Below the pieces are notes generated by a model. The model saw only the letters and a program-made list of their open reading frames with translations. It was not told where the DNA came from and made no database searches. Positions 1 to 64,000 of a stretch of DNA of 64,000 bases are shown here, piece by piece (positions within the stretch are counted from its first letter, which is position 1; each line of letters opens with the position of its first letter). Both the position numbers and the translations under genes were made by a program. The DNA is taken from NCBI RefSeq assembly GCF_037042905.1, contig NC_087250.1, positions 26,972,001-27,036,000 of the forward strand, written 5' to 3'. Source of the stretch: Lytechinus pictus (Eukaryota).

Positions 1-170
1 ATAGACTCGATGATCCAAGAGTGTGGAACCATGTCGTATATGCTTTCTTGTAGTCAATCCATGCCATTGCGAGGTTCGTTTTTCTTTTCTTGCTGTCTTT
101 CATAATTCCTTTGTCGATGCATAGTTGTTCTTTTGTTCCTCTACTTCCTTAAATTTCTACATCCCTTCTA
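1..170 (-). mobile_element. Reverse-transcriptase fragment of an RLE-type non-LTR retrotransposon (R4/Dong-like), 5'-truncated, runs off the window start
   Basis: Minus strand reads [53 protein letters not shown] (RT motif [13 protein letters not shown]), with two small frameshifting insertions (~151-154 and ~39-40). It begins right after the (TAA)n tail of the adjacent copy. Confidence 0.85.
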
Positions 171-171
171 G

Positions 172-1247
172 TATTATTATTATTATTCCTCTAAACAGGA
201 TCAAGTCCGTATTTTTTTCTTGAATAACTTTGCTCTAACAAAAAGCACCAAGTGATTTCAAGTGCAACTAGGAACTTTACACTACTAATGTCCGAGAGTC
301 TTTCTTATCAATCTGGTTGTACCCAAGATAGCTGCCTTCTGAATGTCGTACATCCGAAGGTGAGGAGAGATCTTGGTTATGCAGGCTTCCATTCCCTTCT
401 TCACCATTCCTGAGTGACTAATGATGACTGGTGTGACCTCTGCTTTCACGTTCCACATCCTCTCGATCTCAATCCTTAGGTCTTGATACTTGAGCCGTTT
501 GTCTCTTTCCTTTACAGCAATGTACATATCATGGGGAACAGAGACCTCAATGATATTTACTACGTTGTTGTCTCTGACGATGATGTCCGGCTTGTTGCAG
601 TTGATGGTTCTATCCGTTAGTATGCCACAGTTCCAATATATGGTGCTGTTATTGATCGTGGTGATCGTTTGTGGCTGATGTTCCCAAGCGTGATCACAAG
701 TCATTTTACCGCGATCCTTCAGTAGTTGCCAATGGATAACTTTGGCAATATTGTCATGTCTTAATTGTGATGTACTCAGTTCCAGCAAGAGTCGAACATG
801 CTGATACCAAATGCATGATTGTTTCGGTCTCTTTTCCACACATCCTGCAAGTGTCGTCTGTGTCTCTTCTGAGGATAGATTTTTCGTAGGCACGGGTCCT
901 CACCACCTGGTCCTGAATAGCATAGACGAACCCTTCAGTTTCACCTCTTAGTCCCGCCGACTTAAGCCATTGATGTGTGTCTTTCTGGTCTACGAACTCC
1001 CGATCGATGCGTCTGTTTTTCATGGTGGCCATGAAGTCGCTTGGATTTAAGTTGCTCTTGAAGTTTCTTGTGAAAGGAGCATTTAAGTCTTGCCTTCTCT
1101 TTTTCACCGTAGGGTAGTGTCAGTCGATGTTGTGCCAATAAGATAGATGCTTGCTTGTTAATGGAGTATATTGCTTGACATTTATCATAATCGAGGGATA
1201 TACTCGTCAGTATATCAGGTGGATTGGATAGGTAGTTGGCGAGGTTT
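172..1247 (-). mobile_element. 5'-truncated RLE non-LTR retrotransposon (R4/Dong-like): C-terminal ORF, 3'UTR and (TAA)n tail; frameshifted
   Basis: Contains KRLHG, AIQDQV, the CCHC knuckle CRMC..ETIMHLVSAC, RHD, KPDII, IIEVS and KxxKYQDL (PD-(D/E)xK endonuclease). Stop at 285-287; frameshifts near 1015 and 762. Flanked by TAA repeats at 172-187 and 1247-1300. Confidence 0.9.
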
Positions 1248-1264
1248 ATTATTATTATTATTTA

Positions 1265-1302
<38 letters not shown>

Positions 1303-3025
1303 AGAATATAAATTTGACTGGGGTTGATGTAAATTTGAAAAGCAAGAAAAAATTGGTTTTAACAAATGGAGAGAATTTGGGTCCAGAAACATTTTGATTT
1401 GAAAAGCAAAATGAAAAAAAAGGTTTTACATCAAAATAGAGAGGAAATTGGTCCCGAGAAATTTGAAAAAAAGGCCGCTGCAATATAATATTCCCTTAAT
1501 TTTATACTGTTCCCCATTTTTACACTTCTTCCAGAACTTGGTGTGCTGCCTATATACACGAAGCAATAGTGAATGATTTTTTTTTTGTAGCACCAGTGCC
1601 ATGCTATTACATCCATTCCTCTAAGCTATTAATTTTCAACATTCAAAAGGAAAATTGTGGCGTTCGTTTACATCCTTTTAGCGATTCAGTCTATTTAATC
1701 GAAACGCATGATCATTTCCCAAGTCTGTCGAATTTCCCCCCGACTCGGAGTTTTGCATGGTATAAAATAGCACATTAATTCGTAGCAACTATATTTGACC
1801 CATTTTACATAAGAACGGGGAAATATAAACGGAAAATTAATCCTTTAAAATAATAAACCTTTTTTTTCAGTCAATCTTTTTTAATAATCACCCCTTTCAC
1901 ATTTCCATAACACACATAATTTGATTTTCTAGGAGAATTTATTTCTGTTGTCTCTAGCTTTTATATACGATGAAACCAAATGACCCCAATTAAGTGCGCA
2001 GAATTGTCTCAAGATGAGATATCAAAGTTATCTTTCCAACAGTGGAACCTCTGTGGACAGTTTACGTGTTGAGCATTATAATGTTCGCCTGCAGGGCGCA
2101 GAATTCCATTTTAATTAAATTCAATTCATTTCAACATTCATCTAATTTGTACTCTTTTCTATTTTAATGACAGCGGAATAAGATCTTAAGCGTAAACATA
2201 AAATCGAAGGCAGGACCCATTTTTTGTTTCTCATGAAAAAAAATTGGCTGAGTATCGAGGAGGGGGGGGGGCAGAGAGGCAGCTGCATGGAGGAAAGAAT
2301 GATGAATCCTCGGACCTCCAAACATTTTTAAGATGAGACGCGTACAATCACGCCATGGTTTCAAAGCAAAAAAGCAAAATTAAACAATTCGTTCTTTTAT
2401 TATAGTTATCAGCCCCCGGGGGGCCACTTACATTGACGAGTGGATACCATGCGCGACCAAAAAAACACAAGGTTTCCACTTTGGCGAGTTAACATCGCGA
2501 GTTATGGCGAGTTATAGCGAGTTGCCAAAATGAGGCACTCGCGATAACTCGCATAAAGCTCACCATGAAACTCGGGATAACTCGCGACAACTCGGCATGG
2601 CTCGGCGGAGCTCGTTCAAGCTCGGGACAACTCTCCTTGAAGTCGTGAGCAGTTTCAAAATTTTTGAACATGTTCAAAAATTTTGCTAACTCGCTGTAAC
2701 TCGTGCTGAACTCACCTAAACTCGTTATATACTCGCAGTACTCGCAATAACTCGTAAGAAGCTCGAGATAAACTCACAATAACTCGTAATAACTCGCCAC
2801 ATCTGAGTATACGCGAGTGCGTTCCGAGTTTTCAAGAGCGAGATACGAGCATTGCGATCGTTTTACGAGTCAAGTGGAGGTGCCCACGAGATTAGCGCGA
2901 CTTTAGATCGAGCACCCCGAATTACAGCGAGTTTCGTATGAGTTTATTCCGAGTGCGTGGCAAGTGCTCAGAGGCATGCCAGCTGAATAATAAATGTCCA
3001 GCGTTCTATATTTTCCCCACATATA

Positions 3026-4131
3026 AACCCCTCAAAAAAAGTTTGGAAATCTGAGTTTGGCCATTAATTTCTCCCAACTCCAAAATTTTCACATTGCATA
3101 TTTGACATCATTTAAAAGGTAATTCAATTCTCTTTACAATGATACCATGCTTGTTATGATCATGCCATCACAAAAAGAGCAGGATTCAAAAGTGTTGGAT
3201 GAAGTCTGAATTGAAAAGCTGCAAAACGAGCAAAAAAGTTTGGACATCTGAGTTTGGCCATTAATTTCTCCCGACACCAAATTTTACACAATGCATATTT
3301 GATATCTTTCAAAAGATAATTTGATTCTCTTTAAAATGGTCCCATGCTTGTTATGATCATGACATCAAAAAAGAGCAAAATTGAAAAGTGTTGGATGAGG
3401 TCTGAAGTAAAAAGCTGCAAAACGAGCAGAAATAATCATGAAGGGTCAATACAGAACATGATTCTTTTGTCTGCGTCAATAAAGATGAAAATCCATTCAA
3501 ATCACACCCCTGCTTTTTCATTTCATAATGTTTTGTTGTGGTTTATGTTTGTTTGTTGTGTTTTTGTCTGTGCAGAGGTGTGTTTGATTCCATTTGAATG
3601 TTGATGTTAAGGCGCATGAAAACAATTGCTGAGAATCTCACTCATCATCATGGAAGAAAAGAACAGTGACTTTCAATATTGTGTCATTTTGCAAATTTTG
3701 AATTTTGACCTTGCCCCACATTTCAAGGCACTGCACCTCCATGTGAGCAAAAATCATATCATGAAAAGTATCATTTTAAGGAAAATTAAATGATCTATTC
3801 ATTGATATTAATTCAAAATTGGTATTTACTAAAACCGAGGCGGGATTACCGATCAAACTCAAAAGAAACCGCCAAAAAAATTCACTCATCACTACGGAAA
3901 AGGGAACTGTGACTTTCAATATTGTGTCACTTTGCAACTTAATTTTGAATTTTGACCTTGCCCCACATTTCAAGGCACTGCACTTCCATGTGAACCATAA
4001 TCATATCAGGTAGGGTATCATTTTAAAGAAAATTAAATTATATATTCATTGATATTAATAACAATTAATATTTACTAAACCGAGGAGGGAGTTTTGATTA
4101 AAGTCGGATTTCCAAACTTTTTTTAGGAGTT
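3026..4131. mobile_element. TA-flanked TIR element (Tc1/mariner-like, non-autonomous) nested in the composite element; mirrored at ~7510-8604
   Basis: TA-AACCCCTCAAAAAAAGTTTGGAAATC ... GATTTCCAAACTTTTTTTAGGAGTT-TA, with internal direct repeats of ~200 and ~240 bp. Confidence 0.7.
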
Positions 4132-4401
4132 TATTTTAAAGTGAGAGCACATTTTAACTGACCCACGCAATGTACACGTACTTTTAAAAAGGCTGTTGCC
4201 ACTGCATTATTACAACTTTCAACAAATAAGGAGAGAAATATGCCTCGATCCAAGTTGTGGCCATTCAGGTAGGGAAACAGCGAAAGAAGATGACATTCAA
4301 CAAGGGTAGAAGAAGTGCAGGAAGAGACAATTGAAACTGAAGAGGAAGTCAATGACGAGCAGAGCCAAGGTAAAAGAACAAGACATCAAACTAGACAAGG
4401 T

Positions 4402-5515
4402 CCAAGTGGAGCGCCTCCTGCAGTCTCACCTGCATCACACTATCCAATATAGTAGCAGTGCTGACTTTGAAAACTACTATAAAATAATTATTCACAAAAA
4501 CACCATTCATACAATGATACAATACTACGTTCATTGACAATAAATGACATTTGACCTTGATCATGTGACCTAAGACTTGTCAGTGATACTTGATTACCCC
4601 TATATCGACATTTTATAAACTGTATCTAAACTTTGAAAGTTATGTCAGCAATATAGTATTAATCTCCAAAATGGCCAAAGTTCAATAACCTTAAATGACC
4701 TTTGACTCTAGTCATGTGACCTGAAACTGGTATGAGATGTTCGGTGATACTTGACTACTCTAATATCCAAGTTGATGAATCATATCCATAAGTTTTCAAA
4801 GTAATGGCAATTCAACAAATACCCCCAACATGGCCAAAGTTCATTGACCTTAAATGACCTTTGACCTTCGTCATGTGACCTGAAACTTGCACAGGATGTT
4901 CAGGAATACTTGATTACTCTTATATCCAAGATTCATGAATCAGATCTATAACTTTCCAAGTTATGATGGTAATTCAGCAGATCACCCGAACATCACTAAA
5001 GGTCATTGACCTTTGACCTTGGACATGTGACCTGATATCCGCACAGGATATTTAGTGATTCCTGATTACTCTTATGTTCAAGTTTCATGAATCAGATTCA
5101 TAAACTTTCAAAGTTATAATGTTAATTTAACAAATACCCCCAATTGGCCAAAGTCCATTGACCCTAATTGACCTTTGACCTTAGTCATGTGACTAGAAAC
5201 TCAAGCAGGATGTTTATATACTTTAATAACCTTATGTCCACGTTTCATGAACTAGGTTCATATGATGACATTTCAAAAACTTAACCGTAGGTTAAGATTT
5301 TGATGTTGATTCCCTAAACATGGTCTAAGTTCATTGACCATAAATGACCTCTGACCTTGGTCTTGTGACCTGAAACTCGAGAAGGATGTTTAGTAATGCT
5401 TGATAAACCTTATGGTCAAGTTTCATGAACTAGGTCCATATACTTTCTAAGTTATGATGCCATTTCAAAAACTTAACCTTCGGTTAAGATTTGGTGTTGA
5501 CGCCGCCGCCGCCGG
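4402..5515 (+). repeat. Interspersed repeat with internal GACCTTTGACC tandem units (Helentron/HINE-like, class inferred); mirrored at ~6115-7225
   Basis: Starts CAAGTGGAGCGCCTC..CAGTCTC, then ~8 units of ~150 bp containing TTGACCTTTGACC..CATGTGACCTGAAAC, and ends in GCC repeats. Homologous to 55444-55915. Confidence 0.65.
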
Positions 5516-5780
5516 CATCCATCTTTGAGTGCCAAAAATGTGCATATCCCGCCCCTTGGTCGTATGAAACTCTTATCACTCGTAACAAAATCTTTATAAC
5601 TCGTTCATAGCTCGCTTTAAGTCGTATAAAGGTCACCGCAACTCATACTAAGCTCGGCCTGACTCGTTTCGCGCTCGGTTCACTCGTACAGCGAGCGTAG
5701 TGAACTCGATGTTGAGTCGTTTGTCACTCAAGCAAATTCCAGGAAAAAATGTAAATTTCACGCGAGCTTGTGCGAGCTAA

Positions 5781-8700
5781 AGCAAGGTTTCCACTTTGGC
5801 GAGTTGGAGTTGCGAGTCATACGCGAGCTGCGCGAGCTCTAACTCGCCTTAGCTCGCACAAGCTCGCGTGAAATTTACATTTTTCCCTGGAATTTGCTTG
5901 AGTGACAAACGACTCAACATCGAGTTCACTACGCTCGTTGTACGAGTGAACCGAGCGCGAAACGAGTCAGGCCGAGCTTAGTATGAGTTGCGGTGACCTT
6001 TATACGACTTAAAGCGAGCTATGAACGAGTTATAAAGATTTTGTTACGAGTGATAAGAGTTTCATACGACCTAGGGGTGGGAAATGCACATTTTTGGCAC
6101 TCAAAGATGGATGCCGGCGGAGGGGGCGTCAACACCAAATCTTAACCGAAGGTTAAGTTTTTGAAATGGCATCATAACTGAGAAAGTATTTGGACCTAGT
6201 TCATGAAACTTGACCATAAGGTTTATCAAGCATTACAAAATATTCTTTTCGAGTTTCAGGTCACAAGACCAAGGTCAGAGGTCATTTATGGTCAATGAAC
6301 GTAGACCATGTTTAGGGAATCAACATCAAAGTCTTAACCTACGGTTAAGTTTTTGAAATGTCATCATAACTTAGAAAATATATGAACCTAGTTCATGAAA
6401 CGTGGACATAAGGTTATTAAAGTATATAAACATCCTGCTTGAGTTTCAAGTCACATGACTAAGGTCAATTAGGGTCAATGGACTTTGGCCAATTGGGGTA
6501 TTTGTTAAATTAACATTATAACTTTGAAAGTTTATGAATCTGATTCATGAAACTTGAACATAAGAGTAATCAGGTATCACTAAACATCCTGTGCGGATAT
6601 CAGGTCACATGTCCAAGGTCAAAGGTCAATGAACTTTAGTGATGTTCGGGTGATCTGTTGAATTACCATCATAACTTTAAAAGTTTATAGATCTGATTCA
6701 TGAATCTTAGATATAAGAGTAATCAAGTATTCCTGAACATCCTGTGCGAGTTTCAGGTCACATGACGAAGGTCAAAGGTCATTTATGGTCAATAAACTTT
6801 GGCCATGTTGGGGGTATTTGTTGAATTACCATCATAACTTTGAAAGCTTATGGATATGATTCATCAACTTGGATATTAGAGTAGTCAAGTATCACCGAAC
6901 ATTTCATGTCAGTTTCAGGTCACATGACCAAAGTCAAAGGTCATTTAAGGTTATTGAACTTTGGCCATTTTGGAGATTAATACTATATTACTGTCATAAC
7001 TTTCAAAGTTTAGATACAGTTTATAAAATGTGGATATAGGGGTAATCTAGTATCACTGACAAGTCTTAGGTCAAATGATAAAGGTCAAATGTCATTTATT
7101 GTAAATGAACGTAGTATTGTATCAATGTATGAATGGTGTTTTTGTGAATAATTATTTTACAATAGTTTTCAGAGTCAGCACTACTTCTATATTGGATAGC
7201 GTGATGCAGAGGCGCTCCACTTGGACCTTAATTGTCCAGTTTGATGTCTTGTTTTTTTACCTTGGCTCTGCTCGTCATTGACCTCCTCTTCCGTTTCAAT
7301 TGTCTCTTCCTGCACTTCTTCTACCCTTGTTTGAATGTCATCTTCTTTCGCTGTTTCCCTATCTGAATGGCCACAACTCTTGGATCTTTTGGATCGAGGC
7401 ATATTTCTCTCCTTATTTGTTGAAAGTTGTAATAATGCAGTGGAAACAGCCTTTTTAAAAGTACGTGTACATTGCGTGGGTCAGTTAAAATGTCCTCTCA
7501 CTTTAAAATAACTCCTCAAAAAAAGTTTGGAAATCCGACTTTAATCAAAACTCCCTCCTCAGTTTTAGTAAATATCAATTGTTATTAATATCAATGAATA
7601 GATCATTTAAGTGTCTTTAAATGATACCCTACATGATATGATTATGGTTCACATGGAGGTGCAGTGCCTTGAAATGTAGGGCAAGGTCAAAAATCAAAAT
7701 TAAGTTGCAAAGAGACACAGTATTGAAAGTCACTGTTCCTTTGATGAGTGAGTATTTTAAGCGGTTTCTTTTGAGTTTGATCGGTAATCCCGCCTCGGTT
7801 TTAGTAAATATCAAGTTGAATTAATATCAATGAATAGATCATTTAAGTGTCTTTAAATGATACCCTACATGATATGATTATGGCTCACATGGAGGTGCAG
7901 TGCCTTGAAATGCGGGGCAAGGTCAAAATTCAAAATTTGCAAAATGACACAATATTGAAAGTCACTGTTCTTTTCTTCCATGATGATGAGTGAGATTCTC
8001 AGCAATTGTTTTCATGCACCTTAATATCAACATTCAAATGGAATCAAACACACCTCTGCACAAGCAAACACACAACAAACAAACATAAACCACAACAAAA
8101 CATTATGAAATGAAAAAGCAGGGGTTTGATTTGAATGGATTTTCATCTTTATTGACACAGACAAAAACATCATGTTCTGTATTGACCCTTCATGATTACT
8201 TATGCTCGTTTTGCAGCTTTTTACTTGAGACCTCATCCAACACTTATTAATTTTGTTCTTTTTTGATGTCATGATCATAACAAGCATGGGATCATTTAAA
8301 AGAGAATCAAATGATCTTTTGAAAGATATCAAATATGCATTGTGTAAAATTCGGAGTCGGGATAAATTAATGGCCAAACTCAGATTTCCAAACTTTTTTG
8401 CTCGTTTTGCAGCTTTTCAATTCAGACTTTATCCAACACTTTTGAATCCTGCTCTTTTCGTGATGGCATGATCATAACAAGCATGGTATCATTGTAAAGA
8501 AAATTGAATGACCTTTTAAATGATGTCAAATATGCAATGTGTAAATTTTGGAGTTGGGAGAAATTAATGGCCAAACTCAGATTTCAAACTTTTTTTGAGG
8601 GGTTTATATGTGGGGAAAATATAGATCACTGGACATTTATCATTCAGCTGGCATGCCTCTGAGCTATTGCAACGCACTCGGAATAAACTCATACGAAACT

Positions 8701-9165
8701 CGCTGTAACTCGGGGTGCTCGATCTAAAGTCGCGCTAATCTCGTGGGCACCTCCATTTGACTCGTAAAACGATCGCAATGCTCGTATATCGCTCTTGAAA
8801 ACTCGGAACGCACTCGCGTATACTCAGATGTGGCGAGTTATTACGAGTTATTGTGAGTTTATCTCGAGCTTCTTACGAGTTATTGCGAGTGCTGCGAGTA
8901 TATAACGAGTTTAGGTGAGTTCAGCACGAGTTACAGCGAGTTAGCAAAATTTTTGAACATGTTCAAAAATTTTGAAACAGCTCACGACTTCAAGGAGAGT
9001 TGTCCCGAGCTTGAACGAGCTCCGCCGAGCTCTGCCGAGTTGTCGCGAGTTATCCCGAGTTTCATGGTGAGCTTTATGCGAGTTATCGCGAGTGCCTCAT
9101 TTTGGCAACTCGCTATAACTCGCCATAACTCGCGATGTTAACTCGCCAAAGTGGAAACCTTGCTT
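5781..9165. mobile_element. Second, inverted copy (B) of the same composite TIR element, inserted in the right end of copy A
   Basis: Starts AGCAAGGTTTCCACTTTGGCGAGTT and ends AACTCGCCAAAGTGGAAACCTTGCTT. The target GAGC-TAA-GGCGAG is duplicated (TAA at 5778-5780 and 9166-9168; a TA-TSD reading is also possible). It mirrors 2468-5780. Confidence 0.85.
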
Positions 9166-11762
9166 TAAGGCGAGTTAGAGCTCGCGCAGCTCGCGTATGA
9201 CTCGCAACTCCAACTCGCCAAAGTGGAAACCTTGCTTAAAGGATGTCGTTTTCGAGATAGGGCACGTTACGTAACGTACGTAACGTGATAAGGGTGTCAA
9301 AAACACAAAAATAATGAAAAAAGGGTGTCTATTTCGCTAGAAAAATTACGTGTTTAGGGTCGACTTTGCGGGAATGATAAAACAAAATTACAATGTTTTA
9401 TAAAGTATGTCCATTTTGCCCCAACACTTCGTGTTTAGAGTCCGATTTGCGCGAGGTGTAGAAGCTTGGGGTCGTACTAAACCAAATAAGGTAAAGCCGA
9501 CGACCGAAGGACCCTTAAAGTATACACCCGAAGAATCAAAGGTATTTTATAATGACTTTATGTGGTCATCATTGTAAAGGGGAAGTATTACTAATCAGAT
9601 ATATAACTTCACTTTTCAAAATAGTGATCAGAGTTTGCAGAAATCAGCTCTCAAAAATGATTTATTTTCATGCAAATATTTCTGCCTTCCACCGGTCCTC
9701 TTGCGAGCTCCAGCTGAGTGACGTCACACAATGAGCAGTGAGCAGCTGAGCTGACAGCAGCCCATTGGAGACGATCTTTCCAATCAGCGTTTTTTGCTCT
9801 TAGAATTGTTTATTCCTCTTAAGATTGGTCTTGTTATATAGATAAAAGTTTGAATTTACTGAACAGTGAAAAAAAGTGCACATTTAACGAATTTTGGTAA
9901 CCGATATTTAGCTTACAATTTTTTTTTTCAAGAAATATATGTGAATAAACAAAGCATATTTTCACGTAGAAATCACACTTGCGTCACATTAATATTATAA
10001 TCAATATAAAGCATAGACATTCTTCTTTATGACTGAACAAAAATTATGAAATTTCATTAAGTAGCAAAGTCAGGAATCACAAAAAACACGGCAATATCCA
10101 TCGCGAAATGACTGAAATTGCAGTTGAATTGCCGAAGCATTATTAGGCAACAGCGGCGAGCGGACTTTATTTCATATATCTTAAAAATGCCTATTCAATA
10201 GGGCAATGGTCTGTGGCCAAATGCGTTTTTGTAGGACCCTGGTTCGAAACTCGGAATTTTTTTTCTGGGTATTTTTTTTATTCCTTCCCCGTCCCTACCC
10301 ATCTTTTTTTCTCTTTTTATTTTCTTGTGAAATTCTATTCAGACCTGTATTTATCAAATCTTGCTTCTTAATTGCTGCTTTTGATTTTCAAGTTCTTGAT
10401 TAGATTATTTCTACTCTATTTAGGATGGGAGGGGTAGAGTTAAAAGTCAAGTCCACATCAACTAAAAGTTATTTGAATAGAGTAATTTCCCTTGTTGTTT
10501 TTACTCAAAACGGTCATATACACAAAACAATGATATGCAAATTAGAGTTGTCACTCGCATCACATTCGTTTCTATTTTTTGTGGCATTTTGTTTTTTATT
10601 CTTTGCAGATTTGACGATAGGAAACTCTTCATCTGATCACAATAGGTTATATTTACGGAACTGTTAACATAGTAATTATATAAATTTGAATCAAAGTTTT
10701 TATGAAATTTCCTGCAATATCTTGTTATTTTTCTTTAAATTCAAATGAATTTTTGATTGCGTGGACTTCTCCTTTACTCTTAATGTAGGGAATGCATAGC
10801 AAAATTTATCCAGAAACAAAATTGTCTTAGAATATGCAAATCAGTAATTGGACACATGTTCACTTTTCTTTCATCCAGGCCACTTCCTCACATCCACCAG
10901 GCTTTCAGTCTTATAACAAAAATGATGAACCATCACACAACAGCACACAACATTCACAGTGCTTCACAATAAATATTTCACTTCTGTTCATACATGCAAT
11001 AAATATTGTGGAAAACAAATAAAAGGCGTACCCATATTCAAATACCGTTTAAAAGGACAAATATATTATACCTTTCGAGAAAAATCAGCACGTTGAATAT
11101 CTGATAACAAAACATAATTATGGGGCACTGCAAGAAACTTATGTTCAATTGCAAATCAAGCGTAAGTCTTAAATTCAAATTCAAGCGTAATAAGGTCGAG
11201 TTGCAATCGCAATTCAACTACATGTTTAATCAAAGGACTTACCCTTGATTTGGGACGTGTGATTGAGTATAACATTTCTCGCAAAATGCCCTAGTAACAT
11301 TAAAATTGTTCTTTCGTTTTAAATTGTGTGTCATTATTTTTGACAAGCTGTATTCCTGTCCAAGTCAAATTTCTTAGTTCTCTCCAAAACTGTGCTCAAA
11401 ATTGTTTCCAAGATTGATAAAGAAAAAAATTCTTTTGTATCATTATCAGTCCACAACTTGCAAACCGTAGGTCCTGGAAAGAGTGAAGAAAAAATGGCTA
11501 TATCCAAATCATAGTAAAAGGACATGATGGAATCTCCCAGATTGAGGTAGCAAGCAGAGACCAGAAGTCACCAGAGTCATCAAGTGTGCAGATTTGTGTA
11601 CGTGTAGAAGAGAGAAAAAAGAAATAGTTTAAATAATCAAATCAAAGTATGAATTTAATTATCGTGATGATTGATGACGTGCGGTGGCATGTAATTCCCG
11701 GTCAACAACAAATGATAGTAGGTTTAGACACCTGAAAAGTTCCACTCAGAACACTGGTGCTC

Positions 11763-11915
11763 TACCTCAAGTGATGTTTGTGTAGGCCCCACTCCACTTC
11801 ACTACCGCTACACTACCGTATATGTACGCCACACCTACCCGGGTATATAGGTGTGTAGCGTAGTGTAGGCTGTAGCAGTAGTGAAGTGGAGACTACACGA
11901 ACATCACTTGAGGTA
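11763..11915. mobile_element. Palindromic MITE, 153 bp
   Basis: TACCTCAAGTGATGTT...AACATCACTTGAGGTA, a near-complete fold-back. Flanked by TGGTGCTC / CGGTGCTC (8-bp TSD, 1 mismatch). Confidence 0.75.
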
Positions 11916-12698
11916 CGGTGCTCTCTGAGTCTCTGTGTCATTACAAAGATTGCATTTATCTTCATTGTTGAAGGCATTACGCATACATATATGCAGCAAC
12001 ACTCTAATCAGAAAGAAACACCAGACTCTAATTTTGGCCCACCCAAGGGCTCATTACATGCCGCCGCGCACAGAAAATTCAAGCCATAGAAGTCGTGTGT
12101 TGTGGACCCAAGAAGTGAGATCCCAGCACGCGCGACCCACTAGTTAGAAATCCACTGCCAAACGCGGTTCGTGGTGCGAGGTTAGTATACTAATACTAAC
12201 CTCGCAATACGTGTGAGTGATTTTGGCCAGGAATCAGGGTAATCACTGCTGAAAATTTGTCTGGCTTCATGACATCGGCATCATGGTGATATAATTATGT
12301 GTATAATAAAAACTTAAACATTCCTCTGAAACAGCAGATTTTCAGCCATGGTCCATACCAGTGCTCCTAAATGATTTAATCGCCTGCCTGAGTCCTGACC
12401 AGTTTTAGAAATCTGAAGAAAAAATCTGCTGGAATTGTGCAAAAACATTATTTCTAAAATAAAGACTTTTTAATAGTAGCTATGCCAAAATGCATGATTC
12501 TAAACTTATATCAGATCTGTATCTGTCATCTGACCTGAATGCATCGTCAGAACAAGTACAGTTTCCAAACATGCTTACCTTGACTTTTGACTGGATCAAA
12601 CAGCGTAACCTGCAACATGCATCGGCAGCAAGTGAATGGGACCGTGCAGCTTGGAGTTTTTCAATAGTTAGTAGAGCAACACAACGAAGACTGTCGAG

Positions 12699-12966
12699 CA
12701 GAAGCGGATCTAGAGGGGGGGTTGGGGGGTTGCAACCCCCCCAAAAAAAAAATCCGGGGACCATTTTTTTAAATCTTTTTTTTTTTTTTAAACTTGTAAT
12801 TTTATTTTCACACACAGATTTTCAAAAATTTTCCCTACTGTGGGAGGGGGGACACCCCCTCCCACACCCTCCCCCCTCGCTCGCTCCGCTCGCTTGGACT
12901 CGGTCGCTACGCTCCCTCGCATACCACCCCAACCCCCCCCTTTATAAAAAGCTGGATCCGCCCCTG
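12699..12966. mobile_element. MITE of the CAG(G/A)GCGGATC..GGATCCGCCCCTG family
   Basis: Inverted termini, flanking direct repeat TCGAG on both sides, G/C homopolymer runs. Confidence 0.65.
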
Positions 12967-14669
12967 TCGAGTGGACAAAATCGATCTTTCCAGTTCACAA
13001 TTCAATAAAAAACGGGCAAAATAACACAGTTCTGGTTCCCTTATAGTCTGAAGTTGTCGAAAACAGAATTCGGATATCACAATACATGAAGAAAACGGTA
13101 AATTCGAAGAAAAATAGAGACCAGGAAGGTGATCTCAGCTATCAGTGTACTGCTGGCTTGCACAGAGAGCTGAGTGAGTCGATCATGTGACGTCATTATT
13201 CTCGACTGTTTTTGATCGCGTGATTGTCTGTCTGGGGGCGGCTGGGGGCTGACAAGGTCTCTAATAATTTCATTTCTTGCATTTCCACGACATCAATAAG
13301 ACTTTTTAGTGACATATTTGTGTATAAAAAGACAAGACCTTTCCATTCATATATAATTTGTCTATAATCATCACTTTCGTGAATTTTCTTTGGATGTATA
13401 CTTTAACAATAAAATATTCCTGTACTTGTTTAGGGGTTCATTTCAGGGAATATTTGCCAAGAGTATCGTTTTGTTTTCAATACTTTTTAAGGGTAGGGTT
13501 TCACACGCTAATACTTGTTAAGGGGTGCATTTTCAGAATATGGAAATTACGTGTTTAGGGTGCTTTTCGAGACCCCATGGTCGCGCATGGTATCCACTCG
13601 TCAATGGAAGTGCCCCCCCCCCCCCGGGTATCAGCCTTGCCACTGGCGGATCCATGATGGGGGCATAACCGGCCCATGCCCCCCCCCCCCCCTTGAGAAG
13701 CAAAACTATAATTTGTGAAACAGGAGTGTGTCCCCCGGGAGGGTGCCCTTTGGATAAAATTGCATGGATCCATGCACCCCTGATCCTTAATCATCATTAA
13801 TAGTTACACAAGCCTATACGATATGGAATCAAGTAAAAAAAAGACAAGTGAAATAAGTTTGCTTACTTTTTATTCCATTTCAAATCTATCAATTGAAAGT
13901 TTTATTTATGTCTTGAAAACCTGGACATTTTAAGCATGGCCTTAAAAAAAACGTATCTCAATGAACAATGCAAGCGCGACTTAGCTAAACTTCCTTGAAC
14001 CTTGAACCTTGCATGAGTAATCCCTTTCAGCAGTTTCAAAGCTATCCCCGGATGAAAACATTCTGTGTATCAGTGCGAGGTGACATGGTGAAGTAATTTT
14101 AAATTTCACTTATATACATTAAAAGTGAATGTACACGGTGCAAGTAAAGTTCCTGGCCCGAATGTAAGATTTTTGAGGATATGTTCCACAGTTTCATTGA
14201 AATCGATGTTTTTAGTTGCACATGTAGAGGTTTTATATTCGATAGAATGCATTGCCTGTAAATAACTAAGATGCTCCAACTTTACAACCTTGCCAAGTTT
14301 GAGAGGGAGGGGTGGGGGTAATATCACTTGCGGCCGCGCTTTATGTTTTTTTTCTTCAGTTTTTAATTATGTTATGTTATTCTGTTATTACTAATTTTCT
14401 GTTATTCATTCATTTACCATAATTCTGTTCTTTATATTTACAGTTTATGTTCTTTTAATCGTGGAGGGCTACATTGTAAAGCAGGTTAAAAAAAAAACTG
14501 AACCGGACTAGCCGGGCCTCTTCTGTTTTTATCGACTATGTTAAATAAAACTTGAATAAATAAATATTACCCCCAAAACACGCAAAAAGAAAATTGCAAC
14601 ATGGGTTCAAGTCCTTCATTCATTCTCAGTTACTTTATTAAGCTTTAAAGTTTATCCAGATTGAAAATT

Positions 14670-14892
14670 CTCATGAATATTATTATCATTATTTTCACTA
14701 ATATTGATTTCATTATCATTAATATCATTATCATTATTATCACTATTATTGATATTATTATAATCATTATTATTATTATCACTATTATCAATATTATTAT
14801 CATTAATATTATTATCATTGTTATCATTATCATTATCATTATCATTATCATTATCATTATCATTATCATTATCGCTATTATTATCATTATCC
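14670..14892. repeat. (ATT/ATC)n, (ATCATT)n low-complexity microsatellite
   Basis: Visible repeat. It explains the poly-I and poly-ND ORFs. Confidence 0.95.
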
Positions 14893-16269
14893 TTTTTTGC
14901 TGCCAAATTGTATAGGCCCTAAGCCTGAAGCTAGGTTACCCTAGCTTGCAAAAGTTTTAATGTAAAAAAACGGGGAAAATAAAATATATATTCTTTAAGG
15001 TTTGAGGAAAATGCAACAGATATAAGAAGTTTATTTTTTCATTTATCACTTCACATACAAGCAGCTTATTTAAAAAAAATCTCAAAAGATTATTCTTTAA
15101 TTTGAATATACTTTCAGTATTTCAATGTCACCCTTTCACAACCGCTCCTGAAAGAAAAAGAAAATATATGCATGTATATATTTAGGTCATCACGAACCAT
15201 TAAAAATGATTAAATTTATGCATTTTAAATTATATTTCATATGAAACAGCTGCTAATATAATGAAGCCACAATAACTTTTTTTTCATCTCCCCCCTCGCT
15301 CGTTTCAGTTCCTCCGCTGTCCGGAGATCGGCAGGTATATATATAGCTACTGCAAAATTAAGTTGATGTCGATAATTCACCGTCGAGGTCGTCAGGGTTG
15401 AATGCATGAAGGGTTACAGAGAAAACGTGTGCATTTTGAAAAAGAAGCGTTGGATGGAAAAATCCATCGATGGATTTTTCCCTTAACCTTCACCACAATT
15501 TTTTTTACAACAAACTTTCCGTCGTCAGAGTGACGTTTTCCCTTTAATCAAGGTACTTATTGGTCGCTAGAGATGAGCCACGGAGCGACGAAAAGTTCTG
15601 CCTTAGCCTGGTCAGTAACATTTTCTCACATTTTAGCATTTGACTTCGAGAAAATATTGAATGCTTGAATTTGAAGAAGGGAAAAGGGGGCTTAAATTCT
15701 CCTATTTAAAATTCAAAGTCCAACATTATTAAGGTACTGAGTAAATTACAGTTAAATGGATTAAGGTAAGGCCTTGGTCGTTGATATGATAGGTCCCACA
15801 TATTCATATTTGTGTAAGTTAACTTGTAACAAATTAAGAATAGTGGAGATGGAGCAGGGCACTCTAGCAGTCTAGGCTAGCCAGGAGGCTTCTAGAGAGT
15901 AAAAATCATTTACTAAAGTAAGGTTACTCTCATACGAAGCCAGGTCTTCCTTCCTATTCTTTTGCGTGTACCACCAAAAAACCATTCATTCAATGAACAA
16001 GGTTATGATACTAGGGCTAGGCTAACCTTGTTCTCAGTTATATCTCCATGAGTCCATGTGTGGCAAAATAAGGATGGCAATGTTTGGCTTATTTTCTCTT
16101 TTTTTCTTTGGGACAAATGCTTGATTTTTTTACACTGACAGTTTCCATTACACCTATTCGTCATGGCATAATCGTGATATAGTCCCCAAATCCAGAAGTG
16201 GGGATTATTAGAATCACACCTACCAGAACGCATGAAAATCACTTCCTTTCTCCAGAACACAGTCTACGT

Positions 16270-17462
16270 CACTCTAAGCACCAAGGCTATTAATTCCTGT
16301 GTTAAAAAAGTGAGTGCACGCGAATTAAATGTTGGACTTAAATTACTAGATCTTACCATGGAGCTCCATGACGAAATTTGTTCTTAAATTAGACTCTAGA
16401 TATTACTAAATTGAAAAAATGTATAAATAGTACTCGCCTGGTCTTTTCTTGGGGTATTGAAGCCTTTTTGTCCAGAACTTGCTCAACTTTTGCGGCAAAT
16501 TTTGTCGCCATAGGGTTGTGCACATTCTCGTTTAATACTGGTTGTCACGTGACACGGCAATGTCGTTAGGCTGTTTGGCCTGTATTCAAGGCGTTCTATC
16601 CGTTATGATTTTATATTGAATGAAGCAAATTCCATCAGGTATAGGCCCCTATCAAGTCAAAATCGATACAGGGATCGAGAGGGGGGGGGGGGGGGGGGGG
16701 GGTGGAGCCAAAAATTTCCCAGTCACATGGTATGAAAATGATATTTTTTATGATTGTCCACGATCATTAGGGCAAACCCGTGTGTGGCAGTACGGTAGCG
16801 TGATGAGTAAAAAAAAAATAAAATAAAAGAAAGAAAGAGGGCCAATGTAGGCATACATGGCGCGTGGGAATAAAGTTGCTTTATATGTTCCAAGCGAGTG
16901 AAGCAAGCAAGAAAAAAACTTTTCGTGCAAATCTAAATTTGAGATAGATATCTTAACTTACACTTTTCCTTTTCTTTTCATTAATTCCCTTCATTTCTTT
17001 TTTATCTTGGTTGTAGAACTTTCGGGGGCCCCTAGGCCTAACCCTTCCATCGTGTACCCCCAGTGCAATATCAGCAAGTGGTGTCGATAACTCTGGATAT
17101 TTAGCAATTAGACCTATTTATTTTATAGAAAAACATAACGTTAATGTTTTGACCCCTTCCCCCCCAAAAAAGGAAAAACAATTATAAACTAAGTTATATA
17201 CATCCCCCTTTTCTCATTTCGCTTTTTATTTTCTCTATTCCCTCCTTATTTTTTTTTGGGGGGAGGGACCTTTTCGGGGGGCACCGCCCCTAGCTACGCG
17301 CCTACCAGATGAAGAGGCGAGCGAGCAAAACCTTTGTCACTTTTATTACAAATATCAATTTTGCAATAGATTTTGACATAACATTCGGAATTATTCTCGC
17401 ATGCATTTTTCTTTCCTTTTGCTTTTTTATGGCCTTTTATTTCTCTTCCCTTTCTCTTTCTG

Positions 17463-17494
<32 letters not shown>

Positions 17495-18839
17495 TTCCTT
17501 CCTTCATTCCTTTTCTCTTATCCCGTTTTTTTTTTGGTGAAATCCACTGGACCGGGGATCAAGGGCCAGCCTGCATGCCCCCGGCGGTTTACGCCTCTGC
17601 CGTGGATGTAAGCTATATATACGCATGATCTTAATCTTCATTATGATTCAAACTATATAGAGGCGCATCCAAGATTTTCCAAATTAAGTAGGGGGGGGGG
17701 GGGGCGGGGTGAATTTTCTCAAGTAAAATTTGACAACTCCCAAAAAAGGTTCTTACTAAAAAAAAAAAACCGGTCATTATATTGTCTCGCGTAAAGTTTG
17801 ACAAGTTAAAAAAAAATGGTCACTCAAAATGAAAGTCATTTTGTCTGCGTAATATTCGGCAAGCCCCCCCCCCCCCCCACAAAAATAAGAAAATGGAAAG
17901 TCATTTTGTCCACGTGATATTTGGCAACCCCCCCCCCCCAAAAAAAAAAAAAAAAAAAAAAAAAGGTTTTAACTAAAGCAATGATCGAAGGTCATTTTGT
18001 CTCGCGTAAGATTTGACAATTTTTTTTATAAAGTTGTCACTAAAAAGAAGGTCATTTTTTCCACCATTGATTATATTTGGCAAGCCCCCAACCCCCACCC
18101 CCATAAAAAAAAGTTTGTCCCTAAAAGTGATGTATAGAAAGTCATATTGTTAATTTGTTCCCAGTAAAATTTTGAATTTGGCAATTAAAAAAAAAGGCCA
18201 AAAAGAGAAAAGAATATGAACGAAATATCCCCATTACAAATAATGCTGTACGTGATTCTCATGAGGGGGGGGGGGGGCACATAACTAGTATTAATAACAT
18301 ATTTAATTCCAAAATGTTTACTATAAATCTCAAAAGGGGGAACGGGCAGAAATGCTCACCCCAACCCCCCCCCCTCCCCCCCCCCCCCCGCCACTGATTC
18401 CAATCAATAATGACTTTTCTCTGCAATACTGATGCTTTGAAATCAAGATACTGAAGATTGATACGCTTAACATAAATTATGAACGTCTGACAAAAAGATA
18501 ACCAACCGATCACCTGACCGATCAGCTGACCAGTACGCGTATCACTTCGGAGTTGATCACTCGTCGCAGCTGTGTGGAACGCTCACCGAAAATCAACAAA
18601 AAGGGCCTGAAATGTAAGTTTAACAATAATCGATTTTAATTTCAACTATTTTTACAACTAAATAAAGGTTTGCCGTCCGAATGAAAGGTATATCGGATAA
18701 CTCTAACTTGTATTAAGGTGTACATTTACCAAAGTCTTGGGATGGAAATCAGAACAGCATTGTCCAACCCATAATTTGGGTAATGTCGCCTATGAGGTCC
18801 ATACATGTTAATGTTTGGACCTCATTGGTACTAGGAGTG
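16270..18839. mobile_element. 2.57-kb insertion with 8-bp TSD (hAT- or P-like, non-autonomous), containing smaller MITEs
   Basis: TSD GTCTACGT at 16262-16269 and 18840-18847. Imperfect TIRs CACTCTAAGCACCAA / TTGGTACTAGGAGTG. The empty site is visible, reverse-complemented, at ~21021-21040. Confidence 0.85.
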
Positions 18840-20205
18840 GTCTACGTCTCCAACTCTCGCACAACTCTGTGGCAAAATGATAACACACACAAATGAAACA
18901 CATTGTATATAAACACTAGGGTTCTCTCCCTATTATATACTCGTGATACAGTCCCCACTCAACGGGAAATCAAGCTTGATTTTCACGGCGGTGGGGACAG
19001 TTTCAACAGTATAGTATACTCGTGATCCAGTCCCCACGCTATGGGATACACGGTTCACTTTGCACGCAGTGGGGACAGTTTCAACAGTATAGTATACTCG
19101 TGATCCAGTCCCCACGCTATGGGATACACAGTTCGTTTGGCACGCAGTGGGGATAGCTCCAACAGTATATTATACTCGTGATACCGTCCCCTCACAACAT
19201 AAAATCGTGCTCGTTCAACAAGGGGATGGGGACAGTTTCCCGATGCAATGTGACAAGGAAAAAAACACCTTTGGGTATGGTTGCGGAAGCTGGGGGGGGG
19301 GGAGTTTCCCAATGCAATGTGACAAGGAAAAAGCACCTTTGGATATTACAGGGGCCGCGAAGGGGGGGGGGGGGACTTTAGCCCCCACCTTTTTCCAAAA
19401 CATAAACGTAAAAATGTGACCATAGGATTATGATTTTTTTTGCATGGTCAGCCCCCCCCCCCCATTTTGAAAACCGTTCCGCGGCCCCTGTATTATTGCC
19501 ATCATCATCATCATTATTGGTAATATTATATTATCATTATTATTATTATTATTGTTGTTGTTATTATTATCAAAATAATGATATTAGTATAGATATTCTT
19601 TATCATTGAAAATATGCCCCTTCCATCCATTCCGTTTCTTGTATTTCACGTAATTCCTTCAAATAAAATCGCTGTAGACTCATAACGTTTGGTATTATTG
19701 TCATAATTATTATCATCATTATTATTGTTCTTTTTTTCTTACTGTCATTTATTTTTACTTATTATTATGATAATTTCGCTTTACTATTATTATTCTTTTA
19801 TTATTTCCTATAACAATGATTATTCTTATTTTTTATTATTATTACCATTGTTATTATTATTATTAACCTTATTATCATAATCATAATTATCACTATTATA
19901 AATATTGTTATTCTTTATTATAAAATTACCTCATCATTATCATTATTGTTGCACCTTTTCATTTCCGTCACATATTTGTATTGATTCCTTTATTGTTTTG
20001 TGGTTGACTATTTTCGTGTCATTCTTAATTCATTCATTCTTGCACCAATCCCCACTCCGAGTTTGCTGTTGGAGCCCTTGTGCTTTCCCCCCGCATTGTT
20101 GTAATTTCTTCCTTTTTCCCCTTCTTTCTTTCTCCTCTATTTCTTTCCTTCTTTAAATTCGATTTTTAATTTTTATTCCACTGGAATATCATTATGGTAT
20201 CTTAG

Positions 20206-20470
20206 TTTGGACTTATATGATAATTTTTGAAACAACCGGGTCTGGAAAAAAAAGACTTTGGACTTATATTATAATTTGTAATTAACCGGGTCTGGAAAAA
20301 AAGACTTTGAGCTTATATTATAATTTTTTAAACAACCGGGTCTGGAAAAAAAGACTTTGGACTTATATTATAATTTTGAATTAACCGGGTCTGGAAAAAA
20401 AGACTTTGAACTTATATTATAATTTTTTAAACAACCGGGTCTGGAAAAAAAGACTATGAACTTATATTAC
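20206..20470. repeat. ~50-bp minisatellite, ~5 copies
   Basis: TTTGGACTTATATTATAATTT..AACCGGGTCTGGAAAAAAAGAC. CCGGG recurs at 20236, 20286, 20336, 20385 and 20435. Confidence 0.9.
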
Positions 20471-21479
20471 AATTTATACTTTGCACTTTTATGCTATATG
20501 AAGGCATTTCTATAGGATTTTAGTTCAGAATTATTCACAATGTTTTGGAAAAAGGTAGGGGCTGAAGTCCCCCCCCCCCTCCCTCAACTTCCGCAGCCAT
20601 ACCCTAAAATGTTTTATCCTTGTCACAATGCATCGGGAAACTGTCCCCATCCCCTTGTTGAACGAGCACGATTTTATGTTGTGAGGGGACGGTATCACGA
20701 GTATAATATACTGTTGGAGCTATCCCCACTGCGTGCCAAACGAACTGTGTATCCCATAGCGTGGGGACTGGATCACGAGTATACTATACTGTTGAAACTG
20801 TCCCCACTGCGTGCAAAGTGAACCGTGAAGCCCATAGCGTGGGGACTGGATCACGAGTATACTATACTGTTGAAACTGTCCCCACCGCCGTGAAAATCAA
20901 GCTTGATTTCCCGTTGAGTGGGGACTGTATCACGAGTATATAATAGGGAGAGAACCCTAGTGTTTATATACAATGTGTTTCATTTGTGTGTGTTATCATT
21001 TTGCCACAGAGTTGTGCGAGAGTTGGAGACGTAGACTGTGTTCTGGAGAAAGGAAGTGATTTTCATGCGTTCTGGTAGGTGTGATTCTAATAATCCCCAC
21101 TTTTGGATTTGGGGACTATATCACGATTATGCCTTCGTCATATAACTTGGCCCTTAAGTAAATTTGATTCTTTAAATTATTTTTTCTTAATTAAAAATAG
21201 AGATTAAAAAATGAATATTTTCTTGCCATATTATTTTCCACCAATAGAGGGCGTACACAAAATATGCCAAAAATTCAAGTTTTTGAGCGCTCTAGTGAAT
21301 ACAAAAATTATTCCCAAGTTACTAATGAAAAATAAATAGCAACTGTATGGAAATTAGTAATTTTGGTCACAAAAGTGATATTTTAATCATTTTTTAAAGT
21401 GTGTGCTCTGTACAGCATTGGCATGCCATAGTCCAACCTGTAGATTCCCCACAGGCAAGGTGGTTGCAGTGAACAAGTG

Positions 21480-21822
21480 CCAAAAAACCTGAAACTTTCG
21501 CCCCCGAGATTTCTACTTTCTTTCTAAAATTAAAACTAAAAGTAATAAAATTTAAAAACTAAAAGATCTAGCCCTAAATCATGTACATGGGATACAACTT
21601 CATTTCCGACATTTCTACGCTATGGATTTTATTTCTAGACAAGAATTCATCAAAAAAAATGAGGAAAATATCATGAATAGACGGAAGAGACTTGCCAGAT
21701 GTTTACGCCGCCATCTTGTTTTCTATTGTTCTTCCCCAACGTTACGCGACGCAAGCGTCCGTATCGAAAAAGAAAGTATAAGAAAGTAGAAATCTCGGGG
21801 GCGAAAGTTTCAGGTTTTTTGG
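21480..21822. mobile_element. MITE with ~45-bp TIRs
   Basis: CCAAAAAACCTGAAACTTTCGCCCCCGAGATTTCTACTTTCT and its exact reverse complement at ~21780-21822. Possible TG TSD. Confidence 0.75.
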
Positions 21823-24800
21823 TGGTACACGCAAAAGTATGTTTGAAGGCACGGCGCATTCAACAAATAACGTTATTTTCCGAAAAATGAATACGAGGAC
21901 TTACAGAATGAAGTCCTCCTACGAAACTTACCAAACGATGTGAAGTCAATTCCTCATAATTTGATGAATATCCCTCAAAATGCGTCATTTAACTTTAAGC
22001 GTTGTTTTTTCTTCACGTTGACAAAATACGAAAGTCACCTTTCTAGCTCTCAAATTTTTCGTCTAATGAGCGAAAGAGGGCGCGTGATTTATCTTCATAT
22101 CAAAGACACTACAAAAATTATCTTACACGTAAATCGATGCAAAGCGTTACGCCAAGTCGGCAAAGTGTTCAATCTTTTAACTGTAAAGACTTTGGTGGAA
22201 CGTTAATTGACAAACGAACAGTAGCACTTGCGGGGCTTTGTTCAAGGTACATAGAATTTTCTATATTTTTTGTTTAATTTGTCATTGTTTTGAATATGTT
22301 CCAAAAAGTATTATCGTCAGCAAAAATAATAAAAAAGTATGTTTTTTAAGTTATTGCATTCATTGGGGTCTCTATTTTATCAAACAATTATTTGAATTGC
22401 GCATACAATGAATCATGAATCTAGTTAAAAAAAAACCACACAGCTGAATTAAGGTTGTGAACTGTATTAGCGCCACCAACGACCTCCTTTTTATTTCCGT
22501 GGAAGAGACGTGCGAAGCCACTTTCCAGGCGGAGGTAAGCGATTTTGCTCTTTTTTGTGTCCTTTTAAATTAAAAAAATATGTTAAAAATTGAAAATGGA
22601 ATGCTTTATACCATAAAAAGCCCTGGTGAGTAGCGGAATGGGTTTCGGCTAACATCATTCACGTTTTGAAGGGATGTTAACGACAACTCTAAAATCCACT
22701 ACAAAAACACGATAGTTGTGCGAGGTTCGTATAGAATATACTAACCTCGCAATAGTGTGAGTGGAGTATGACCACTCACACAAGCATGCGAGGTTAGTTG
22801 TACTAACCTCGCACAACGCATGTCATTTCATAATGAATTTTGACGTTTTCATTCATCACACGAATGTGAGAGAATGAAACACGCCAAAATCTGACTACAC
22901 AATATACTAAATTTATTCATCTAAATCTTATCATTTAATTTAATTTAAAAAATGTGCTCGAACGTATTTATAAAAAGGGATTTTAAACGCTTACCTCCAA
23001 ATCTCAGCCAAGACACTCCATCAGATCCTTAATACTGAGGTGGAAATTACGCAAACAACAATCGAAATGCGAATTTAGATTTAGAGTCTAGATTCAAGTC
23101 GTCGGCGCATAATAGGAAATTGTACCAAAAAAATCAACAGGTTGCATCTCACGTATAATCGCTGATGGCGCTACATCATAAAATAACGCTGAACAGCGAA
23201 AAAAATTGCGGAGCGCCTAGAACGCAACCAGCAGTACAGCTGATCTGACGTAAACGACGTAAACAAGCAAGTTTATTAAATAATATCGCGCGCCCTCTCT
23301 GTGCGTATAGAGAAAACCAGCGAATTAGCTCCATGCCTGCTTCGACATCAAGAAAAATCATCAATATAAAGTACCAGAAAGACAGAGAGGAAATGAAATT
23401 GGCTTCATATCGTTTGGTAAGTTTCATATCCAAAGCTTATCTCATTTTAAATAGGTATCAATTTCTAATTTTAACCAAATAGCCATAAACTTATTGCAAG
23501 TGCCGTGCCAGTGGTTATCCTGTGCACGGCGGCGGTAATGTTCCCATGGGTGGAGTATGACACCTCCGAACCTGTCATAACTTCTTTCTTAAATGACGTA
23601 GTGGCATCACGTGGGTAAACTATGACATGCAAAAGTGCCTCGAAATTTGAAAATTACAATCTTACGTAATCAATCATAGAAGTTGAAATTACATTGCAAA
23701 ACAGGTGTGACAGCTCATTCAATAATAATTGTAATGCACAGAAGCTATAAAAATGGTTGGTAAAACGCAACAAAACCATTCATTTTGAAATAGTAAAATA
23801 ATTGAATCGATAAAGATTCTACCACGTCAGGTCATCCATAACTGGACTCGTATTCGTTGTTTTCAGACCCTTACTGACATTTTGATAAATCCTGTCTCTA
23901 ATTTATGCAAAGAATTTATCAAATCGTGTGTTTTGGTATCTAAAGATTAAAAAAAATTATGTTAGACTATATTTTGATGATGATTGGAACCATAGATAAA
24001 CCTATAATTATCATTATTTCACAAAGAAAACCATTGTGGTTTACTTCCGTAAACTATTAAAATTTACAATCCCGGGGGTACCCATCTCAACGTCCACATG
24101 TGATTTTTTTATAGTCATGAAATTAATTATCCGTAATTTCATTTTCTCAGCAATAACATGCTCCAATGATGGTTCAAGTATGCATGGTACATATTTTTCC
24201 TCTTCTAATACTTTGATTAGATGTATTTCCAAATTCATCACAATAATTGCAGTTTTATCATATTTTTGCTTTTTAAAAATTATGCTATTTTGTGACTAAG
24301 GCTAAGTCTCGTCTGCTCTTTTTACCGATAGTATCGATATCAAGGGAGGCTAGTTTGGAAGCCTTTCGTGAAACGGGTTTAGTAAGATTGGAACTAACTT
24401 CGTGGTTGGTGGATAAAGATATGACTAACTTGTCTAGGTGTTGCTAGGTGTTGAGAAACGGGCCCCTGGAGACATAGTCATAGAAAGTGAAATGGGAATT
24501 AGCCTACTTCATGACTAGAGTGAAAAGGGGAATAAACGAGAGATTTAAAGATCTACAGCGATTCCACTCATAATAAGGAGGTGTTGAAAGTCTGAGGCCG
24601 GGCGTGAGAAGTGCCCAAAATAATCAGACACTTGTCTTAACTTTATTAATATTAATTGGACCAAAACAAAAATATAAAAAATATAATCATTGAATAAAAA
24701 AAAATCATGTGTATTTCCATAATACATATGTTGAATATTAATGTCATAAAAAAATTGAATTGAAAAAATATGGTAGCTCTAAGAAATAAACGGAAATTAT

Positions 24801-26392
24801 TTACTTACCAGCTCTGTGGCAAATTGTCCATAGTCGGGACTATAGGGGAGACCGGGGTTAATTGGAACATTTTTGACAAAAATGGCTGTAAAATCAAAAC
24901 AGATTTTATTCGAGAAACAATATATATCAGCTTGAAGCATATATCTAAGGGCTTCAAATGTACCCCATAAAATATTCAACTCTATTATGGTTACTGAAAA
25001 AAATCCACCTTGAACAAGACTATCGCAAACGTTCCAACTTACCACAAAAAACACCTCAACCTCGCACAAAGTCGTGAAACTAATCAAAACATTATTTCTT
25101 CAGAAGAGGGGACTACTCGACGATCAGAGCTGAAACATTGATGGCTAATTTTTAGATTGAACACAATCTCCTGTCTGGAACTCAACTGTATTTAGCCTGT
25201 TAAAAGCAGTATGGCAGTGAGTCAAGCATCATGCATGAACTGGAACTCCACTGTAACTTTGTAAGCCTACATGTGTTTAGTCTGTTAAAAGCAGTGTGTG
25301 GTATGATTGATAAATCCTGACCATTTTTCTACACTTTACAATCGACAGTGCCTGCTGTAAGGTTCTATGGTTAGATATTTGTTTTTATTGCATCTTTTTA
25401 AGACATATAAATTTTATTCGCTTGTGCCGGTTTCATTTTTTTTCTGGTTTGATTTATGTGTTTTGTTAGAAATGGAATCACCTTACCAGAGAATGCACCA
25501 TGCAGGATTCTGAACCCCAAAGTTGAAAAATCTCCTTACTGTGGGAGAGGGACACCCCCTCTCCCCGGCTCGGTCGTTTCGCTTCGTTATATTTTACAAA
25601 ATACTTTTTTTTAAAATCAAAATACTGTTTTTTTCCTCTCAGAATACTGTTTTTGCTTTTTGGAGGTTGGCATCTCTGGTGTGAGTGCTACTAGACCATT
25701 TCCGCACAGCGATTTGGACACCGCTGATTGGTCAATCATGTCATGACTTCGTGGTCGCCAAAATAATTACTTTGGACCGCGTTCGGAAGTATCGATAGCG
25801 GTAATGATATCCGGTCACATTATATACACGGTTAAATGCTCTTGCTTGGTTCGTGATCGGATCACTCCAGTGTAGGCCTATTGATCGAAAATTATCAAGA
25901 CTCTGCAATTTATGTTGTGCATATTCATGCGACGCTCCGAAAGGCAATGGCTGGATGACGTCATGTAATAAGCGTTTTTGTTGTGAAAACGAGCGCGCAC
26001 GCTTCAACAGCACGCATTTCCCATTCAGTCGGCAGATGTGTTCGATGTTTGGGAGAGTGCCATATTAGGAAGAGTGTCAAATTTCCCGCCGTGGGGAACT
26101 CCCATGGTGGCCATTCCAGTTTTTCTTGTGATAGATCGAACATGTGCGATCTCGGCAGCGATATTTTCGGCGGAAATCACTTCCCCCTTACGAGATTGTC
26201 TGTCTTGAAGAGTCACTCTTGTAAAGAACAGAGATTTACTATCCTCATTTTACAGTCACCATGATCTCCAAAAGAGTGGAGGGATCACCTAAGAAAGAAA
26301 GAGAGAGAGAGAGATGTCATTGACAAAACATTTACAAGCAAAGTGTATCATTCATTATCATACTCTAGATAGATGACACAATATTATTTTAA

Positions 26393-26668
26393 CTCTTTGC
26401 CCGCCACTGACAGAATCCCTCCTGCGCCACATTTATTCCAAGTGCAACCTTTAGATGGGTTTAGCATGGACACTGCTAATTCAGCTCACTTAAGCTTTTG
26501 TTTGGTTTAGTGTAAAGAAAAGCTTTGCGATGCACTCATCACTAATATTGTGTATTTGTGTATGAACAATAGACTAAATGAACTCGGTTTGTATTGTAAA
26601 TAGAATGTGGCTTGAATCTAACTTGGCTGTCTGCTCTCTGTGACTAGTTGAACAATGCAGGCAAAGAG
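26393..26668. mobile_element. piggyBac-like MITE
   Basis: TTAA-CTCTTTGCC...GGCAAAGAG-TTAA, just upstream of the polypyrimidine tract of the first MTRF1L coding exon. Confidence 0.6.
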
Positions 26669-26760
26669 TTAATAATCTTTTTTTTATTCTTTCTTCCCAC
26701 CTTTCCTCAGAAGAAGGATGTGTATCGAAGATTTACTCGAAGGAGTATTGTTTGCAGACG

Positions 26761-27348
26761 ATGAATAGCATGATGCAAAGAACAACAAGACTTGTTTCAT
26801 CTTGTAGACTTCAACTACAGGTGTTTGCAGCATGTCACAGTCACTCGCATACAGCAAGGCATAGTGTGTTTCACTTTCCTAGTCTAAAAACACATGGAGG
26901 AGAGGCTAATGTTTTGCATAATGGCAGAGTTTTTAAACAGAATCTGTCAGCATTATCACAACGTAGATCAGAGTCAGACATTTGTAAACTCCAAAGAGCT
27001 CTTTGCAGGAATTTGAAACAAAGCTCGTCATTGCTATGTCAGATGAACCAAGTTAATTGCATATGTGTCGGTCCAAGGAGATTCAAGGATAGTAGACAGA
27101 TGTTGAATAGACCGGTACATCATCATTTCTCAACAATAGCTTCATATTCTGTACTGAATGTTTGCCGCAAGAGAAGATATAACCAGTCTGCAGTCACTAG
27201 TGCCTTCACATGTTGCAGAGTTCAAAGGTATGGATCCAGTGCTGTTGGAAATGAGACCGGTGATCCCCTCTCACCTAAGAGCCCACAGTTCAGATGCTAC
27301 ATGGATCATCTGAGAAATGAGCACCAGGCTATTTCAGAGAGACTACAG
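26761..27348 (+). CDS. MTRF1L: MTRF1L coding exon 1 (long presequence-like N-terminus)
   Basis: Acceptor ..TTTCCTCAG at 26710, ATG at 26761, donor CAG|GTAGTT. Basic, acid-poor sequence ending [17 protein letters not shown]. Confidence 0.75.
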
Positions 27349-30300
27349 GTAGTTGTTCCTGTTAAGAAAAAGAATTTTAATTCTTTGCTTTGCTAAATGA
27401 CCACATTTCTACAGAATGCATGAAAAATAAATTAAAAGCCTTGCTACGATATAATACATGTACATGTACTGCATGCCATGCACTTCTGTACATCACGCAA
27501 TATCTTCACAATTAACCAGAGAAAATATGTTACACTGTACATGTACATCAGATTTTAAACAGTTTAGTTTAAATGCCATTCTCTTTCCTTCAGTAGTATA
27601 TAGAGAGCAATCTAACATCTCATTAAATAATTGAATTTTATTGCAATGAAATTTATCAAAATACACTCGCAAGCAGTTTAAAGACGGAAATATGTGACTG
27701 TTTACAAACAGATCATAACAATAATATGGAGAAAACAAAGTAAATGTTCAAATACAATACACAAATTCATACAAAAAATTATTATAAATACATATACTGA
27801 AGGAACAGGAAATGAGACCAAAAGAGAAAAAGGAAAGAGGGAGGGGGGGGGGGCTTCATTTTTTTGTAACTTGCTATGATAACAAATCTGCACTGACAGT
27901 AAAAAGCTACTGAAATCCTTTAATCTGATTGGCTGATAGTAAAGTTTGTTATTACAACAAGTTTGAATGAAACGGGACCGTGACCCGTTTCATAAAGAGT
28001 TGTAATTATTATTGCAATATCCGTAGAAACCTTGATTGTGATTGGCTGCTGAGCCATGTTTAAATTCAAATTCAAATATATATTCAACACTTATAATAAA
28101 AACACATTATAATATTATAGAAGTAGAACATAAAGGGAGATGAATATAAGATATAGAATGACAAAACACAAGGTATAAACATAATGAGAGTCTCGGGGTT
28201 AGCAGAAAGGAGGAGATTCCTTTCATAATTGCTACCCCCAACAAAATCCTAAAATTGAAAGTGGTAGATGTACATGAAAAATACTACACATAAGAAACTA
28301 CACTGAGCCACCGGTAGTGGTAGAGTGCACGCCTCATGAACGGGAGGTCGTTCAATCCCCGATCGAGTCATACCAAAGACTTACAAAAAATGTGACCTTC
28401 TGCCTTCTTGTTAGGCGCAGAATTTAGATTGGAGAAGGGTAATAATAACATTATCATGTTATGTAGGGCCCACTGGTAGAGCAGTTTCCTAACTGAAGTG
28501 GCTACCCTGGGTAAATAAAACATTATTACTATTACTTATTATAGATATAAGATACAGCAGTTATATTTTCCCTTTTATTGTTTTGTTTGTTTTAATAGGG
28601 CGGGGAGCCGTTGTCAGACTCTAAACAGAAGGAGCTCAGGGGATCCATGATGGAGCTTGGTGAGATCCTTGAGAAATGGACCGAGCTGATTTCAATGGAA
28701 GAAGAGAACAATGAAATTCAGCATCTTATCCAAGGTAAGTAGTGGTCATGATTTAAATGTGATTTTAGAAAAATATGAAAAATAAGGATAAATTTGTGAT
28801 ATCAGCTGGCATTCTGATAGCTAAAACTAACAGTGATTTTAGTCAATGCTTCTGTGGAATGCAAGTGTTCATATCCTCCTGCAGTACACGTATCCATGAC
28901 AGCTTATTTCCAATCGTCAAATTGCAAACTCGTCTACTATCGTTTGGTCTACCATCAGTTAGTCCACTCACCAAATGGTCTACTTTCATTTTAATAGTCT
29001 AATGCCATTCTGTCTAATAACCAGTTGGTCCAATAGCCATATACCATTTGGTCTAATTGGACTAAGTGTTAAATTGTGCAAAGTGAATGAAAGTAATATG
29101 GATACTAGACCAACTGGTTATGAGACGAAATGGTCATAGATGAAATGGTGATTAGGTGAAGTGATGATTGGACTATTTTTGTTTAATGGACCAAATGGTT
29201 GTTTGACGAAATGTTGATGGATGGAATGGCATTAGACTAAATGAAAGACCATGTGGTGAGTGGACGAGTTGGCAAATACCATAAAAGTAACTTTTATGCA
29301 ATGGGGCACTGCTGTTCTTTGCGACCATTTTCTCCTGACTGATTGGAAGTTTCAATAGGGCCGTCTGCACCAGCCCGAGTTTTCAAATTAGTGCGCGATT
29401 TCTGATCCGGTAAATTATCCCGATCTGAAAAATCTCGAAATTATTTGTAATGGAGACGCAATCTCGCTGGATTAATCTCGATATTGCAATCCCAAGTCAA
29501 CTTTGGATTATTTGCAAAATAGTGCGCTATTTTCCGAATTATCCCGCTAATTTGCCGGTGCAGACGCACTCGGGATTATTTATTCATGGCGTCATACCAT
29601 AATGAGTCGATGCCTCGCTCGAGCAAGAATCGCTCTTCTTGGGATAGTGGACACGGGGTTTCTTGAATCTCAAGATTAATCACGAAGAGGGCCGATTGGG
29701 CTAAAATCTTGAGATTAAGGAAACTCTGGCTTGTGCAGCACCGCCTATTGAGATTGCATTATATGCACATCTCATGCTTGAGTGAACCTTGAGTTTATTC
29801 TGTTAATCATTAGATGGTCATGATAAAGAGATGCAGGATCTAGCTCTGTCTGAGAAGGATCAACTTCAGGATAGGATTGAAGATGTATCACAAGAGGTAA
29901 GACCAAGAAAATCTCAATAGGCTCATTTTTATCTTAGCCATTGTTTTTATGATGAGCTATTTTAAAAGAAGTGATGTTTATTTCTGGCTGCTCTTAAACC
30001 ATTCATTACGTAATGAATAATTATGTAAAGTTCAAAATTGCCTTCTATTGAGTTGTAAAGCAGTTCTTTAACTGAATTGAATTACCCTCCATTTTTTTTA
30101 CTGATTGTTCAATAAAACGTGAAATAAGTAAATATTTTCCTTTGTTTCGAAGTGAAATTATTGACATGAATTTATATGGGATGAAAATAGTCCATTAGGA
30201 TAATTTTTCAGCAATTCCTATTGTGGATTATGGTCAAACATACTTTTTGCTTTGATACAATATAAATTTTCATGATATAATTCTGACCTGATTTGGCAGA

Positions 30301-33300
30301 TGCTAATTATCATTTTATGTAATTATTCTTATTGTCATACAACTCAAATGCTGTTTCAAGGGAGAGGGCCAACAGTACGCAAGGCATTGGAGTGAAGGGT
30401 TTGCACCACAGACGTGGGCCAGTTTCATAAAGAGTTACAAGTGTTGTAACTTTGCCATTATGGCAACTACTATGGTTACCTTGACTTTGATTTGCTGCTG
30501 AGCTATGTTATCATGGTAGTTGCCATTATGGTAAAGTTACAACAGTTGTAACTCTTTATGAAACAGGCCCTAGCATTTAATCTTGTCTGATCCATTAAAA
30601 GTGAAAAAAGTGCCCTAGATGCTGTAACGCAAATCTTTCAATTGAACTTGGACCGACTTTCATGCTCTATTGCATATATGTTGTGATCATTATAACAGCA
30701 ATCAAGCCAGCAAATCTATTGTATACTCTGCGCTATGCCATTTGCTCTGATGAGAATGGCTCTGCTCTAAATTCCACATACTAATCGATTGACCATCTTC
30801 AACCCTAAGTTTAACACTATACCCTAACCCTAACATACATGTATAACCCCATTGCAACCATAACCCTACATCTGAGATAAAATTAATCCCGGAGCAATTG
30901 TCGCAGGAGCAAATGTCGTGTCACTGCATAATCAAGCCATAAATAAGATCATGAGCATTTGACCAGCGATCAAGCTAGCAAATCTGGGCTCCGTTGCATA
31001 AAAGTTTGTAGTGTTGTTGAAATAACATAAGAGCCAATGTAGACAACATATATAATGAGATTCAGTCTTGACTCTCTGAGTCCAGTTTAATGTCTGATTC
31101 AATGTTGTACATTTAGGTGTGGCTTCACTCAAGCACGATAGTGCAATTCAATAGCTCAAATTAAACATGTAAGATTACAATGTATGCAGTAAATAACCAG
31201 GTGGTGACCTGAATATCTTAACTGTTCATGCACAACATTACTTTGAATAAATTATAGTTGCATCAATAATTGTATACACAACATTGTTACCATCCAATGG
31301 TAAATTGCAGGTAATCCTTGATTTTGATTGGCTGTTGGTCGTTGTTACCATGGTAGTTACCATTGGATGACAAAGATATCATAATACTTTTTATGCAACG
31401 GGGCCCCAGTGTATGATCAAACTATAAGGTTTGTGTGACAGTCCATTCCATCTCATTTCTTTTGTCTTTCCTCTATAGTTGGTTGACCTTCTAATGTCAT
31501 CCGAAGAGACTGATGATAATGATGTCATAATGGAGTTTTCAGCAGGTGTGGGAGGTCAAGAAGCTATGCTGTTTGCCTCTGATATGTTTGACATGTATCA
31601 ACGATATGCATATTACAGACGTTGGTCCTTTACAATCCTCGAGTACTTTACCTCAGATATAGGTTAGTAAAAGTTGTATTGTTTGGAACTGGAAAAATGT
31701 TGATGAAACGCTCCCCTGTGATAAAGGAGTCTTTGTTATGTATGAGTAGCATGATCATCATGGTATGTTATTTTGTTGACTCTGAGACGATAGCTCTTTT
31801 CTGTCCTTGATATTTTCCTCGGGTATCATATTGCAAAGCGTGTTCAAATCTTTCAAAACCAATTGACTGATTGCAAACTAAATCGCTAAATGGACTGACT
31901 AATCAAGACCAATGTTACATGCGCATTTTGTTCAACATACTAACCAGGAACCAATCAGAAGTGTTCTTTTATATTTACAGGTACTTCTTTTTCTTTTGAT
32001 CCCCTTTCCTTTCTCCATTTATCTCTTGATCCTGGCAATATGCAAGAATGTACGAATGTAGTCTTGGAAGTTTTAATTATACCTAAGATCAATGGTATAC
32101 AGTATACAGGATATGTTTAAACATTGTACCGTAAAGAGTAATTTACAATGAAATGTATACTTGTTTTTGTAGTTGTGTAATTCCCATTCATTTCAGTTTG
32201 TTAACTAATGTGGAGAATTTAAATTAATACCATTTATCGACATGTATCTATCTATTCATCTATCAATGCCTGATCTTTTCAAATCAGTTTATCTGGATAA
32301 AACAGTTTCTATTACCGAAGAGACCACCCTGTCTAAAAAAATAGATAAATCAGTTACTTCAATTTTTTTCCTAGGTGGATTAAGGCATGCTACCGTTAGT
32401 ATCACTGGTGATCAAGCTTATCGTCTTCTAAGACAGGAGGCCGGCGTCCATCGTGTTCAGAGGGTACCAAAGACAGAGAGACAAGGGCGTATACATACAA
32501 GCACCATGTCAATAGCGGTACTTCCACAACCTAAAGAGGTATAAACCAAGGGCGTATACATACTATTTCCATGTCTGTAGCGGTACTACCACGACATAAA
32601 GAGGTACAAAAACAAGGGCGTATATAAACAAGTACCATGTCAATAGCGGTACTACCACAACCCAAATAGGTATAAACCAAAGGCGTATACATACATGTAC
32701 TAGTACCATGTCAGTAGCGGTACTACCACAACCCAAAGAGGTATAAACCAAAGGCGTAAACATACAAGTACCATGTCAATAGCGGTACTACCACAACCTA
32801 AAGAGATATAAACCAAAGGCGTATACATACTAGTACCATGTCAATAGCGGTACTACCACAACCTAAAGAGATATAAACCAAGGGCGTATACATACTAGTA
32901 CCATGTCTATAGCGGTACTACCACAACCCAAATAGGTATAAACCAAAGGCGTAAACATACAAGTACCATGTCAATAGCGGTACTACCACAACCCAAAGAG
33001 ATATAAACCAAGGGCGTATACATACTATTACCATGTCAATAGCGGTACTACCACAACCCAAATAGGTATAAACCAAAGGCGTGTACATACTATTACCATG
33101 TCAATAGCGGTACTACCACAACCCAAAGAGGTATAAACCAAAGGCGTATACATACAAGCACCATGTCTATAGCGGTACTACCACAACCCAAAGAGGTAAA
33201 AAACCAAGGGTGTATTTATACTAGTATTATATCTATAGCATTACTGCCAAAATCTAAGGAGATGCAACCTAACAAGCACCATGTCTATAGTGGTACTACC

Positions 33301-34350
33301 ACAGCCTAAACAGGTGCAACTTTCCACAAACAAAAAATATTTGAGAATGTTGGTAAAATAGCTTCAAAATGTTTTGAAAACTTTTTAGAACACTCTGAAA
33401 TCATTTTGTGTTTGCTTAATACCCACCTCACTATTGTTTGTCTTATTGGTTAAAAGATTTAGTTATATTGCATTTGAAGCTGTAGCACTCTCTAGTAAAA
33501 CAAATCTTCATGAAATTCTAGGAAGTATTGTGGCATCACTGTCATAGCATTAGTTTGCCTCTCCCCTTGTTAGCTACAGTATATATCTGTGCAGCTTAGA
33601 ATAGTTATTGGCTAATTCTATGAAGTATAAAATACCAGCCATGACTTGAAAATAAAACTAAAACTCTAATACCTTGGTCACATTTGCTCTACGGCAGCCA
33701 TACGGCAAGTAAAGAATAGCCTTTTTAACATTTGTTTTTTACCAGCTACATAGGTGGTGTGAATAAAAATGAATAAAACGGCTGTTTTCGACTCGCCGTA
33801 CGGCTGCCGTAGAGCAAATCTGACTGAGGTACTAGTATTAGTTTCATATTCCTGTTGCATGGCCTGAATATACATAAAATGGATGTTTGGATTACTATAA
33901 ATAATAAACTGTTCTAATTTCTGTTTTGGGCGTAAAATTTTGTATTCCTTTCATTCTGAATTTTTACTCTTTTTACTTAGATTGATCTGAAACTGGACCC
34001 TAAAGATCTGAGGATTGAAACAAAGAAAGCTAGCGGAGCAGGAGGTCAGCATGTGAATACAACGGACAGTGCTGTTAGAATCACTCATGTACCAACAGGT
34101 ATTATATATCTACAGAGATGCCAACCTAAAGGGATGGTTGTCAGGAATATTTACCATATTTGTCAGGAACAAATGGGAGTTTCTCAGGAACATCCCGCGA
34201 AGTAGCATCGTTTATACAGGGATGCCACTAGGTGTCCTCCAAAAATACTGAAACTCATCGCGGGCCGGGACAGTGTCCAAGAAAAAAAAAATTAGGGGGG
34301 TCCACCTTTAATTTTGGGATGGACACATGTAACAGGTAAAAAATTGGACA

Positions 34351-34392
<42 letters not shown>

Positions 34393-37300
34393 GGAGGGGG
34401 GGGGTCTGCCCCCACCTCAAATTTAGGGGAGGGGGGGGGGGGGAGGACCAAGTGGCTTCTTACCTTGTTGTGATCGATGACTTTGAAGTCAATTAGGTTT
34501 GAAAAACTGACGGTAGTTAGTTGTGTGTTTCTCATAGAACGCTAGACCAAAAGCTTCAGTCTCTGTATTTTGGTTGTTCAGCTGAACCGCGTTGGCTCCA
34601 CTCACCAATACATAGACTGAAGAGTTGTTGGCCCGTACATTAAGACAACGTATCAGCTAGCTGATACGTACGTAACCCAAGGAGCTCCGGCCCGCTTTTC
34701 GGGCCGGAGCTCCCTGAGTTCCGTATCAGCATGCAGCAGTAACGTTAGATCTAACATTCGGCGGAAACCCGATTTTCGGATCGTTTTTGGTACATCAAAT
34801 GTCACATTATGAAAAAATAATTACATCCAAACTTACGAGAAAATATATAAAATTCAGAAACATCGTACCTTAGACCGCAGTTACCGCTAATTCCTTTCAA
34901 ATGATGATCAAAACTTAGTCATCCTCGAATCCTTCGTTGGTCATCGTAAGTTGCCATCTTGGATGACGTCATCATCTTTACAGTCGTATTTACCAGTCGC
35001 TATTATACCGCGATTCGTGCCGCTGATTTGTGCTTGTCTATGTGCGTGCGTTCGGAACTTGTCGCTCGCATTGATTGGCCAGGATATCGATAATTCTAAT
35101 CAGAAAGCCTTGATAAAAGCATAACTCAATGAACGTAGTAGGCAGTGCGCGCGTTTATAAATTATAGTAGAGAAACTCCCGTTGGTTTACCGTTGGCCAC
35201 ACACACGCTGTATGCACGATACATGTATACACAATACACGCATATATTCATGCACAATACACAATACACGGATATATACACATGCACAGCAAAGCAATAC
35301 ACAATACACATGTATTGTAATTGTTTTTTCCGTAACCTTTTTATTGTTGCCGTAACACCGTAATTGGAGGAATAAAATCGGAACAAATACGGCGAATCCG
35401 GAACGCTTGGCATCTCTGTATCTACTACAGACAGGTATTATACATGTATATACATGTGGGGGTTTTCTGCCCTAAGACTACGGTGCGTCCCAAAAAAAAC
35501 TATACACTTTTGAAATAGCTGCCAAATAAAAAGTATATAACTTTGGGGGAAATACTTATATATATGGAAAGCCAATAAAGTCATCTTTCAAATGACATCA
35601 AAATGTTGGAAAACTATTCATGCTTGAGTGAGCACTAGCCACTTAAACAAAGGGTATGAAAATTAGGGTGGGCAGGAATTAGCCTCTCGGTTTCTTTCAG
35701 TTTTTGAGAGGCGAGTCCCTTGGAACTTGCAAACTTGAGGGTGTTGGGATGAATTAATGGTCATTCATTATCAATTTAAATTGTTAGAGAAAATTTCATG
35801 AATTATCAAATTGAAATTCCATGCATGAGTGAGCGTGAATTGCAAATCTTTAGTGCAGCATTTTAACTTTACAATGTGGGTCTCAGCAGTGTGTTTATTG
35901 GAGTCCGGAGAATGGGGGTAAGAAACGACTTCAATGGGTGAAGTAAGCTGATGCGAAAAGGGTCAACAGAACGTTTAGCCTCCCTCCTACAGGTCCGTCC
36001 CACCCCTCCTGTTGAGATGGAAGCTGATTGCTATTACATGTACGCATTAAGTGCAGAGTGGACTGTAAATTTGATAATAAATTCTGAAAATTAGGTCATC
36101 AACTTTTACCTATCAATCATTTAATCAACAATCTGTTAGTAAATCAACTCAGTCAATGTGATCAATCAAATATTCATCTTTTTCAATTAATTATCATTCA
36201 AACATTCAGCTTTTTCAATAAATCTTTTCATAAATCATCATCATTAGTCAAGTTCTTAATAATCATTCAATGGAAAAGAAAGACCCATCAACCATAAGTC
36301 ACTTGGCATTTAAGTTTTAAATACCATCCAGGAGAAAGAAAGGGGGTGGAGGGCGGGCGTGAGTAAGAGAACACAAAGAAGAATGCCCCTTTAACCCAGT
36401 CTTACCCTCTCTCATCCCCTTGCATGTAACAGGTACCATCACATTACTCTGACTCTCACAAGCACACTTGCTAAGATCCACATAATAAACTAAAAATGCT
36501 ACACTAAAATTACAATTCCTGTTTACTCATGCATTACATTTCAATTTAGTAACTCATTAAATTTGCTTAAGAAACCAAAACTGATCTCAATTCATCAGTA
36601 ATTTAGCATAACACCCTTAACTTTGCAAGTTCCAAAGGACTCACCTCTAAAAAAACTGGAAGGCTAATTCCTGCTTACCCTAGCAAATGCTAGCCTCTTA
36701 GGAGGGGTGAAAGGGGTAGAGAGGGGGGGGGGGGGTTAAGTGTTCTGTTGACCCATATCCCGTCAACCTACTTCCCCCACCTAAGACCCATCCCTATTCT
36801 GACTTCCATGAACACATTGCTGAGATCCACTTGAAAAAGTGAAAAATTGTATTTCATGTTCACTCATGCATTAAATTTCAATTTAATAATTCTTGAAATT
36901 TGCTCTAAAAAGTAAAAACCTAAATTAATAATTCTTGATCATTGATTCATCAAAACACCCTCAACATGAACGGTTACCCTATCCAAAAAACATGTTCATA
37001 TCACACCCATTCTGAAATCTCTACATTGGTTAATGGTCAACGATCGCATCATCTTCAAAATCCTTCTTCTTGCATTCCATGCAATTAACGGCTCTGCTCC
37101 ACAGTACAATTTCAATCTAATCAGCAAATACACTCCTGTCAGGTCCCTACGTTCATCTAACTCTGGTTCCCTAGTTATTCCCAAATCCGTTAAGACATGG
37201 GGGTTCGGGCTTTTGCTCACGCTGGCCCTGTTCTCTGGAATGATCTTCCCCTGGTAATCCGAGAATGCACTTCTATTGACACATTTAAACGTTACCTTAA

Positions 37301-38351
37301 GACTCGTCTATTCAATGATTCTTACTCTTAATTGTTCCTGAATCTATTACTATTATATTTGTACTTTTTCTCTTTCTTTCTTTCACTGCGCCTTGTGCAC
37401 TCTGCCGAGTGGATTCGGCGCATTACAAATCACATATATTATTATTATTATAAAAGAAAGGTCTGATGAAACACATGACCACCATCCCATGTTATCAATA
37501 TTTTTTTAACGATACAGTCCTTTATATCAAACATTAGAAGTTATCTTTATGAATCTTGAATATTTGGTGCATTATACATTATTTTGTCTCGGGTTTGTCA
37601 GGTTTGCTTTTTTTTTGTTCAATGCTATGTTAATTATTGTTTTGCATCTTATGTCTTGTTTTAATTTTCAATCTTACTTCTTTTTAAGTTATTTTTTTTT
37701 TAGGATCAAATGGAAGGACAGGTATATTTTGTAAATATCACTGAAATGGGCTACCCTTCATTGAAAAAATTGTTTTGATTTTCACTTATTTTATTTGTGA
37801 TTTTAATATGGAAAGTAAAAAAACCAAACAAACAATCAAAAACTAGGTGAGAGAAGTAGATGTGAACAATTGAGCATATAAGCAATCAAATTCAAGTTGC
37901 AGCATCTTCAACAAGTCTTTGACAAAAGATATATATTTTACTTCTTTCTTATGCCTATTTAGTTCAATTTTGTTTTGATCTTGAATAAGGTATCTCGGCT
38001 GAAAGTCAACAAGAGCGTTCCCAACACAAGAATCGTTCGATTGCCATGACGATGCTACAGACTCGAATCTACAACCGGATCCTTGAAGACCAGACCAATT
38101 CTGAAAGATCGATGCGTCGTTCACAGGTGGGCACAAGAGGGCGCTCTGAAAAGATTCGTACTTATAATTACCAGCAAGATAGGATCACGGACCATCGGAT
38201 CAGTCGTAGTATCCATGGAGTAATGGAGTATCTACTAGGATCTGAACACTTAGATGAAATGATGGTTAGTTGTATGGAAGGCGAGGAGTGTCAGAATATA
38301 CAAGAAAGAATCCTAGAAGTTTATGATATGAGCAAAGAGAACTCAAGATAG
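26761..38351 (+). CDS. MTRF1L: Mitochondrial peptide chain release factor 1-like (mtRF1a), 7 coding exons, ~544 aa
   Basis: Exons 26761-27348, 28599-28734, 29814-29896, 31479-31662, 32375-32538, 33981-34098 and 37990-38351 all have GT-AG boundaries and consistent phases (1635 nt). RF1 motifs: [32 protein letters not shown] (PxT), [46 protein letters not shown]. The start Met is uncertain. Confidence 0.92.
28305..28540 (+). mobile_element. tRNA-derived SINE
   Basis: A-box-like GGTAGTGGTAGAG and B-box-like GTTCAATCCCC, a GAGTCATACCAAAGAC core, and an AATAAAAC(ATT)n tail. Confidence 0.65.
28599..28734 (+). CDS. MTRF1L: MTRF1L coding exon 2
   Basis: [23 protein letters not shown]...IQHLIQ|GTAAGT, phase 0 to 1. 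Confidence 0.85.
29357..29747. mobile_element. Harbinger-like MITE
   Basis: Degenerate TIRs AGGGCCGTCTGCACCAGCCCGAGTTT / AAACTCTGGCTTGTGCAGCACCGCCT. Confidence 0.55.
29814..29896 (+). CDS. MTRF1L: MTRF1L coding exon 3
   Basis: [37 protein letters not shown], phase 1 to 0. Matches the RF1 D.EM..LA..E helix. Confidence 0.85.
30416..30570. mobile_element. Palindromic MITE (GGGCC.GTTTCATAAAG family); related partial copies near 27880-28040, 31270-31410 and 42666-42810
   Basis: GGGCCAGTTTCATAAAGAGTTACAA...TTGTAACTCTTTATGAAACAGGCCC fold-back. Confidence 0.75.
31479..31662 (+). CDS. MTRF1L: MTRF1L coding exon 4
   Basis: [42 protein letters not shown]..|GTTAGT. Confidence 0.92.
32375..32538 (+). 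CDS. MTRF1L: MTRF1L coding exon 5 (PxT motif)
   Basis: [57 protein letters not shown]. Confidence 0.92.
32482..33320 (+). repeat. 65-bp minisatellite derived from the 3' end of MTRF1L exon 5 plus its splice donor (~12 copies plus a partial copy)
   Basis: Units start at 32482, 32547, 32613, 32678, 32749, 32814, 32879, 32944, 33009, 33074, 33139 and 33205; a partial copy starts at ~33273. Confidence 0.95.
33981..34098 (+). CDS. MTRF1L: MTRF1L coding exon 6 (catalytic GGQ)
   Basis: [50 protein letters not shown]. Confidence 0.93.
36965..37450 (+). mobile_element. 3' fragment of an L2/CR1-group LINE
   Basis: [36 protein letters not shown] matches the L2-group ORF2 C-terminus. Stem-loop tail GCGCC..GGCGC followed by (ATT)n. 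Confidence 0.85.
37990..38351 (+). CDS. MTRF1L: MTRF1L terminal coding exon
   Basis: [50 protein letters not shown]. Confidence 0.9.
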
Positions 38352-38450
38352 GATCACGGACCATCAGATCACTCATAGTATCAATGGAGTATCTACTAGG
38401 ATCTGAACTGTTAGGTGAGATGATGGTTAGTTGTATGGAAGGCGAGGAGT
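38344..38450 (+). repeat. Diverged local duplication of MTRF1L last-exon sequence 38175-38289
   Basis: CAAGATAGGATCACGGACCATC...GATGGTTAGTTGTATGGAAGGCGAGGAGT recurs 169 bp downstream, with an ~8-bp deletion. Confidence 0.9.
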
Positions 38451-39114
38451 TGGAAGGGGGAGGGGTCACTGTTACTAGCAGGTAGACCTAATGGTATACA
38501 GACTTCCCCAGAATTTCTCTATTGATTTGCCCATCTTACAGTACCCTAAACAAATATATATTTATTCCCTAAACTAAATGATGTCTCAAATGTTGTATTG
38601 TAATGAAAATGTGAAGCTTATACCCTTTCCATGAAATTTTATACCCTTTTTACTGGATGTGCTGATATTGCCTGGCTGTTGAAAACAAGACATTTTACTT
38701 GTTATTTTAAATGTGCATTGTGGGCAACTTACTTTTTGTAGTTGTCCTATATTGAACAAATTTACTTGAAATTAAAGCATCTTCAAAATGAATATTCTCT
38801 GTAGTTTTTCTTTGATTCCTTGTTTTATACATTATTTTCATCTATTTCGTCTCAAACATTATTATAATCACAAAATTATTAGATCGATTTTAGAATCAAT
38901 TATTCTTTTTATTTGTACATGAAATTTCTAGGAATTTTCTTGCGGTACAAAAGAATTGGTCTCTTATGATTTGAAAGAAGGAATTAAAAAAAGAAACCAA
39001 ACAGATTGTGCGCCAAATGAATCCAGTTGAAACCTGTTTATCATCATTAACCTTCTGTCAGGGAAAAAATTTAATAGATTTAATTCCTTTGATTAGACAT
39101 ATGTTCTGACTTAG

Positions 39115-39819
39115 CCCTAATAAGACTAGGGGGCCCTCCTTGACATTTTTGGGATAAATCTGCCGCACAAATTTTTCTGACCGCGTCGTTCGCTGAATTT
39201 TTTACTTTCAAGTCTCGCGCAACTTTTGACACCAAAATTGCAACCCCCGGGTACGTGGTTCCAAAATTAGGCAACATTTTGTAAGTGCATGCAGACACAA
39301 AATTTCTCGAAAACATGAATTTGTGTACAAATCCAATGGAAATAGTATTTTGAGCCAAAATTCATGAATGTATCATTATTTTTCCTTTTACTGCTTAAAA
39401 TCAATTAATTTCATCTTGTCTATGGTAACAATAAAAAACTAAAAGTCGAAAAACAAAGAAATACATAAGAAATTTAGAATACAATAAAATATATACGAAA
39501 TAAATGTGATGTTGATTTTTTTACAATAAATTTGATCAGATTCCTATAAAGAGTCTGTGAAACAATATTTAGCATTTTAGGGTCAGTATTTAGTTAATTA
39601 GAGCAAACAGTTGATTTTACGCATAAATTAGCCTAATTATTTAGCAATGAGATTTTTCTCAGAATTTGATCTCATAGTTTTATAGATTATGCCACGGGTA
39701 ACGCGCGTGCCAATTTTCGTTGCGATAGCGTGATTGACGGCCGAGATCATAAGGGGGGCTGAATCAGCCCCCCCCCCCTCAGTCTTCTTAGTCGTCGAAA
39801 TGGCCCAGTCTTTTTAGGG
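39115..39819. mobile_element. piggyBac-like MITE
   Basis: TTAG-CCCTAATAAGACTAGG ... CCAGTCTTTTTAGGG-TTAA (CCC..GGG termini, TTAA-type target). Confidence 0.7.
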
Positions 39820-41174
39820 TTAAAGATAGTTCATGTGTTGGAAATATTTCGACCCCGGTTATGGTTTGTACATGTGTTAGGAATATTAATTAAATCCCAG
39901 TCAGGTGGATGCCATATTTTATACAAGTGTTGGAAATATCAGTCTTTAATGCACAAGAAGTTCTCTTTTGTAACAGGAATATTTTACTTCATATGCTTTA
40001 TGCACTCATCTATTCTTAACATTTTTATGAGTGCTTTCCTAGTTACGATAGATATGGTATAATAGGCAATTGATTTTAGTTTATCAGGGAGATAAGAACC
40101 ACCTAAAGCTAATACAGACCATAGATCTCCGTTTAGGCAGTAAAGGTTATCTGAGAGAGTCCACGTCGGTGACGAGACTACGAGCCCAGCTGCCGCCCGG
40201 TTCTCCATCGACATGCTATTCATGTCAATATCCGGGGCTCGATCTCATCCGTAATCGTCGAAGTCCTATCTGAGGGGCATCGCCATCTGCGGAGCCCAGG
40301 GGACCGACTATCGGGGGCCAAGTGGAGCAACGCCAGACGGATGATGATTCTGCCAAAGTTAAGTTATATTATTTGTGATCATTTCCATATCCATATATAT
40401 CATGAATGTTTATTTTCTGAAACAAACCGAAATCAGAGAAATGATTGAAAAGAGATTTAAATATTAAATCTTCTTTAACTTTACACACCTTGTTTATATT
40501 TCTTTATTTGGTATCTCAAGTAGCAATAAATACATAATTAAAAAGTCACGTCACGTGACACCTTCAAACTATTAAATCCGAAATGACTTGGCTGTTTGGA
40601 TGGTCTTGAAGACTGCCCAATGGAGGGGGGGGGGTTATGATGCATACACCCCCATGGTGGATGTATCATCATACCCCCCCCCCCTCCCCCTCGCTACATA
40701 TCAGCATCAAAATTTGGCACTCCTCTTAGTTCACATTTCTCACGTGAAGTAAAAGACTTTACATAGGCCTATATTGTAAATAAAAATAAAGATCAAAAGT
40801 TTGTTTCATCCAAATTGAAATGATTGCACATATTTTTTGTTTGAATATCAGCAACTAATTCACTTGTTTGACTTGTTCAAATTAATGATTGTCTTCTTTT
40901 CAGTGTCACCAAGTCAACGTTGATTCTTGATTGAATCGTGTAATGCAGGCGAGACCTGTCAGGGGGGCGTTCCTCTTATTAATTATTTGTACAAAAATGT
41001 TTGCTTTTTCAGATCACAACAGTTCATGCGATGGCAATTTGATTTATCTGTCAGTATTAGCTTTTGATCTTTAATATGATTCATAGCTAATGTAAACATG
41101 GTAAAACAGAGATAACTAATTTCAAGAGGCCTTCACATAATGAAGAGGTTGGACATACATACACTATGGAATAG

Positions 41175-41257
41175 CTCTTTCTTTCTTTCTTTGATTCTTT
41201 CTTTATTTCTTCCTCCTTCCTTCCTTCCTTCCTCCTCCTTCTTCTTCTTTTTCTTCT

Positions 41258-41345
<88 letters not shown>

Positions 41346-41430
41346 TCCTTCCTTCTCCTCCTCCTCCCTCTTCTACTTCTTTTTCTTCTCCTCCTCCTCC
41401 TTCTTCTCATCCTCCTCCTTCTTCTGTATT
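41175..41430. repeat. (TTTC)n/(TTC/TCC)n pyrimidine microsatellite
   Basis: Visible repeat. It explains the R/K/E-rich and F/L/S-rich ORFs. Confidence 0.95.
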
Positions 41431-41529
41431 CCATTTCCTTACTCCCCCTTTAATTTATTTATTTATTTCCCTACCTGAAAATCATAAATATTGAAAAATT
41501 ACAAGAATAAAATTATATGCAGTTAAATG

Positions 41530-41805
41530 ATAAACCTCTTAGACTAACAGAGAGGAGGAGGAGACTTGCAAAACATGTCTCAAGAATTATTATGTTCTTA
41601 AAAATGCAATATCCTGGTAACCTACCGGTAATGGAAGAAGGAAAAGCTCGAGGCTGTCCCAAGCACCCCTGGCGACGGACTTTCTTCAAAGACTTAGAGT
41701 TGACCCATATCTTTATACCAATCTGTTGGAGGTTAAAGCGGTCACAGATAATGATAGATTGTTGACTATAAATGCACTACACAGGAGGGACTAAGTGGTA
41801 AGTAA
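41530..41805 (+). mobile_element. Degenerate 3' end of an RTE-type LINE (duplicated at ~43695-43960)
   Basis: RRRRLAKHVSR...GKARGCPKHPWRRTFFKDL resembles the RTE C-terminal GKR.RGRP..TWRR...DL motif. TAAGT-type tail. Confidence 0.6.
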
Positions 41806-42849
41806 AAATAATAGGAGTATTTCTGCATCTGATATCCCCTCCCTACCTCCTATTGGCGCCTAATGTGGTCCAAAGTATCACTATTCACATTTAATAGTTT
41901 ATCTGATATTCTGATATCATAAAAACAAATATTAAATTTGCTCTGAAACAGATCAGATAATGACAGTTATAAGTGCTGTTAAAATTTTCAGATAGAGTCT
42001 GCTGACTACATGCATACATCCCCACTGTGGATGTATTATAATTAACCTTCAAACTATTGAATTTAAAACAACTTGGCTGTTTGGATGGTCATGAAGACTG
42101 CCCAATGGAAGGGGGGGGGGGGTTATGATGCATATATCCCCACGGTGGATGTATCATCACACCCCCCCCTTTCACCAAAATAAATTGGCACACCTCTCAG
42201 TTCACATATCTTACGTGTAGTAAAAGACTGTACATAGGCCTATATTGTAAATAAAAAATAAAGATCAAAATTGAAATAACTGCACATATCTGCTTTCTTA
42301 ATATCAGCAACTAATTCACTTGTTCAAATTAATAATTGTCTTCTTTTCAGTGTCACCAAGTCAACGTTGATTCTTGATTGAATCGTGTAATGCAGGCGAG
42401 ACCTGTCAGGGGGGCGTTCCTCTTGTTAATAATTTGTACAAAAATGTTTGCTTTTTCAGATCACAGCAGTTCATTCGATGGCGCTTTGATTTATCTGTCA
42501 GTATTAGCTTTTGATCTTTAATATGATTCATAGCTTATGTAAACATGGTAAAACAGAGATAACTCATTTTAAGAGGCCTTCACATAATGAAGAGGTTGGA
42601 CATACATACACTATGGAATAGCTCTTTTGTTGATTCATCGCTATCATAAATTGAATATACACCAGGGGGCCGTTTCATAAAGCTGTTTGTAAGTTAAGAG
42701 CTACGTTAAGAACAACTGGTGATCCTTTCTTACGCGCTAAACCATCTCCAATGAATATACCATTTACCACAATAAAGGATCACCAGTCGTAGCAAATAAG
42801 ATATCTTGAGAGGGGTGGGGCAAAATGAGTGACAATTCTTTCTCTTTAA

Positions 42850-43436
42850 AGGGGAATGAAACCTTTGGAATAAGTAGGCTTGTGTCGAAACAGAAAAATC
42901 AAAGAATAAGAACAAAGAAAGTTTGAGAAAAATTGGACAAATAATGAGAAAGTTATGAGCATTTGAATATTGCAATCACTAATGCTATGGAGATCCGCCC
43001 ATTGGCCATGCGACAAGGATGTGTGATGTCACATGTGAACAACTTTCCCTTTGATGGACTATAATATACCCTCAAAATGTCTCTTTCTGCTTTTTCTTGT
43101 GGTGATACAAACTCTTTATCCATGATGTATTCTTTAAAAATCTGTATTACATGCCCTCCTTTATAAAAAGAACACATGATCTACTGATAGATGTGATAAA
43201 AGAGGCAATTTAAGTGAAATATATACTAAAGTAATGGGGAGAGTTGTTCACAAGTGACATCACACATCTTTGTCGCATTACCAATTTGAGGATCTCCATA
43301 GCATTAGTGATCGCAGTATTCCAATGCTCATAACTTTCACATTATTTGTCCGATTTTTCTCAAACTTTCGTTGATCTGTTTCTTTGATTTTTCTGTTTTC
43401 ACACAAGCTATCGTGTTCCAAAGGTTTCATTCTCCT
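42850..43436. mobile_element. Kolobok-like MITE with long TIRs
   Basis: TTAA-AGGGGAATGAAACCTTTGGAA ... TTCCAAAGGTTTCATTCTCCT-TTAA, with inverted similarity over ~200 bp. Confidence 0.85.
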
Positions 43437-44587
43437 TTAATGAATAATATATCTAGTTTAAACCTACCTTCTAGTCCGTTTCTTTCTTTCTTTCTCTCTC
43501 TCTCTCTTTATTTATTTCTTTTGTTCTTTCTTTCCTTCCTTCTCCTCCTCCCTCTTCTTCTTCTTTTTCTTCTCCTCCTCCTTCTCCTTCTGTATTCCAT
43601 TTCCTTACTCCCCCTTTAATTTCTTTATTTCTTTCCCTACCTGAAAATCATAAATATTGAAAAATTACAAGAATAAAATTATATGCAGTTAAATGATAAA
43701 CCTCTTAGACTAACAGAGAGGAGGAGACTTGCAAAACATGTCTCAAGAAGTATATGTTCTTAAAAATGCAATATCCTGGTAACCTAATGGAAGAAGGAAA
43801 AGCTCGAGGCTGTCCCAAGCATCCCTGGCAACGGACTTTCTTCAAAGACTTAGAGTTGACCCATATCTTTATACCAATCTGTTGGAGGTTAAAGCAGTCA
43901 CAGATAATGATAGCTTGTTGCCTATAAATGCACTACACTGGAGGGACTAAGTGGTAAGTAAAAAAAAACAGGAGTAATTCTGCACCTGATATCCCCTCCC
44001 TACCTCCTATTGGCGCCTAATGTGGTCCAAAGTATCACTATTCATATTTAGTAGTTTATTTGATATTCTGATACGAATGCTATTTGCTCACCAGCATTAT
44101 ATCATAAAAACAAATATTAACATTTCTCTGATCAGATAAGGAGAGCTATAAGTGTTGTTAAAATTGTCATATACAGTCATATTCTGTTTCTGGCAAATTG
44201 GGATCTGAATCTGATTCTGCATTTTTTCATTTGAAGTCTAGGTGTACACATTCAGATTTTAAATAATTGTGAACAGGTAATGTAACTTCTAAATTTTCAA
44301 ATGATACATCTTAAAATAGTAATTTGTAATTATAATGGGATGGGAGATGATTATGTTATGCTGAAACACAAGGTACATTAGCTAAAGTAGTTTTTTTTTC
44401 ATTATCAAGTTTATCTTTTGCATTAATGTTGACATGTATGAGAAGGTGCATGGGTAAGGTACATAACTTATTTCTTGCCATTGAAGTTTATTTTAATTTC
44501 ATTTCTTCTGAAGCTTTTTATCCATCTCACATCTCTTGCATTTTTTCCTCTATCATCCAGAATTTAACGATCTTCAGACATTACATT

Positions 44588-46246
44588 ATGGCGTCAAGAT
44601 TTCCAGAAGGAAACCAAGTTCAACTCCGACCAAGAAAAGGTCATGACATGAAATGGTCATGTGACAAGCATGGTGAGCCAATCAAATTTTACTGTAAGAA
44701 ACACAAAATTCCTATATGTCATCCATGCGCTACCAAAGATCACAATCAGAAACCATGTGAGCTAGACGACATCGAGGATGTCATCTTCGAAAGGAGGAGA
44801 CAGCTGGATGAAAAACGGCCAAAGATACAGGAACTTCAGAAACAAATGGAAGCCCTCAACACGAAAATAAAGAGTACATCAACGTCTGGAAGTACTCATC
44901 TTCGGACAATTAACAACAACATTCAAGCATCATATCACGACAAGATCAAATCTGTTGGAGAAAAGGAGAACAGGATGATTAGGGTTATTAACGAGGAGGC
45001 AGATGAGGAAATAAGACTAGTAAATGAGAAGAGAGAAAAACGGATCAAAGATTGCAACACCGAGAGAGAAAATGAGCGACAAATCATCAAAGACAAAGAA
45101 GCAAAACTTCTATCAGATGCAAAGAAAATCAGCGAAGTCGTTTCTAAGAAGATCAAAGATCTTAATAATAAGAATCAGCTTGTAATAAACACTATGAAGA
45201 ACATTGAATCAACCATCACACGTATAAACCAACATGATGAAACATTGGTGAATGAAGCTCCTCAAGTACTTGCATCTATTGATGAAAATTTAAGTTTGAA
45301 TGTTCATCAAGATGATAGCGACTGTCTTGACCGAATACAGAATGAAGTTGAGAGAGTGAAATTTGTAGAGGGGGAAGTAGGTGGAGAATACTATGGTAGA
45401 ATTGATGGGTATATTGGTAAATGGGAACTTGTCAAGACAATCCACATTCCATCGGTTGTTAATAACCCGTGGGTGCTTGGTTTAGTCAGTGATGATGAGA
45501 TATGTGTGCAATACGTAGATAACAATGGCATGTATATTACAAACATCAACACTCAACACACAGAGAAAGTCATTGATGGAGGTGTGTTGATTACATCATG
45601 TGCGCCCATAGACAGTAACGTAATAGTATGTGGTAAGGAGAGAAGGGGTGTTACGTCGGGTGACAGGTTGGATGGATGCATCACTCTCTATGACAGACAA
45701 TGGAAGGTGATTAGAGACATCAGCATACCAAGGAATGGATACGGTAGTAGTGTGGATGTTGATGTTGACAGGGATGGGATGATCATCGCTGCTCAGAGGA
45801 ATCAGTCTAATATCTACGTCATCAATCCTGCTAATGATAAGATAGTAAAGACTATTACGATGCAGGGTAAGAGGGTGGTGGGTGGGATACAAGACTTGTC
45901 ATCAGGTGATATCGTTGTGAAGACAGGTGATAATGAATACACTGTCATCTCACGATCAGGAGAAGAGAAGGCTGTCATACACTGTGATGAGTGGAACTGG
46001 TGGTCAGAGTGTCTCGTTGACAAACTGACAGACACACTCTACATCGTGTACTGGGTTACAGCGCGTAATACCATCGCAGTTGATCAGGTGTCACGTGATG
46101 GTATCATCCAGGCAAGGAGGATCGTGGAATACGTGAAATCAGATCGCTCTGACTGGGTCAGCCCTTGTCTTGTTACTCCTTCTGGTAACCTTGTAGGATG
46201 TGATGGGGACAAACTTCATCTTTACAAGAAGACATTCATTTTGTAA
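44588..46246 (+). CDS. RING-less TRIM-like protein: B-box, coiled coil and NHL-like beta-propeller (~552 aa), single coding exon
   Basis: Long open frame. B-box2 CDKHGEPIKFYCKKHKIPICHPCATKDH, a K/E-rich coiled coil, and repeated beta strands (VDVDVDRDGMIIAA, CLVTPSGNLV). Acceptor CATCCAG at 44560 precedes ATGG at 44588; a possible upstream non-coding exon ends ACAG|GTAATG at ~44277. Confidence 0.85.
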   Translation: MASRFPEGNQVQLRPRKGHDMKWSCDKHGEPIKFYCKKHKIPICHPCATKDHNQKPCELDDIEDVIFERRRQLDEKRPKIQELQKQMEALNTKIKSTSTSGSTHLRTINNNIQASYHDKIKSVGEKENRMIRVINEEADEEIRLVNEKREKRIKDCNTERENERQIIKDKEAKLLSDAKKISEVVSKKIKDLNNKNQLVINTMKNIESTITRINQHDETLVNEAPQVLASIDENLSLNVHQDDSDCLDRIQNEVERVKFVEGEVGGEYYGRIDGYIGKWELVKTIHIPSVVNNPWVLGLVSDDEICVQYVDNNGMYITNINTQHTEKVIDGGVLITSCAPIDSNVIVCGKERRGVTSGDRLDGCITLYDRQWKVIRDISIPRNGYGSSVDVDVDRDGMIIAAQRNQSNIYVINPANDKIVKTITMQGKRVVGGIQDLSSGDIVVKTGDNEYTVISRSGEEKAVIHCDEWNWWSECLVDKLTDTLYIVYWVTARNTIAVDQVSRDGIIQARRIVEYVKSDRSDWVSPCLVTPSGNLVGCDGDKLHLYKKTFIL

Positions 46247-47044
46247 ATCATCAAGTATTTCAATGAATGATTAAAAATTAATATAAACGATATACTTATT
46301 TCAAATTTTACTTTCATTTTAATTCACGTCCCCCAACATGAATACATTCATAATGCGCGTGTTGACGGTGTGAATGTTGTATCAATATACAGGTGCAACG
46401 TATTGGAGTGTTGTAATAAACTTGCCATCGATTGCAGGTCAATTTTTGTTTTCAAAATTAATTGAAAGTCGTGCATTTCATTGAAAATTTGCAATTGATT
46501 GTTGGTCAGCTTATGTTATAAACAAATATGAAATGATTTGCTTTGGTTAAAATTGATCTATCAATTGCTAAATTTGCATATGAAATTTGCAATTGATCGC
46601 AAATATTTTCTTGTGTCTTACAAAACGCAGTGATTAATATTTAGCCGTCTAGATTTATATTTTTATTGAAATGTATAATTGTACTCGTAATTAAATTAAA
46701 AAAAAAAAATAATAAAGAAAAAATGGTTAGCCAATTGCCTACTTTAATCCAGGTAGAAGGTCTATGGGAATGGCTGAACCCAGCACATGACGAGTTCATT
46801 ACTAACTTGTGTTAGCTGAACCCGATCATTTACCAAACGCTATTTCGTTCAATGTTATTCCTTTTTAATGCTAACAGTGATCATTTTACCCCGGGATTAA
46901 ATTTGCTTTTAACTTCATTGGGTCTTTAAATCCAATCTATCCATCAGGTTGATTTCGTTTTATATTCTGTTGCAAAAAAGGTGAAGTAATATAAGATTGT
47001 ATTAAAAGGAGAGGGGAAAAGTGCTGTGAAGTACAAGAAAGTGT

Positions 47045-47410
47045 AGGAACCGTGGTATAGTGTTTCTGACTATCACCTTGTAAACAAAGGGTCGTGTGAT
47101 CGAATCCCAACGAGGCCTGGCGTCCTTTGGCAAGGTGTTAATCCACACTTTGCCATGCACTCTCGACCCAGGTGATAAATGGGTACCCATACTTAGGATG
47201 TGAAAGTCATTGCAGCTTGTCCAGTAATGTGTGCGCCTCACCGGCAACTGACTGGAATACTCCCCAGGGTGTGGATGATGTGCTCACATTGTGTGCGGGA
47301 ATGACTGATTGAATGCGATGACCGGGGTAGTAGTATATCTGTAAATTGCTCAGACACACCTTTTCGATGAATTAAGCGTTATATAAAAGCGGATTGTTAT
47401 CATTATTAGT
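47045..47410 (+). mobile_element. tRNA-derived SINE (SURF1-like, inferred); partial second tail at ~47495-47570
   Basis: CGTGGTATAGTG A-box, GATCGAATCCC B-box, CTCTCGACCCAGGTGATAAATGGGTACC core, AAGCG.TATATAAAAGCGGA.T(ATT)n tail. Confidence 0.7.
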
Positions 47411-50373
47411 AGTATCAAATGAAATATTCAGTTATGAATCATATTTCAGCTGGCGCTGAGCATTTATTTTATTAGGGAATCGAGGATGCATGAATTTATG
47501 AGCGGGAATGACACGTCGTTCAAATGTATTAAGAGCTATATAAAAGCGGACTATTATTATTATCATTATAGTTTTTTAGTGTACGTAATACCTCTCATGA
47601 ATGTTAACAGAAAATAAGAGAAAAACTCATTTTGTGTAATGGAATCCTTGCTCAGTCAACATACATATCACAATGGATATGATGAAGATAGACAGATATG
47701 AATATGTTTCCCCCCATAATTCTCTTTACACCAATTGAATATTCTCATTTTGTAGAAACCGGTGACGCCAATCTCAAAATGATTCAGCACGCTCCATATT
47801 TATCATATTCATGAAAGTATTACATCATATCGCTTATTTCAAATAGTTCATTTACTTTCAAAAGTCTGTACACCTTTTAATATTTTCAACAAAGATTAAT
47901 TAAGATATATTTTACCATGTGTTTAACCTATTATTTCATATTACACTTACTACCTGGCTATGGAATCTCAAGTAGGAAGTCTTTGGATTGTTGAAAGATT
48001 TTTTAGTTGTTTTTTTGTTAACGACTGTAATAATGTGTTGACGCCCTTTACGTTCAGTAACGTTTATCGACATCGTTAATTAATGTCAAATTAATTTCAT
48101 CATAAAGATCCCATGGACATATAAACATCTGGTAGTCGAACGTGCCATGCTGTAAATAAATAAAAAAAGGGATATGCATGTATTTGTTGTGTAACAGACA
48201 GAGTTAGATAATATGACAAATAACTGTACATATCATAGCTTATGTTCGTGGTTTCATATTAAGGAGGCGGTATTATATTAAATTCATTTATATTCTTTAT
48301 TTCATTTTCATTTAATACTGCGTTTAGTTTGTAAACAGTTTGTACTGTATATGGCATATGTTGCTCCAGTGCGTTGTATATAAATCGGTATTGTCTAAGG
48401 TGTGTTGTGTTAATGTAGAAATGTGTCATTTATACAAAAGATTCCTACCAAATTTATACAATAATCAACTTTGTACACTTGAGTTTAGGTATATAGGGTT
48501 TATGTTTTATCTAAAGTATCAATGCAATAGCTTGTTATTGTCTATATCATTGCTTATTTTAAAAATCGCTCCCAAAGAGAGAGCGGGACAGAGTTCTATA
48601 AATGAATTTCTCCTGTAAATTAGCCAGATCTTACGACTTTTATTGATTTTGATTGGCTGAGAAGCGTTGTTACTATGTTAACTATCCGTCGAAACACCTG
48701 AAAATCCCAGCTTTGATTGATTTGCTCAGTATTATTGCTCTTATACACCTGATTACAATTCGCTTTATAAACTAGGAAAATGAATGTACATAATGAACAT
48801 TTCTATTATGATACAATGTGATGATTTACTCTGATCATGATCTGTTATTTGCAAGTTTATCATGTGTATATAGTGAGATGAGTGGGGAGTATACGTTTAG
48901 TTTTTTGTTATAAAATAAAATATGTTCATTATACTTGTTGTGAATTACTGGCACTGTTGAATAGTTAAAAAGGCCAATGTTTTGGGATGTGTAGACTTTA
49001 ATCAAGACGAAATTATTCTCATCTACTTGAGAGCTATAATAGTCGTGTAGAAATAAGAAAAGAAATATATTTACTATGGGCTGCGGTATTTACACGTAGT
49101 ACATTTCGAGAAAGGTTTGCCAAACCATAACCAGTAGTATGCACATTCCTGATCTCAACAACTATTATAAACCGTTCTGAATGAAATATTTTACATTGAT
49201 TGGAATCTTTGCAGTGTGTATTTTTAGGTCATAATCATGGTAATGAGGAGTGTGTTTTAATGCACAAATAATCAAGTAATTTTATAATCAAGTATTTTTG
49301 TCAGCGTTAATGAATTAAAAATTAATGTAAAACAAAAAAAAAGGCTTCATATGCAGTACATTTTTTAATCTACATAATTATGTAGGGCAAATAGTAACAG
49401 TTGGAAATGATATAGAACGATGTTAACAGAAGAAGGGGGAGGGAGTGGGGAAAAAAGTGGGGAGTGAGAGAGAGAGAGGGTGGGGGGGGAGAGAAGGGAG
49501 AGAAGGGGGTAGACAAAAATGGGTAGACAATGCAAATAAATACTTGGAAAGAGAGGGAGAGAAAAGCGGAGGAGTGAGAAAGAGATGTAGAGACAAGGGG
49601 AATAATGAACGGAAGAAATGAAAGAGAGAGGGGGAGAAAGAAGAGGAGTGAAAGAAATATGGAGAGACAAGGGCGATAAAAGACAATAAAGGTAGAGAGA
49701 GCTGGAGTTGGGATGAAATTTGTATTTGTATTGACAAGTCAAGTCCTCCACAAGAAAATGTTTAATTGAATAAATAGAGAGAAATCAAACTACATGTATC
49801 ATAACGCTGAAAATTTCATCAACATCGGATGTAAAATAAGTTATGACATTTTAAAGTTTCGCTTCTTTTTCAAAAAAAGTGATATGCACAACTCATTGAC
49901 ATGCAAATGAGACAGTCGATGATTGTCCCTCACTCACTATTTATTTTGTCTTTTATTCATTTAATTATATAATATTTCATTATTTACAAATTTCACAATC
50001 TGGACCAATTTGACTGAACCATTCAGTGATAATGCTAAAAGCGTATGTTCACGGAGGAATTATTGTAGTTTCAGTTAACAATAGGAAAAAAATTGAATAT
50101 TTCATATTTCATATAATAAAATACAAAGGGAATTGTGAGTAAATGATGTCGTCAGTTTTCCTCATTTGCATAGCGACCAGGATGTGCATATAACTGTTAA
50201 TTGTGAAACCAAGCGAAACTTTAAAATATCATAACTTTCTTATTTTACATACGATTTTGAAAAGGAGGGAGAAGAGAGGATAGTGAAGGGGAGGAAGCGA
50301 AAGCAATCAAGAGGGAGGGGGGGGGGGGGAGGAGGGAAGTAAATTGGCTTTTGGTGTTCCCAGGGATTGTTAA

Positions 50374-50845
50374 AGGGGAAGTTCACCCTGAAAAAAACTT
50401 TGTTGTAAAATTGGTGAAGGTTTGAGGAAAATCCGTTAAAGATTAAGAAAGTTATTAGAGTTCATAGTTTTAGATTTGTGACGTCATAAACGAGCAGCTG
50501 CCCCATGTGTTATGTAATATGAAAAGCATGAATTTCACATTTTGTATGGTTCCTGATGACTTAATTTTGTTTTCTATTCATGATCGGGTGTGAAATGATT
50601 TGTCTATTGATATACAAAAGGTACAGTGAAAACCATTTTCAATTTTCTGAGAAAATGACATTTCATTGATTTTTTACCATTCGCTATGTAGGAATGCTGC
50701 TCGCATATGACGTCACAGATCAAATAATTGAAATTTTAATAACTTTTGAATTATTTGATGAATTTTTCTCAAACCTTCGGCAATATTTTTTATTATTTTT
50801 TCTGCTATTTTTACAATAAACATTTTGTCAGGGTGAACTTCCCCT
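50374..50845. mobile_element. Kolobok-like MITE
   Basis: TTAA-AGGGGAAGTTCACCCTGA ... TCAGGGTGAACTTCCCCT-TTAA. Confidence 0.85.
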
Positions 50846-53800
50846 TTAACACTATGACATGTTGTATTTCTGATTGGTAAAACAGATGTTAGGCATGAAA
50901 TGACGCCTTTTCTTTTTACTAAATTGATATGGTAAATATTTGGGAAAACCCTTTCACGTTCAGTCATTCTACGTCGACAGATGGCACTCTCTAAATCCTC
51001 CATATCACGCACATTGAAGCACTAGATGAAGATATGGTTAAGGATATTACTTCAATTGAAGTCAGATGCCATTGACAGTCTTCATTGAACTAAAAGGAAA
51101 AGTTAACCTTAATTTCAAATAATCTAAAAATTTACATACTTTTTGTATCTGTATTATAATTCTATAGGAGAAAGCGAAGTGTTAGACACAATTTGATCAT
51201 GAAAGCTGAAAAAAAGATTCATTAAGGTTAATGCCAATTACCAATCAAATAAATCTCTTTACGGTTATCCGATAACATTATGATGAATATTTTAAAAGAT
51301 TGAAAAAAAGAAACAAATCTGGAATTTCATTTAAACAAGCTTCAAGGATTAGCAGATGATTAGAGCATAATGATGAAAAAGAAAACAAAATAACCCCCAA
51401 AATTATTTCATTTATACTCTCAATATCCCCCTTGCGCCCGCTCTCTCTCATTCCCACAAAGGAAGTGTGGGGAGGGAGTTGCTGGGCAGTCAAATGTATG
51501 GCTGTACACTTGCGTGACAAAATTATTTCCAAACGCTCCCTAAAAGAGTTTTATCTGTGTGCAAAATAACATCTCAAAAAGTTTTTTTTCGCGGGCTTCA
51601 TTTACACGACCCTAAACAAGTTGTCGCCAGAAGAAGCCTCGGGGAAACGCTTGAGTAAAAAAAACAACTTAAATATATATACGTTTGACCCCGCAATTAA
51701 CCATTGACCGTCTTTCAAAACTACCCTTTTTCTGAAATCGGCGTTTGGATACATTAAATAAGTACAAACGCGGCCCGCGTCCAAAACTGGAAAAAACACC
51801 CCTTTAACCGCGTTGTTTTTTTTTTTTTTTGGGGGGGGGGGTCACGCATGTGTACAGCAATATACATTAATCGACTCCCCTTGGTCTCTCCCTCTTAGTA
51901 TTATTTATCTAAAGGTTTATTTCTACCATTTCACTACCTGACCTGTTTAAAATCTTACTTCCCGCCACAAGCGCCCAGTCTATCGCCAGGGGGGGGGGGG
52001 GGCACTGCCCCCTACCAAATAAAGAGAACGAAATAAAAAAGGTAATGGGGAAAAGAAACAGAAGAAAGGAATGTAAAATAAATGGGGAAAAGTGGGATAT
52101 AATATTTTTCGGAATCATGTCAAAGATCTATCGCTGAATTAAAGTTCCATTTAATAAGCTATAGATTTTCGCTAGTTCGTTTAGTTCGCACACGACATAA
52201 AAATGACTTCCCCATCCGTTGTGATATGCAAATCCGCTAATGATTTTTTTTTCTCACAACGCCACTGCTCACCATCTAAAATTATTTTTCTTTTAATATC
52301 TTCCTCTCTTTCGTTTGTTGTGGAAAGATGCACGTACACATGAAATCAATGTGAATAGATATTTGTGAATAGATATTATATCTACTATCTTGTTGAATCT
52401 TCATAAATGAGTCCAACGTTTCACTATGAACAAACAAACCATGCACAGCAGTCATCATGGTGATAAAACTGATCTTGTAAATATTAAGTTACTATACTGT
52501 ATAATTGCACGTAACAATATTTCCAAGTAACCCAGTCAATGTTCAGAAATAATAAAACACCACATAAATGTATCCCTTGCTCAATGATGATCGTTTTAAA
52601 TTGTTCCTCGTTGGTGCGCGAATAGTCATGATAGTCTACTGCTAATACCTCTGGAGCAGACTTCTTCATTTTTATTAAATTAATACGAACAAGGGAACTA
52701 AGCAATGAACATAAATAAAGCAGAAAATAATATGCCTAAGAAAGAACACAATTATAAAACAATAACAACAACAACAAAGTACCGCTCTTGGAATTAACGC
52801 GAACTTGCAAATATTATTTTCTAAAGATAAGCAAATGATCATTCCTAGCACAACATGCACAATGCGCCATTTCATTCATCTTTCTATCCCTCTTCTATTT
52901 TCGTTTTTGCTTAAATTTCTCATTCTCTCTTCGCAATCTACCCTATCTCAATCGCTCTATCTTTGTCTGCAATCCAATCGCGTCTCGGTGAGATTTAATT
53001 GTATATATTGTATATATTGTGTAATTTTGCATATTTGTTTGTATAAAGCTGAACAGGCTACTCTGCATAAAAATTTGAAATAAATAAAATCTCTTTCTAT
53101 TATTTCATTTTTCTTTTTACTCTAGATTAACTTTCTCTACTCCCTCTGGAGTACCATATTACAACATTGAAATCAACCTTTAAAACGACCTATACAGTAC
53201 AGCTTATCATATATTTGGATGACATCGTCGCTAATTATCGAAATCGTCATATAATAGATAACACTATAAAGATATTGCATAGCTAATAATTTACCATGAA
53301 TGATAATGCAAACATACATAATCATATTACCTTGTCAGTGCATATACCGTGATTGTCTATACCCGTTTGAGTAGTTAAAAAAAATCACAGATCGTTCAGC
53401 GACACTCGCCTTCAGAGAACAAGAATTTTCAAGTGAGTTCTTTTTCGATTTATTGAATCTGCTAATACATGAGACTGAGGGTGGATGGGTGTCAAGTCAG
53501 GAGAGATGCCACTTATACATGTATCTTTTGGCTCTTCTTTTAATTTCTAGGAACAATTGAAACATTACAATGCACATGATGCAGGCCTACATAGTTTGGA
53601 TGGCAACCAGGGAGGGAACGGGTGAGCTCCGAGGAATGCCATTGGTTGCCACTCTTATTACGGGTCTAGGCCTATATTCAATTCAATAATTGACCCAGAA
53701 TGTCAGCTATTTTACTCAATATATTACTGAAATGCAACTCTTAATCGTCTTTGCAACTCATTTTTTTGGACAAATATGCAAAGTTGTCATGGCAGTATGC

Positions 53801-55016
53801 TAACATCTAGGCAACAGTAAATCCCTGTATACAGACCTTGCTTGGGCGCGTTCTTACAAACTGGTTTCATTACACCATAATTCAGGTGCGGATTAAGCTT
53901 TTGCTCATAGTGGGGCCCGATTTTTTTTTCAACAATATTTTAATGATCAGCCGCACAATATCGATATTTGTTTGTTTCTTTGAATGGGTAGTCCTAACAG
54001 TCACTTTTGCTTATTCATTTTTTTTTAAACAACATACATTATGACCCCATAAGCCCTATTTATATAGTGCACGCGCGAAGCTCGAGCTACATTTTTTTAT
54101 TTCATGTATTTTCTCCTGAACATAGTGGGCAATGTTTCTTATCTTAAACAAAATGCGTATGTTACTTAATAATTTTTGCGAGCGCGAAAACTGGGCAATT
54201 GGGTATCTTCCTACACACATAATCCTAGCACGAAGAAAATTTCTGATATTCTGATCTGAAACTTGATATTTTAAGCCCGTTTTGAAGATCAAAAAACAAG
54301 CTGCGTATTTCAGTATACATGCTTGCGCGTGCTCTAGCTTTAGACTTAGAATCTTGGCATTTTAAGTCCATTTTCTATCATAAGTATGAATGCGAGCGCG
54401 AAGCGCAAGCTGAAAATATAGGATATTCCGATCTGTCAGAGAACAAGAGTTGAAAGTGAGTTGAAATGTTTCGATTTCTTTAATGTGCTAATGTGTATGT
54501 AATAAGAATAACGGGGTGGGGGGGGGGGGCGTCAACTAGATCTAGGAACTTAGAATATTGAAGTATTACAAAGTATAGTTTTGCTTTTGGCAAACGAGGA
54601 TGCGTGTAGGTGGGGGGGGGTCCACGGAACCCTAGTGCCCCCTCTTATATCATTTCGACCTTAGACCGGCAATCTACTCACTACCACTACAGAAACCAGG
54701 ATTTTTTTTTATTTCATTGTCAGTACCATTAACTTCACCTTGGTCGATCGAGTGCAGCACAGTGCGGGTAAATTTCTTGCTGAAGAATTTAGAGGGGGCA
54801 TCAGGGGGTCGCGAACCCCCCCCCCCCTCCATCCCCCAAACTATACTTTGTAATGCTTGTAATGCTTCAACAATCTAAGCCATGCATGTACGGCCATGCT
54901 TAACTCTGGTCAGTCTCGATTGGTTTTCACTGGTTGGTTTTAATTTGTTTCTTCCCCAGGATTCCCAGATTGAGCTGAGGACATGGAGGATTTCGATGAA
55001 CTCTTGATCTAAGTTG

Positions 55017-55182
55017 CACTCTAAAAAAGGTTTACACAATATTGGGTTAATTGGGAACATGCATGCTGGTTGGTTAAAAAGATTGAAATAGCCCAATAGG
55101 GGGTGAAAAAAATACCCAGCAAACATGCATGTTTCCTTTTTACTCAATATTGGGTAGAATTTTACTCAGTGTTTTTAGAGTG
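55017..55182. mobile_element. CACT-terminated (EnSpm/CMC-like) MITE
   Basis: TG-CACTCTAAAAA...TTTTTAGAGTG-TG (2-bp TSD), internally palindromic. Confidence 0.7.
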
Positions 55183-55443
55183 TGCTAAAAGAGTCATACA
55201 CAGTTTGGGGAAAAAAGTTTGGATGTTACACATCAACTAAATCACAAAACATAAAAATTACTTGGTATGGAACTCTTCAAATGCTCCGGAATCGGCGTTA
55301 AGGTCAAGAAATTGCTAAATAGAGAGATAATTTGAAGACTGAAGAAAGCATGTCAAGTTAATCTTGCAGATGAACTTTTTCCTTTAAGTAAGAAAATAAT
55401 AAAGAGGAAAATGTAATTTAGTCTAGGGAAAAGTTTCAAGGCC

Positions 55444-55915
55444 ATTTTGCCTCGCCTGCATAGCAGAGCGAGGCTTAAGACGCCGCTTTTTGACGGCGCC
55501 GCGGCGGCCGGAGAGTCGCTAAGGTTTTGAAATGTCATAATAACTTAAAAAGTATATGGACATATGTAGTTCATGTTATTTTGACATAAGGGAAATCAAG
55601 TATCACTAAACATCCCCTGCGAGTTCCAGGCTACATGACATGGGTCAAAGGTCATTTAGGGTCAATGAATTTTGACTGTGTAAGGGGTAACTGTTGAATT
55701 GCCATCATAACTTTAAAAGTTTATGAATCTAGTTCAGTATCACTAATCATCTTTTATAAGTCTTAGGTCAAAGGATCAAGGTCAAATGTCAAATATGGCC
55801 AGTGAACGTAACATTATATTATTATTTGATTGTTGTTGTTTTTTTTTTGTAAATTTCTAAATCAGCACTGCTGCTATATTGAAATCAGGCGAGACTGCCA
55901 GAGGCGCTCTCCTTT
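55444..55915 (-). repeat. Copy of the GACCTTTGACC-unit repeat family (Helentron/HINE-like, inferred)
   Basis: Terminal hairpin GCCTCGCCTGCATAGCAGAGCGAGGC, GGTCAAAGGTCA units and a GAGACTGCCAGAGGCGCTC end. Homologous to 4402-5515. Confidence 0.65.
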
Positions 55916-56049
55916 GCTTTTTTCAAAGATTTTTTTAATGCTTACAATGGTATTTTTGGTATTATCAGTGTGGTAATTTATTGATGTTGTTGTTATCTGC
56001 TTTTATAGGCTGGAGATTTTCTTTCTTTTCTTCTCTAATGATAACAGCA

Positions 56050-56085
56050 AGCATAATGACAATAATAATGATGACTATGATAGTA

Positions 56086-56161
<76 letters not shown>

Positions 56162-56230
56162 TAATAAAAAAAATAACAACAAAAAAATAATAATAATAAT
56201 AAATAAATACTGTAATGATGATAATCATAA
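56050..56230. repeat. (TAA)n microsatellite
   Basis: Visible repeat. Confidence 0.95.
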
Positions 56231-56413
56231 ACGGGCTATTCTATTTCTCATATTTGGGGAAAGTGGGCCTGACATAATGTTATTTTAAGCACATCATGTA
56301 AGCGCAAATATGACAGCAATATTTCATTAAACATACACTGTGAGCGCAAAGCGTGGGCTTGAATATTTTTAGCACTAACCCAATAGAACATGTAGAAAGT
56401 AGTGGGAATGAAC

Positions 56414-57222
<809 letters not shown>

Positions 57223-57270
57223 GAGAGTATTTCTAAAGCGCCAAATCCACATTGATTATGTGCTCAAGGC

Positions 57271-59614
57271 CAGGGACCTGGGAAGCGGGGGTGCTGGGGG
57301 TGCTGAAGCACCCCCAGAAATTATCCTAGGGGTGCTGCGTGTATTAATTTCCATAGGCAGCACCCCCACGAAATCAGGTTCCCCCTGTATTTTTTAAAAT
57401 ATGTTATAATGTACATAATTATCACATCCGACAATCGCAAATCATTTCCATAGTCTTTCACATATTCCAATAACATCCCTCCTATAACGCGACTCAATCA
57501 AACTCCAGCGGGGCAGCACTCCGATACAGACGTGGTCGCGCACAATACGTGGTAACCATAAACACTCTTCGATAGCAGGGAGGGACATGGGTGTGGTTGG
57601 ACTTAAACTTCCAGGTTTTATGTCGAATCAAGTGTGCGCGCGCCCGACCGCCCGTGTTTTGTACACAAAAATTACAAGTCAAACAATAGAAATCAAATTT
57701 CACAGTCTTTTTCGCCCTGCCCCATGCCTCTGGGGGCTGGGAAGCGGGGGTGCTGGGGTGAAGCACCCCCAAAATTTGGGGGTGCTGCGTGTGTTATTTT
57801 CAATTAGCAGCGCACCTCCTGGAAATCTAGTGGTAGGTATGATAAATGACAGAAATGTAATGAAAATGAACGACGTTTTGTAAAATATACCCCCCCCCCT
57901 TTAGAATTTTTCGACATATTACTTGAAATAGTGTTTAAATTCACCCTCTATCTGATCGGAATATCAAATATTTTCTGCTCGCGCTTCGCGCTCGCATTAT
58001 TGATTTTTATAATAAAAAATGTGTTTAGAATGCCCAGATACTAGGTCTAACTCTTAACACGCGCACGCATGTTTATTCAGATATGCAGATTGATTGGGGG
58101 GGGGGGGTACTCCGGGCTGAAAATATTTATATCAAATACATTTTATCAAAATAAATAAATTTTATCAAAATCTGATAACTATTAGTTAAATTATTTAATT
58201 CTAAAGTTTGGCAATATTTTATGAAAATGGTGATATGCATGTCGTCATGAATATTTAATAGGTGGACTGATGCTGTCACATCCCCATTATCCTGTTTCTT
58301 GTATTACTACATGGAATCAAAATTGTTTCATTTTTTTCATACCAGAGTGAATGATATGTCTCCCTTATAATGAAATAAGTTGCAGCAAAGAATATCTAAT
58401 GGACTAAATCAGTTGTCAATTCAACTGTTTTGGTTCTTGAAAGGAAAATATTGATAATAAACCTAATTTTACATAATGAAATACAATAGAACAAGTGGGG
58501 ATATGACATCATCATTTTGCTCATTGAATATTAATGAAGACATGTCTAAAACTGTTTCACTGGAATAATACTAATCTTTGAAATGCAATAACTGTGAGAT
58601 TCCTTGTCTGATTTTGATCAAATCTTTATTATTATGTTCGTCTGAGGTTTCTTTATCTGTTCAAACCATTTTACATTCAGTGTGGAGTTTCAGATCAGAA
58701 TATCAAAAATTTTCTGCTCGCGCTTCGCGCTCACATTATTTTTTTTAAATTTAAGAATATATCCAATTACCCATCATTTTCTTGATTTACAAAACATGAA
58801 TAGAATGTCCCGTTTTCAGGTCTGAAATCTAAATTTTGTTTCCGCTCGCGCTTTGCGCTCGCATCAATTGTATAGTTATATACCTCCTGTTCATGATTAG
58901 AAAAGTTCAAAGATGTCTCGTTTTTAGGTTTGAAATCTCATCTTTATTTCCGCCCGCGCTTCGCGCTCGCAGCAATTGTGTAGTTTTATACCTATCCTCA
59001 TCATGATTAGAAAAGTGCTTAGAATCTCTCGGGGTTTTTTTGGTCTGAAATCTCAATTTTGTTTCCGCTCGCGCTTTGCGCTCGCATCAATTGTATAGTT
59101 ATATACCTATCATGTACATAATTACAAAACGTGCTTAGAATGTCCAGTATTTAGGTCGGAATGTCAAATTTTTCAGCTCGCGCTTCGCGCTCGCATTATT
59201 TGATTGTTGATATATGTATCGTCTTCATGGGTAACTGCAAACAGTCCTTATAACACGTCCCTTTCGATCAGACCAGAGCGTATATAAAAATATCTGCTCA
59301 CAATTATTATTTGTTACATACACATCTTGGACCACAAACATTGCTCAAAATGTTCGATTTTCAGGACAAAATACATGAAATTTCCACAAAAAATAGCTCG
59401 CGCTTCGCGCTCGAATTATCTAATTATATATTCATGTTTTTTTTACAAGAAGAAAGCTAAGAAGTGACTGTCATATATATGTATATATATGTGTGTGTGT
59501 GTGTGTGTGTGAGGGTGTATGTGTGTAATTATGGAAAACTCAATGGTGTCTGTCCCCCCACTTTTGAGGAGAGATTTCAGCACCCCCACTGAAAAAATCG
59601 TTCCCAGGTCCCTG
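57271..59614. mobile_element. Non-autonomous hAT-like element with internal GCTCGCGCTTCGCGCTCGC repeats
   Basis: CAGGGACCTGGGAA...TTCCCAGGTCCCTG. 8-bp TSD CTCAAGGC (57263-57270, 59615-59622). It interrupts a minus-strand L2/SINE-type stem-loop tail. Confidence 0.85.
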
Positions 59615-60329
59615 CTCAAGGCGTTGCGATATATTTATTGATTTTAAATTTCGATCGAGTAACAGAAAATGTCTCCGATTTGCCAGGTTTTCCCTTTTCT
59701 TATTTGAAGAGCTTGATTCCAAAAAGGGGCTAAATCCATTATGTGGTAATTTAAAATTGGTTATTTTTCATATTTTAAATAAAGTTATGCATTCAATTTT
59801 GTAGGTACAGTAAATGTTGTGGATAGAAGTTTACACTATCAGTGCAAATTTTGCTGAAAATAACAGATTTTTCAATTTTTATGGCAATTTTGGATTTAGC
59901 TCATTTTGGAATTAGATATCGAAAAAGTTGCCGTCCTTAGAAAAGAGGACAAAATGTCATATTTTTTATTTTTTAATTTCCAACGGGTAAACATAATAAA
60001 TGATGTGAAATCCATTCTCCAAGCCATATTTATGTGTTTTGTGATCAATTTCCAATATTTAAAATTTGCAAAAAATTACATTTTACCAAGGTTTTGTTCC
60101 TAAAAGATGTAAATCCATGAAAAATTAGATTTCAATAAAACTTTAAGAATCAATACTGAATGCTAGATTTTTAAATCATGATTTAATTCATATAACATGA
60201 TAGTACTACCAAAATAAAACAACAGTGGCTGAGGGAAATGTGAATTAAAAACCTTGATTTACAGAAAAATACCCAAAGTGGATTTAGCTCCTTTTGGAAC
60301 AAAACTCTTTCCTTCGTTATGCAAAATAT

Positions 60330-61363
60330 CAGCTCTTTCTTAAGTGCGATCCACAACCACCTCACAATTTTCTTCCAAAGTGCTTGAAATATAGAGCTGA
60401 AATTGATACCTTTTTAGATAGAAATATCAAATATTTTAAGCTCGCTCTTCGCACTCCCTTTGATTTTCATGATAAAAGATGTATTTAGAATGCCTTGATT
60501 CTAGAATTAAATCTGAAACACGAACGCGCATCTGCTCGCGCTTTGTGATCGCATTACTAATGTAGGAAAGATCCCCTATGACTCATAATTTTCATGATTT
60601 GCAAAACATGAATAGAGTGTCCCGTTTTTAGGTCTAAATCTCGAATTTTTCCGATCGCGCTTCGCGATCGCATCGATTTTTTTTTTTATATAGCTGTACT
60701 GTTCACCCTTACAAATATTGAGTAACATTACCCATTGTTTATGTAGAAATGTCAAAAATTGTCAGCTCACGCTTCGCGCTCGCATTATTGATTTAAGGAA
60801 GATCCCCAATTACTCACCCTGTTCATGATTTCCAAAACATGAATAGAGTGTCTCGTTTCTAGGTCTAAATCTCGAAATTTACTGCTCGCGCTTCGCGCTC
60901 GCATCAGTTGTTTGGTTATATATCTATTATGTTTAAGTTACAAAAAGGGCTTGTAATGTAACGTCTTCATGGCTAACTATAAGCAGTAGGTAGGCCTGCC
61001 TTTTCGATCAGTTCAAATCGTGTATCAAAAATTTCTGCTCGTGCTTCGCGTTCGTTATAATTATGTAGTTACAAACACATCTTTTTCAGGATACCAAACA
61101 TTGCCTAGAATGTTCAAATTTTAAGAAAAAAAATATAACATTTCAAAAAAATTTGCTGGCGCTCCGCGCTCACATTTGATAAATAAGGATTATGATATTA
61201 TACAATTATGTTTATTTATAAGAATAAAGCTAAGAAGTAACTACTAGGACTACACCTTTCAAAGAAACAAACAAAAATCATGTTCGAAAGGCCGACCGTG
61301 GGAAATATGGCTGAAAAAATTCCGCCCCCCCCCCCCTATTGGCGAAGGCTGGATCCGCCCCCG
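60330..61363. repeat. Second GCTCGCGCTTCGCGCTCGC-unit element, ending GGCTGGATCCGCCCC
   Basis: Colinear similarity with 57900-59470 but a different terminus. The left end is unclear. Confidence 0.6.
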
Positions 61364-61640
61364 TGTTCTGTAGACGTACAATTACCGAACCATTATATTC
61401 TCACTCACAAGTAATAACTCCCGGGGTGGGGGACGGGTAATCAGAACAATGGACATTCATGGAAGGAGGGGGGGGGGGCGACGTTACATATTGTAATACA
61501 ATTCATTTATTCTCTTCTGATATCATTTACTACATCATTTCGACACTAGTACTACATATTACTTCATGCTGGAATCAAATTTCACTCATCAAACACTCTA
61601 GCCGATCATTATTGTTTACTTTGATAGAAGCAACCAAGAT

Positions 61641-62183
61641 GTCCATTTACATTGATGAGTGGATACCATGCACGACCAAGACAACAAACACGTAAAAAGG
61701 ATATCCTTTTCAAGATAGGGCACATCAGGTACGTAATGTAATAAGGGTGTCAAAAACACTTGAATAATGAAAAAAGGTATCAAATTCGCTAGGAAAGCTA
61801 CGTGTTTAGTGTCAAATTTGCGGCGGTAAAAAGACAAAAAATTTAAACGATGTACTTTTTGACCCGACAGTCAACACTACGTGTTTAGAGTTCGATTGGC
61901 TTGAGACGTGGAAGGTGGGGTCGTACTAATAACTAAACCAAATGATGTAGGTAAAACCGATGTCCAACATATCGCTGTACTCGTTGTTTAGGGTTTCAAT
62001 TCAGGGAATACTTGGCAAGGGTATCGTTTTGCTTCCACTACTTGTTAAAGGGAGGGTTTCACATGCCAATACTTGTTAAGGGGTGCATTTTCAGAATATG
62101 AAAAATACTCAGCTTGTTTAGGGTGCTTTTCGGGACCCCATGGTCGCGCATGGTATCCACTCGTCAATGGAAGTGGCCCCCGG
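61641..62183. mobile_element. Uninterrupted copy of the MITE that hosts the 2415-13628 stack
   Basis: CATTTACATTGATGAGTGGATACCATG ... CATGGTATCCACTCGTCAATGGAAGTGGCCCCCGG. Confidence 0.8.
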
Positions 62184-62526
62184 CAGTTCCAAAGAGGCGA
62201 CATGAAAGAGAAATGTTAAAGAATTTATGGATGTTTAATGTCCAGTGTTCAAGTAAATATGCACAGATTATTTTCGAGATTCGAGTTGTCATTATTTGTT
62301 AATTTTTCACAATATTAATAAAAAAAAATTCTCGAAATTAATTGAGATTGTAAATTCAAATGAATATACAGTTGATATTGATGTAATATAATTGGATGAT
62401 TAGATGTAATTAAACTGTTGAAGAAGACGAAAATGTTTTATCATATATCTTATAATAGGTAATCATTCATTCGGATCTGTATATAGAACTGTATAAATGT
62501 GACGTATTTTTTGTATTTTAGACACC

Positions 62527-63051
62527 ATGGATCTTACTGGAGTGCGCAGGAAACCGAACGGTGATGACCCTTCAACGAACACCGCCCTCTCTCGACATGA
62601 ATTCTACGACATTTATCTCTGGGCATCGTCTAAAGATACAGACTATTTTCGTAAAATGAAAGATTGTATTCATTCCAATAGATGGAAAATGACATCTTGT
62701 TTTGATCATAAGTTGGGTGAACTAGTGACGCAAAGCATCGAAAATGCTCTCTTGAAATGCTCCCACATGGTATGTTTGATCACGAAAGATGACTGTAAAA
62801 CAGACAACCTTCAACAGCTTATGACAATAGAGATGGCGATTCAGTCGCTTCCAAGAACGACAGGAAAAGGATTAGAAGGCCGGGTTATTCCTATCCGTTG
62901 TGACGTTCCAGAATCTTCTCTTACTCCTAAACTGAAGGCTTTGACAGGAGCGAGTATTGATGATCGCGACCTTGAAGAAAGACTAAGGAAAAGTATTAAT
63001 ACGAACATCCGGATGGAGAGAGAAGAAAAGGAGAATGTCACAGGTGATTGA
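62527..63051 (+). CDS. TIR-domain protein (N-terminal TIR; either a 174-aa stand-alone TIR or spliced at 63043 to exons beyond the window)
   Basis: Acceptor TTTTAG at 62521 and Kozak-like ACACCATGG. TIR pattern: YDIYLWASSKD (box 1), DHKLGELVTQSIENALLKCSHMVCLIT (BB loop/aB/bC), RVIPIRCDV...PKL (bD). Possible donor CAG|GTGATT at 63043/63044. Confidence 0.75.
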   Translation: MDLTGVRRKPNGDDPSTNTALSRHEFYDIYLWASSKDTDYFRKMKDCIHSNRWKMTSCFDHKLGELVTQSIENALLKCSHMVCLITKDDCKTDNLQQLMTIEMAIQSLPRTTGKGLEGRVIPIRCDVPESSLTPKLKALTGASIDDRDLEERLRKSINTNIRMEREEKENVTGD

Positions 63052-64000
63052 CAGATTTATTGTCCCTACCAAAGGTATATTATTTGGCACATTGTGGTTA
63101 TATATGGGTAGTTTTACTCTAAATAGTCTACATCTATGCACTACACTCAACCATCCGTAGCAAAATACACAGCGATGTAAAAGAATTCGACCCCGCCCTC
63201 CTCAAATCATCACCAACATGATGATAATAAATAAATAGGATTTAGGATATAGGAATGATATAGTGCATACTAGAAAAAGGGAAAATGTTATAGCTCAGTG
63301 ATTTGTTCTCCTATATCATGATCATAAATTTACTTCATAAAGTGTACATGAATGGAAAAAATATACTTTTTTTTTTTTCATTTGAGACCCGTCTAAACGT
63401 TCCTAATGCACGCATGACTGAGTTAGAACAATGAAACGTCGTGCTACCAAATTTCCATTCGCACGTAAAGTTATGTTTTTTGAGTGAGTTTTGCTGGTTT
63501 TTACTGCTATCTATTCGGAAAACAAATTTTATACCTTGAGTATGAATTTTTTCCCCCTCTTTCATACAAGACCTTATGCGTTAAAAATATGAATGACGCA
63601 AGCCATAGTCAAGAAAAAATGTTGCATTGAAACATGCTTGATTTCTTACTATTCAATGGATCGTTGAAAAAACAAGCACTTTCTTTTCCCCCAACAAAAA
63701 AGGAAACAATCTTAAAAATAGGTCGGTGAAGGAAACCCCTTTATTCAGTGGCCGCGGAAGCGGGGGAGGGGAGCCCATATCACATGGGCGGCAGAATATG
63801 TTTGAACGGGGAGGGGCGCAGCAGAAAAGGGTACGCGTACATCACCTTTTTTACAATTGAAGGGGAGAAATCATTTTCGTGTTTTCCTTTAAATGAGTAA
63901 CCCCGCCCTATCCAATATTCCACCGCCCCTACCTGGTCTTGTCATATGAAGCATATTTTTACAAGTTTTACAAATAGAATTCAAACATTACTTTCAAGCC

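Follow-up and report, generated by a model that had tools for sequence, protein, structure and literature searches.

A minisatellite spanning the exon 5 donor of a Lytechinus pictus mitochondrial release-factor gene, probably a tolerated array of silent pseudo-donors

The window analysed here is a stretch of 64,000 nucleotides from the sea urchin Lytechinus pictus, which carries on its forward strand a seven-exon gene for a mitochondrial release factor (Table 1). The exon 5 peptide is identical (100%) to the L. pictus 'peptide chain release factor 1-like, mitochondrial' (P0002), and translation of the seven exons gives no differences from this record over 544 amino acids. The host protein has PCRF and RF-1 domains above the Pfam cut-off (189.5 and 129.1 bits) together with the motifs PxT (residue 362) and GGQ (residue 406, in exon 6), the hallmarks of an mtRF1a (MTRF1L) release factor; in mtRF1a, excerpts of PMC3472500 assign stop recognition to the PxT motif and the hydrolase function to GGQ. 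Exon 5 ends in phase 0 at residue 385; the initial annotation had placed this end next to PxT. Among 139 homolog records, 121 match the next-exon pattern at this point and three more continue into the next exon with small changes, five are without the motif, and ten read PQPTE followed by an unrelated tail beginning with V, as would result if translation continued past a GT at this position. The intron is thus older than the array that now occupies its start.

Near-identical mtRF1a records in RefSeq (P0002, P0122 and P0124-P0132) appear, from their accession groups, to come from about five loci of L. pictus that share one 28.5-Mb contig, whereas L. variegatus has one record in the same protein cluster. 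The multiple L. pictus records are either a local gene expansion or unmerged haplotypes. However, two of the sequencing runs described below (X1 and X2) carry the window's letter alone at 31611, although several of the near-identical RefSeq records differ there, and gene redundancy is for this reason not used here as an argument against function.

The junction between exon 5 and intron 5 is repeated in tandem. Tandem Repeats Finder reports a single array at 32482-33226 (period 65, 11.3 copies, 87% matches, score 1096), which two degenerate units past this call extend to 33321, giving 13 sites homologous to the donor (after 32538, 32603, 32669, 32740, 32805, 32870, 32935, 33000, 33065, 33130, 33195, 33261 and 33313). 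Splitting the array at these donor-like sites defines 13 units of about 65 bp, each corresponding to the final 57 nt of exon 5 and the initial eight bases of the intron, as the initial annotation had described for this release-factor gene. The array it had placed at 32482..33320 is likewise confirmed, but its count of about 12 copies becomes the exon's own unit plus 12 intronic copies. GT is retained at 9 of the 13 sites, or 8 of the 12 intronic ones, and is replaced by AT in the other four (32805, 32870, 33000 and 33261); a further change, TAG instead of GAG ahead of GT, is found in three intronic copies (32669, 32935 and 33065). Both kinds of change had been pointed out before, but the TAG variant alters position -3 alone and leaves the donor usable by score (65.6 against 66.8 for the authentic site). 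The 11 bases of the true donor are repeated exactly in two of the 12 intronic copies. The 65-bp unit has no copy elsewhere within the 64-kb window (other matches have E values of 1.4 or worse), and a blastn comparison of the 12 splice junctions of the gene found such copies at the exon 5 donor only. A search of 31000-36000 against Rfam gave no matches, and the predicted fold of 32480-32620 has an energy of -27.7 kcal/mol, a raw value, uncorrected by shuffling, that is given no weight here.

Table 1. Coordinates of the mtRF1a gene and of the boundary array, in positions of the window
Feature	Position	Strand	Details
mtRF1a coding span, seven exons	26761..38351	+	26761-27348, 28599-28734, 29814-29896, 31479-31662, 32375-32538, 33981-34098, 37990-38351
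Exon 5 of mtRF1a (MTRF1L-like)	32375..32538	+	164 nt, ends in phase 0, holds PxT (residue 362)
Unit 1, authentic donor after 32538	32482..32546	+	57 nt of exon end and 8 intron bases
In-frame TAA	32542..32544	+	two codons into the intron; within any distal-donor product
Unit 2, diverged edge copy	32547..32611	+	83% to unit 1; GT kept after 32603
Units 3-11, homogeneous core	32612..33203	+	89-92% to unit 1; GT in 6/9, AT in 3/9
Units 12-13, degenerate far edge	33204..33321	+	71% to unit 1, and a shortened unit of 52 nt; AT after 33261, GT after 33313
Exon 6	33981..34098	+	catalytic GGQ (residue 406)

The acceptor that closes intron 5 is the one previously named, although the position given, 33981, already belongs to exon 6 as its first base. 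Since the intron opens with a valine codon followed by TAA, use of any distal donor would yield a product of 386 residues without GGQ, which agrees with the consequence foreseen in the initial annotation. The intact distal donors lie 59-769 nt past this TAA, and a further junction lies downstream. The exon-junction rule would mark such transcripts for nonsense-mediated decay (NMD), and by this rule distal-donor transcripts would be expected to be destroyed.

Several other features were observed along the gene and the window. An inverted repeat with 77-nt arms, 77% complementary and MITE-like, lies in the 3' half of intron 5 (33666-33835), and 31881-31976 in intron 4 is a high-copy interspersed repeat with depths in the thousands in all four runs examined. 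A second copy of the exon 6 donor, which itself follows 34098, is found after 35434, the corresponding regions being 34090-34112 and 35419-35446. Between both donors, and 14 bases into intron 6, lies a 1306-bp insertion (34113-35418) with 12-bp terminal inverted repeats and a 6-bp target duplication, which looks like a non-autonomous DNA transposon and is presumably hAT-like. Once the insertion and one target duplication are discounted the two exon 6 donors are 24 nt apart, and the L. pictus record P0127 has an in-frame insert of eight residues (GIIYLLQT), as the distal exon 6 donor would give, which is missing from P0128. A record of this gene family can therefore be annotated with use of a duplicated donor if the frame is kept. 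Outside the gene, an open frame of 631 codons (44351-46246, forward strand) encodes a B-box zinc finger (26.2 bits in Pfam, where the cut-off is 24.1) followed, by eye, by coiled-coil-like and then propeller-like parts, and is thus TRIM/NHL-like; another forward open frame (62503-63051) has a weak TIR_2 match of 21.6 bits, under the cut-off of 28. Two near-identical 3' ends, non-LTR retrotransposon-like by eye, occur at 285-1119 on the reverse strand and 56396-57055 on the forward strand, each beside an ATT-type microsatellite, and a Pfam search of the 56396-57055 copy gave no match. Between about 3035 and 8595, repeats occur as mirror-image pairs (197-bp units at 3035-3432 and 8203-8595, and units of 152-162 bp at 4670-5251 and 6362-7012), an arrangement that suggests a large foldback or inverted-repeat element.

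Further evidence on the array comes from 24 listed sequencing runs, all of them available as contigs (no raw reads) and none recorded as RNA, of which four (X1, X2, X11 and X17) were compared in detail over 31400-32630, a range that takes in units 1 and 2. In X1, which is of the same species, the share of sampled array words is 0.56 against 0.14 expected from exon 5 alone, and the joint between tandem units is present; in X3-X8 the share is 0.15, near that expectation. Tandem units were also found in both X11 and X17, DNA-type runs of a second species label. Record 15 of X11 spans 32482-32606 with 13 differences and record 23 of X17 (224 nt) goes back 122 bases, while in X11 the unit is covered at a depth of 504-612 and exons 4 and 5 at 69-74. 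The exon 4 changes of the second species, at 31611 and 31626, agree with the L. variegatus protein P0123, and these changes and the tandem units in its runs suggest that the array probably arose before the split of the two species sampled. An assembly artefact, or an array private to the sequenced animal, might be suspected because the several near-identical L. pictus records on one contig may make the region hard to assemble. However, the differences among units are structured, and the word share and tandem joint of X1 and the second-species units all speak against this reading, which is highly improbable. The assembly artefact that the initial annotation had named as a refutation is thus contradicted by the contigs, and the array is real, its exact unit count being that of one assembly.

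The differences among units also bear on how the array evolved. Core units are one to eight bases apart from one another, whereas the edge units 2, 12 and 13 have 9-21 differences from other units. The three core copies with AT are mutual nearest relatives (1-3 differences) and the three TAG copies are two to four bases apart, suggesting that each change probably arose once and then spread by duplication. A minor letter is carried by four or more copies in 7 of the 65 columns, and the +1 change from GT to AT is therefore not special. The donor 9-mer, which makes up 9 of 48 positions, holds 4 of the 13 distinct variants and is not significantly enriched for them (p=0.22). The distribution of changes over the three codon positions (11/6/13) shows no significant silent-site bias (p=0.27), and there is no sign of selection for or against GT in the copies.

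Evidence on donor choice comes mainly from X1 and X2, both of the same species as the window and derived from two studies. In both, exon 4 is joined to exon 5 (31662 to 32375, with GT..AG ends) at depths of 47.9 and 23.5, a joint that is absent from the DNA-type runs X11 and X17. The exon 5 contigs of both cease to match the window exactly at 32538 and are followed there by 146 and 417 letters of different sequence, a continuation that, going by the RefSeq models, should be exon 6. Record 24 of X2 (943 nt, depth 23.5) contains exons 4 and 5 with no differences and its match ends at 32538, the same base at which the match of X1 record 8 (313 nt, depth 48.2) ends. X2 has no contig past this base, where its depth is 2.79 (the 5/42 share due to the last five bases of record 24) and then 0 and 0. 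Similarly, PQPKE is followed directly by IDLKL in all 12 protein-cluster records (11 from L. pictus and one from L. variegatus), none of which is truncated after the valine. No contig of X1 or X2 supports donor 32603, a comparison from which rare or NMD-depleted forms would drop out; the range compared ends at 32630, so that joints of donors 3-13 to exon 6 lie outside it. At contig resolution, the transcripts seen use the first donor, 32538.

X1 differs from X2 in that it contains material from the array. Its baseline is given by an unspliced intron 4 contig at depth 2.8 and by the tandem-unit joint at 2.9, against which the contigs derived from the array add up to about 51 at 32523, with another 8-14 on unit 2, where about 34 would be expected from 12 units at 2.8. 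Overlap among contigs, a larger number of units or a slight leak might each account for this excess of up to about two-fold, contig depth being a poor measure of abundance. No X1 contig has the window's unit 2 letters at 32568 and 32577, and the X1 allele may differ at these positions.

The strength of the sites gives little reason for the choice of the first. By a rough score from a mammalian frequency table, the authentic donor has 66.8 against 70.0-91.4 for the other three correctly placed donors of the gene (scores for exons 1 and 2 being left out), so that the weak donor of the initial annotation is better called modest, and the competition with decoys that had been attached to it is unsupported. 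Intact array copies score 65.6-77.7, the copy at 33195 (77.7) standing above the authentic donor. Strength is therefore not what makes the first donor win, an outcome consistent with choice by position.

Tandem duplications of exon-intron boundaries have been described in amphioxus as 'mirages', in Adh3, the globins BflGb6 and BflGb9, troponin C and PGBD5 (PMC3087553; PMC3902484; excerpts of these and of the papers cited below are the source of what is said of them). According to these accounts, mirages mostly keep their splice signals, have a homogenised core and diverged edges, and leave splicing undisturbed. The urchin array is alike in its unit lying across the junction, in the signal kept by many but not all copies, in its homogenised core and diverged edges, in the normal splicing of the transcripts seen and in belonging to an invertebrate deuterostome. 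It differs in its host, a sea urchin rather than a lancelet, and in having been found under a second species label. Moreover, allelic and somatic length change is reported for the amphioxus mirages, whereas the urchin array is known here from the length in one assembly and from short contigs. Four of the five mirage features are found in the urchin: a head-to-tail unit spanning the boundary, partial retention of the signal, mRNA made from the authentic site, and a homogenised core with the edges excluded.

Human boundary minisatellites provide a second comparison. In the 37-bp VNTR of F7 intron 7 the first monomer spans the boundary and the most upstream donor alone is used, without competition from the copies downstream, whose consensus values reach 91, and the true donor alone is likewise used in the minisatellites of LMNB2 and PDGF intron 4 (PMC1557585). 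In these precedents the most upstream donor beats identical or stronger copies downstream. However, in IFI6 (6-16) and CBS intron 13 two proximal pseudo-sites are used too, as excerpted from the same paper, a use not seen in the urchin contigs. The urchin array resembles the human cases in a first monomer across the exon-intron boundary, a donor repeated down the intron and use of the most upstream site. It differs from F7 in that 57 of 65 nt of its unit are exonic as against 4 of 37, in that its copies are non-identical, two of the 12 repeating the true donor's 11 bases, and in that every distal donor includes a stop, whereas two of the F7 pseudo-sites carry none. Genes in human segmental duplications also carry variable internal tandem repeats at their exon-intron boundaries (PMC2812944), a likeness being that the urchin gene too is apparently duplicated locally; unlike there, no new intron or alternative form was seen in the urchin, and its intron predates the array. 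Boundary repeats can change splicing in humans (PMC2812944, PMC10078293). Splicing-associated tandem repeats (spl-TRs, PMC10078293) are defined by an association between length and splicing, and the urchin repeat is like them in position, since it adjoins a splice site and could vary in length. A literature search of titles and abstract openings, with few subscription papers, returned nothing on this array, on sea urchin mirages or on NMD in urchins.

These observations are most probably explained by a tolerated minisatellite of the mirage type, spanning the boundary and bearing silent pseudo-donors. A 65-bp piece across the old exon-intron junction would have been duplicated in tandem. Unequal crossing-over or slippage would then have expanded the array and homogenised it in part, all before the species split. 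The spliceosome would pick the first donor, so that all 12 copies would be removed with the intron and the protein left unchanged, and the copies would then drift as intron sequence. Upstream-first selection, demonstrated for human F7, may by analogy be the reason why the first donor wins in the urchin. The neutral duplication product that the initial annotation offered as its alternative is thus the account that fits best, whereas the copy-number-dependent splicing control that it also proposed is unsupported: the spliced contigs of two studies end at 32538, one of the two runs has no contig past it, and the first donor is used in all 12 cluster records.

Other readings give the copies a role. 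Because the core units are so close to the exon's unit, gene conversion between the copies and the coding exon end could make the array a mutation source or reservoir for the 19 codons beside the stop-recognition loop. At 32502 all examined second-species contigs, including an X11 exon contig that covers the site (record 14), carry the window's array-consensus letter, and the window exon shares its own letter at this site with units 11 and 13. However, the same pattern would follow if the array had expanded recently from the exon, or if the exon of one lineage had undergone a plain silent change, and the exon 5 peptide is identical in all 12 Lytechinus records. Such exchange is very unlikely. 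It is harder still to see the copies as alternative cassette exons or recursive splice sites, a reading suggested by three copies that read TAG and then GT and by several that keep the exon's peptide: the array has 22 YAG sites and not one is acceptor-like, T making up 2-8 of 17 bases (2 at the three TAG-GT sites) where the gene's six true acceptors have 10-12; moreover, the 65-nt period breaks the frame, and the copies hold stops and indels. With no acceptor and pyrimidine tract per copy and no frame kept, a cluster of alternative exons or recursive sites was rejected, and its chance of being correct is negligible.

The most serious competitor is a leak, in which a small share of transcripts would use a distal GT, gain the TAA and be destroyed by NMD, the number of intact donors tuning mtRF1a output. 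Points that weigh against the neutral account are the depth excess in X1, the persistence of the array across the species split, the proximal pseudo-sites of IFI6 and CBS (PMC1557585, in excerpt), and P0127, whose apparent use of the duplicated exon 6 donor is the best hint of a leak. To these may be added, on the side of the leak, the eight intact copies, two with the true donor's 11 bases and one scoring higher, the position of the stop ahead of the intact distal donors and a further junction, and the capacity of human boundary repeats to alter splicing (PMC2812944, PMC10078293, in excerpt), which keeps this alternative alive. Since contigs drop rare forms and NMD depletes distal products, a leak of a few percent is compatible with the data. 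However, X2 has no contig beyond 32538, the X1 contigs do not have the unit 2 letters at 32568 and 32577 that each distal product of the window allele must include, no cluster member is truncated, and the copies show no sign of selection on GT either way; in the F7 minigene, as excerpted, strong downstream copies were unused (PMC1557585). A leak of this kind is therefore unlikely. In a stronger form, the array would have been kept in two Lytechinus species as a leak tuned by copy number, with a few percent of transcripts stopped and destroyed, array alleles (including the arrays of duplicated gene copies) setting the dose of release factor, and exon exchange keeping the decoys matched to the true donor; this version is a little more doubtful again.

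The urchin array is, then, a clean new example of a known oddity and not a new control switch. If a length-dependent leak were found, the array would stand as a rare instance outside humans in which a minisatellite tunes a housekeeping gene by way of unproductive splicing. If instead the tolerated minisatellite is the correct reading, it would matter little, adding one more tolerated splice-junction minisatellite and extending upstream-first donor choice to echinoderms. Its practical value would be to offer, in a laboratory sea urchin, a natural test substrate with 12 graded decoys (identical, weaker, one stronger and four dead) behind a modest donor, one shared stop marking all of them.
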